IMG/VR virus record: IMGVR_UViG_3300012231_000011
Location: 1-60,277 of that record
DNA from: a virus
Lineage: Duplodnaviria > Caudoviricetes
Reading direction: 5' to 3' (one strand)
Length of the DNA: 60,277 bases
Shown here: piece after piece, positions 1-60,277 of the stretch
Numbering within the stretch: position 1 is the first letter of the stretch
Layout of the letters: every line of letters begins with the position of its first letter
Translations under genes and position numbers: made by a program
Notes under the pieces: generated by a model
What the model saw: only the letters and a program-made list of their open reading frames with translations
Databases searched by the model: none
What the model was told of the DNA's origin: nothing

Positions 1-1
1 G

Positions 2-175
2 AAGTTGAAGGCCGTGAAGGCGGAGAAGACCGACGAAGCGGAAGAGGAAGACGAGGGGGAGGAGGACGAAGAGGACGACGACGACACGCCGCCTGCGCCC
101 AAGAAGGGCAAGAAGGCCGCCGCCGAGGACGATGAAGAGGACGAAGAGGAAGAGGACGACGACGAGAAGGAGTGA
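2..175 (+). CDS. 3' end of an acidic, low-complexity protein (partial)
   Basis: Frame 2 reads KLKAVKAEKTDEAEEEDEGEEDEEDDDDTPPAPKKGKK...EKE* with TGA at 173-175; runs off the left edge. Confidence 0.75.
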   Translation, partial: KLKAVKAEKTDEAEEEDEGEEDEEDDDDTPPAPKKGKKAAAEDDEEDEEEEDDDEKE

Positions 176-271
176 GCGAGGTCTCGTCGTGAACTAGCTG
201 AGTAACCATGGTGGGGCTCTCGGTGCCACGTGTGCCGAGGGCCCCACTCGCGTCTGGTGGGAGGGGGGCCC

Positions 272-778
272 ATGTCACCAGTGTCTGCTCGTTTCGAGTG
301 GTTCCTTCGCAACAGAATTGCTCGCTTCGTCATCCCCGGTCGAATCGACGAGGATGACCTGATGCAGGAGATCTACATGTCGATGCTGGAGCACCCTGTA
401 CACAGGGAAGATGCTCGCAGGCGTCGCGCCGTGAATCGCTGTCGCGCCGTCCAACGCCATCACCAGCGTGCGTCCCGACAGCAAGAACGCGAGGTCGCCC
501 TGGCCTCCGTAGCCATGGAGCTCACGACCGAGGCGCTCGATCCGGCGCTCCTGCACGAAGCGCGGGAGAGCCTGGAAGTCGTGCGCGCGCAGCTGGCTCC
601 GATCGACCGGTCGATCTGCGATCGGCTCATCGAGGAGGGCGGCCTGTCGCGCGGATTCGTGTCGGCCATGTGCGCAGCGTTTCAACTCAGCCGTGGGCGG
701 GTGGAGCGTGCGATCGGACGGATCCAAGGCCTCGCCTCCGCCCAATTCGAAGTGCCCATGCCGGCAGGAGCTGTGTGA
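272..778 (+). CDS. Sigma-70/ECF-like transcription factor (divergent)
   Basis: Region-2-like IDEDDLMQEIYMSML and C-terminal HTH-like QLSRGRVERAIGRI; G-rich SD before ATG 272; stop overlaps next start. Confidence 0.5.
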   Translation: MSPVSARFEWFLRNRIARFVIPGRIDEDDLMQEIYMSMLEHPVHREDARRRRAVNRCRAVQRHHQRASRQQEREVALASVAMELTTEALDPALLHEARESLEVVRAQLAPIDRSICDRLIEEGGLSRGFVSAMCAAFQLSRGRVERAIGRIQGLASAQFEVPMPAGAV

Positions 779-1218
779 TGCCGTCGGCCTCCGTGATGTA
801 CATCCGGGCCATGGCTGAGGGTGAGGAGGCCGAGACACGCATTCAGTTGCTGCGCACGCTCCCGATCGAGTTGTCTGTACACGCCGCGTCGAGCTGGGGG
901 GACTTGGAGCTCGCCTCTCGTATCGAAGAGGCAGACCTCGTGATCATCGCCACGTCGTGGCCTGCGATGATCTACCCATTCACTGCGTGGCTGATGGGGC
1001 GTGCCTGGACGTTGGATATCCCGACGTTGGTGCGCGTGCTCCATCACGAGGGCGAGCCTCGCCCGTCGATTGAGTTATGCACCGCAGCAGTCGTCACTGA
1101 TGACGAGCTGCTCGACGCATTGAAGACGTTGGTGCCTCATCTGCCTGAACAGGCAGTGTCGACCGACTACGCCAAGGATCTCATGAGGGTGGCACTCAAG
1201 TACCGCGCGCCCTCCTGA
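778..1218 (+). CDS. Nucleoside 2-deoxyribosyltransferase-like fold protein, probably degenerate
   Basis: RIEEADLVII...TAWLMGRAWTLDIPTLV resembles the NDT motif (AD.v..., t.wE.G.A.algkP), but the catalytic Glu position is Leu. Confidence 0.4.
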   Translation: MPSASVMYIRAMAEGEEAETRIQLLRTLPIELSVHAASSWGDLELASRIEEADLVIIATSWPAMIYPFTAWLMGRAWTLDIPTLVRVLHHEGEPRPSIELCTAAVVTDDELLDALKTLVPHLPEQAVSTDYAKDLMRVALKYRAPS

Positions 1219-1231
1219 CAGGGGGAGCGCT

Positions 1232-4183
1232 GTGGCTGATGATCCTGAGTACACGTACCTCTCGGAGGATTGCGAGAAGTGCCGCCTCTGCTTGCCGGTC
1301 CGCTCGGTCCTGATCCATCCGCGCGGCACGGACACTCCGACCGTACTGATCGTCGGTGAGGCGCCCGGGCGAGAAGAGGACAAGGTCGGCAAGCCGTTCG
1401 TCGGACCGTCCGGCAAGATGCTGGAGGAGGTCCTCGCGGAGGCCGGCATCCCGCTCTCGGAGTGCCGCATCACCAATGCGGTCCGCTGCTTCCCGATGGA
1501 CGACGACGGAGCCGGTCGCCCTCCAGAGAAGGATGAGGCTGCGGCTTGCCGTGGCTACCTGATCGAAGAGATCAAGCACGTCCGCCCGAAGATCATCGTC
1601 GGGATGGGAAAGATCGCAGCGACGGCGATCACGGGCTCGAAGACGCTCAAGCCGGTGCGTGGACTTCGAGTCGACGCGGTCATCGACGAGGCGGAGGGTT
1701 ACACGGTTCCGACTGTGTGTACCTTCCATCCTGCGTACTACCTGCGCAGCAAGAACCCGGAGATCCGCGGCGCGATCATCAATGACCTGAAGTACGCGCG
1801 TGCGATCTATGAGCCGGACTCGATCGAGCACCGCACGACCCACTACAAGCTCATCGACACGATTGCACGGCTGCGCGGGCTCGTCGACAAGCTGCTCCGC
1901 CTGTGGAAGGCGGACGAGCTCCAGCTCGGTGCGATCGGTGTCGACGTGGAGAGTGCCGGCGGCCGAGGCGAGAAGACGAAGACCGGAAAGGTGACCGGCA
2001 AGAAAGTGGTGCCGATCGGCGCCTCGATGTTCGATCCTGAGTCGCGGCTGATCTCGCTGCAGCTGGCCTGGGCGCGTGGCCGCGCCGCCCTGATCCCGAT
2101 CAATCACCTTGGGTACACGGACCACGAGTTCTCGTCTCCGGCCGGCGCAGCGGTTCTGCAGCAGGAGCTCAAGCGGCTGCTGGAGTCGGGCATCCCGCTC
2201 GCAGGCTCGAATTTCTCCTTCGACTACAAGTACATCCTGACGAAGCTCGGGATCCGGCCGCTCAACATCGTGTTCGACGCGATGCATGCGAATCACTGCT
2301 GCTACGGCGGTGCGAACCCGAGCAACCTCGACTACATGGCGACGGCCTACCTCGGCTTCCCTCCGTACAAGCGGGAGATCAAGGCGCAGATCGAGGCCGG
2401 CAAGATCGAGGCGGTCCCGATCCAGGAGCTGGTCGACTACGGCTGCGGGGACTCGGATGCGACACTGCAGCTGAAGCCCATCCTGCTCGACGAGCTCGAT
2501 CGTGTCGGGCGGCGCAGGGTCTATGACCGCCTCTACCTCCGCTCTCAGCGCGTGTCGCTGACGGAGATGGAGATCAACGGCGTACAGGTCGACCCGAAGC
2601 GCCTGCAGAAGCTCGACCCGTACTACTCCGACCGCATGCTGGATGCGCAGCTGCGTGTCCGCCAGTCACCGCAGCATGCGACCTGGAGCCGCCTGAACAA
2701 GAAGAAGAACACGCGCCTCACGCTGCGCGGCAAGCCCATCCCGAATGCGCCTGAGTACATCTACCCGGACCTCAAGTTGGGGTCTTGGCAGGACGTTCAG
2801 TCGATGATGTACGACGTGTTCGAGTTCCCGGACCGGGATGCGCGTGGCAAGGAAGATCGCAGCACAGACGCGGATCACGTCCGTGACCATGGGCTCCGCT
2901 GCTTCGAGAGCAACAACGAAGAGGCACTCGACTTCCTGCGGGACCTGCTGACCTACCGCAACGCTCAGAAGCGTCGGTCGAGTTACGTGCGCAAGCTGCT
3001 GCACGAGACACCGAATCAAGGCGCCACCTCGACGAGTCCGTTCATCGAGCCTGGGCATCCGGAGTGGGTAGCTCACCCGACCTACAACCAAGCACGCGTC
3101 GTTACTGGACGCCTGTCTGCGTCGGATCCTCCGATCCAGACGATCCCGCGGCACTCTCCGATCCGCGGCGCGTTCGTGTCCCGATACAAGAGTGGGCTGA
3201 TCTTGAAGGGCGACTTCTCCCAAATGGAGCTTCGGGTGCTGGCCTGCCTTGCCGCAGACGAGCGCCTGATCGCCGTACTTGGTGGGAAGGACGAACGCTT
3301 CAAGCAGTTCAAGGGTGACCTTCACCTGTACACAGCCTCGGTGATCTACAAGAAGAAGCCAGAGGATGTGCACGAGGATGAACGCCATCGCGCGAAGAGC
3401 GTGAGTTTCGGAATCATCTACGGACGTGGCCCTGAGGCGATCGCCTTGGAGACCGGCATGACGGTCGAGGAGGCGAAGGCGCTGATCGACCTCTACTTCG
3501 AAACCTTCCCCAAGGTCAAGGCGTGGGTCGAGGCCATGCACGAGCAGGTACACACGGAAGGTCTCATCACGGGACCGACCGGCCGCCTGTACGTGATTCC
3601 AGAGGGCAAGCTGTCGAACAGCGGGCGCCGTCTCTCATTCGAGGATGAGAAGAAGGTCGCCAAAGCAGAACGACTGTCGGTGAACTACCCCATCCAGGGA
3701 AGCGCATCCGACATCGCATTGGAGTCGCTCAATCGGATCTCGTTGGCGTTCCGCAAGCGGAGCATGAAGACGCTGCCGTTTACGTTCGTCCACGACTCGA
3801 TCGAGTGCGACACCGTGCCTGCAGAACTGTTCGATGCCTATCGCATTCTGCGGGACAAGATGCTGGGTGGCCATGGCGACTTGTTCACTTGGCTGACTGT
3901 TCCACTGAAGGTGGAGTTCGAGCTCGGCGCTGATTGGGAGAAAACCATGAAGTGCGAGTTCGATGGGAACATCTTGAAGCTCTCGGGCAACGGGAAGTTC
4001 TATCCACCAATCCGCAATCGTCTGTCTACACACTTCGCATTGGGCGAAGAGTCACTCACGAGTCATGGGATCAAGTCGGAGACCTCGACGACCGGGCCGC
4101 GCCTCTCGTTGGAAGACATCGAGGAGCGGCCGGCGTACGAGAAGGTCTCTGTGACCCTCGAACTGTTGGAGGAGAGCGAATGA
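1232..4183 (+). CDS. polA: Family A DNA polymerase with N-terminal family-4 uracil-DNA glycosylase and 3'-5' exonuclease domains (SPO1-type architecture)
   Basis: UDG: CEKC, IVGEAPGREED..GKPFVGPSG, TFHPAYYLR; exonuclease: VDVES, NFSFD, YGCGDSDAT; PolA: TGRLSASDP, DFSQMELRVLA, RHRAKSVSFGIIYG, NYPIQGSASD, VHDSI. Confidence 0.95.
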   Translation: MADDPEYTYLSEDCEKCRLCLPVRSVLIHPRGTDTPTVLIVGEAPGREEDKVGKPFVGPSGKMLEEVLAEAGIPLSECRITNAVRCFPMDDDGAGRPPEKDEAAACRGYLIEEIKHVRPKIIVGMGKIAATAITGSKTLKPVRGLRVDAVIDEAEGYTVPTVCTFHPAYYLRSKNPEIRGAIINDLKYARAIYEPDSIEHRTTHYKLIDTIARLRGLVDKLLRLWKADELQLGAIGVDVESAGGRGEKTKTGKVTGKKVVPIGASMFDPESRLISLQLAWARGRAALIPINHLGYTDHEFSSPAGAAVLQQELKRLLESGIPLAGSNFSFDYKYILTKLGIRPLNIVFDAMHANHCCYGGANPSNLDYMATAYLGFPPYKREIKAQIEAGKIEAVPIQELVDYGCGDSDATLQLKPILLDELDRVGRRRVYDRLYLRSQRVSLTEMEINGVQVDPKRLQKLDPYYSDRMLDAQLRVRQSPQHATWSRLNKKKNTRLTLRGKPIPNAPEYIYPDLKLGSWQDVQSMMYDVFEFPDRDARGKEDRSTDADHVRDHGLRCFESNNEEALDFLRDLLTYRNAQKRRSSYVRKLLHETPNQGATSTSPFIEPGHPEWVAHPTYNQARVVTGRLSASDPPIQTIPRHSPIRGAFVSRYKSGLILKGDFSQMELRVLACLAADERLIAVLGGKDERFKQFKGDLHLYTASVIYKKKPEDVHEDERHRAKSVSFGIIYGRGPEAIALETGMTVEEAKALIDLYFETFPKVKAWVEAMHEQVHTEGLITGPTGRLYVIPEGKLSNSGRRLSFEDEKKVAKAERLSVNYPIQGSASDIALESLNRISLAFRKRSMKTLPFTFVHDSIECDTVPAELFDAYRILRDKMLGGHGDLFTWLTVPLKVEFELGADWEKTMKCEFDGNILKLSGNGKFYPPIRNRLSTHFALGEESLTSHGIKSETSTTGPRLSLEDIEERPAYEKVSVTLELLEESE

Positions 4184-4752
4184 GCAAGAAGGAGAACGGG
4201 ACCGCAACTGAGGTCGAGCTGAGCCGGGACATGCAGTACGTGATGGATCAGATCACGGCGCCGGCACTCAACGAGGCCCAGGGCAATGCAGTCCCTGTCC
4301 TTCGGGAAGAGGACCGCAAGGCCTTGCGTCGTGGTGTGCTGCTGCTGAATCGTGCCCTGCCGTCGGGCGACCCGGAGAAGCCGGACTTCGCGAAGGAGAT
4401 GCACAAGACCTACACGGTCTATGCCGAGATCGCGGCGGTGCACGGTCGTCTTCGTGCAGCGGCGTCGAGCTTCGAGGAGAGCAAGAAGACGGTCAAGGCA
4501 GAGGTCGGACTCGCCGTACGCAACGAGCTCGCGTCGGCGCAGGCGGTCAATCCGACCGAGAAGGTCACCGAGAAGCGGATCGAGGAACTGACCGACGCCA
4601 ATCCACGCATCAAGTCGTTCCTGGTCGACCTCGGCAAGTACGAGACGGTCGCCGAGATTGCGTACGGACTGCGCGAGTCGCTCCGCATGCGCTTCTCCAT
4701 GTTGGAGCATCGCAGCAACGACGAGCGGGCCCAGTTCAAGGTTGGAGGCTGA
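4180..4752 (+). CDS. UvsY-like recombination mediator / coiled-coil protein
   Basis: Helical protein with KVTEKRIEELTDANP; lies between polymerase and SSB/RecA; ATGA overlap with polA. Confidence 0.5.
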   Translation: MSKKENGTATEVELSRDMQYVMDQITAPALNEAQGNAVPVLREEDRKALRRGVLLLNRALPSGDPEKPDFAKEMHKTYTVYAEIAAVHGRLRAAASSFEESKKTVKAEVGLAVRNELASAQAVNPTEKVTEKRIEELTDANPRIKSFLVDLGKYETVAEIAYGLRESLRMRFSMLEHRSNDERAQFKVGG

Positions 4753-4755
4753 TCC

Positions 4756-6072
4756 ATGGCACGCGATGAGGAAGAGGGTGCAGCCGCAAAGGTGCTGCGT
4801 CCTGGCAAGGTAGATCGCAAGTGGGTGAAGAAGCAGAACAAGGAGGCCGGCGATCGGGAGAAGGACCGCAAGAAGGGCTTCTTCTCCTACAAGAACTTCG
4901 ACGAGCCGCAGGCAACGTATCGCATCCTGCCGCCTCCGGAAGGGCAGGGCGCCGCGTTCGTTCTCGTGCGCAAGCACTTCGCGATGTACCCGAACACGGG
5001 CAAGGCGATCGTCGATGACCTCAAGGTAGTGATGTGTCTCGACCAGATCGGCACGGACGAGATGCGCTGCCCGGTCTGCAAGTACCTTGACGAGGTGATC
5101 GATCCGTCGGATCGCAAGAACATGCTGAACCGCGTCAAGGCGGATCGTCCGCAGGCGATGTTCAATGCGATCATCCGCGCCTCGAAGGAGAGCGGTCGCA
5201 AGGACGACGAGCAGTGCATCCTCCAGACCAACGACCTGTTCGCGGACTGGTACTCGCAGCAGCTCGGGCTGGCGATGGAGGATGGTGTCGACCTCACGGA
5301 CCTGGATGAGGGCCGTGACATCGTCGTCGTGCAGAAGAGCACGACGGGTCGGGACGGCAAGACGCGCAAGAAGTACGAACCGAGCATCAAGCCTGTGGCG
5401 TCGGTGGCGACGGACAATCCCTCCGAGCTCCGGCTGTCGGACCTGACGAAGTACCTGGAAGTGTCCGATGAGGATGTCGCGCGCGCCAAGCAGCTCGCGC
5501 GTGGTCTGCGCCGTCGCGCTGAAGAGCGTGAGGATGCGGCGCGTGAGGAAGAGGATGAGCGTCCGGCCAAGAGCCGTGCGGCGCCTCGGTCCACCGATGA
5601 GGACGATCCGGAGAACGAGGAGACGCCGCCGCCTGTGAAGAAGGCGAAGGCTGCGCCGGTGGATGAAGAGGAAGCGGGAGACGAGGACGACGACACGCCT
5701 CCACCTCCGAAGAAGAAGGCCACCAAGCCTGAGCCGGACGAGGATGAAGAGGCGGAGGACGACGACACTCCCCCGCCGGCTAAGAAGAAGCCGATCAAGA
5801 CGGCAGCGGACGCCATCGAGGCGGACGACGAGGAGACGGAGAAGCCACGTGGGTGGCGCCAGACCTCGTCGGGCAAGGTGCTGCCGCCCAAGCCGACGGA
5901 GGAGACGGGCAAGCCGGTCTGCTTCCACGATTGGGTGAAGCGCGGCAACGATCCGGCGGAGGATGAGTCGAGCAACGCTCAGTGCTCGATCTGTCCGCAG
6001 GAGACGACCTGCCGCTTCGAGTCTCAGAAGCGCGCCGCGAAGAAGGCGGTGAAGGCCACGGAAGAAGAGTAG
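4756..6072 (+). CDS. Single-stranded DNA-binding protein (gp32-like) with long acidic tail
   Basis: YRILPP, KHF, C..CPVC and DLTDLDEGRDIVV motifs; D/E/K/P-rich tail and a C-terminal Cys cluster; next to RecA. Confidence 0.7.
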   Translation: MARDEEEGAAAKVLRPGKVDRKWVKKQNKEAGDREKDRKKGFFSYKNFDEPQATYRILPPPEGQGAAFVLVRKHFAMYPNTGKAIVDDLKVVMCLDQIGTDEMRCPVCKYLDEVIDPSDRKNMLNRVKADRPQAMFNAIIRASKESGRKDDEQCILQTNDLFADWYSQQLGLAMEDGVDLTDLDEGRDIVVVQKSTTGRDGKTRKKYEPSIKPVASVATDNPSELRLSDLTKYLEVSDEDVARAKQLARGLRRRAEEREDAAREEEDERPAKSRAAPRSTDEDDPENEETPPPVKKAKAAPVDEEEAGDEDDDTPPPPKKKATKPEPDEDEEAEDDDTPPPAKKKPIKTAADAIEADDEETEKPRGWRQTSSGKVLPPKPTEETGKPVCFHDWVKRGNDPAEDESSNAQCSICPQETTCRFESQKRAAKKAVKATEEE

Positions 6073-6082
6073 GAGAGCTCGC

Positions 6083-7279
6083 GTGAAGAAGCAGGTGTCG
6101 CTTGTCGGTCGCCGAGTCGCAGATGCGTTGAATCGGATTGGCAAGGACTCCGTGTACACAGCACGTACGGGAGATGAGGACACCAGCAGCGTCGTGAATG
6201 GATTCGTCTCTACCGGGTGCACCGGCCTCGACTACTACCTCGGGGCCGGTGCATTCCGGGGAGGCTTCCCGCTCGGCCGCGTGGTCGAGCTGTACGGCGC
6301 CGAGTCTGCGGGCAAGAGCACGCTGGCGATTCACGCCTTGATCTCGGCCCAGCGTGGGCATGCCACCTACCTGAAGTGGAAGTACGAGAAGGGCCTGGGC
6401 CTGTCGTACTCCGTCGAGCGTGAGTCCACACCGCCCGGCGTCGCGGTGCTGTTGGACTTCGAGTGCTCGTTCGATCGTATGCGCGCGCAGCGCATGGGAC
6501 TCGACCTCGCGAACCTCAACATCGTTGACAATCTGGAGACGCTCGAAGACGGCTTCGAGGCGGTCAGCTCGGTCATCGACGTGGTGAACGGCGACAAGAA
6601 GCTCCAGGACGTTCCCGTCGTCGTCGTGTGGGACACGATTGCTGCCGCTGCGACCCGCGAAGAGTGGGAGGCAGAGTTCGGCTACGCACGCCCTGGTGGC
6701 AAGAGCGTCAAGATGTTCAACGCGATGCGCAAGCTGATCAGCCGCCTCGCGAAGTCGAAGGTGTCACTCATCTGCGTCAATCAGGTGATCGACAACATCG
6801 GCCAGCACGGATATGGACCCCAGACGAAGTCGCCGGGTGGACGCGCGCTGAAGTTCATGGCGACCTACCGGCTGTCTGCGAAATACATCGGGAAGGTGCT
6901 CGTGGGTGAACGTCCCATCGGCATCAACACGGTGGTGCAGGTCACGAAGGCGAAGCTCTGCGATCCGTTCCATGAGTTGACCGTGCCGATCCGATTCTCG
7001 ACCGGCATCGATGATGATCTGGCGACGGCCATGTTCCTGTCGGACGCGAAGCGCCACTTCCCGCGCAACGAGGGGCCGATCAGCGAAGTCAAGAAGCGGT
7101 TCAACGTCAAGCTGAAGAGCGGGAAGGTCGTGTCCGCGGCGATTGCGAAGCGCGGCGTGACGCAACTGTTCGACTCGTACAAGGGCCTTCGGGCCAGGAT
7201 GCACCGCAGCGTGCGTGATTGGTGGGCCGCGCAACAGGAGCCGATCAATGCCAGTGAAGCAGGGCAGCGTGCCCTATGA
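6083..7279 (+). CDS. recA: RecA/UvsX recombinase
   Basis: STGCTGLD..LG..GGFPLGRVVELYGAESAGKST (Walker A), VVVWDTIAA, ICVNQV, PGGRALKF. Confidence 0.95.
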   Translation: MKKQVSLVGRRVADALNRIGKDSVYTARTGDEDTSSVVNGFVSTGCTGLDYYLGAGAFRGGFPLGRVVELYGAESAGKSTLAIHALISAQRGHATYLKWKYEKGLGLSYSVERESTPPGVAVLLDFECSFDRMRAQRMGLDLANLNIVDNLETLEDGFEAVSSVIDVVNGDKKLQDVPVVVVWDTIAAAATREEWEAEFGYARPGGKSVKMFNAMRKLISRLAKSKVSLICVNQVIDNIGQHGYGPQTKSPGGRALKFMATYRLSAKYIGKVLVGERPIGINTVVQVTKAKLCDPFHELTVPIRFSTGIDDDLATAMFLSDAKRHFPRNEGPISEVKKRFNVKLKSGKVVSAAIAKRGVTQLFDSYKGLRARMHRSVRDWWAAQQEPINASEAGQRAL

Positions 7280-8438
7280 TCCGTCAAGGGTGACGCACAG
7301 CATCGCGGACCTCCTCGCGTTGAACTCCCTGTCGGTCCCGACTGAAGAGGAAGAGCTTCTTCTGTCGACGGCCACCCTTAACCTGATGCAGTCGACGGCG
7401 GACATGATGGGCATGTCTCCGCAACGTGCTGCTGCTGGCCATCGCCTCGACGAGGCGCTGCAGACGTATGGGGATACCATCGTCCTGCCGGTCGGCACCG
7501 CTCCGACCCTGCCGTCGAAGGTGCAGGATCTGATGGGCCTCGGCGCCGTGAACATCCTAGGCGCCACCGTCGAGCTCGGCTCCGACCTTCTGTCGAGTGG
7601 TGACTTCGTCCTGCCGCTCGACTCGGACCTGTTCGCGGCCATGGAGGGCACGTCGGACCTCGACTCCGAGGTGTCGGTCGCGCTCTTGGTGAAGAAGAAT
7701 CTCGCCTCTGACATCCTGATCCACGCGGACGCGACGAATCCCCAACACATCGATCTGGGTGGCAGCCTCTTCGTGCGGGCGGTCTTCGGTACCGGCTCGA
7801 CGGTGACGCTGAGTAGCACGCTAGGCGTCGCTACGCCCACAACTCTTGCGTTGGACTCGGATGTGGCCGTCGCCTCGCCGACGATGATGACGGACATCAC
7901 CTCCGACGCGCTGGTCATTGCCGGCACCAACGAAGTGTTCACCGCGGACATGGTCATCGCTGACCTCGTGGCCGTGGATCTCGACAGCGACTTTGTCGCG
8001 GTCGATACGATGTCCTCGGACTTCGACTCCGACGTACTCATCTCTGGCGAAGCTGCGCTGGGGATCTTCTCGGCCGTGTCTGTGCGCGAGGTGCATGATT
8101 CGACGAGCGGTGCACTTCCTCTCGGCTCGGGGATGTACGTCACATTCGCGTCGCCGTCGGTCGGAGCACTCGGGCTGTCGTCGGACCTGCTGGTCACGGA
8201 TCTCTTCACGTCGGACTGCGTGTCGGATGTGGTGGTCGAGCAGGACTTCCTCGATCCGCTCGATCCAACGCCGACGTTGGACTCGGACGTGCTGGTGTTC
8301 GCGACGGGCGACCTCTCGTCGGATGTCCTGGTATCGAATACCGGACCGCACAAGTCGCTCTTCACTTCGGTCGGCGTCCAGTCTTCGGAGGTGGTCGGTC
8401 TCACCTCGGACATGAAGATCATCTCGGGCGGCGCGTAA
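7248..8438 (+). CDS. Acidic repeat protein (L-D/S-S-D-V repeats), function unknown
   Basis: About a dozen LDSDV/LSSDV-like repeats spaced roughly 12-20 aa apart; AGGAG before ATG 7248. Confidence 0.6.
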   Translation: MPVKQGSVPYDPSRVTHSIADLLALNSLSVPTEEEELLLSTATLNLMQSTADMMGMSPQRAAAGHRLDEALQTYGDTIVLPVGTAPTLPSKVQDLMGLGAVNILGATVELGSDLLSSGDFVLPLDSDLFAAMEGTSDLDSEVSVALLVKKNLASDILIHADATNPQHIDLGGSLFVRAVFGTGSTVTLSSTLGVATPTTLALDSDVAVASPTMMTDITSDALVIAGTNEVFTADMVIADLVAVDLDSDFVAVDTMSSDFDSDVLISGEAALGIFSAVSVREVHDSTSGALPLGSGMYVTFASPSVGALGLSSDLLVTDLFTSDCVSDVVVEQDFLDPLDPTPTLDSDVLVFATGDLSSDVLVSNTGPHKSLFTSVGVQSSEVVGLTSDMKIISGGA

Positions 8439-8455
8439 GCGCGGAGGAGTCACTC

Positions 8456-9415
8456 GTGTGGGTCATCTTCGATGGGAACTACTTGCTCCATCGAGTCATG
8501 CATCTGCCGGCCTACCAGCAGATGCGTACCCACGACGGGCGGTTCTCTGGCGGCATCTTCGGTGTCCTGACGACGCTCGGCTCCGTGCTGTCCAACATCT
8601 CTGCTACGCGGGCAATCCTCGTATGGGATGGGCGACACTCCGAGCGTCGGAAGCAGCTCTGTCCTGAGTACAAGGAGGGCCGCAAGCCTCACGACGATCC
8701 GAACTTCGACTATCGCGCGGAGTTCCAGTACTCGCGCAGCAACCTGGGTTGGTTCCTGAAGGCGCTCGGCATCCGGAACGTGCGGTGCAAGCAGCGCGAG
8801 GCGGATGACGTGATCTACCAGATCCGCCGTTCGCTTCGTGCTGAGTCTCCGGATTCGTGGGTGTCGGTGGTCAGCGACGACCGCGACATGATTCAGCTGG
8901 TCGACGATCGCTGCTCCATCTACCGTCCCCGCGCGCAGGAGTGGGTACGTGCTGGCAGCATGCAGGAGATGACGGGGGCCCGCGATCGTGAGGAGTTCCT
9001 GTTCCTCAAGGCGATGCAGGGCGACAAGTCCGACAACATCGCAGGTGTCCCTGGCATCGGTGAGGTTCGTGCTCGTCGTCTCCTGACGGCGCTCCACCCC
9101 TCCATCGATGCGGCACGGAAGCAGTGGCAGCCTCCGCTCGACATGCGCGTCGCGGTGGAGGGAGCGTCTCTCAAGGACACGTGGGCGATGCGTGTCCGCA
9201 AGAACTGGAAGACGGTGCTGCGCAACCTGGAGCTCGTCGACATGGCGAGAGAGGTGTTCATGGTCGAGGAGCTCGCGCAGATCTCCGAGTCCATGAGTGG
9301 TAAGCGCGGATTCGAGGACGACGAACTCATCCGGACGTTGCTGCGCGACTGGTCGATGCACTCGTTGCTGCTGAACGTCGTCTCGTGGGTTCGTCCTTTC
9401 ACACGACTGAGGTGA
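8456..9415 (+). CDS. 5'-3' exonuclease / flap endonuclease (T4 RNase H-like)
   Basis: IFDGNYLLHR, WDG, R..LCPEYKEGR, EADDVI, SDDRDMIQL, GDKSDNIAGVPGIG. Confidence 0.93.
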   Translation: MWVIFDGNYLLHRVMHLPAYQQMRTHDGRFSGGIFGVLTTLGSVLSNISATRAILVWDGRHSERRKQLCPEYKEGRKPHDDPNFDYRAEFQYSRSNLGWFLKALGIRNVRCKQREADDVIYQIRRSLRAESPDSWVSVVSDDRDMIQLVDDRCSIYRPRAQEWVRAGSMQEMTGARDREEFLFLKAMQGDKSDNIAGVPGIGEVRARRLLTALHPSIDAARKQWQPPLDMRVAVEGASLKDTWAMRVRKNWKTVLRNLELVDMAREVFMVEELAQISESMSGKRGFEDDELIRTLLRDWSMHSLLLNVVSWVRPFTRLR

Positions 9416-9417
9416 CT

Positions 9418-9684
9418 ATGACTACGTCAGCACGCGATGGGTGGGTAGAGATCGACGTGCGCATCACGGGGCTGTCCGAGTCCTCGATCTTCGGAGTCAT
9501 GCGTGCGACCAGCAAGAGGGTCGAGATCCCGAAGAGCCTGGAGAAGTCTGGCAACTGGAAGTATGCGCTGCCGGGTGACACCGTGCAGCTCGTGGTCACG
9601 ATGACGCTGGCGGAGGAGCAGGGGATCACGTCCGTTGGACCGACTCGGCTCACTCCTGGTGGTGGCGGGATGATCTCTGGGTAG
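9418..9684 (+). CDS. Hypothetical protein
   Basis: Fills the gap between exonuclease and SbcD; GAGGTG SD. Confidence 0.6.
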   Translation: MTTSARDGWVEIDVRITGLSESSIFGVMRATSKRVEIPKSLEKSGNWKYALPGDTVQLVVTMTLAEEQGITSVGPTRLTPGGGGMISG

Positions 9685-9700
9685 CGGAGGAGGGAGGCAC

Positions 9701-10762
9701 ATGCGGCTATTGCTCTATAGCGACAGTCACTACTTGGACGAGCCAGCTGCGGCCCCTGGAGTCGAGCCTCGACTCACGTTCCTGACGAAGACGTTCCAGT
9801 GGATCGCGAAGAAGATCATGAAGCACAGCCCGAAGGCTGTCTTCAATCTCGGCGACACGAACAACCAGCAGGGCTCGGTGTCGATCCAGGCCCTGCATAC
9901 GATGTGTACCGCGATCCACGACATCACGCATGCGTGCTCCGTCGTGAAGGCGCTCCACGTCGCACTCGCTGGGAACCACGACCAGGGGACGCTGGATGGA
10001 AACGCCAACATCCTGCCGGCGTTCGGTCGCATGGGGATGTGCCTTGTCGAGCGCTACCACCTCCTCGAATCGATGCGCGTCGTCTGCATCGCGCATACGA
10101 GTGATCCCGAGGCGTTCAAGAACAGTGTGATCGCGGCTCGTGCTGGCGGCGCCAAGTACGCCATGATCCACCAGCCCGTGAATGGCATCCTGTGGCGACC
10201 GGGCCAGCCGGACGACGGTGGAGTCGACATCGAGCTGTTCAAGGACTTCGACTTCACCTTTGGTGGTCACTATCACCACCCGCAGTACCGCAAGCGCGAC
10301 CGCTTCGCGATCGTCGGGTCGTCCTGCTACTTCAACTTCAACGATCACGCGACGACTCGTCCGCGTGGCGTCGTGCTCTTCGACACCAAGACGGGCGTGC
10401 CGGAGTGGCTACCCAACCCCCACACGCCGATCCGCCACACGCTGCAGGTGACGAAGTCAGAGGCGGTGCTGGATTGGCTGACGTGCGGCATCGTGGCCGA
10501 GAAGCACTACCCGCGGCTGATCCTCAAGGTGAAGTGCGAGACCTCGAAGGTCAAGCGCAACGTCGAGAAGAAGCTCAAGGACTACCCACTTGCGAAGCTG
10601 ATCGTGCGCGACATGTCGGAGGGGACGGAGACTGCGCACGAGCGGGATGTGGTGCTCGACGCTCCGGAGTCTGCGATTCGTTCCTTCGTGCGCGATGCGA
10701 AGACGGAGTTGGACCGGTCGCGCCTCGTCGAGACGGGGCTGCGTGCTGTCGGCAATGGATAG
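9701..10762 (+). CDS. sbcD: Mre11/SbcD-like nuclease (gp47-like)
   Basis: Metallophosphoesterase motifs SDSH, LGD, GNHD, IHQ, GHYH; upstream of an SbcC ATPase. Confidence 0.9.
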   Translation: MRLLLYSDSHYLDEPAAAPGVEPRLTFLTKTFQWIAKKIMKHSPKAVFNLGDTNNQQGSVSIQALHTMCTAIHDITHACSVVKALHVALAGNHDQGTLDGNANILPAFGRMGMCLVERYHLLESMRVVCIAHTSDPEAFKNSVIAARAGGAKYAMIHQPVNGILWRPGQPDDGGVDIELFKDFDFTFGGHYHHPQYRKRDRFAIVGSSCYFNFNDHATTRPRGVVLFDTKTGVPEWLPNPHTPIRHTLQVTKSEAVLDWLTCGIVAEKHYPRLILKVKCETSKVKRNVEKKLKDYPLAKLIVRDMSEGTETAHERDVVLDAPESAIRSFVRDAKTELDRSRLVETGLRAVGNG

Positions 10763-10770
10763 GAGGAGTC

Positions 10771-12594
10771 GTGCAGCTCATCTGGATGGAGCAGTCCAAC
10801 TTCGGACTGATCGGTCGCGCAGAGGTCTCATTCGTGGGTCGTGGTCTTGTCCTCATCGATGGCCGCAATCTCGATGCGCCTGATCGAGGATCGAATGCGT
10901 CGGGCAAGACGAGCTTCATTCCGGATGCCTTGTCGTGGTGCCTCTTCGGCAAGACGACAGGAGGTGTGGCCGGCGACGACGTGGTCCGCGCTGGCTCGGA
11001 GGATGGGACCTACGTCACGGTCAAGCTGCGGGTCATGGGCGCGACATACCAGATCGTGCGCTACCGCAAGCATCCGACGCAGCACAACCGCGTGCTACTG
11101 CGCCGCCTCGATCCAGATAAGGACCTGACCTGCTCGACGAACCCCGAGACCGAGAAGAAGATCCAGAGGACGCTCGGCGTGCAGTTCGACGTGTGGGTGT
11201 ACGCCATCGTCCTAGGGCAGGGTCTCGCCTACCGCTTCTCGTCGCTGCGTGATCAGCAGCGGGCGACCCTGCTGGAGACGCTGATCGCGGTCACGGACTT
11301 CGACCGAGCGCGTGAGGCTGCACGATCCGAGGCAGGCGCGATCCTTCTCGACCTCGCGAGCTGCGATGGGCAGATCGAGGAGCTGGAGCGCACCGTCGCG
11401 AACGACGAGGTCCTGGCGAAGAAGATCGCGGGACAGATCGAGGCGGCATCCAAGGCTGCGCCGCCCGAGGTTGATGACGGTCGAGTTGCTGCCCTGCGCA
11501 AGGAGCTCGAAGAGGTCGACCAGCGCGTCGTCGAGCTACACGCGCGCATCGCCGACCGTACCCAGTTGCTCGATGATCTCGGGAACAAGAAGGACTCGGC
11601 GCAGCGCGAGTACGACAAGGCGGAGGCAGCGATCCGCGCGGAGAAGCGGGAGATCGAGCGGCTGCGTGGACTCAGCGAGTCGGCACGAGAGGGTACCTGC
11701 GGAACCTGTGGTCAGCCCGTCGCAGCGAAGCGATCGCGCGAGCTGATCGACGATTGGGAGAAGCACACGAAGGCCGCGGGCGACCGCCTTGAGGCCGCGC
11801 GCGCTCTCGTCGCGGGAGCATCCGAAGAGCTCATCTACCTGCAGGAGCAGCTGCCAGCTGCGCAGAAGCGCCTCGCAGCATCGGAGCAGGCGCACGAGCT
11901 CAAGAAGGAGCAGCGGGCGCAGCTGCGTGCACAGATCACCGAGGCCGAGAAGGCTCAGCAGGTGCCGACGCTGCTGGGCACGCTGAAAGCTCGACTGAGT
12001 GAGTGCAAGCAGGAAGCCCTGTCGCACCTGCAGCGCCTCGAAGAGGCCCGCTCCATTCGTGCGACCGTCACCGAGAACCACGCCTACTCGGAGTTCTGGG
12101 TGGGCGGCTTCCAGTCGTTGCGGCTGGGGATGCTGCGCAAGGTCGTCGCGTTTCTGTCCGAGCGGCTGCAGGCCTACGTCCTCGACCTCTCGGGCGGCAC
12201 GCTCACGGCGAAGGTGACGCTGAACGAGAAGAGGGTCTCGTCGGGAATCGGTCTCGAAGTAGCGCTCGACATCTCGACCATGAGTGGCGCCTACGCGCCG
12301 TCGGGTGGAGAGCGTGACCGCATCGACCTCGCGCTCGCGTTCGCGCTGCACGACGTGGCGATGACGACCAGCGGGTTCTCATCGAACGTGCTGGTGGCGG
12401 ATGAGGTGGGAGGGTTCATCGATCCGCCAGGGGTCGCCCGTGCACTCAGCCTGCTGCGCCGCAAGGCCGAGAAGCTCGACGCAGTGTTCGTGATCTCGCA
12501 GAACCCGGAGTTCAAGTCGTTCAGTTACGACCAGCGGATCTTGGTGACGCGGAAGGGCGGAGTGTCGACGGTGACACAGCAGGGGAGTCGCTGA
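10771..12594 (+). CDS. sbcC: Rad50/SbcC-like ATPase (gp46-like)
   Basis: GTG start after AGGAGGAG; Walker A NASGKTS, Q-loop LGQG, Zn hook CGTCGQ, signature SGGE, Walker B LVADE. Confidence 0.92.
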   Translation: MQLIWMEQSNFGLIGRAEVSFVGRGLVLIDGRNLDAPDRGSNASGKTSFIPDALSWCLFGKTTGGVAGDDVVRAGSEDGTYVTVKLRVMGATYQIVRYRKHPTQHNRVLLRRLDPDKDLTCSTNPETEKKIQRTLGVQFDVWVYAIVLGQGLAYRFSSLRDQQRATLLETLIAVTDFDRAREAARSEAGAILLDLASCDGQIEELERTVANDEVLAKKIAGQIEAASKAAPPEVDDGRVAALRKELEEVDQRVVELHARIADRTQLLDDLGNKKDSAQREYDKAEAAIRAEKREIERLRGLSESAREGTCGTCGQPVAAKRSRELIDDWEKHTKAAGDRLEAARALVAGASEELIYLQEQLPAAQKRLAASEQAHELKKEQRAQLRAQITEAEKAQQVPTLLGTLKARLSECKQEALSHLQRLEEARSIRATVTENHAYSEFWVGGFQSLRLGMLRKVVAFLSERLQAYVLDLSGGTLTAKVTLNEKRVSSGIGLEVALDISTMSGAYAPSGGERDRIDLALAFALHDVAMTTSGFSSNVLVADEVGGFIDPPGVARALSLLRRKAEKLDAVFVISQNPEFKSFSYDQRILVTRKGGVSTVTQQGSR

Positions 12595-14114
12595 TGGGTC
12601 CTCGGTTCTACGTGATTCCTTGGGCTGCAGTGAGCCTGAACGACGCCTATGCCACGCGGTGGGGGCAGGCGCGGCGCTTCCTGGTGCCGACGTTCAAGCG
12701 CTTCAAGGAGCTCGTGACCGAGGTCCTGATCGAGCAGGACGGCGGCCAGCCGCCGAAGCACGACACGTATCGCTGTGAGTACTTGTTCCTCTATCAGGAG
12801 GCCGAGCTCTTCTCGGATGCGCAGCCGCAGCAGCGGAGGAAGCTGCAGGCGGATCCTGTGTATGCCTCGATCGACATCTCGAACCTCTTCAAGATGACCG
12901 AGGATGCACTCTTCGCGCATCTGAACGGTGGATGGGACCACCGCGTCACCGACTTGATCGGCCGCAAGCGCTGCGTCAAGACCCTGCCGGCACCAATCGA
13001 GCGATATACCGACGATGTTCTTGGGCGACTTCCTGCCGGCAACATCTTGATTCGCATCGAGGAATCTGCTGGCATGCTGCTGTCGGCGGATGACGTGGCC
13101 TACCGCCGCTTCGAGCCTGCCCTGGGCGGGGCAGAGCTTCTGTCCAAACGGGAGGGGAAGCCGAAGATGCTGCTGCTGCCGGAGTATCTGGAGCTGCCGA
13201 CTACGGACTTCGGGTCCGTTCGGGTCGATCCGGTGGACGACTATCGGAGGTGGGCAGAGGCGACGACGGACCGGGCACGCTTCCGCGTGCTGCGCGACAT
13301 GGCGAGGAGCCGCGTCGCATGGCTCAAGGCCTGGAAGGAGTCCCAGTCGGTCGAGAGTCTCGCGCTCAAGTTCCTGAACAAGGAGATCCTGAACGCGAGC
13401 TGGCGAGAGTTGGTGGGTTCACGTCCGCAGCGGGACGAGGTGAAGCTGCCGAAGGTGCAGGCGTTCAATCGTTCCTGGGCGTGGGTCTACGATTCGTTGC
13501 GGCGGGAGTGCACGACGAGCTCGATGCTGCGGATCGGTCAGCTGCTCAAGTTGTCGGAGAGTCTGGGGACGGGCAAGAAGATTGCGATCGTCGGATCTGG
13601 TGGCGGAACCTGGATCTACCCATTCGCGGCGCACAACCATCGAGTGACGGCCTTTGAATTCGCGGACTCGCCGTTGCTCAAGTGCGCCAAGCGAAGGAAC
13701 GCGCAGAACTTCCTTCATGCGTCCTTCGTCGACTGGGATTACGACCGTGACCGATCGCCTGCCACCTCAGACACCTTTGATGGCTTTGACTGCGTCGTGT
13801 GTCTGGATGTGATTGACCGTCTCCCGAACGCGGAGCTCCTGCTGCAAGGCATGACCCGCGTTCGGCGAGACCTTCTCATCGTGTCCTTCACGTTCAAGGA
13901 TCGGCGCGGGAAGGCAGTCCGTCGGCTTCGTCCGTGGGTGTACACGTCGTGGGACGGCATCGCGGATGCGAAGGTTCATGTACGGAAGCAGCTGATGCGC
14001 AAGTTGGCCAATCACTCCTTCGAGCTCGTGAAGGGATCGACTTGGGCGAAGGACCTCCTCCCACTCGTCCCGGCGGAGGGCAAGCGTGGACGCAAGGACA
14101 AGAGCGAAGTATGA
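12594..14114 (+). CDS. Protein with C-terminal class I SAM-dependent methyltransferase domain
   Basis: IAIVGSGGGTW (motif I), VTAFEF, FDCVVCLDVIDRL; N-terminal half not recognised. Confidence 0.6.
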   Translation: MGPRFYVIPWAAVSLNDAYATRWGQARRFLVPTFKRFKELVTEVLIEQDGGQPPKHDTYRCEYLFLYQEAELFSDAQPQQRRKLQADPVYASIDISNLFKMTEDALFAHLNGGWDHRVTDLIGRKRCVKTLPAPIERYTDDVLGRLPAGNILIRIEESAGMLLSADDVAYRRFEPALGGAELLSKREGKPKMLLLPEYLELPTTDFGSVRVDPVDDYRRWAEATTDRARFRVLRDMARSRVAWLKAWKESQSVESLALKFLNKEILNASWRELVGSRPQRDEVKLPKVQAFNRSWAWVYDSLRRECTTSSMLRIGQLLKLSESLGTGKKIAIVGSGGGTWIYPFAAHNHRVTAFEFADSPLLKCAKRRNAQNFLHASFVDWDYDRDRSPATSDTFDGFDCVVCLDVIDRLPNAELLLQGMTRVRRDLLIVSFTFKDRRGKAVRRLRPWVYTSWDGIADAKVHVRKQLMRKLANHSFELVKGSTWAKDLLPLVPAEGKRGRKDKSEV

Positions 14115-14784
14115 CCGCGCAGGTGCGCTGCGCGCCGTCCGTCAGTGGATGCGGACCAACAACCAGCAGTGGCTGCACCGTGCTTTCGAGCTGCTGTACC
14201 CGTTGATCGGCATCTCCCTGTTCCAGCGCTTCCGCGTGAAGGAGCAGGATGCGGACGACATCATCCAGTACGCCGCCTTGCGCTTGTGGAAGATGTTGCT
14301 GCGCCGGAAGATTCCGGCCTTCGAGACCGATGGCCATTGGAACGTGTGGACGGGTTCGACGATCTACTACATGCTCTGCAGTGGGTACATGGATCTCCGG
14401 CGTGGAGAGGTTCCCGAGAAGGTCGAAGAGAATCCGGGACAGGCGTGGCACGTGTCGCACTACGGCTCGCCGATCGACTCCGAGGACGGTGTATTCCTGC
14501 TGGAGCTGCCCGCCACCATCGAGGGACGCATCCAGAAGACGCTGCGGCTGCCGAAGTCCGAGTGGCTGGGCGTGCGCTACGTGTTGCGGCAGATGTTCCG
14601 CGGCAAGTTGCCGGTTCCCTACTTCATCGAGCATGCGTTGGGGGTCGCACGTGGGCGCGTGCAGTTCATCATCGACTACGTGACGGTACGTATTCGCATG
14701 GAGCTGCACCGCATCTACACAGAGGACTTGGGAGACATGCGCAGTCATCCATTGGCAATGGTGATTCGCAGTGAGGAGCTCTGA
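14086..14784 (+). CDS. Second sigma-factor-like protein (putative late regulator)
   Basis: Region-2-like EQDADDIIQYAALRLW; upstream of the packaging genes. Confidence 0.45.
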   Translation: MDARTRAKYDRAGALRAVRQWMRTNNQQWLHRAFELLYPLIGISLFQRFRVKEQDADDIIQYAALRLWKMLLRRKIPAFETDGHWNVWTGSTIYYMLCSGYMDLRRGEVPEKVEENPGQAWHVSHYGSPIDSEDGVFLLELPATIEGRIQKTLRLPKSEWLGVRYVLRQMFRGKLPVPYFIEHALGVARGRVQFIIDYVTVRIRMELHRIYTEDLGDMRSHPLAMVIRSEEL

Positions 14785-15130
14785 GCGTACTCCGAAGCTG
14801 GTGGACTTCTCAGGATTGAATCGCGCGGACGTGTTCTACGTCGCGCTGCTGCATGTCGCAGAGGACTCGTTGCTGCCTGAGATCCGTCAGATCTTCGGTG
14901 ACGAGGCGACGTTGAAGTTCATCCAGATCTTCGAGGGGATGACGATCAAGGTTCCCACTGAAAGCCAGATCACTCGCGGACTGAAGGACGCGGAGGTCTA
15001 TCTGGCACTACGGAAGATCCGCCGCTCCGATCCCGTCCTGGTGAAGCGGGCAGCTGGTGAGCATGGGTACACGCCTGAAGAGGCGCTGTCTGTGTACCGG
15101 CGGATTCGTGCGATTGTGAGGCGCCTATGA
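14771..15130 (+). CDS. Mor-like transcription regulator
   Basis: IRQIFGDEATLKFIQIFEGMTIKVP matches the Mor pattern; C-terminal HTH-like segment. Confidence 0.55.
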   Translation: MRSSERTPKLVDFSGLNRADVFYVALLHVAEDSLLPEIRQIFGDEATLKFIQIFEGMTIKVPTESQITRGLKDAEVYLALRKIRRSDPVLVKRAAGEHGYTPEEALSVYRRIRAIVRRL

Positions 15131-15711
15131 AGAAGGTTCGTGATCCGTCTGCAGAGTGGTCCAACCTCCTCGGGAAGTCGGACAAGGCGAAGCGGGACAA
15201 GAAGGTCGACATCCTTCCCGCCAAGGTCGATGCCGCAGCGATGACGATGGAGGACCATCTACTCACTGACGTGCTCGACTGGGCGGCCAAAGACTCGCAT
15301 CTCACGCGCGAGCAGTATGCCAAGCTGCGTGAGTCGATGAAGGAGAATGCGGCGCGCTTCGAGGTGGCGATCGTGATGCTGGCACGTCGCCGCCTGCATC
15401 GACTCGGTTCGATCATGGATCGAATGGACGAGTTGCAGGACGAGCTCGCCAGTCCAGCCCGCCTCCAGAACTCACGTACGGAGGACATCGCCCAGGTGCT
15501 CGACTCCCTCACTCGATACATGGAGTCGACGATGAAGCTGCTCGCGGACGTGCGTGACCGTGGGATCCCGGCGTTCGTGCTGGAGTCCCCAACGGTCGAG
15601 GCCGCGCTGTCGGACGCCGTGTCATCCGCGAAGCCTACGCAGCGAGAAGACTTGCGTTCGCTTCTTCAGAGGGTCCATTCCTCATTGAAGCGAGCCAAGC
15701 CGAAAGACTGA
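15127..15711 (+). CDS. Putative terminase small subunit
   Basis: Helical 194-aa ORF directly upstream of TerL; call is positional only. Confidence 0.4.
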   Translation: MKKVRDPSAEWSNLLGKSDKAKRDKKVDILPAKVDAAAMTMEDHLLTDVLDWAAKDSHLTREQYAKLRESMKENAARFEVAIVMLARRRLHRLGSIMDRMDELQDELASPARLQNSRTEDIAQVLDSLTRYMESTMKLLADVRDRGIPAFVLESPTVEAALSDAVSSAKPTQREDLRSLLQRVHSSLKRAKPKD

Positions 15712-15715
15712 GGTC

Positions 15716-17668
15716 ATGGCTACGAAGATCGAGCGGTTTGCTACGCGTGTACTCGACGAGTTGGGTGACGATTACCGAAAGACATACGAGTCCCTGCCGT
15801 TTGAGGAGCAGAAGCTCGTCCGTCGAGTCCTGCGGGAGTGGCGCAAGCGCGGCGACTCGCCGACGCTCGATGCGCTCTGGTCGCTCGACTACGAACGCAG
15901 GCCGCCAACGATCGAGGAGTTCCTGAACGATCCGCAGTACCTGCACAAGGATGTGTCCGCTGCCATCTTTCCTGTGTGGCGCAAGGACCTCCTCGAAGTG
16001 TTCGCGCCGCACAAGCAGATCAACGACTGGGTGATGACTGGGTGCATTGGTGGTGGCAAGACGAATACGTCGGCGCTCGCCATCTGCTACATCCTCGCGC
16101 GCCTGCTCTGCCTGCGCAGCCCGCAGAAGTTCTACAGCCTCGATCCGAATCAGCTGATCGCATTCGGTCTGTTCGCGCCGCTGAAGCTGAAGGTCGAAAC
16201 GACCAGTTTCGCTGCGGTGGCGAGCAAGATGCTGGACAGCCCGTTCTTCACGAAGGTGTACCCGCGCGATCCGGACTTCACTACGACGATCCGCCTTCCG
16301 AAGAACATCCGTCTCGTTACGGGATCGAGTGACATCCACGCGCTCGGCGAGTCTATCTTCGTGGTCGCGATCGACGAGGCGGACTTCATGAAGGTCGGGG
16401 CCACGGCCGAGGAGCGTGGTCAGGCCTACAAGATTCATGATGCTACTCATCGCCGCATGGTGTCGCGCTTCCTGAAGGATGGCCGCCTCCCCGGCATGAG
16501 CTTCCTCATCTCGTCGAAGCGTGCGAAGGACGACTACGTCGAGCAATTCATCGAGCAGAACCGGACCAATGGTCACGTCAAGGTTTCTGACTTCGCGCTT
16601 TGGGATGTGAAGCCTGACGATTACTCCAAGCGCACCTTCTCAGTCATGGTGGGTGACCAGACGCACGCGTCGCGCATCATCACCGAGGATGATGCTGTGC
16701 CTGTTCCGGCGGATCAGCGTGCTCCTCCTGGTTTCGACGTGATCCATCCACCGATCGACTTCCTGCCAGACTTCAAGCGTTCATTGGAGGACTCCATCCG
16801 CGACATCGGCGGCCACGAAGTGTGGGGCGCGTCGAAGTTCATCAGTGATCGTGAGGGAATGATCGCGTGCGTCGATCCTGATCGGCAGCATCCGTTCTCT
16901 CGCGAAGAGATCACCATCGACATCAAGACGGATGTGACGATCGAGGACTTCCTGCTTCATTCGAAGATCTTCGAGACGAAGCTGTCGAAGCGGCGCCTGC
17001 GTGTCCGTCCCGAAGAGGGCCGGTTCATTCACGGAGACCTCGCGGTGTCTGGCGACTGTGCCGGACTCGCGATGGGTCATGCCGGTCCTCCGATCGAGAT
17101 CGTGCGGCGCAACCAGGACGGGGCAGCTTACAACGTGCTGGTGCCTGTTGTGTACATCGACTTCATGGTTCGCATCCGGCCTCCGGTTGGAAGCCAGATC
17201 GAGCTTGGGAAGATCCGGCAGTTCATTGCGATGCTGACTGCGTACGGAGTGCAGATCAAGAAGATCACCTTCGACGGTTGGGGCAGCGTCGACATGATTC
17301 AGATCCTGCAGAAGCAGGGCTATGAGTCAGATGTCCTGTCGGTGGACAAGGATGAAAAGGCGTACTCGTCGTTGCGTCAGGCTGCCTTCGAGCGGCGACT
17401 CTCGTTCTATGAGTACAAGCCGTACATCAAGGAAGTCCTGGATCTCTTCCAGGACCCGAAGACCCGCAAGGTCGACCATCCACTCAAGGGCAGCAAGGAT
17501 GTGTCGGACGCGGTTGCAGGTGTCTGCTGGAATGTGATGGTGGAGGAGGAAGTGCTGCGCGCGGCCCCGAAGCCGAAGAAGGTCGACCCGCGCAAGCCGG
17601 AGCCACAGCCAGACGACATCGGTTGGCTGCTCGATCGCAACTCTAGGCGTATCGTGGGGATTGGCTAA
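15716..17668 (+). CDS. terL: Terminase large subunit
   Basis: Walker A GCIGGGKT, Walker B VAIDEAD, LISS; nuclease HGDLAVSGDCAG, ITFDGW, KVDHP..GSKDVSDAVAG; precedes portal. Confidence 0.9.
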   Translation: MATKIERFATRVLDELGDDYRKTYESLPFEEQKLVRRVLREWRKRGDSPTLDALWSLDYERRPPTIEEFLNDPQYLHKDVSAAIFPVWRKDLLEVFAPHKQINDWVMTGCIGGGKTNTSALAICYILARLLCLRSPQKFYSLDPNQLIAFGLFAPLKLKVETTSFAAVASKMLDSPFFTKVYPRDPDFTTTIRLPKNIRLVTGSSDIHALGESIFVVAIDEADFMKVGATAEERGQAYKIHDATHRRMVSRFLKDGRLPGMSFLISSKRAKDDYVEQFIEQNRTNGHVKVSDFALWDVKPDDYSKRTFSVMVGDQTHASRIITEDDAVPVPADQRAPPGFDVIHPPIDFLPDFKRSLEDSIRDIGGHEVWGASKFISDREGMIACVDPDRQHPFSREEITIDIKTDVTIEDFLLHSKIFETKLSKRRLRVRPEEGRFIHGDLAVSGDCAGLAMGHAGPPIEIVRRNQDGAAYNVLVPVVYIDFMVRIRPPVGSQIELGKIRQFIAMLTAYGVQIKKITFDGWGSVDMIQILQKQGYESDVLSVDKDEKAYSSLRQAAFERRLSFYEYKPYIKEVLDLFQDPKTRKVDHPLKGSKDVSDAVAGVCWNVMVEEEVLRAAPKPKKVDPRKPEPQPDDIGWLLDRNSRRIVGIG

Positions 17669-20600
17669 TGCCTTCCAACTCTGTACCGGTCGTAGATGCG
17701 AGTCCTGAGTACATCCGCGGTCTCAGCCCCGAGCAGCGTGACTTGCTGCTCGGGCGCAAGGCCATGTTGGAGGGCGACTACTTCTCCGAGCGCATCTTCG
17801 GAGAGCCGTCCTCCTACCTGCCGACGCGGCGCGCGCTGCGTTCTCTCTTCGGTCAAGACGGAGAGGCGACGCCCGAGCCACCATTCGATATGGGCCCGGA
17901 GCAGATGTTCGGTCGGACCTACTCGTGGTACGACTCGCAGCTCCAGTTCGAGAACTCCCGCGGGGCTGTCTATCGGCTCGTGCAGGAGATGGCGCAGTAC
18001 GGCCTCATCTCTTGCTTCACCGGCGACACGAAAGTATCCCTCCTCGACGGCCGAGAGGTCTCGCTGGCGGATCTTTCTGTCGAGTATGGAGACGGCTCTC
18101 CGTTTTGGGTGTATTCGTACGATCGGTCGAAGGGGTGCATGGCGCCGGGATTGGCGCACTCCCCACGGCGTACCGGTAAGTCGGTGCCCGTGTACAAGGT
18201 CACCCTGGATAATGGGGAGAGCGTACGCTGTACGCCCGAGCATCTCTGGTTGCTCCGGACTGGGGAGTACTGTCGAGCTGCACAACTCACCCCAGGCACG
18301 AGCTTGATGCCTTTGTATCGCAAGACTGATCCACACGGCTACGAGAAGCACTGCGTCGGAGATCGGTGGTATTGGACGCACGTCCACGTGACGCGCCAGA
18401 TGGTTGGAGCGTATGCACCTGACTTGGTGGTTCACCACAAGTCGTTCGACAAGCTGAATAATGCTCCGGACCAACTGCAACTCTTGACCTCGTCGGAGCA
18501 CAGCTCTTTGCACGGGAGGGTTGCGTCCGGTGTGATGCGGAGACTCTGGCAGGATCCGAAGTTTCGGAAGAAGACGCGACACGTTCAACGTGCGAACATG
18601 ATTCACTTGAACGAACGCCTCTGGAAGGATCCCGCATTCCGCGCTCGGCAGCAAAAGCGTGCGGCTCGGCACGCCCGTGCCTTGATGCGCGAGCTTTGGG
18701 CTACGCCTGAGTGGCGGAGCAAGCGGTTGAGCGTGATGCGCAGCCCGGAGAGCAAGGCGAAGTCTGGCGATCGGCTCCGTATGCTTTGGAAGGATCGGGA
18801 CTTCGCTGACAAGGTCAAGGCGATTGCTCGCATCAACGTGAAGCACATGAATGCTGTGCGCGTACCGCGGCGAGGCCAGCAGCATGAGCGGTACATTTCT
18901 GGGGTTACGGTGGAGACGGTTTCCGCCGTCATCCGAGAGGGAATCCACGCCCAGATCGATGTAGCCCGGGCTCTTGGTTGTTCAACGCTTACCCTCCAGC
19001 GTCGGCTTCGTGGGTTCGGTACGACGTTTAGTGCGCTGACTAAGAAGCTGACCGGCTTGGATGGTCACCAGCGACATATGCGCTCACTTCAGGCGCGTGG
19101 CTTGGCGCATGTGAACCACAAGGTCGTCTCTGTCGAGCTGGACGGCGTTGCTGATGTGTACGACTTGACTGTCAGCAAGCACCACAACTTCGCACTCAGT
19201 GCTGGGGTGTTTGTACACAACTCTGTGCTCGATGCCTACGCCGAGGATGCGACTCAGTTCGACTACGACAAGGGTCGCGTCTTCTGGATCGAGTCTGACA
19301 ACCGTGAGATCCGCGACGAACTCACGCGCATGATTGACCGCGTACAGCTGGAGGATCGTGCCTTCTCGATGGCGCGCGGCCTCGCTCTGTTCGGGGATCA
19401 CTTCGAGCAGCTGGTGTACAGCCAGGGCGAGGGCGTCCTGGCGCTGCGCTATGTGCATCCGAGCCGCCTCACGCGCATCGAGGACAAGTACGGCAAGCTG
19501 CGCGGATTCGCGGTGGGCCTCTACGAGGACTCCGAGCTCACCGAGGAGAAGATCGAGAAGCTCAAGCTCTCCCACCCGTACGAGTTCCTCCACTTCCGTC
19601 GTCTCGGCTCGCGGCGCTTCGGTGCGCACGGCGAGTCGATGATCCTCGGCGCACGCCGCAGCTGGATGCAGCTCAAGATCATGGAAGATTCCATGATTCT
19701 CTACCGGCTCAATCGAGCTCCGGATCGTCTCGTGTGGTACATCGACGTGGGCACGCAGGGTCCAGACGACCAGCGCCGCACGATCGAGTACTGGCGGCAG
19801 GCGTACCGCAAGCGCATGTACCTGAATACTGGCACCGGCATCCTGCGCCAGGAGTGGTCGCCTCTGACGGCTGAGGAGGATCTGTTCTTCCCGGTCCCGA
19901 AGGGCACCAACTCGCGCATCGAGAAGCTGCCGGGCTGCTTCACTGGAGACACGAAGATCAAGTTGTTGTCTGGGAAGAGCGCCACGTTGGAGGATCTTGC
20001 GTCGTCCGCTTCAAAGGCGGAGTTCTACGTCTACTCCTGTGACTCTCGTGGGCATATCGTGCCTGGACGTGGACACTCGCCACGGATCACTAAGTCGGTA
20101 ACCGACCTTGTCGACGTGACGTTGGACAACGGCGAGACCGTACGCTGCACGCCTGATCATCGTTGGATGCTGCGGGATGGTACGTACTGTGTCGCGGCTG
20201 AGCTGACGGCTGGGGCGTCATTGATGCCGCTCTACACCCGCGACAACCGCCACGAGAAACTCGAAGGCTATGAGCAGGTCTACGATCCTGGCTTTGATCG
20301 TTGGCGGTTCACGCATCGAGTTGTTGGTACCTGGAAGTACGGTGACAAGTACACCGGAAATCAGCATGGCGCGGGCATTATCCACCATGCTGGCCGTACT
20401 TCGTCGGGGGCGTTCGACAAGAAGAACAACGACCCGGCCAACTTGATGCTGATGCCGAAGCAGGCGCATCTCGATCTGCATATTGCTGCCGCTAGCGACT
20501 GGCGGGATAGCCACCCCGAAGAGGCCGCCCGCATTCTGTCTCGGGCGCAGGCGGCAAGCGTGACGGTGGAGGCGCGTCAGCGGAAGTCACAGGCTCTCCG

Positions 20601-22227
20601 TCAGAAGTTCGCCTCGGACCCGGCGTACGCATCTCGGCTTCGTCGTCGAGCACTTCGCAATTGCCGGAAGAATGGTGCGACCGGTCTGCTGGGGTACAAT
20701 GGCAGTGAGCAGCATTTGGCGAAGTTGGTTGAAATGAACTCGTCCGACAAGTATGCCGGGTATCGTGCTAACCGTAGCGCTGCGGCGGTGCGTAATGGTA
20801 AGAAGTTCGGCGCGAGAAACTTCGCCGACTACAACGAGAGTGGTAAGCATAGTGCGGCGGTGAGCGGGGATAAGAGCGGGCGGTGGCGTGGGGAGGTTAC
20901 CGTAGCGGATGTACTAGCTGCTGCTCCATTGGTGTCTGGGGTCTATGCCCTCGCTCGCCGACTGCGGTGCGGCTACAACGCGGTTGTGACTCGTCTGCGC
21001 ATGGCCGGATTGTCACCGCGCACGGCAGGCGTGAAGTTTGGATGGCGGCAGGCCGGTTGTGGGGGGCGTCCGCGGAAGAAGGCTCTCAACCACAAGGTCG
21101 TGTCCGTTGTCTGTGTACATCTGGAACAGCCTGTTCCGGTGTACGACATCACGGTAGAAGACACGCACAACTTCGCGCTTGCTGCTGGCGTGTTTGTTCA
21201 CAATTCCGCGAACGTCGGGGACATCCACGACGTGGAGTACGCAGTCAACAAGCTGGCGGGCGACCTGCGTGTACCCAAGGCGTTCTTCGGGTTCGAGGGT
21301 GATCTCAACTCGAAGTCCTCCCTGCTCGCGCAGGACATTCGCTACGCACGCACGGAGAAGACACTGCAGCGCGCCGTGCGTTACGGCGTCACACAGCTCT
21401 GCCGGATCCACCTCGCACTCCGCGGCATGAATCCGAAGATGAACAAGAACAAGTTCACGGTGTGCATGTCGCCGATCTCGTATCTCGACGAGATGCAGCG
21501 CGCGGAGCTCTTCAACTCGCGTGTCGAGCTGGCGGGACAGATGCTCGGTCTCGCGAACGAAGAGTTCTCGAAGGGTGACTGGACGCGCTTCGTCCTCGAA
21601 GACTTCCTCCGGCTCACGAAGCAGCAGACTGCGCGCTTCGTGCCTTGGAAGGAGCCGCAGGATCCGAATGCGGCCATGCCGGGTGGGGGAATGGACATGG
21701 GCGCAGGCGGACCGCCGGTTCCTGGTGGGGCTCCTCCGATGGGAGACGCTCCGACCCTCCCTCCTGGAGATGGTCCTGCGGTCTCGCGGGATCAGGCATT
21801 CGCGAATCCGGATCTTGGGACGATGGGCCCTCCGGACACGGGAATGCCGGAGCCCGGCGTCGACAACACGCTGGATCTCATGGCGAGCAGGAATCGTGCG
21901 CCGGACTCTCTCGCTTCGTTTGTGGACGCGCCGCGGATGCAGGAGCACATCGAGATCTCGGAGCGCGAGGGGTCGCTGCCTGATCGCGCCACGCTGGCTC
22001 CGGGCGAGTTGATCTTCGACTTGGCGCGTGAGGAGTCTGCCTATGCGAGCACCGTCAAGCCGCAGAATGCGGATGATGTTGTCGCCGAGTTCGCCAAGAA
22101 CCACCGTACGCAGGAAGGTCGTCCGTGCCCTGCGCCTCGTGCCAAGCGTATGGCTCGCGGGGGGCATGAGTACATCCTCTGCGAGGGGTGCAACATGATC
22201 GCGGAGCTCGAACGTGGAGTCGCGTGA
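17668..22227 (+). CDS. Portal protein (T4 gp20-like) containing two inteins; about 693 aa after splicing
   Basis: Exteins: [53 protein letters not shown]..KL...LRVPK, QDIRYAR; Pro/Gly-rich C-terminal tail. Confidence 0.92.
   Translation: [1519 protein letters not shown]
18013..19221 (+). mobile_element. Intein 1 (403 aa) with HNH endonuclease domain
   Basis: N-terminus CFTGDTKV, block B [26 protein letters not shown], C-terminus [22 protein letters not shown] followed by +1 Ser. Confidence 0.93.
19936..21204 (+). mobile_element. Intein 2 (423 aa) with HNH endonuclease domain
   Basis: N-terminus CFTGDTKI, block B RCTPDH, HNH IIHH...[10 protein letters not shown], C-terminus [22 protein letters not shown] followed by +1 Ser. 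Confidence 0.93.
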
Positions 22228-22621
22228 CCTTTTCGGCGAAGTGCGTGCTGCGCTTCGCAAGCGAAGGGATCTGCTTGGGCCTGTGGAGCCGGGCAAGCGC
22301 GACAAGCGTGAGTGTGAGCTGGCGACTCTTTTCGTTGAGACACTCTCGAAGGTGGCCCACAATGTCCTCTCTGAGGGTGATCAACTCCGGCTCCCGAACT
22401 TCTGCGACATCAGTCCGGTCTTCAACAAGCCGGGGGAGCTCACCTTCTCGTTCACCGTCCGTGACCGATTCGCACGCGAGGTTCGCCGCTGCATGGCGCG
22501 CAGCGGGCTCTGGGGGAAGGACATCGAACCCGGAAGTCTTCGTTCAGACGGTGATGGACGCGCCTCTGTGGCAGCGACGAATGAAGACCGTCTACCGTAC
22601 GCTGTTCGATTCGGCGCATAG
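22214..22621 (+). CDS. Hypothetical protein
   Basis: ORF overlapping the portal 3' end, consistent with gene packing. Confidence 0.5.
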   Translation: MESRDLFGEVRAALRKRRDLLGPVEPGKRDKRECELATLFVETLSKVAHNVLSEGDQLRLPNFCDISPVFNKPGELTFSFTVRDRFAREVRRCMARSGLWGKDIEPGSLRSDGDGRASVAATNEDRLPYAVRFGA

Positions 22622-22654
22622 CCAACCGCGCAGCGGACTGACGAGGATGAGTCT

Positions 22655-23137
22655 ATGGCGGCGCCGCATCTCCCCGATCCTTCGTTCCCTGGTCGTTCGC
22701 GCGGTGATCATCGAGTCATTCCAGCGCCTGCGCGCGACCGATCCTTGGTCCCAGTCGAAGCTCCTCCTCCGCCGTCATTGGGAGGAGAGCCTGAAGCAGC
22801 GGAAGTGGGAGCCGGGGTGGGAGACGTTCAGCCAGCTCGTGCGGGCGACGCTGATCGACGCATGTACGTCCGTATCCAAGACAGCTCCGCCGTTGCGCCT
22901 CTCGACGAAGTCGAAGGCGGAGCTCCACACGCATCGGTCACCGCGCTCCAGGACGGAGTAGTCCTCCTGCAGCATGGGCCGACGCAGGTCCTCGGGCGCG
23001 TCAGCCTCACGTGGCAAAGCGCGCTCAAGGTGATCGCCTGCTGCATCCAGATGGCGGAGTCGGAACTCGGCAGGGAGTCGGTCTCCCTGACGTTGGCAGC
23101 GCATCTCAGGAAGCTCGGAGTAGGAGAGTTGACATGA
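22655..23137 (+). CDS. Hypothetical protein
   Basis: Stop overlaps the next ATG (ATGA). Confidence 0.5.
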   Translation: MAAPHLPDPSFPGRSRGDHRVIPAPARDRSLVPVEAPPPPSLGGEPEAAEVGAGVGDVQPARAGDADRRMYVRIQDSSAVAPLDEVEGGAPHASVTALQDGVVLLQHGPTQVLGRVSLTWQSALKVIACCIQMAESELGRESVSLTLAAHLRKLGVGELT

Positions 23138-23493
23138 AGTGGATCGTTCTCGTGGTACTCAGCGTCGGCATGTTGCCGGGCTGCACGATGTTCGAGTCGT
23201 CGCAGCGCACGAAGGCAATGGCCGACGGCGTCACCGGGATCTCGCAGGAGTACGGCTCGGTCGCGGACGCGTTCGATGCGCAGCTCACGCAGCTGATCTC
23301 GAAGAACTCGACCAATCCTGCGGCGGTGCAGAGCCTGACCAACATCAAGGCTCAGGTGCAGGCAAGTCGGACGCGTGTCGCTGCGCTTCAGTCGGACCTC
23401 ATGAACGTCATCAACACCTCGGGGTTGGACGCTGACGTGAAGGTGCAGCTGATCGACGTGCTCGTGTCGTTGAAGAAGAACAACCAGAAGTGA
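23134..23493 (+). CDS. Lipoprotein with coiled coil (possible spanin or membrane protein)
   Basis: MKWIVLVVLSVGMLPG|C: signal peptide plus lipobox. Confidence 0.65.
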   Translation: MKWIVLVVLSVGMLPGCTMFESSQRTKAMADGVTGISQEYGSVADAFDAQLTQLISKNSTNPAAVQSLTNIKAQVQASRTRVAALQSDLMNVINTSGLDADVKVQLIDVLVSLKKNNQK

Positions 23494-23500
23494 GGGAAGC

Positions 23501-23725
23501 ATGACGCCCATCGACATGAGTGGACTCGCCAACGTCAACCTGGATGGGTGGACGGAGGCAGACAATCAGGCGGTGCTCGCGAACTTCCGCGGCATCCCGG
23601 ATGACAAGCTGCAGCAGATGCGGACTGCGCTGCAGAGCGTGGCCCAGGCCCAGGAGATGGGCAAGGAGGCCCTGAACAACATCGTGCTTCTGAGTCAGTT
23701 CGCGAAGCTCTTCTTGCTGGCGTAA
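23501..23725 (+). CDS. Hypothetical protein
   Basis: SD GAGGG, tight packing. Confidence 0.6.
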   Translation: MTPIDMSGLANVNLDGWTEADNQAVLANFRGIPDDKLQQMRTALQSVAQAQEMGKEALNNIVLLSQFAKLFLLA

Positions 23726-23728
23726 CCC

Positions 23729-24133
23729 ATGGTCAACGTCACGGCGGCGGTGGATCTGATCGATTCGGGTACGGGCGACATCGAAGTGCCGGCAACGACG
23801 CCGGGAGTCGTCCAGCAGACTACGGGGCCTGTCTCCGAGCTGCGTCTCCAGGTCACATTCAGTCCATCGACTGGTCCGGTGACGAGGTGGGTAGTTCCGT
23901 CAGAGGTTCTCTTCGAAGATGGCAAACTCGGCCTCGCTCGCGCGTACTACATCGGACGCACGTTGTCCGTCGATGATCTTCGCTACTCGGGAACGTCGGC
24001 AGACTTCACCGGGCGCTTGGGTGAGGGGAAGATCATGACGGCGGGCGTGGTCGAGTTTGCCTTTGGAGACGGTACGGTCCTGCGGCTGCGCAACAACCGG
24101 AACAGCGGCGACCTCGACATCGAGATGTACTGA
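23729..24133 (+). CDS. Hypothetical protein (possibly virion)
   Basis: Beta-rich composition, tight packing. Confidence 0.55.
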   Translation: MVNVTAAVDLIDSGTGDIEVPATTPGVVQQTTGPVSELRLQVTFSPSTGPVTRWVVPSEVLFEDGKLGLARAYYIGRTLSVDDLRYSGTSADFTGRLGEGKIMTAGVVEFAFGDGTVLRLRNNRNSGDLDIEMY

Positions 24134-24426
24134 TGGATACCTCTCGTGGCATGGACCCTGAGCTGCGCTTCCAGCAGTACTGGGAGAAGAACGAGGGTGG
24201 GCTGCGAGAAGTGACCCCGGAGTCGTTGGACATCTACAACCACTCTCGGCTTGCGTTCTTGGCGGCGTTCGACATGGCGGTGCAGGTCGTACGAGATGAG
24301 AAGGTCGTCGTGCGCGTGGCGAATGTGAATGGGCAGCCGTTCACACTGGAAGATGCGAATCGCACGCGCGAGCGCATGCTCGAATCGCTCGGCGCTCCTA
24401 CGATCCCTCCAGACAAGCAACCCTGA
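24133..24426 (+). CDS. Hypothetical protein
   Basis: TGATG overlap with previous gene. Confidence 0.55.
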   Translation: MDTSRGMDPELRFQQYWEKNEGGLREVTPESLDIYNHSRLAFLAAFDMAVQVVRDEKVVVRVANVNGQPFTLEDANRTRERMLESLGAPTIPPDKQP

Positions 24427-24470
24427 CGTAAGTGCTGAGGCTCTAGGTTAGAGCCCGCTGGGAGCTGATC

Positions 24471-27146
24471 ATGCAATGTGGTGTTCTTCCTGCGACCTCC
24501 GTCGAGGTCGGTGAGTACTCGGGCCGATCGACCACGGTGCCGACGCCCGTATCGTTCGGAGTCGTGTTCAAGCAGGGCGAGATCGTCGGACCGAACATCG
24601 TTCCGCTCTGGAATGGTACTCAGGTCCAGGCGCAGGTCGACGTGCTCTCGACGTGGCCTGACAGCACGGTGAAGCACGCACGCATCTCCTTCCTCGCGCC
24701 GGCCATCCTCGCGAACTCGATCAACGCCGTCACGCTGCAGGGCGGCGCGCCGTCGCAGCCGAGCCAGTTCATCGCGAATGTCACGAGCGATGACGTGTAC
24801 AACTTCCTGAACGTCCAGTCGACGACGGGAGGGGTCGACTTCTTCTCGCTCGTGAATCAGACCACGGCCTCGGCGCTGATCGCCGACGCCGTCGCACAGA
24901 ATCCCAACGCGACGGCCCCTGCGGGCTTCAAGCGCAACGCGTTCGGGAAGATCGTGTGCGAGTACGAGAAGTTCATCCCGTTCCAGACGGCCGGTGGCTT
25001 CGTCCATCCGTGGATCAAGACGCTGGTGCGCATCCGCCTGTGGTCGCAGTGGCGCGGCGCGTTCATCGACTGGTCGATCGAGAACAGTCCGGTCCCGAAC
25101 AGCTCGTCGCAGACCTGGGTCAACGGCACGAACTACGGATCGATGCAGTTCAACTTCATCCGCCTCGTCGTTGGCAACGCTGCGCAGCTCGTGCGCTACA
25201 ACTACACAGGGTTCCCGTCGGTCGGGAGCAACTGCAAGATCCTGACGGACACGCGCTGCCGCATCTCCGGCTGGACGAAGGACAACGGAGGCTCCGGCAA
25301 TGGTGGCCCGGCGCCGATGCTGTACACGATCCAGGACTTCCGGTACCTCGCGGACAATCTGATCGTTCCGAAGTACGACTACAACAACCCGATCGACGGC
25401 ACGACGCTCGGCGCCTATACCCTGCAGGTGGCAGGCGAGCGGAAGTTCGGCGTGAGTGAAGATCTCACTGCGAATCCGAACGGCATGCCGTACCTGACCG
25501 ATCCGCTCCGGCAGCAGATGGATGGCACGGGTGGATCCGCCGACCGCGGCCCGCTCTGCACGTGGGACATCTACATACTCAACTCGCAGGGGTCGGTCAA
25601 TCGAGCGAACGCCTGGAAGGTCAGCTATGCGGCGTCTTCGAATGCTGCTGGAACGTACGGCGGCACGGGTGGTAGCCCTGCAGGAGACAAGACGATCCAC
25701 GCGCGCGATCCGGTGACGAACGCTCCTGGCATTCCGGGAGCTTCTGGAGCAGTGTCGGGCTGCCGCACGCAGGTTTGGGGAAACAACGCCTGGAAGAATC
25801 AGACTGCCGACAACTACACAACGTCGCACATCGATTGGGGACACACGCCCAATCTTGCATACGTCATGTGGATGCTGACGGCGGAGTCGTGGTTCGCGGA
25901 GGAGCTCTGCTTCTGGGGCGTGCGTGCCTCCTATCGTGGCTTGAGCGGTGCGAATGGGTCGGGTGCTCATGCCGTCGTCGCTCCGGTCATCCTCTTCGGT
26001 GACCGCTACGGGGGCTGGCCGCTGCGCGACTCTTCGAACGCCGCGTTCCTCCTGCCGGACAACTACTACTACGCACCCGGTCAGTATTGCGGTGCGAACG
26101 GTGAAGACACGATTCGTGGTGTGCCGTACGCGGCCGTCAAGAACACGATGGAGTTCGTACGGCAGTTCCGAGACGAAGGCCTGGAGCCTCTACACTTGTC
26201 GGTTACGGTGCGGGACAGCTCGATCGTCTATTGGGGTGGGCAGGAGGCGGGTGGCCGCAGGGACTTCCAGTGCGGCGTGCAGAGCTCGCCCTGGGCGAAT
26301 GCGTACTTCATCTGGTCACTGTTCCAGATCTGGGGCTACTTCCGCTCGAAGAACGACTCGGTTGGTACGAACGCAGAGCGGAACTACGACTGGTACAGCC
26401 ATCAGTACGTCTATGTCTACGTCGATCCGCGGGAGCATCCTGAGTACCACCAGCGCAACGGATTCGCCTGCTACTTCGATACGAACACGCAGGCGCTTGT
26501 GGACTACGCGATCACGTACCGCGTCAATGATTGGGCCTTCTCTGCTCCCGACACCGTAACCACGGTGGACTGGGCGCAGCAGACGGTGGGCCTGCCGGTG
26601 CCGTTCGATCGGCGTCTCTTGTGGCTCTCGGTCTACAGCTCGCCGGTCGCGGTCTATGACTCGACGCCGGATGCTTCGAAGGCGGGCTGCGGCAAGCTCG
26701 TATCGTCCTCGCTGCGTCCGCTCTCGAACCTGGGCGAGCTCGCGTGGTACACCGCGGTCAATGTGGACCTGCAGTTCAACGCGGGACCTCCGCAAAGCGT
26801 CTCATGCCCGATCACGAGCAGCCAGTGTGCGCTGCCGCAGGTCGATTGGAACAACAACAGCAAGACGCCGCCCTGGCCTCCGCAGGCGTGGCGAGTCTGT
26901 GGTTGGACGGGTGATGATGCTTCGGGGGCGCACTTCCATGACGTGGTGTCGGCGGGACAGCAGTCGAATGGTTCGTACTTCTTCCACTTTGCGGTTCCGT
27001 GCATGTCGACCTTCCAATCGATTCGTGGCGACGCGACGGGACTCGCGGCTGCGAATGCGTGTTGGTCGTATCTTTACCCACACGCCCTCGATGAGTGTGG
27101 GAGGACGAGCCCCGCGTCGCATCGCGGAACGATCATGATTCCCTGA
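24471..27146 (+). CDS. Large polysaccharide-lyase-like protein (N-terminus resembles PcRGLX/YetA)
   Basis: PVSFGVVFKQGE...QVDVLSTWPDSTVKHARISF; aromatic/Asn/Gly-rich body with DRGPL and DWGHTP. Confidence 0.5.
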   Translation: MQCGVLPATSVEVGEYSGRSTTVPTPVSFGVVFKQGEIVGPNIVPLWNGTQVQAQVDVLSTWPDSTVKHARISFLAPAILANSINAVTLQGGAPSQPSQFIANVTSDDVYNFLNVQSTTGGVDFFSLVNQTTASALIADAVAQNPNATAPAGFKRNAFGKIVCEYEKFIPFQTAGGFVHPWIKTLVRIRLWSQWRGAFIDWSIENSPVPNSSSQTWVNGTNYGSMQFNFIRLVVGNAAQLVRYNYTGFPSVGSNCKILTDTRCRISGWTKDNGGSGNGGPAPMLYTIQDFRYLADNLIVPKYDYNNPIDGTTLGAYTLQVAGERKFGVSEDLTANPNGMPYLTDPLRQQMDGTGGSADRGPLCTWDIYILNSQGSVNRANAWKVSYAASSNAAGTYGGTGGSPAGDKTIHARDPVTNAPGIPGASGAVSGCRTQVWGNNAWKNQTADNYTTSHIDWGHTPNLAYVMWMLTAESWFAEELCFWGVRASYRGLSGANGSGAHAVVAPVILFGDRYGGWPLRDSSNAAFLLPDNYYYAPGQYCGANGEDTIRGVPYAAVKNTMEFVRQFRDEGLEPLHLSVTVRDSSIVYWGGQEAGGRRDFQCGVQSSPWANAYFIWSLFQIWGYFRSKNDSVGTNAERNYDWYSHQYVYVYVDPREHPEYHQRNGFACYFDTNTQALVDYAITYRVNDWAFSAPDTVTTVDWAQQTVGLPVPFDRRLLWLSVYSSPVAVYDSTPDASKAGCGKLVSSSLRPLSNLGELAWYTAVNVDLQFNAGPPQSVSCPITSSQCALPQVDWNNNSKTPPWPPQAWRVCGWTGDDASGAHFHDVVSAGQQSNGSYFFHFAVPCMSTFQSIRGDATGLAAANACWSYLYPHALDECGRTSPASHRGTIMIP

Positions 27147-27190
27147 TCGAAATCCGGGCTCACTCGTGGTGAGTGCCGGGCCTTGTTGCG

Positions 27191-27230
27191 AGGTCGGCCG
27201 GTTTGGACCCCCTGATCGGCCGACCTTTTT
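27191..27230 (+). terminator. Rho-independent terminator
   Basis: AGGTCGGCCG...CGGCCGACCT followed by TTTT, after the 891-aa gene. Confidence 0.7.
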
Positions 27231-27261
27231 GGGTAGGTGTAGTGCGGAATCCGATCGTGTA

Positions 27262-27291
27262 TTGACAGTGGGTACCTCCGCGTGTCAAGAT
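27262..27291 (+). promoter_or_regulatory. Sigma70-like promoter
   Basis: TTGACA-N18-CAAGAT with TG extension; spacer begins GTGGGTACC. Confidence 0.5.
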
Positions 27292-27317
27292 GGTTCCTGT
27301 ACCCAAAGAGGTGCCCC

Positions 27318-27530
27318 ATGGATGCGACTCGACTCCGTCGGCTTCGCACGGCCCTGCGCATGACACATGCGCGCGCGGGTCACTGCGTCTACTTCGCCGA
27401 GGCGGCCCGCAGCCGGCACTGGCGCGTCCGCGCGACGTGCTGGGAGCGGCGCGAGGAGCGGCTCTTCGCGCTCGTCGAGGCAGCGTCGCGGCTGGCTCCC
27501 TGGGACACCCGCGTCCTGGTCGCGAGCTGA
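27318..27530 (+). CDS. Small basic hypothetical protein
   Basis: GAGG SD, downstream of the promoter. Confidence 0.45.
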   Translation: MDATRLRRLRTALRMTHARAGHCVYFAEAARSRHWRVRATCWERREERLFALVEAASRLAPWDTRVLVAS

Positions 27531-27532
27531 CG

Positions 27533-27763
27533 GTGCGGTGCTCCTGGCCGGAGTGCCCAAAGCGCTCCATCAACCTGACCTACCGGGGAAAGCCCCTCTG
27601 CCGCCGGCACTGGAAGGAGGGCTGCGGGATGCGCCTGCGCCGCTTCCTGCGCGTGCTGGAGCTCGAACCGTGCCCACTGTCGGAGGCGCGCTGCAGCCTC
27701 GTCCTGCGCCCCTGGCCGCCGAGCTCTGATTCCGCACAGTCCGCCCCCGCGGCCGCGTCGTAA
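27533..27763 (+). CDS. Small Zn-finger-like protein
   Basis: CSWPEC...LCRRH. Confidence 0.45.
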   Translation: MRCSWPECPKRSINLTYRGKPLCRRHWKEGCGMRLRRFLRVLELEPCPLSEARCSLVLRPWPPSSDSAQSAPAAAS

Positions 27764-28113
27764 CCGACGCCGGCCAAGGGACTTACCTCGGGGACTGTAG
27801 GTGTGATAGGCATCCTCTAGACGAGGATGCGTGTACACACTCGCCCCCGACGCGCTCACAACATGGTGTTGGCCACCTGTTACTCCGGTAGTGGGTGGCC
27901 TTTCGCCTAGCTGGGACGTGAACGGGGAGAGTGTCTCCCGAAACGAACAGTAAGTGGACGATCCCCGCCTCGGCCTACCTCCTCCGGTCTCGCGTGTACC
28001 CACCATACATGCCGACCGTACTCCTCCTCCGGGCCTGAGGCGGGGATCGTTCTTTTCTGGTGTGTACATCCTGGCGGAGCAGGTCCAACACTCCGACTCG
28101 TGTGGAGCTCTAC

Positions 28114-28959
28114 ATGCCGATGCGTGAGACCGCCCTCGGTCTGCACATCAGCGACACGGGTGTGTACAGCGACGTGTGGCTCGGCAGCAACGTCGACTAT
28201 CGCATCGCCGGGTCGCAGATCGGATTGACCAGCACGTCCGTGACCGGGACTTTCCTGTCCAAGACGGACAGCGGACGCCGCGACTGCGTGTGGCAGCACT
28301 CCGATGTGTACCTGCCCGCGAACATCGACGGCGCAACCGGCACGGTGAAGGTGTCGTTCCTGTACTCAAACACGACCTACGACATCCAGGATGCAAGCCA
28401 ACGTGGGACGGTCCTTGGGCTTCTCTCGGACCCGAAGACGCAAGCGGAACTTCGCACTGAAGATGATGGCGTCGGGCGCTACCGGTATTGGTACTTCACG
28501 CTCATCAGCGCGAATGGCGGCCAAGATGCGTACGTCCAAGAGTGGGGTGCCACGCAGCTGGTGCGTCAGCCGGTGGAGGTGGGTGCGCTGGTGGTTCTCG
28601 CGACGGAAAGCGACGAGCTGAGTCCGCAGTCCGCGATCCGCTTCGCACGCAAGACGACGCCGACGCTCTCGTTCATCTACGCGAAGGCGCTCGACCTCGA
28701 AGACCGCTTCGACATCTCGGGTGCCTCGATCACGCTGCGCATCGCGCAGTCGGTCCGCACGGCACTCGCAGGAACCTTCCTGCTCGACTCGACGCCGCTG
28801 ACCATCGATGATGGACAGAACGGCGAGGCCTCGGTGCAACTCTCGGTGACGGATACCACGATCTCCGAAGGGATCTACGTCGCTGAGCTCACGTACGTCA
28901 ACGGTGGAACGACGCTGCGCCACGTGCTCCCGGTGGAGGTGGGCCGCTCGTTCGTTTGA
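28114..28959 (+). CDS. Putative virion protein with C-terminal BppU-like beta domain
   Basis: FDISGASITLRI...DDGQNGEASVQLSVTDT..EGIYVAELTY. Confidence 0.5.
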   Translation: MPMRETALGLHISDTGVYSDVWLGSNVDYRIAGSQIGLTSTSVTGTFLSKTDSGRRDCVWQHSDVYLPANIDGATGTVKVSFLYSNTTYDIQDASQRGTVLGLLSDPKTQAELRTEDDGVGRYRYWYFTLISANGGQDAYVQEWGATQLVRQPVEVGALVVLATESDELSPQSAIRFARKTTPTLSFIYAKALDLEDRFDISGASITLRIAQSVRTALAGTFLLDSTPLTIDDGQNGEASVQLSVTDTTISEGIYVAELTYVNGGTTLRHVLPVEVGRSFV

Positions 28960-28970
28960 GGGAGGAAGGA

Positions 28971-29291
28971 ATGTACTTCGAACTCTGGCTGCGCACCTAC
29001 GACTCCGGCAATCCGTCGGCTCTCGTGGCCCATCACGTCGTGCTGGGTGCGGAGCAGATCGGCCGGCTGCAGTTGAACTGCGCTGAGGATGCGGAGGTGG
29101 TGAGGCACGCGCTGCTCGGCACGCTGCAGACCATCGGGCAGGTGTTCGGATCGATCTCGAAGCAGCGCTACGAGACGGTCAAGGACTTCGCCGCCCGCGT
29201 GGAGAAGGCACGGCTGACTCTCGCCAGCGACATCCACGTCTCGGACGAGCTGACTTTCCAGAAGATCTACCCAGAGGCCGGCCCCTCTTGA
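28971..29291 (+). CDS. Hypothetical protein
   Basis: Strong SD GGAGGAAGG. Confidence 0.6.
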   Translation: MYFELWLRTYDSGNPSALVAHHVVLGAEQIGRLQLNCAEDAEVVRHALLGTLQTIGQVFGSISKQRYETVKDFAARVEKARLTLASDIHVSDELTFQKIYPEAGPS

Positions 29292-29315
29292 CAGGTGGGT
29301 ACCCACCGGTACCAT
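29288..29315 (+). promoter_or_regulatory. Sigma70-like promoter with a palindrome in the spacer
   Basis: TTGACA-N16-TACCAT; spacer holds the perfect palindrome GGTGGGTACCCACC (29294-29307). Confidence 0.6.
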
Positions 29316-29356
29316 GATGGGCTGAGTCCTGAAACCACGAATCAAGGAGGAAAGAG

Positions 29357-29833
29357 ATGATCGAGTTCCCGAAGCCGCCGATCAGGTCGACCGTCGCCGA
29401 GAAGCTGCTCAACTTGGTGCGCCGCGCCATCGAGGCCGAGAAGGTCGACAAGTCGCCGCCGCCCGCGCTCCATCACACTGTCACGCTGCGTCTCTGCATG
29501 ACGATCAACAAGCGCTACACGCTCGAAGACGCGTACTCGCGTGAGATGGATCGCACGATCCAGCGCTGCAACGATCTGCTCGACTGGTTCGGCAAGCTCC
29601 CTGGCGCGACGACCTACAACCTGACCACCTTCATGCCGGCGCGTGGCAATGACGTGGTCGCAGGCCTCAAGTACCTGGAGAAGGTGCTGCTCAAGGCCTA
29701 CCCCGAGCTCAAGGACATCTGCGGCACGTCCAGCTCGGCCGAGCTGACTCCTGCGAGTCGCGCCGTGTCGCACGACTGCGTGACGAACGCGCAGGTCACG
29801 TCCGAGCCGCCGAACGACTTCGACCACTTCTGA
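29357..29833 (+). CDS. Hypothetical protein
   Basis: SD AAGGAGG. Confidence 0.65.
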   Translation: MIEFPKPPIRSTVAEKLLNLVRRAIEAEKVDKSPPPALHHTVTLRLCMTINKRYTLEDAYSREMDRTIQRCNDLLDWFGKLPGATTYNLTTFMPARGNDVVAGLKYLEKVLLKAYPELKDICGTSSSAELTPASRAVSHDCVTNAQVTSEPPNDFDHF

Positions 29834-29866
29834 GCGATCTCTACCTAGAACTGGAGGAGGAGCGTC

Positions 29867-30148
29867 ATGGGGAGGATCGACAAGAGCTACCTGCTCGGCG
29901 TCGCGCTCGTGCTCGCCGTCGCGGGATTCGTGTGGTGGGTATCCACGCCAATCGTGTCGGTGATTCCGGAGCGTCCGGTCGGTGAGGCGAGCTCGAAGCC
30001 GGACACCTACGTGGTGCGTCCGGGTGATACGCTTCGTTCCATCGCACGTCGCTTCTACGGCGACCCCGCGAAGTGGCAGGAGATCCAGAAGGCCAACGCT
30101 GTGGACCCGCTCCGGCTCAAGCCGGGCATGCGGCTCGTGCTGCCATGA
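29867..30148 (+). CDS. Membrane-anchored LysM domain protein
   Basis: N-terminal TM helix; YVVRPGDTLRSIARRFYG...WQEIQKAN...LKPGMRLVLP. Confidence 0.9.
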   Translation: MGRIDKSYLLGVALVLAVAGFVWWVSTPIVSVIPERPVGEASSKPDTYVVRPGDTLRSIARRFYGDPAKWQEIQKANAVDPLRLKPGMRLVLP

Positions 30149-30549
30149 GCTTCGATCGAGTCAAGGCGCTCGGCATCGTGCGCCGCGCGCGTCACGAGGC
30201 ACGCACGCGCACCTCGTGCTCGGCGACCTTGGTGGACTCGCTCGGGCGCTGCTGCATCATGGGCGCCCTGGCACTCGCCGCCGGCATTCCTGCGGGCGTG
30301 CTGCGGGGTAAGATGAACCTCACCGAGGCTGCGCAGCGCAAGTATCCGAAGGAGCTGCAGCTGCTGAGTGAACTGCGCCTGCATATCGAAGGGCTGCTCG
30401 AACTCAACTTGGAGACCGAGAATGACATCGCGGTCTCGGGAGATTTGCCGGATCGTCAGATCGGCTCGCGCCTCCTGTTGCGCGCGTTCAAGGCGTTGGA
30501 GGCCAAGTGGCCGGAGTCAGCGAAGCAGGCTGAACCGAAGTACGTCTGA
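30145..30549 (+). CDS. Hypothetical phage protein
   Basis: ATGA overlap; GRCCIMGAL motif. Confidence 0.6.
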   Translation: MSFDRVKALGIVRRARHEARTRTSCSATLVDSLGRCCIMGALALAAGIPAGVLRGKMNLTEAAQRKYPKELQLLSELRLHIEGLLELNLETENDIAVSGDLPDRQIGSRLLLRAFKALEAKWPESAKQAEPKYV

Positions 30550-30571
30550 GCGACAATTACACCTGGGATCG

Positions 30572-30612
30572 GGCCCTGACGAGATACCCCCTCGTCAGGG
30601 CCTACTCGTTTT
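30572..30612 (+). terminator. Terminator-like hairpin
   Basis: 12-bp stem GGCCCTGACGAG/CTCGTCAGGGCC, then TACTCGTTTT. Confidence 0.55.
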
Positions 30613-30634
30613 CATCCCGGACCAGGAGAAACGC

Positions 30635-30949
30635 ATGAGTCACTCCTCGTCGCGCTCGCCGATTCATGGCGATGCGCATCGAGCGCTGCAGGCGATGTTG
30701 GAGCGGGCCAAGGATGGCACCCCGCTCGGTGTGAAGCCCGCAGCTCCCAAGACCAAGAATGAGAGCAAGACCGTCACGCTCTCGAACGACACGGGTGCGA
30801 AGGCGATGGCGAAGGCCCTGGCCGAAGCCAAGCCGTACCTCGACTTGTTCTGCAAGCGCCTTCCGCATTTGTCGAAGGACCCGGACTTCCGCGCCTTCAT
30901 TGACAGGTTGGCCCCCGCCATCGCCGTCGCGAAGGCAATCGAAGGCTGA
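30635..30949 (+). CDS. Hypothetical protein
   Basis: SD AGGAG before ATG 30635. Confidence 0.6.
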   Translation: MSHSSSRSPIHGDAHRALQAMLERAKDGTPLGVKPAAPKTKNESKTVTLSNDTGAKAMAKALAEAKPYLDLFCKRLPHLSKDPDFRAFIDRLAPAIAVAKAIEG

Positions 30950-31008
30950 TCCTGTCCTGTCTCTGGCCACTTTGGTGGCCGCTGTGACCCCTCTTTGGAG
31001 AGGTTCGT

Positions 31009-34000
31009 ATGGACCCGCTCGACCTCGACACCATCGTCCACCTGAACGAGGCTGATCCTCCTGCACCTACTCAGAACCTGAAGGACCTCACGAAGGATCC
31101 CAATCAGGTCAAGATCCAAGGCTTCATCATCGGGCAGCGCGCCGACAAGATGGGGACGAATCTCGTCAGTCAGGATCGTCGTCCCGTGCTGCGCGAGTTC
31201 CGTCAGTCGGACCGCTACAAGGAGCTGACTGGCCAGCAGTCGGACGAGAAGCCCGACTCCAAGCCGAACAACCATCGCGCGGAGTCGACGCAGTCTCTCC
31301 TGCCGCACCTGCGCGCGCTGCAGATGCTGCGCGAGTCGGGACGGACTGACAAGGCTCCAGGCTCGGCGCACCGCCGTGCGGCTGCGATCCGCGTGCTGCA
31401 CGAAGGCTCGTTCACGATGCGCAACGTCTTCCGCGCCATGAATGGCCACGCGCTCCTGACCGAAGATGACCAGTCGCTCGCGACGAACTTGATGGTCGCG
31501 ATGGTCGAGGCGGGCCACGATCGTGCGCTCGTCGAGGTCGAGGTGTCGCAGAGCGACAACGCGGTCTATGTGTACCTCGACGAGGCGGCTGCGGACAAGC
31601 TGCAGACCGTCCTCGCGCTGCTCGGCAACTATGGCGACGCCGACCTCGTGCAGCGTCCCAGCGACGACCTGTCGCTCGGCGCGTACGTGATCCGCGTGAA
31701 GCCGAAGAAGGAAGCAGCGGAGGTCGAGCCGGAGAACACGGATCAGAAGCAGGAGCCCGCGAAGGACACCTCGGACGATGAGGAGTCCCCTGTGCGTGAC
31801 AAGGCTCCTGACGCGGAGGACAAGAAGAACGACAAGGACGACGACAGCGACGACGATGAGGACGAGAAGGGTGAGTCTGTCGTCCCTGATCTTCCGCTCG
31901 ACAACGTCGAGTGCGAGGCGTGCAAGTCGGAAGCTGCGATCCTGACGATGGAGCACGGCGGCACGCTGCGCTGCGCGTCCTGTGGTGCATCCACGCCGAT
32001 GACGGAGCGTGAGCGCCGCTACCTCTTCGGCCTGCTCTCGGAGCAGGAGGTACCGCAGGGTACGGTGGTCGAGAAGCCGATGGCGCAGAAGCCAGAGGAA
32101 CCGGCCCAGGCGCAAGCGAAGCCCGAAGAGAAGCCTGGGTACAAGCCGGGCGACCTGATCTCGGCCGAGGATCTCGCGCAGATCCACGACCTCGCTGCGT
32201 TCGTCGAGGAGCTCCGTAAGGGCGGCCTCAATGCCGTCCGCGATCCGCAGAGCGGTGGGTGGAAGATCATCGCCATCCAGCAGCAGAAGCCGCAGCAGGC
32301 GCAAGCAGTTCCCGCTCAGTCGCCGGCACAGGCGGCGCAGCAGAATGTGAAGCCGGCGCCGATCTTGGTCGGTGAGGGTGAAGACAAGCCCCTCAAGATC
32401 TGCAAGCCATTCGTCGAGCCGAAGGGAGCGAAGGACCAAGAGAAGAAGGCCACTGACAAGTGTGCTCGTTGTGGGTACATGCGTCATTGGCATCGGGATC
32501 TGGATGCGCCGAAGAAGTCCGAGTCCCTCGTCGAGACTTTCTCGAAGTACACCAAGGACTCTGACGTTACGCACGTGGTGATGCTCCGCAACTACGACGC
32601 GGATACGTCACAGGTGCTGGAGTCTGGCTCGCTGGTCAAGATCGTCGCACCGAGCTCGATTGGACGCATCGCGATCTCCGGCCTCAGTGAGGCATGGATC
32701 TCGCCGGATCAGGCGCCCGTCGAAGACTTCCGCGCCGGCCTGAACGAGGGCACGCTGGAGTATCTCGGCTCGTTCACGCAAGACGAGGCGACGAAGCCAG
32801 CACGCGTCGTGTTCGAGTCGAACCGCCGCGTCGCTCGCATCGAGGAGTGGTACAACGCGCTGCCGGAAGAGCAGAAGCCGGCGGACGCGAAGCTCGAAGT
32901 GCTGCGGGACGAGAAGGGCAAGATCCGTCAGTTCGCGATCAGCGTTCCTGCGGGTCAGCTCGAATCGATCTGCCGCCATCTGCACTCGGTCTATGAGGCA
33001 CAGTTCCTCAAGATCGAGGGCCTGACGAAGCTCGAAGAGCCGACGCTCGCACCGGTCAAGGTGGACCAGCGCTTCTTCATCGCGTTCGAGAACAACCTCG
33101 GCGATACGGTCGACGGTGACCACCGTCTGCAGGCCGAGGCGTTCAAGCGTGCGATGCAGATGGAGCCGCTGGTCAAGGACGGTCGCGGCCGCTTCGGCTT
33201 CGTCGTCGACTACGACACCTATCGCAAGGTCGAGCAGTACATGCCGATCTTCTCGGCGCGTCTCGCCGACGTGATCGAGCCGATCGAAGTCCTCGCGGAG
33301 GCGGATCCGGTTGCGGCTCCATCCGCGGAGCCTACGGAGATCGACCCAGCCGCGCAGGATCCACAGCAAGACAGCGATCCGGCTGCGCCACTCACTCCTG
33401 ACGAAGGTCAGCCGCCCGTCGATCCGATGGCGGACCCTGCGGCCGGTCTGCCGATGGAGCCGGATCCGAAGGTGCAGGCGAAGGACAACCTGATCGACGA
33501 CGTGATTCGGGAGGTGCGTGGCGGGCTCTATGGTCAGTGGCCACCGGCTGCTGAGGATGACCCGAACAACCCCGCCGACCCGAACGATCCTGACAAGAAG
33601 GCGATCTCGTCGGGTGACATCGATACTCAGCTGGAGAAGGCGTTCCTCGCGCACGGAGTCGAAGGACCTCGCCGCAGCACGGCGGAGCTCTGGCACCGTG
33701 CCCAGATGCAGCTCATCCAGTTCGCGAAGCTGGATGGATCGCTCGATCCGGATGCACTGACGACGCAGCCGTCGTTGGAGTCGGAGTGTCTGGCCAAGCA
33801 CATCTCAGAGAACCATTCTGGAGAGTCCGGCGAGAAGGACGAAGCCTTCGTTCGTCCACCGACCTCGGGACGGTTCGCTCGTGCACGCGCACCGAATGCG
33901 GGTGGCCGCTTCGTCGGCAAGCAGGCGACGGCTCCGCGCTTCACGCCTCCGGCAGGTCCAACTGGAGTGCCGCGCGTCGGTGCAGCTCGTAGCGTCGTGC

Positions 34001-34887
34001 CGGGTGCGGTCTCTTCGGCCGTGCGTGGTGCCGTGGGCGCCGTCGGACGTGGCATCGGCCGCGCAGCGATGGCGATTCCTGGTGCACAGGCCGTGTCGAA
34101 CGTCGCGCAGCGCATGGGTGTCTCTCGGGACAACCGCACGCTGCAGACGGCGCGTCAGCTCGCGACGCACTGGGCTCCTGGCCCGCAGTCCGCGCTGTAC
34201 AACTTCGCGGTGACGGGCAAGACCGATAACGTCGATCATGCGACGCAGGCGCTCCAGGAGCTGCAGTCGATTGCGCAGCTCGTGGATCAGGCACGCACAT
34301 CGGGCCGTGCAGCGCCGGACATCGTCGATCGTCAGAACGAAGTCCGCTTCCTCTATCAGTTCTTCCGCTCACTCGCGAGCGGTGGGATGGGTACACCTGG
34401 AGGGATGGGCATGCACTACGCGGCCCTCCTGTACCCGAATCAAGAGTCAACGAGTGGTGGGGGCTCCGGCCCCGCGGTAACGGAATCCACTACGTCCGAG
34501 TCCACCACGGCTGATGCCACGGTGGACGCCGGCATTCAAGAGTCCTCACCTGCCGGTCCCGGAGCCCCAGCCACGCCTCCTGCTGCCCGGTCGGCAGTGG
34601 AGGAGTACGAAGAGCTCAAGCGCAAGGCGCAAGAGCTGACCGATCGGCCGCAAGCCGAGCTCAAGACTGAAGACGCCGCCGGTTCAGCGTCGGGTGCGAA
34701 CTCGAAGCTGAAGAGCCTCGGCGTCGACAACGTCGAGTTCACCGACGAGTCGTGGGCTCTCTTCACGGGCATGGTCGATCAGGGAATCATGCCGATGAAC
34801 ATCGCTGTCCACTTCGGCCTGCCGATCGGCACGGTCGAGGAGCTCAGTGGGTGGTACGGCATGCCCGACGGCAAGAAGTCCGATTGA
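31009..34887 (+). CDS. Giant acidic multi-module protein, putative internal head protein
   Basis: 1292 aa, acidic/Pro-rich linkers, Zn ribbons (CEAC..CASC), many L/I/V-x-E motifs. Confidence 0.6.
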   Translation: MDPLDLDTIVHLNEADPPAPTQNLKDLTKDPNQVKIQGFIIGQRADKMGTNLVSQDRRPVLREFRQSDRYKELTGQQSDEKPDSKPNNHRAESTQSLLPHLRALQMLRESGRTDKAPGSAHRRAAAIRVLHEGSFTMRNVFRAMNGHALLTEDDQSLATNLMVAMVEAGHDRALVEVEVSQSDNAVYVYLDEAAADKLQTVLALLGNYGDADLVQRPSDDLSLGAYVIRVKPKKEAAEVEPENTDQKQEPAKDTSDDEESPVRDKAPDAEDKKNDKDDDSDDDEDEKGESVVPDLPLDNVECEACKSEAAILTMEHGGTLRCASCGASTPMTERERRYLFGLLSEQEVPQGTVVEKPMAQKPEEPAQAQAKPEEKPGYKPGDLISAEDLAQIHDLAAFVEELRKGGLNAVRDPQSGGWKIIAIQQQKPQQAQAVPAQSPAQAAQQNVKPAPILVGEGEDKPLKICKPFVEPKGAKDQEKKATDKCARCGYMRHWHRDLDAPKKSESLVETFSKYTKDSDVTHVVMLRNYDADTSQVLESGSLVKIVAPSSIGRIAISGLSEAWISPDQAPVEDFRAGLNEGTLEYLGSFTQDEATKPARVVFESNRRVARIEEWYNALPEEQKPADAKLEVLRDEKGKIRQFAISVPAGQLESICRHLHSVYEAQFLKIEGLTKLEEPTLAPVKVDQRFFIAFENNLGDTVDGDHRLQAEAFKRAMQMEPLVKDGRGRFGFVVDYDTYRKVEQYMPIFSARLADVIEPIEVLAEADPVAAPSAEPTEIDPAAQDPQQDSDPAAPLTPDEGQPPVDPMADPAAGLPMEPDPKVQAKDNLIDDVIREVRGGLYGQWPPAAEDDPNNPADPNDPDKKAISSGDIDTQLEKAFLAHGVEGPRRSTAELWHRAQMQLIQFAKLDGSLDPDALTTQPSLESECLAKHISENHSGESGEKDEAFVRPPTSGRFARARAPNAGGRFVGKQATAPRFTPPAGPTGVPRVGAARSVVPGAVSSAVRGAVGAVGRGIGRAAMAIPGAQAVSNVAQRMGVSRDNRTLQTARQLATHWAPGPQSALYNFAVTGKTDNVDHATQALQELQSIAQLVDQARTSGRAAPDIVDRQNEVRFLYQFFRSLASGGMGTPGGMGMHYAALLYPNQESTSGGGSGPAVTESTTSESTTADATVDAGIQESSPAGPGAPATPPAARSAVEEYEELKRKAQELTDRPQAELKTEDAAGSASGANSKLKSLGVDNVEFTDESWALFTGMVDQGIMPMNIAVHFGLPIGTVEELSGWYGMPDGKKSD

Positions 34888-34895
34888 ACGATTCG

Positions 34896-34941
34896 CCCAC
34901 TGGGTGTACGCCTTGCAACGGGTACACCCAGTGGGTACCTT
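34896..34941 (+). promoter_or_regulatory. Promoter overlapped by a 14-bp inverted repeat
   Basis: CCCACTGGGTGTAC (34896-34909) / GTACACCCAGTGGG (34922-34935); TTGCAA-N17-TACCTT. Confidence 0.6.
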
Positions 34942-34956
34942 TCCGGGAGGTGGGCC

Positions 34957-35184
34957 ATGGTGGGATGTTGCCGCTGCGGCTTTGGAGCCCCAGCGATCGA
35001 GCATGACTACCGTGTCCGCGTTGTCCTGGTGGAAGATCCGCAGACGAAGAAGAGCAAGAAGATCATCCAGCAGATCTGCCTCGATACGGTGGCCTGCCGC
35101 AAGCGCCAATCACAGGCCCTTGCAGAACAAGCGGAACGTGAGTACAAGAAGAGGTCTCGGCGTCCACGAGAGGACGAAGAGTAG
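34957..35184 (+). CDS. Small Cys-containing hypothetical protein
   Basis: SD GGAGG; CCRC motif. Confidence 0.55.
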   Translation: MVGCCRCGFGAPAIEHDYRVRVVLVEDPQTKKSKKIIQQICLDTVACRKRQSQALAEQAEREYKKRSRRPREDEE

Positions 35185-35196
35185 GAGGGGAGAGAC

Positions 35197-35403
35197 ATGC
35201 CTGACGACGAGAGTGGCAAGAAGATCGAAGTCCAACTGACGGACTTTTCCAGCGATCACCTACGTCTCGTGGCGCTCAAGGAGCAGGAGGCGGGCAAGCT
35301 CTTCCGCTGCGGCTGGATATGCGTCACGATCATTGTCTTCATGCTCTGCTCGACCTGCGCAGCGGTCGAGATCTGGGGGCAGCCGCAGCAGGTGCAGAGG
35401 TGA
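35197..35403 (+). CDS. Small membrane protein
   Basis: SD GGAGG; hydrophobic C-terminal helix. Confidence 0.55.
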   Translation: MPDDESGKKIEVQLTDFSSDHLRLVALKEQEAGKLFRCGWICVTIIVFMLCSTCAAVEIWGQPQQVQR

Positions 35404-35606
35404 ACGAGCTCTGCCGCGTCGTGTTCGAGAGCATCGAGAAGCGCGTGCTCGAAGCGAAGCGCTCGGGGTGGAAGTGCGGCGACGTGAAGTGCAAGTGTCC
35501 GTGCGGAGTGATGCACGGCGTGTCGTGGGGGGAGGCGCTCGACTGGATGTCCGCCGCCTACCACGAAGAGCTCAAGGCGGAGTTGTCGGAGGAGGGGGCC
35601 CCGTGA
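35400..35606 (+). CDS. Small hypothetical protein (CPCG motif)
   Basis: GTGA overlaps at both ends. Confidence 0.55.
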   Translation: MNELCRVVFESIEKRVLEAKRSGWKCGDVKCKCPCGVMHGVSWGEALDWMSAAYHEELKAELSEEGAP

Positions 35607-35852
35607 AGTTCAGGATCCGCATCTCGCTCGATGTCGTCGTCCTCCTGGTCCTTCTCGTGCTGGCCGTGTGCTTCTGCACAGGTCCAGCTACGGATAAGGA
35701 CCCCAGGAAGGGAGACGAGCAGAAGTCCAAGTGAGTACTCACACTGTGTACTCATGATCTCACTGGCGGTGGGATCCCTGGACTCAAGGTGGTGTCCAGG
35801 TAGGGTGCACGAAGTCGCACCGGTCAGTACCTGAGGGAGGAGGAAAGTCGTC

Positions 35853-36638
35853 ATGATCTTGGAGGAGGTCTCAGCGATCCTGAACAGGCGTCCTGCGTGC
35901 ATGACCGAGGATGAGATCATGCTGCTACTCAGCAGGATCAAGTGGGGGACGAAGGGACGCATCGGCACCTTCTTCTTAGCTCGCAGCTCGTTGTTCTGCG
36001 CCGTGCCGGTGATCTGCGTCGAGTCCGGAGCGGAGGTGATGGCGCAGGGCTGCGTAGGCGTTCCGTCCGGTGGATGGAAGAGCCCGCAGCAGGTGATCGA
36101 GGCGGTGACGCTGCTCTCGCTCTCGGCGCAGGCCCACGAGACCACGGAGAACCTGCGCATCGATGGTCAGCCAGTCTTCGAGCCACACCACGAAGGACAC
36201 GCGGACGGGATCCGACAGCTCGACTACCTGCTCAACTTCGCGGCCCCAGCTCGGGAGTACCCACTTCTGGTAGAGGGGTCGAATCGGCCTGCCACCAAGA
36301 AGCATGAGATCCTGAACAGCGATCCTCGTCAGCCGCTGCTGTGGAAGGATCCGCCCAAGATCATGGTGGTGCCTCCGGAAGAGTTCAAGGTCAAGGGCAG
36401 CTCCTTCTACGACGAGGGGAAGGAGCTGCTCAAGAAGTTGACGAAGAGCCGGTTCGAGGATGTGCTCGCTTCGGCGTTCGGCCTGCCAGCACCGACCCGC
36501 CAGATTCCTGAGTACGTGGTGGCGAAAGAGAAAGAGAAGCTCTCGGTCCGGCCGAAGAGGAACGAGGAACTGAGGAACCTGCGCGACTTCCTGCATCGTC
36601 GGGATCGCAAGTCGCCGCAGTGGGGGAGAGCATCATGA
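35853..36638 (+). CDS. Hypothetical protein
   Basis: Strong SD GGAGGAGG; ATGA overlap with next gene. Confidence 0.65.
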   Translation: MILEEVSAILNRRPACMTEDEIMLLLSRIKWGTKGRIGTFFLARSSLFCAVPVICVESGAEVMAQGCVGVPSGGWKSPQQVIEAVTLLSLSAQAHETTENLRIDGQPVFEPHHEGHADGIRQLDYLLNFAAPAREYPLLVEGSNRPATKKHEILNSDPRQPLLWKDPPKIMVVPPEEFKVKGSSFYDEGKELLKKLTKSRFEDVLASAFGLPAPTRQIPEYVVAKEKEKLSVRPKRNEELRNLRDFLHRRDRKSPQWGRAS

Positions 36639-36976
36639 ACTCGAAGCGGTATCAGAGGGTCCTGCTCAAGTGCTTCAACGCACTGGACAAGAGGAAGCGA
36701 GCTCGGCTCCGCTGGCACGCAAAGCAGAAGACGCCGATCTGCTGTCAATGGGACGCCTACAGATTCGTGATGGACGACAATGCGGGCTGACCCGCGATCT
36801 TGGCCGTCACCCGTGTGGTGACGGAGGTTGAGTACTGCCGGAAGCTGAACGAGGTCCACAACACGGTCGCGCGCATGGATGCAGAGGTCCAGAATGGCTA
36901 CCTTGGGTATATCGATGCGCTCGTCGACTGTGACGAGAAGACCGTCCGTAGGGTGATGGCAAAGGTGAAGCCGTGA
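36635..36976 (+). CDS. Candidate selenoprotein (in-frame TGA at 36788-36790), 113 aa, paralog of 50277-50675
   Basis: ATGA overlap upstream and GTGA overlap downstream; TGA aligns with Cys of the paralog (DNAG*PAILA vs DGCGCPAQLA); SECIS-like hairpin follows. Confidence 0.65.
36795..36830 (+). promoter_or_regulatory. Bacterial SECIS-like stem-loop
   Basis: Upper stem CCGTCACC/GGTGACGG, loop CGTGT starting 21 nt after the UGA, lower stem CGATCT/AGGTTG with a 5' TGG bulge. Confidence 0.55.
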
Positions 36977-37287
36977 GTCGACGTGGGAAGAGTAGGCGCG
37001 CACTCATCGATGCGTTCCTCAAGAAGTGCGTGGAGGTTCACCGAGCAGAACGAGACGTGCGCACCTACTGGGTGCCAGCAGAGCCGTTCCAGCGTCCGGT
37101 CTGGTGCGTCCTGCGAGATGGGAAGTTCCTGGAGGACGCCAACGGCTTCCCCAAGGTCTGCGCGATGTTGGCTGAGGCTAGAGGCTTCGCCTTCTACGGC
37201 CTCGATGCGAAGGAGAAGCGACGACACAAGGTCGTCGAGATGCACGAGACGCTCGAACCGAGAGAGTCGAGGAGGAGGAAGAGGTGA
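36973..37287 (+). CDS. Hypothetical protein
   Basis: GTGA overlaps at both ends. Confidence 0.6.
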   Translation: MSRRGKSRRALIDAFLKKCVEVHRAERDVRTYWVPAEPFQRPVWCVLRDGKFLEDANGFPKVCAMLAEARGFAFYGLDAKEKRRHKVVEMHETLEPRESRRRKR

Positions 37288-37646
37288 GTACGCTCGAAGA
37301 GAAGAAGAAGGCGTTGGAGTGGCTCGACGGAGCTGCGACGTGTCGGCAGCGCGACATCGCTCGCGAAGCTCTCCGTCGCGAGGTCGCAGCTGAGGAGCTG
37401 GCTACGAGGGCGGTGAGGAAGCCGACGCTGGGTCTGCTCGCACGCAGTGCCGGTGACTGCCGGGATGGGCACTCTGCTCGGGCTCTGTCTCCAGGCGGTA
37501 GGAGCGACCATGATCGGATTGCTGCGATCCTGCTCGCGCTCGAAAAGGCGGCGCCCTTGATCAAGAGGTGGCACGTCGAGGCGCGCCACTACGTCAACGA
37601 GTGCAGCGAGCTCGCACACGCCATCGCTGCCGAGGTGGATCTCTAG
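37284..37646 (+). CDS. Hypothetical protein
   Basis: SD and GTGA overlap. Confidence 0.6.
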   Translation: MSTLEEKKKALEWLDGAATCRQRDIAREALRREVAAEELATRAVRKPTLGLLARSAGDCRDGHSARALSPGGRSDHDRIAAILLALEKAAPLIKRWHVEARHYVNECSELAHAIAAEVDL

Positions 37647-37788
37647 CTGTGAGTGAGGACAAGCCGCTTCTGTTTCGCTGGTGGTTCTGGGTGCTCATGA
37701 TCGTCGTCAACACCGCGTTCCTCTGGCTCGTCCTGTTCGTCGCCCTTCCCGCGCTCATCCGCGTGTGCAAGGCCGCGTGGAACAACCC

Positions 37789-38145
37789 ATGAGCGATGAG
37801 ATCGATCCGACGAGGGCCGCGAAGCTACTCAAGTCCTGCTCCGACGGCGATACGATCTGCAGGAGCATCCAGCACTATCCGGTGGCCGCCGCTGCGATCA
37901 GCGGCTTCTACCTCATGGATCAGCACGGCAAGTCGTATCCTGTTTCGATCGACGCGATGGACGCACGTGAGAGTGGTGGTCCGAGCATCGACGAGAAGAT
38001 CAAGCGGGCGAAGGTCGATGCTGCGTGCACGAAGATCGCCACCGAGCTGCTAGCTGCTGCTGAGGTGCGGGGCCTGCGTCGAGCTGCTATGACTCGCGAC
38101 CTCTGGCGCTGCTTCGCTGAGCGTCAGTGCCCGCGTGGGGGCTGA
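37789..38145 (+). CDS. Hypothetical protein
   Basis: ATGA overlap with an upstream small membrane ORF (37649-37792). Confidence 0.55.
   Translation: MSDEIDPTRAAKLLKSCSDGDTICRSIQHYPVAAAAISGFYLMDQHGKSYPVSIDAMDARESGGPSIDEKIKRAKVDAACTKIATELLAAAEVRGLRRAAMTRDLWRCFAERQCPRGG
37888..37914 (+). repeat. 27-bp direct repeat, copy 1
   Basis: GCCGCTGCGATCAGCGGCTTCTACCTC, identical to 38980-39006. Confidence 0.9.
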
Positions 38146-38154
38146 GTAGCCACG
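38134..38154 (+). repeat. 21-bp pseudo-palindromic motif CGTRG-N2-GSTGAGT-N2-CYAYG
   Basis: CGTGG GG GCTGAGT AG CCACG; other copies at 38355, 43923 and 47961. Confidence 0.7.
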
Positions 38155-38183
38155 ATCCGAAGTCGTTCGAGAACGAGAAGGTT

Positions 38184-38259
38184 GGGTGTGTAGCTCAGCT
38201 GGGAGAGCTCCTGCTTTGCAAGCAGGGGGTCGCAGGTTCGATCCCTGTCACATCCACCA
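38184..38259 (+). tRNA. tRNA-Ala(TGC)
   Basis: Canonical cloverleaf, G3:U70, anticodon arm CCTGC-TTTGCAA-GCAGG, GGTTCGATCC, encoded CCA. Confidence 0.96.
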
Positions 38260-38262
38260 ACT

Positions 38263-38347
38263 GGAGGAGTCGATCAACGGTAGATCACCGCCTTGCTAAG
38301 GCGGCGGGGTAACACCTGTGCAGGTTCAACTCCTGTCTCCTCCGCCA
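38263..38347 (+). tRNA. tRNA-Ser(GCT)
   Basis: GGAGGAG/CTCCTCC acceptor, G73, CCGCC-TTGCTAA-GGCGG anticodon arm, long variable arm, CCA. Confidence 0.92.
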
Positions 38348-38354
38348 ATGCGCG

Positions 38355-38375
38355 CGTGGACGCTGAGTAACCATG
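38355..38375 (+). repeat. 21-bp pseudo-palindromic motif copy
   Basis: CGTGG AC GCTGAGT AA CCATG. Confidence 0.65.
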
Positions 38376-38513
38376 ATGCATTCTACGTGTAGGCGTGGTC
38401 CACGAGAGATACGCCGCGCGCCAAAGCCCACGTGGGGGCCTGATCACTCACGAGAAGCGCCGGTCAAGCCGCTCGTGACCACGACGAGGTCCGCCAGTCC
38501 GAGGAGGGAGGCG

Positions 38514-38879
38514 ATGAACTACGACGAGTATGTGCGACCCGGGTTGACCTACGACGAGTTCACGAAGGCGAACGTCGAACGCTGCTGCGGGGCTGCGTGG
38601 TCCAAGGACCCGAACGACGCGGCGAACTGGTCACTCAACGACTGGATGGTCGCCCTCGCAGGTGAAGTCGGTGAGGCCGCGAACCTCCTGAAGAAGCTCC
38701 GTCGCGGAGACTTCACGCTGGAGGAGGTCCGGCCTGACCTTGCACGTGAGCTCGCCGACGTGTACACGTACCTGGATCTGATCTGCCACAAGGCAGGGAT
38801 CCACCTACCGACCGCGGTGGTGGAGAAGTGGAACGAGGTCAGCGTCAAGGTCGGATGGCCGAAGCGGTTGAAGGCCTGA
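38514..38879 (+). CDS. mazG: MazG-like nucleotide pyrophosphohydrolase
   Basis: ALAGEVGEAANLLKK...LARELADV (ExxE..ExxD). Confidence 0.9.
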   Translation: MNYDEYVRPGLTYDEFTKANVERCCGAAWSKDPNDAANWSLNDWMVALAGEVGEAANLLKKLRRGDFTLEEVRPDLARELADVYTYLDLICHKAGIHLPTAVVEKWNEVSVKVGWPKRLKA

Positions 38880-38979
38880 CGCTGTCGCGATGCAGGTACC
38901 GGCGATCATCACGCCCGAAGTCGCAGCGTTCCGCTCGCTGATGGGCAAGTAGGAGCGACTCATGAGTCCTGGTGAGCAG

Positions 38980-39006
38980 GCCGCTGCGATCAGCGGCTTC
39001 TACCTC
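38980..39006 (+). repeat. 27-bp direct repeat, copy 2
   Basis: Identical to 37888-37914. Confidence 0.9.
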
Positions 39007-39102
39007 GGCATCGCCACCGCGATCGTGTCCTACGTGCTCGCTGAGCTAGCCGTTCGTTTCGTGCGGTGGGTACGTCGCAGGTAGTCCAACGGGGAGGGCT
39101 CG

Positions 39103-39303
39103 ATGAAGGACTCCGTCAACTCCACGATCACGTGGGTCGCCGTCATGCTGCAGATCGCAGCGACGTGCGTGTGTGTAGGTGTCATCATCTACTGGTCTTT
39201 CTATCTGGTGGGTCGTGGGTTCCGGGACGGCTTCTACTACGCCCCGACGAACCAGAACATGACCACCGACTGGCACACGAAGAGCGACGAGGCTCCGAAG
39301 TGA
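39103..39303 (+). CDS. Small membrane protein
   Basis: SD; one TM helix. Confidence 0.55.
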   Translation: MKDSVNSTITWVAVMLQIAATCVCVGVIIYWSFYLVGRGFRDGFYYAPTNQNMTTDWHTKSDEAPK

Positions 39304-39304
39304 C

Positions 39305-39622
39305 ATGAAGAAGCATCCGGCGGTCCCCGTGCCTCCGGTACTCATGGCACCCGGGGAACGCTTCGGTCGAAGACTCACCAGCAGCCAGAGCTTCGTCGTA
39401 CCCCTCTTGCCCTTCGGCTCACGCCCGGATAAGTGTCCTGGCTGCGGCAGGGAGGAGCGCGGTGAGTTCGAGGCGACTCAGAGGATGCGCTGGCGCACGA
39501 TCTACATCGAGGAAGGCCCGAGCTCGTCGAATGGGCATCAGGCCACCCGGTACCTCAAGGTGAGGTGCAGCCGCTGCGGGTTCAAGTTCAAGACGAAGGT
39601 GTTCGAGGATCAAGGAGGATGA
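39305..39622 (+). CDS. Zn-ribbon protein
   Basis: CPGCG...CSRCG. Confidence 0.6.
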   Translation: MKKHPAVPVPPVLMAPGERFGRRLTSSQSFVVPLLPFGSRPDKCPGCGREERGEFEATQRMRWRTIYIEEGPSSSNGHQATRYLKVRCSRCGFKFKTKVFEDQGG

Positions 39623-40038
39623 ACATGGCGGAACGAGTCGGACGATCATCGTGGCTGTTCCAGTATCAGGTACACACGCTCCTCGCGGCAGTGCAGAGCC
39701 GACTCGCCCATCATCAGAGTCGTCTCGAAAGCTGGAAGCGTCAGCGTGAGGATGCGATCACGAAGTTGCGTACGGCTGGCTTCGAGATCCGTGACCACAC
39801 GTCGTACGAGAGCATCTCGAACACGCTGTCGGAGCATGGTGTCCAGGTCGTGGTCGATCGCGCACTTCAGGAGCGGGCGGCGGAGTGCAGCCGCAAGGTG
39901 CTGGAACACCAGGGCAAGGTGGACGAGTTCGAGCGCTGGTTGGCCGTGCTCGCATCGCAGCCGGCGGCGCAGAGCTATGACTTGACGATGGACGACGCGC
40001 TCTACTTCGGCGCCGCGAAGAACGCAGCGGCTGAGTGA
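39619..40038 (+). CDS. Hypothetical coiled-coil protein
   Basis: ATGA overlap; helical, ends LTMDDALYFG. Confidence 0.65.
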   Translation: MNMAERVGRSSWLFQYQVHTLLAAVQSRLAHHQSRLESWKRQREDAITKLRTAGFEIRDHTSYESISNTLSEHGVQVVVDRALQERAAECSRKVLEHQGKVDEFERWLAVLASQPAAQSYDLTMDDALYFGAAKNAAAE

Positions 40039-40580
40039 TTCGAATGAGTACGGCACAGGCAAACTCGCGCAAGGCCAACGCATCGGTCGACAAGGTCAAC
40101 CAGCGGGCGGCGGTCGAGCGGACGATGCGTCAGGCCGGTGGACGTGGGCTCGCGGACTATGAGCTCCACGAGTTGCTGCCCTCCATCCGCTGCTACCGAT
40201 CTCGACGCTTGGAGCTCGTACGAGCTGGCGTCATCTTCGCGTCGGGGGCTACGGTCACCTCGCGCGGAGGCCTGCCTTGCACGATTTGGGTACATCGCAA
40301 GTTCGCAGCTGCTCGCGTGATCGATGACGCTGAGGCTGCAGCGTTGAGCTTGCTCGATCAGGATGACGAGCGGCGTGCTCGTCTACGTATCGCCCGGCAG
40401 CTCGCAGTCAACGTGCTCGTTGCAAGTGAGTATGAGGTGGCGGCGCTCAGGGAGGTCATCCGGTACGCCTCGTACTGGCGGATGCACCTGAATCGGAATA
40501 CGCTTCCGGTCTTGTACCCAGAGGCGCGTGCCTGGGGGTGGTCCGCTGCGATCCGAAAGCGGATCTTGGTGCGGACGTAA
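40035..40580 (+). CDS. Winged-helix DNA-binding-like protein
   Basis: GLADYEL...RSRRLELVRAGVI..SG....SRGG....IW pattern. Confidence 0.5.
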   Translation: MIRMSTAQANSRKANASVDKVNQRAAVERTMRQAGGRGLADYELHELLPSIRCYRSRRLELVRAGVIFASGATVTSRGGLPCTIWVHRKFAAARVIDDAEAAALSLLDQDDERRARLRIARQLAVNVLVASEYEVAALREVIRYASYWRMHLNRNTLPVLYPEARAWGWSAAIRKRILVRT

Positions 40581-40602
40581 GTCTGGGGAGGGGCGTGAGT
40601 CG

Positions 40603-40923
40603 ATGGACAAGTACTACGAGCCAGACTTCGAGCCAGGGAATCAGGCGGCTCCGCCCGGCAGCCTCTTCGTCTGCCTCGCATGTGGCAAGACGAGCAAGAC
40701 GAAGTACGGTCTCGGCGCCGTGAACGGCTGGGACGAGTCCTGCATGTTGAACTGCGAGCTGTTCGAGGAGTCGCGGCTCGTGTACTCAGGTGTACCGGAC
40801 CGTATCGTCCGGGTGCCGAAGCGCAGCAAGATCAGCAAGCTGAAGTTCATCGGGGAGAAGCGCTTCCTCAGGGTCATCCGAGTGCGCGACAAGGTGCCGA
40901 AGGAGGAGAAGCATGAACCTTGA
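40603..40923 (+). CDS. Cys-containing hypothetical protein
   Basis: FVCLACGKTS...GWDESCMLN; SD before ATG. Confidence 0.55.
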   Translation: MDKYYEPDFEPGNQAAPPGSLFVCLACGKTSKTKYGLGAVNGWDESCMLNCELFEESRLVYSGVPDRIVRVPKRSKISKLKFIGEKRFLRVIRVRDKVPKEEKHEP

Positions 40924-41119
40924 CCACCCACATGACCTCGTCTTCCAGCGTGATCCTCCACCCATCAAGCCGCAGCGCTACCTGCCGCTGACTCCCGATG
41001 AGGCTGCGAAGATCAAGTTCCTGTCGATCGAGCAGCGTGCAGCGTGGCTCGCCTCGATCGGCGACGAGAAGATCCGCGAGCGCATGGACCGGTGGACGAA
41101 GGACGGAGTCACGCCGTGA
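40913..41119 (+). CDS. Hypothetical protein
   Basis: SD AGGAGGAG. Confidence 0.55.
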   Translation: MNLDHPHDLVFQRDPPPIKPQRYLPLTPDEAAKIKFLSIEQRAAWLASIGDEKIRERMDRWTKDGVTP

Positions 41120-41133
41120 ACGAGGAGTGAGTG

Positions 41134-41328
41134 ATGAGTACCGGATGGGAGTGTCCGAAGTGCGGGAAGGTCTTCGCTCCGTGGATGCCGAGCTGTGACG
41201 TGTGCAAGCCTGCGGTGCTACCCACGAAGTATCACATCTGCGAACCGATGACTGATGGTCGCTGCCACATCTGTCGCGATCCCGTGCAGCTGCCAGCTCC
41301 AACGACAGGAACCGCTCCCCATGCCTGA
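41134..41328 (+). CDS. Small Zn-ribbon protein
   Basis: GWECPKCGKVFAPWMPSC; related motif at 41931-42227. Confidence 0.6.
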   Translation: MSTGWECPKCGKVFAPWMPSCDVCKPAVLPTKYHICEPMTDGRCHICRDPVQLPAPTTGTAPHA

Positions 41329-41740
41329 CCCTAGTGTGACGCTGCTGGAGGCGGCGATCGAGCACGTAGAAAAGATGTTCTGGTCTTACGAAGGTCAGCC
41401 GACCAAGCCCGTCGCAATCCTGCTCGCTGCTGCGAAGCGCGACCTCGCGCACCTGCGGGGTGAGGAGTCGCAGGTGCCCGAGTTCAGCCTCGGCGAGCTC
41501 GCGGCCGCAGTGCAGCAGGCGCGAAAGAACTACGTCGATGGTCGCCACCCACAGAGTCCGGAGGACACCGAGCGCTGGCCGCCGGACTTCTACTCGAAGC
41601 TGACGATGGCCGCGCAGCGACTGCGGGACATGGGGGAGCACGTCGTGCCTCGCCTCAAGCGGGCCGCGTTCCGGGCGCACGACTACATCGGCCAGGGCGA
41701 CGCCGAGGATCTGCTGATCAAGCTGGGTGAGATGCGGTGA
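41321..41740 (+). CDS. Hypothetical protein
   Basis: Overlapping packing with neighbours. Confidence 0.55.
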   Translation: MPDPSVTLLEAAIEHVEKMFWSYEGQPTKPVAILLAAAKRDLAHLRGEESQVPEFSLGELAAAVQQARKNYVDGRHPQSPEDTERWPPDFYSKLTMAAQRLRDMGEHVVPRLKRAAFRAHDYIGQGDAEDLLIKLGEMR

Positions 41741-41930
41741 GCTCCTGTCCAGCCTGCTCCTCCCCGCCTCGCGCGTGGGAGAGCGTCCCGGGAGCTGAGT
41801 GGAAGTACGTCGGCTGCTCCAGGAGCCCTTGCTCGATGTACGCCGTTCGTGGTAAGACGCAGATGGAGGCGGAGGAGCGATGGGAGGCGCTGGTCAAGCG
41901 TCATGCTCCTCCTATCAGGAGGGCTGAGTC

Positions 41931-42227
41931 GTGAGTGACGGGGGAAGCGACAAGCGGTCCGGCCGAGCGAGTCGACCAAGTGACCCTCGGCAACCACGGG
42001 AGGACTGGATGAACATTCAGACGGGTGGGCCGACTCCTCAGTTTGCGACGGTTCAGATCCGCTTCGGGTGGATCTGCCCGCGATGTGGCAAGACGAACAA
42101 CCCCGATGCGAACCAGTGCTGGACGCTCGGCTGCATGAGCGTAATGCCTCCGTCTCCGACCGCGGCGCAGTTCGTGATGGGTGGCACGGAATCGCGCCAG
42201 CCGGTCACTGAAATGGAGCGCAGGTGA
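41931..42227 (+). CDS. Zn-ribbon protein
   Basis: GWICPRCGKTNNPDANQC. Confidence 0.55.
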   Translation: MSDGGSDKRSGRASRPSDPRQPREDWMNIQTGGPTPQFATVQIRFGWICPRCGKTNNPDANQCWTLGCMSVMPPSPTAAQFVMGGTESRQPVTEMERR

Positions 42228-42577
42228 TGGACGCGGAGAAGTTGAGGAAGGCGCTGGATGGCGTGTCCTCGATTCGGTCAGTTGACCTTTCGTACTTGCG
42301 AGAGGCCGCGGAAGCCCATCTCGCCTCGCTCGATCAGGAGGCGGCTACGAAGAAGATGCGTCCAACGATCGGCGACGTGATTGCCTACCTGGATCCACGG
42401 GCACGACGACAGCTTCTCGTCGGCCCTCGCGCGCTCCAAAAGGTTTTGGAAGAGGCGAACATCTCGCTTTTGAAGGCGCTCCGCGACTCTGTGATCCCGG
42501 CGCTGCGGGCTCACTCGACGCACTCGGAATCTGCGAGTATGGCCCTCGCCCGCATCGATGCGGTGGTAAGGATGTGA
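42224..42577 (+). CDS. Hypothetical protein
   Basis: GTGA overlaps. Confidence 0.55.
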   Translation: MMDAEKLRKALDGVSSIRSVDLSYLREAAEAHLASLDQEAATKKMRPTIGDVIAYLDPRARRQLLVGPRALQKVLEEANISLLKALRDSVIPALRAHSTHSESASMALARIDAVVRM

Positions 42578-42749
42578 ACGAGGACTTCGACCCGAAGCTC
42601 GTCGAGGCGGTGGGGCGAATCGTCGCGCTCGCAAAGACACTCTCGGAAGTGGAGATCGACGAGCTGTTCGAGGTGGATTCGGCGCAGATGCTCGCGCTGA
42701 TCGAGCGTAAAGACCGCGAGCTGTCGGCCGCGGCCAGGGAGGCAAACTG

Positions 42750-43244
42750 ATGAACCTGAAGGACGCGATCGAGAACTGCTCCCCTGGACGCATCCTGTCG
42801 ATGGACGCCGCCAAGGCCGAACTCGCGCACAGGGAGGGGAAAAAGGACGAGGAGGCCGCGCTGCCTAAGAAGCCGTACACTCCTCCAGCTCCCATAGTGA
42901 CCTCGTTACCTCCTCCCCCTCCTGCTGACCACTCGCAGGTCACGTTGCCGGACGGGTCACCGGTGACACCGGATCACCGAGAGCTCAAGCCCAACGGCCA
43001 GCAGAAGGCCTACGTCGTCCTCTCCGAGGAGGAACGGGCCAAGGGCTTCGTCCGGCCCGTACGTCGCACCTACACCCACTTGAAGTGCATGACGGAAACG
43101 ACTATGGGTCATGCCATCGCAGAGACGTACGCGAGGTCGCCCGGCTTCTACGGTGCCACGTTCTGCGTGACGTGCGGGACTCACTTCCGGGTGGGCGCGG
43201 AGGGAGAGTTCACGTGGGAGGACGGGACCAAGGTCGGAACCTGA
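42750..43244 (+). CDS. Phage protein with C-terminal putative metal-binding domain
   Basis: ERAKGFVRPVRRTYTHLKC...AETYARSPGFYGATFCVTCGTH...EFTW (H-x2-C, C-x2-C-x2-H). Confidence 0.65.
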   Translation: MNLKDAIENCSPGRILSMDAAKAELAHREGKKDEEAALPKKPYTPPAPIVTSLPPPPPADHSQVTLPDGSPVTPDHRELKPNGQQKAYVVLSEEERAKGFVRPVRRTYTHLKCMTETTMGHAIAETYARSPGFYGATFCVTCGTHFRVGAEGEFTWEDGTKVGT

Positions 43245-43256
43245 GAGGAGGAGCTC

Positions 43257-43382
43257 ATGGGTACACGTGCTGATTTCTACGTCGGGATGGGCAAGGATGC
43301 CGAGTGGCTCGGCAGCGTCGCGTGGGACGGGTACGAGTGGGCCGATCGACGACTTGCCTTGAGTACAACAACGCCGACGTAG
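43257..43382 (+). pseudogene. Apparently truncated phage gene (MGTRADFYVG...AEWLGSVAWDGY)
   Basis: Strong SD, protein-like N-terminus, stop after 41 codons; coding-like sequence continues in another frame. Confidence 0.45.
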
Positions 43383-43526
43383 CGGCTTGGTTGCGTGCGG
43401 GACATGGCTGCAGACCTACGACAGGCGCTCGGCGACGCTCTACGGCTTGGGGGAGACGTGAGTACAATCATCGCGTAGCGGGCTGGCTGCTACGACCGGA
43501 ACATCAGGTGAGGGGAGGAGGGACAG

Positions 43527-43880
43527 ATGAGGCGGTCTGAGTTCATCGAGTGGAATCGGAAGATCATCGAGCGGTGCAAGTTGTATGGTGGGTGTCACGG
43601 GCTGACTCGTATTGGGGGTGGGACGGCGTGCTACCTCGTTCACCTCCTCAACGCGCTCCGCGAGGACGGCGTCAACCGCGATGGCCGAGACCTCATCCTC
43701 ACGAACGTGGTCTGTGTTGCGGAGCGTTTCTTGGGCGAGAGTCCTGCGCAGTACAACGACACCCGCCCCGACCCGAACACCGCGCCGATCAAGACGGCGG
43801 AGTACCTCATCTCTCTCGCAGAGGAGGCCCCGCTCGGCTTCTTCGATCCGGAACCGATCGTCGTTACCATCCAGAACTAG
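43527..43880 (+). CDS. Hypothetical protein
   Basis: SD GGAGG. Confidence 0.6.
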   Translation: MRRSEFIEWNRKIIERCKLYGGCHGLTRIGGGTACYLVHLLNALREDGVNRDGRDLILTNVVCVAERFLGESPAQYNDTRPDPNTAPIKTAEYLISLAEEAPLGFFDPEPIVVTIQN

Positions 43881-43922
43881 AGCCCAGCTTGGTGGGTGTG
43901 TAACTAAGACTAGACACGCGTA

Positions 43923-43943
43923 CGTGGTCGCTGAGTCACCACG
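43923..43943 (+). repeat. 21-bp pseudo-palindromic motif copy
   Basis: CGTGG TC GCTGAGT CA CCACG, upstream of ORF 43970. Confidence 0.7.
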
Positions 43944-43969
43944 AAAACCGGCACAAGCAGAGGGAGGGA

Positions 43970-44308
43970 ATGATGGGACTCTTCAAGTCGAAGTGCGCGA
44001 AGGAGAAGGACGAGTTCATCGCCACGGTCGGCAGCCCCGGGCGCAGCACGAGGCGCGCGCCCGCCCACTCACCCAGCCCGTTGCGCGCGGTCGTCGAGAA
44101 GGTCGCGGCGGCGTCGGTGATCGTCGTAGTCGTGGAGGCGTCGCCCGACGCGAAGTCGAGCGCCTTCTCGTACGCGTAGGTGCGCAGGATGCGCGGCGCC
44201 GCGATGTCGGGCAGGAAGCCGTTGAAGGTCTCGCCGGTCGCGATCAGGTGGTTCTGCGCGATGAAGTTCTCGGGCGACAAGAAGGTTCTGATCCGAGAAG
44301 CTGCATAA
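43970..44308 (+). other. Gene containing an inverted internal segment (44015-44265)
   Basis: Inverted repeat TTCATCGC/GCGATGAA; the interior codes on the minus strand; flipping it gives a 112-aa uninterrupted ORF. Confidence 0.55.
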
Positions 44309-44335
44309 GGCGAGTCGAACAGAAGGCGCTCACCG

Positions 44336-44365
44336 GGGCCCGCCGACAACGGCGGGCCCTCTTTT
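44336..44365 (+). terminator. Rho-independent terminator
   Basis: GGGCCCGCCG-ACAA-CGGCGGGCCC-TCTTTT. Confidence 0.8.
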
Positions 44366-44499
44366 GCGGAAGTGTTGCCCGGGGAAAGAGTGCGATATGC
44401 GCTCGGATGACCGCTAATGCCGATGGGCGACCAACGCCGATTGGGTCAGTGGCCATCAGGTCGGATCGATGGCGGCGGAACGCTAAGTAAAGGTAGGCC

Positions 44500-44763
44500 A
44501 TGGTAGACGAAAAAACGCCCCCAAGCCCAGACCGGGAAGCCTTCGAGAAGCAGCTTCCAGACCTGCTGAAGAAGCACCCAGAGAAGTTCGCACTGTTCAG
44601 GGGCGGCGCCTTTGTCGACGTGTTCGACTCGGTCGACGTGGCATACCAGTCGGGAATTCAACGCTTCGGCCTCGAACAGATTTTCATCGGCCCGATCATC
44701 GAGAAGAAACCACCGGAGACTGTGCCGGCCCTAATGCACGGGCTGATTCGTGCCTACGTTTAG
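44500..44763 (+). CDS. DUF5678-like small protein
   Basis: AFEKQLPDLLKKHPEKFALFRGG..VDVFDS...AYQSGIQRFG...IFI; coupled to an aspartyl protease gene. Confidence 0.6.
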   Translation: MVDEKTPPSPDREAFEKQLPDLLKKHPEKFALFRGGAFVDVFDSVDVAYQSGIQRFGLEQIFIGPIIEKKPPETVPALMHGLIRAYV

Positions 44764-45235
44764 CAGGGCCACGATTGGCCCGGACCCGACGGGTAGACCC
44801 GGCCTCGTCCTCACGCCTCTTGAACTGCGAAGGCAGGGTCCGCTCATTCCGTGCGAGATTCGAGTCGATTCACTACGAGCCGGAGTTCTCACTGCGAACG
44901 GAAAGGCTGTACCAGCTTCCGTACGCGGAAACCTACTCGTTGATACTGGTGCGTCGTGCTCTTGCGTTCATCGCCCCATACTTGAGCAGCTTGGAATTAC
45001 GCCGATCGGAGACTGCCAAGTAAGAACTCCGTCGAATGCAACAGTTGAAGTTCAGCAACTTTTCCCGTGTGGCATCGCGCTTCCAGGGTCCGGCCTTCCA
45101 TCACTCGACAAGTTGTTCGTCCTAGGTTCGAACCTAGAGGGACAGGGAATAATCGCGCTTCTTGGTCGCGATGTGCTCGTGCGCGGAGTGCTTGTCTACA
45201 ATGGCACCGCAGGGAGCTGGTCGCTTTCTTTCTAG
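44750..45235 (+). CDS. Retropepsin-like (clan AA) aspartyl protease
   Basis: LLVDTGAS and ALLGRDVL motifs; visibly lower GC than flanks. Confidence 0.85.
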   Translation: MPTFSRATIGPDPTGRPGLVLTPLELRRQGPLIPCEIRVDSLRAGVLTANGKAVPASVRGNLLVDTGASCSCVHRPILEQLGITPIGDCQVRTPSNATVEVQQLFPCGIALPGSGLPSLDKLFVLGSNLEGQGIIALLGRDVLVRGVLVYNGTAGSWSLSF

Positions 45236-45925
45236 CGTAACCACGCTGCGTCTTTCGGCCTCTGTATTTGCCGAAGTAACCACCTTATGGCTTCTTTCGG
45301 ATCCATATCGATGATGAGGCGATCAGCTTCCCTGACGACTTGTAGCTGGTGAACTCGTCGGTGATTGGGCGCGAGCGGAGGTCGACGCACTCTGCGACCT
45401 CGCGGCCGAGATCCAGCGCCGAGACGCGGTGGCCAGCCTGAAGGCGAATGCCTTGTCCCGCAGCCCCGCGATGGATCGGCACGCGCGTCGCCGTGTGGGG
45501 GGCCGGTTCCGGCGCGTGGATGCGCGGCGACTCGTCGCCTAGAATCCTCCCGCGACGCTCTCAGCCAACTCCAAGCGCCGGCAGCTGGAGTGGCAGCTCG
45601 GGCGCAAGTTCTCGGTGCATCACATGCGGCACGGCTACGTCGTGCAGCGCGTTCGATAGGAGGAGAGACAGAGATGCCTGTCACCTTGGGTACTCACGTG
45701 TACCGTCACAGCCACCTACGGCGTGTCCGCGGCGGCGTGCTTCCATCAGGACGGGAAGATGCTGGTGGCTGGGCTCTGGCATCTCGGTGAGGTCATCGAG
45801 CGTGCCAACGGTGAGGTGCAGATCCTGATCGATCCGAGTCACTGGATCGCTCCGATCGTCAAGAACTCGCTGGAGTTCGTGTACCACTGGAAGGCTGGCA
45901 AGCCTGATCCGGTCGAGGGAGGGCA

Positions 45926-46228
45926 ATGATGTCGTCAGCCAAGGCCTTCAAGGGGCGGCAGTGGGCCCGCAGCGCGTTCAAGGCGGCCCACGATCTCTGT
46001 AGCTCCCACAAGGACCTCCTGCGGAAGACGAAGCTGTGCGCCTGCTTCGGGTGCGCGAGGACGTTCCTCTACGTCGACATCCGCGAGTGGATCCAGGATC
46101 AGGGTGGCCCGACTGCGCTCTGCCCCCACTGCGAGCTTGACATGGTGATCCCGGTGCTACGCACGAAACCGCAGTACGGCACGACCGACTTCCTGGCGCA
46201 GATGTGTGGGCGGTACATCTTTGGATGA
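45926..46228 (+). CDS. Cys-rich small protein
   Basis: AH...H..L...KLCACFGC..F....IREW...TALCPHC. Confidence 0.65.
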   Translation: MMSSAKAFKGRQWARSAFKAAHDLCSSHKDLLRKTKLCACFGCARTFLYVDIREWIQDQGGPTALCPHCELDMVIPVLRTKPQYGTTDFLAQMCGRYIFG

Positions 46229-46354
46229 TTCGTGGTTTGCCTTGATGCTGTCGTCATGCCGCCCAGCCCAGATCCCGACGCAGCGGGTCACTAACTGCGG
46301 CAGCGTCTCCGCGAGTACTGAGGAGAGAGTCCCCACCATGTAGGAACTCTCTCC

Positions 46355-60277: not shown

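What the first reader, a model, noticed from the sequence alone, without database searches (positions are those of the whole stretch)
36635..36976. Candidate phage-encoded selenoprotein: in-frame UGA aligned to Cys of an in-window paralog, followed by a SECIS-like hairpin
Seen: the ORF track misses this gene. Reading from ATG 36635 (ATGA overlap with the upstream stop) through TGA 36788 continues in frame to TGA 36974, which overlaps the next GTG, so the read-through product fills the gap exactly. The 113-aa product aligns on both sides of the stop with ORF 50277-50675: LDKRKRARLRWHAKQKTPICC..DNAG*PAILA..ALVDCDEKTVRRVM vs LDKRQRERLRKHAKLGTPILC..DGCGCPAQLA..ALVCATADEVREAM. The UGA sits on a Cys. 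Just 3' is a stem-loop (CCGTCACC/GGTGACGG, loop CGTGT with G at position 2, 21 nt after the UGA; lower stem with a U-containing bulge). Known: Sec/Cys homolog pairs plus a 3' stem-loop with a G early in the apical loop are the standard criteria for bacterial selenoproteins. Inference: the phage uses host SelB/tRNA-Sec for a selenoprotein family I do not recognise, and keeps a Cys paralog.
Basis: partly seen in the sequence, partly recalled or inferred. Interest (0 to 1): 0.92.

Follow-up and report, generated by a model that had tools for sequence, protein, structure and literature searches.

The report
Phage gene family encoding selenocysteine
A small gene of this uncultured sediment phage reads through an internal UGA "stop" that related phage sequences keep at the same codon where other relatives have cysteine, and an RNA hairpin of the bacterial selenocysteine-insertion type always follows, so it most likely encodes a selenium-containing protein of a new family.

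Summary
Window 36635-36973 (+) is a 113-codon frame broken only by TGA 36788. It has ATGA and GTGA overlaps with its neighbours. It aligns across the stop to the paralog 50277-50672, where the column is Cys.

The TGA is not a one-off. DNA patterns that allowed any TGN at the column found 22 further distinct homologs with TGA and 2 with TGT in viral and metagenome contigs. In all of them the frame stays open to a conserved C-terminus.

All 23 Sec-type genes have a hairpin 17-22 nt after the UGA with G in the first two loop positions. This matches the published bacterial SECIS consensus. The hairpin is more stable than synonymous recoding gives, and it keeps its place where the encoded peptide differs.

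TGA is the main ordinary stop in the window. The phage contigs carry no tRNA-Sec, selB or selD. The most likely mechanism is therefore host SelB-dependent Sec insertion.

The protein folds (AlphaFold2, pLDDT 94) into one helical domain spanning both halves. It matches no Pfam, NCBIfam, PHROG or PDB entry. Its function is unknown; a Cys37/Sec52 redox pair is inferred only.

The host, and therefore its Sec machinery, could not be identified. This scan has noted other phage selenoprotein families on other DNA, but not this one.

The parts
36635..36976 (+). Selenoprotein gene: 113 codons plus terminal TGA. ATG 36635 follows a GGGGGAGAG Shine-Dalgarno-like tract. Sec codon 52 is TGA 36788-36790.
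   Evidence: one-domain AlphaFold2 model, pLDDT 94.4
36788..36790 (+). In-frame UGA read as selenocysteine (column U/C52), followed by C (UGAC context, Pro codon)
   Evidence: The same column is TGA in 22 other distinct homologs and TGT/TGC in 3. Unchanged in contigs of 3 DNA runs.
36795..36830 (+). SECIS-type stem-loop. Lower stem 36795-36800 / 36825-36830. 3-nt bulge 36801-36803. Upper stem 36804-36811 / 36817-36824. Apical loop CGUGU 36812-36816.
   Evidence: spacing 21 nt, apical -13.0, whole -17.0 kcal/mol; synonymous-recoding p = 0.0055
50277..50675 (+). Cys-containing paralog (132 aa) with TGC at the Sec column (50472-50474). No comparable hairpin after it.
   Evidence: (only a 4-bp stem with a 7-nt loop, -2.4 kcal/mol)

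Best explanation
Window 36635-36973 encodes a 113-aa selenoprotein of a new, phage-borne protein family.

Proposed mechanism:
- During infection the host's SelB-GTP-Sec-tRNA(Sec) binds the stem-loop that begins 7 nt after UGA 36788 (apical loop CGUGU 21 nt after it).
- SelB delivers selenocysteine to the ribosome at that UGA, so translation continues to the real stop at 36974.
- Without SelB or selenium, release factor 2 would end the chain at 51 residues.

What is shown:
- The UGA, the open conserved downstream frame and the positioned hairpin are shared by 23 distinct, highly divergent genes.
- Relatives have Cys at that column.
- TGA is otherwise a stop in these genomes.
- The phages carry no Sec machinery or suppressor tRNA of their own.

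What is inferred:
- That Sec52 works with invariant Cys37, and perhaps His28, as a redox (selenenylsulfide) or metal-binding centre. Sec52 sits at the N-terminus of the predicted helix 53-58.
For: 1. Recurrence of the UGA.
- A search of 1.84 billion protein representatives gave 28 hits. Besides the window's own two halves (P0002, P0003), nine are 45-58-aa proteins that end just before the column, and one is a C-terminal half. This is what gene callers produce at an in-frame UGA.
- DNA scans with TGN at the column: 6 of 6 matches in viral contigs are TGA.
- With a second pattern, 9 of 9 family matches are TGA, plus 1 chance hit.
- In metagenome contigs, 24 of 43 loci are family members: 21 TGA and 3 TGT.
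- After removing duplicates there are 23 distinct Sec genes including the window, against 2 Cys genes plus the window's Cys paralog.

2. One polypeptide.
- All 23 keep the downstream part in frame up to a shared Y..AL....VR.AI C-terminus.
- The family profile spans the TGA in the window and in 7 places of 5 other phage records.
- dN/dS of the part after the UGA is 0.24-0.69 in 8 of 8 pairs.
- AlphaFold2 builds one domain from both halves (pLDDT 94.4, pTM 0.88).

3. SECIS.
- 23 of 23 Sec genes have a hairpin of at least 4 bp with loop start at nt 21-26, counting U of UGA as 1.
- 20 of 23 have at least 5 bp, against 14.7% of 209,658 background positions.
- Spacing is 17-22 nt. Loops read N(0-1)G[G/U] in 22 of 23.
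- The whole stem-loop is at or below -7.5 kcal/mol in 18 of 23.
- These are the criteria printed in the 2026 review PMC13188914 (passages read).
- Stems differ where the peptide differs: L006, L009, L010, L024, L028, L031. L033 and L034 encode the same AGRRIP with different codons, and both pair.
- Synonymous recoding: 14 of 23 have p<0.05; Fisher combined 1e-12.
- On the gapless alignment, 65.8% of cells are paired against 32.6-42.4% when slid, and 0 of 500 shuffles reach the observed value.

4. No global recoding.
- TGA ends 52 of 79 greedy ORFs in the window and 17 of the 23 Sec genes themselves.
- Three phage records, one of them a complete 85-kb genome with three Sec paralogs, have no tRNA match at all.

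5. Sec and Cys forms are interspersed on the tree. The window's Cys paralog is sister to a Sec form with support 99/80.
Against: - No host is identified, so the presence of selA/selB/selC/selD cannot be checked. The phage records lack tRNA-Sec over cut-off (0 of 5 records), selB (0 of 5) and selD (0 of 5).
- No protein or selenium-labelling data exist.
- One of the three Cys forms with DNA in hand (L053) has the strongest hairpin of all: 10 bp, GGUC loop, -18.3 kcal/mol. The hairpin is therefore not exclusive to UGA genes.
- 5 of 23 Sec genes miss the -7.5 kcal/mol criterion.
- 9 of 23 are not individually significant in the recoding control. The sequences are related, so the combined p overstates independence.
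- Most hairpins overlap the conserved peptide T-R-x-V.
- Two database homologs have Trp (P0007, P0023) and one has Ala (P0029) at the column. Their DNA could not be fetched, so a non-redox role or Trp read-through is not excluded.
- The DNA patterns required H-x4-TP[IV]xCG and P-A after the column, so the Sec:Cys ratio applies only to that part of the family.
Confidence: 0.85

Rival explanations
1. Programmed stop-codon read-through without selenium. The weak UGA-C context and the downstream hairpin let a near-cognate tRNA (Trp or Cys) read the UGA. This would give a mix of a 51-aa and a 113-aa product.
For: - All 23 genes have C after the UGA. That UGAC is a weak terminator in E. coli is recalled, not taken from a call.
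- Two homologs in the protein library have Trp at the column.
- A hairpin also follows the Cys codon of L053.
Against: - The column is Cys in 9 full-length relatives (8 library proteins plus the window's paralog) and Trp in 2. This is the pattern of Sec/Cys families.
- The hairpin sits at SECIS distance, with G[G/U] at the start of the loop in 22 of 23.
- The two Trp proteins may be translations of TGA under another code.
Confidence: 0.08
2. A split or decaying gene. The TGA is a nonsense mutation or an assembly error, and the two halves are separate small ORFs or a pseudogene.
For: - Table-11 ORF calling gives two ORFs of 56 and 58 aa, and TTG 36800 could restart translation.
- The MFE of the local 71 nt is unremarkable.
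Against: - The same TGA is in 23 distinct genes with terminal branches of about one change per site.
- All are in frame and have purifying selection downstream.
- The TGA is unchanged in contigs of three DNA runs.
- There is no Shine-Dalgarno tract before TTG 36800.
Confidence: 0.02
3. Genome-wide reassignment of TGA (as in code 4 or 25) in these phages or their hosts, so that every TGA is sense.
For: Some uncultured phages recode stop codons. A paper on TAG recoding in crAss-like phages appeared in a search listing (PMC9523058; abstract only).
Against: - TGA ends 52 of 79 ORFs in the window and 17 of 23 of the family genes at the aligned C-terminus.
- No suppressor tRNA in the window, and no tRNA match in three related phage records.
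- GC is 62%.
Confidence: 0.01

Closest known systems
Bacterial selenoprotein genes with an in-ORF SECIS read by SelB (prototype E. coli fdhF; consensus bSECIS model as summarised in PMC13188914)
   Same: - In-frame UGA aligned to Cys in homologs.
- Stem-loop just downstream within the coding sequence.
[quoted passage not shown]
- All of these are met here.
   Different: - The gene is carried by phages, not by a cellular genome. The same DNA pattern found 0 family members in one genome each of 185,579 prokaryote species.
- The protein belongs to no known selenoprotein or other family and has no fold match.
- Sec forms outnumber Cys forms.
Selenoproteins of viruses of animals (glutathione-peroxidase homologs of molluscum contagiosum and fowlpox viruses; recalled, plus the abstract of PMC8310308 in the listing)
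   Same: A virus borrows the host's Sec-insertion machinery for one of its own genes.
   Different: - Those use the eukaryotic 3'-UTR SECIS and a captured host enzyme.
- Here the signal is the bacterial in-ORF type, and the protein has no cellular relative that I could find.
Stop-codon recoding in uncultured phages (TAG or TGA reassigned genome-wide)
   Same: A stop codon is read as sense in a phage gene.
   Different: - Here a single codon per gene is redefined by a local RNA signal.
- TGA remains the main stop.
- There is no suppressor tRNA.
Other candidate phage selenoprotein families noted earlier in this scan (e.g. e1-5362015, e1-6018030)
   Same: Conserved in-frame UGA at a Cys column, plus a co-varying SECIS-type hairpin, in uncultured phages (AI notes that I did not test).
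   Different: - A different protein family: look-ups by sequence with P0001 and P0005 found nothing.
- A different setting: GC-rich phage found in freshwater-sediment runs, where most of the listed earlier cases were marine T4-like phages.

Membership tests
Bacterial selenoprotein gene with bSECIS | In-frame UGA inside an otherwise open, conserved reading frame | tested here: met
- dN/dS after the UGA is 0.24-0.69 in 8 of 8 pairs
Bacterial selenoprotein gene with bSECIS | Homologs with Cys at the UGA column | tested here: met
   - Window paralog
- L021 and L053
- 8 full-length library proteins
Bacterial selenoprotein gene with bSECIS | UGA conserved in independent homologs | tested here: met
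   23 distinct Sec genes, highly divergent
Bacterial selenoprotein gene with bSECIS | Apical loop of 3-9 nt on an upper stem of 4-16 bp, with G in the first two loop positions (PMC13188914) | tested here: met
   - Window: 8-bp stem, loop CGUGU.
- 23 of 23 Sec genes have such a hairpin.
- The G was a search criterion there, so the control is the background rate: 31.6% at 4 bp or more, 14.7% at 5 bp or more.
Bacterial selenoprotein gene with bSECIS | 16-37 nt between the UGA and the apical loop | tested here: met
   21 nt in the window; 17-22 nt in all 23
Bacterial selenoprotein gene with bSECIS | Stem-loop free energy at or below -7.5 kcal/mol | tested here: met
   - Window: -17.0 kcal/mol.
- 18 of 23 Sec genes meet it and 5 do not (my own constrained folds, not bSECISearch).
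Bacterial selenoprotein gene with bSECIS | The hairpin co-varies, or is kept beyond what the peptide dictates | tested here: met
- Caveat: 1 of 3 Cys forms also has a hairpin (L053)
Bacterial selenoprotein gene with bSECIS | SelA, SelB, SelD and tRNA-Sec available in the cell where the gene is translated | not testable with these tools
   - Host unknown.
- The phage records lack tRNA-Sec, selB and selD.
- selA was not searched.
Bacterial selenoprotein gene with bSECIS | Selenium in the protein | not testable with these tools
   Needs 75Se labelling or mass spectrometry
Any described protein family (Pfam, NCBIfam, PHROGs, PDB) | Significant profile or fold match | tested here: inconclusive
   - 0 of 35 members match Pfam or PHROGs at E<=0.01.
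- NCBIfam gives only four single-member chance-level hits.
- PDB by sequence: best E = 1.
- Foldseek: no match at E<=0.001.
- VIA-align: best Z 3.5.
Phage with genome-wide TGA reassignment | TGA rarely used as a stop; suppressor tRNA present | tested here: not met

The most novel reading that the evidence does not exclude
This is a selenoprotein family that exists only in viruses of bacteria. It has a fold of its own and uses Sec as its usual state, with Cys as the occasional replacement. Diverse phages keep it, in up to three tandem copies, because a Cys37/Sec52 redox or metal centre gives them an advantage during infection. Phage fitness would then depend on the host's selenium supply and SelB system.
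Probability: 0.55. Interest if true: 0.88.

Novelty: new variant of a known kind. Interest (0 to 1): 0.82.

Why it matters
Selenocysteine decoding by UGA plus SECIS is textbook for cells and is known for a few animal viruses. I found no paper describing a phage-encoded selenoprotein. A 2026 review of the prokaryotic selenoproteome contains none of the words phage, virus or viral.

If the reading is right:
- Phage gene callers systematically cut such genes in two. The protein library holds the halves, as one search shows.
- Phages can exploit SelB, which makes the presence of this gene a host-range marker for Sec-using bacteria.
- A new small fold with an invariant His/Cys/Sec set becomes a target for finding a new selenium-dependent activity.

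The claim can be tested directly with a UGA-hairpin reporter or 75Se labelling in a laboratory strain.

Tried and rejected
Homolog searches that found nothing:
- The search for related loci with the single proteins P0001, P0005 and P0013 in viral contigs found no relatives.
- The word-index protein search found nothing.
- blastn of 35000-39000 against cultured phages hit only tRNAs.
- tblastn of the DNA polymerase gave at most 27% identity to Bacillus and other phages, so it gives no host clue.
- The genome-contig scan gave 8 hits, all chance, so no prophage copy and no host.
- Long repeat proteins among the library hits (P0004, P0008, P0011, P0016) are spurious low-complexity matches. P0006 was not fetched.

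Function and context:
- Neighbouring genes are not conserved between loci, apart from the related pair L003/L005. Context therefore gives no function.
- The ESM Atlas search with the Cys paralog gave nothing usable.

Other leads:
- The tRNA-like elements at 50925-51116 were checked as possible tRNA-Sec. The second matches the general tRNA model (40.1 bits), but its anticodon arm is a long rod capped by GCAA. No tRNA-Sec match was reported.
- A scan of the window for other in-frame TGAs flanked by strongly coding frames gave one more candidate, at 57937. It reads like two adjacent genes in one frame. Not pursued.
- The RNA-library contig X6 covers only 36874-37013 and may be DNA carry-over. It is not evidence of expression.
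- Five differences at 36895-36911 in X2 and X6 lie 22-51 nt from contig ends and were not interpreted.
- No complex-prediction job was sent. selA was not searched. bSECISearch itself is not available; I applied its published criteria with my own scripts.

Full report
**1. The observation**

The window is a 60,277-base IMG/VR virus record, estimated 41% complete. It has 62% G+C, a T4-like portal carrying inteins and a UDG-PolA fusion.

- At 36635 an ATG, preceded by GGGGGAGAG, overlaps the stop of the upstream ORF as ATGA.
- The frame runs to TGA 36788, continues open to TGA 36974, and that stop overlaps the GTG of the next ORF.
- Reading the first TGA through gives 113 residues. Table 11 gives only two fragments of 56 and 58 aa.
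- The product aligns across the stop with the ORF at 50262-50672: E 4e-11, 30 of 60 identical, UGA on a Cys.

The local fold alone is not remarkable: z is -1.10 and 31 of 200 shuffles fold as well. TGA 36788 is unchanged in contigs of three DNA runs from freshwater sediment, which may not be independent of the source assembly.

**2. The UGA recurs**

A search of 1.84 billion protein representatives gave 28 hits. They fall into these groups:
- the window's own two halves (P0002, P0003);
- full-length relatives with Cys at the column: P0005, P0009, P0010, P0012, P0013, P0022, P0025, P0026;
- two with Trp (P0007, P0023) and one with Ala (P0029);
- nine proteins of 45-58 aa that stop just before the column;
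- one C-terminal half (P0019);
- five long proteins, of which the four I fetched are repeat artefacts.

| Collection | Result |
|---|---|
| Viral contigs, pattern 1 | 6 of 6 matches are TGA |
| Viral contigs, pattern 2 | 10 matches: 9 family, all TGA; 1 chance hit |
| Metagenome contigs | 24 of 43 loci are family: 21 TGA, 3 TGT; 19 chance |
| One genome each of 185,579 prokaryote species | 8 of 8 hits are chance |

After removing duplicates there are 23 distinct Sec-type genes including the window. One complete 85-kb phage carries three of them: two adjacent and a third about 2.5 kb upstream. There are two distinct Cys-type genes plus the window's paralog.

**3. It is one protein**

- In all 23 the downstream part is in frame and ends in a shared Y..AL....VR.AI motif.
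- The family profile spans the TGA in the window and in 7 places of 5 other phage records.
- dN/dS after the UGA is 0.24-0.69 in 8 of 8 pairs, similar to the part before it at 0.11-0.88.
- AlphaFold2 with the 35-row alignment gives one helical domain over both halves: pLDDT 94.4, pTM 0.88.
- Invariant columns are His28, Thr33 and Cys37. The Sec/Cys52-Pro-Ala motif is nearly invariant.
- Residue 52 lies just before the predicted helix 53-58.

**4. The hairpin**

The 2026 review PMC13188914 (passages read) gives the bacterial SECIS consensus:
- a 3-9-nt apical loop on a 4-16-bp stem;
- G in the first two loop positions, mostly N(0-1)G[G|U];
- 16-37 nt from the UGA;
- free energy at or below -7.5 kcal/mol.

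The window meets all four: 8 bp, loop CGUGU, 21 nt, and -17.0 kcal/mol with its lower stem.

Across the family:
- 23 of 23 Sec genes have a hairpin of at least 4 bp with such a loop, 17-22 nt from the UGA.
- 20 of 23 have at least 5 bp, against 14.7% of 209,658 background positions in the same loci.
- 18 of 23 reach -7.5 kcal/mol.

Most hairpins use the codons of a conserved T-R-x-V (CACC CGUGN GGUG). However, six genes with other peptides at that place form different stems there: L006, L009, L010, L024, L028, L031. L033 and L034 encode the same AGRRIP with different codons, and both pair.

Controls:
- Against 2,000 synonymous recodings per gene, all 23 are more stable than the mean. 14 of 23 reach p<0.05. 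Fisher's combined p is 1e-12, which is overstated because the genes are related.
- On the gapless alignment, 65.8% of cells pair against 32.6-42.4% with the partner slid. The covariation score is 0.260 against 0.068-0.154. 0 of 500 shuffles reach either value.

Against specificity: the Cys gene L053 has a 10-bp hairpin with a GGUC loop at the same place. The other two Cys genes have none or a trivial one. A recently converted gene with a left-over SECIS would explain L053, but that is inference.

**5. It is not global recoding or a phage suppressor**

- TGA ends 52 of 79 ORFs of a greedy map of the window and 17 of the 23 Sec genes.
- The window has tRNA-Ala, Ser and Pro, plus a tRNA-like element without an anticodon loop.
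- Five related phage records have no tRNA-Sec over cut-off.
- Neither the window nor four of those records has selB or selD.
- Three records, one of them complete, have no tRNA match at all.

Decoding must therefore use host factors.

**6. What it is like, and what it is not**

The decoding signal fits the bacterial selenoprotein model. The protein fits nothing:
- no Pfam, PHROG or NCBIfam family;
- no PDB sequence match;
- no Foldseek match at E<=0.001;
- best VIA-align Z 3.5.

Neighbouring genes are not conserved. On the tree, Sec and Cys forms are interspersed, and the window's Cys paralog is sister to a Sec form with support 99/80. This is as expected for a family that switches between the two residues.

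**7. Prior knowledge**

Full-text searches found no report of a phage-encoded selenoprotein. The searches were:
- selenoprotein + bacteriophage + SECIS;
- selenocysteine + phage genome + UGA;
- viral selenoprotein + phage;
- selenoproteins + phages + selB;
- six phrases such as "phage selenoprotein".

For all of them I saw listings and abstracts only, except passages of PMC9402790, PMC12386605 and PMC13188914. Supplements were closed and may hold lists of metagenomic selenoprotein families that I could not see.

This scan has earlier AI notes of other phage selenoprotein families on other DNA. Look-ups by sequence found none of this family.

**8. Verdict**

What remains unproven is the chemistry (selenium at residue 52), the host and its Sec machinery, and the function of the protein.

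Noticed in passing
window 50925-51116: Two adjacent tRNA-like elements lie just downstream of the Cys paralog. The second (51032-51113) matches the tRNA model at 40.1 bits. Its anticodon arm is a long rod (7 bp, C-C mismatch, 3 bp) capped by GCAA, so it has no anticodon loop. It is not a tRNA-Sec.
   Followed up: partly
L004 1803-2144, 4611-4982, 4998-5351 (= G001, a complete 85-kb phage with terminal repeats): Three paralogs of the family lie within 3.6 kb. Each has its own UGA and hairpin, and the last two are separated by 15 nt.
   Followed up: partly
L053 13551-13769: A Cys-type family member (TGT) is followed by the strongest hairpin of the set: 10 bp, GGUC loop, 18 nt after the codon. 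It may be a left-over SECIS after a Sec-to-Cys change.
   Followed up: partly
L024 11-703: On a 1.1-kb metagenome contig, the frame of the family gene is open upstream into the C-terminal part of an ABC-transporter ATPase (LSGGQRQR and Walker B motifs; recognised by eye, not from a call). This could be an insertion into a bacterial gene or an assembly chimera.
   Followed up: no
window 57622-58620: TGA 57937 separates two strongly coding stretches (GC3 0.96 and 0.92) in the same frame. The sequence reads like two adjacent genes rather than a Sec site.
   Followed up: partly
P0007, P0023 (protein library): Two full-length relatives have Trp exactly at the Sec/Cys column. Each is known from one short contig. 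Whether the codon is TGG, or TGA translated under another code, could not be checked.
   Followed up: partly
window 1232-4183 and 17668-22227: A DNA polymerase A fused to an N-terminal uracil-DNA glycosylase domain, and a T4-like portal gene interrupted by intein and HNH modules.
   Followed up: no
window 36874-37013: A 162-nt contig from a sediment metatranscriptome library covers the end of the gene and the start of the next. It carries six differences from the window (a related strain).
   Followed up: partly
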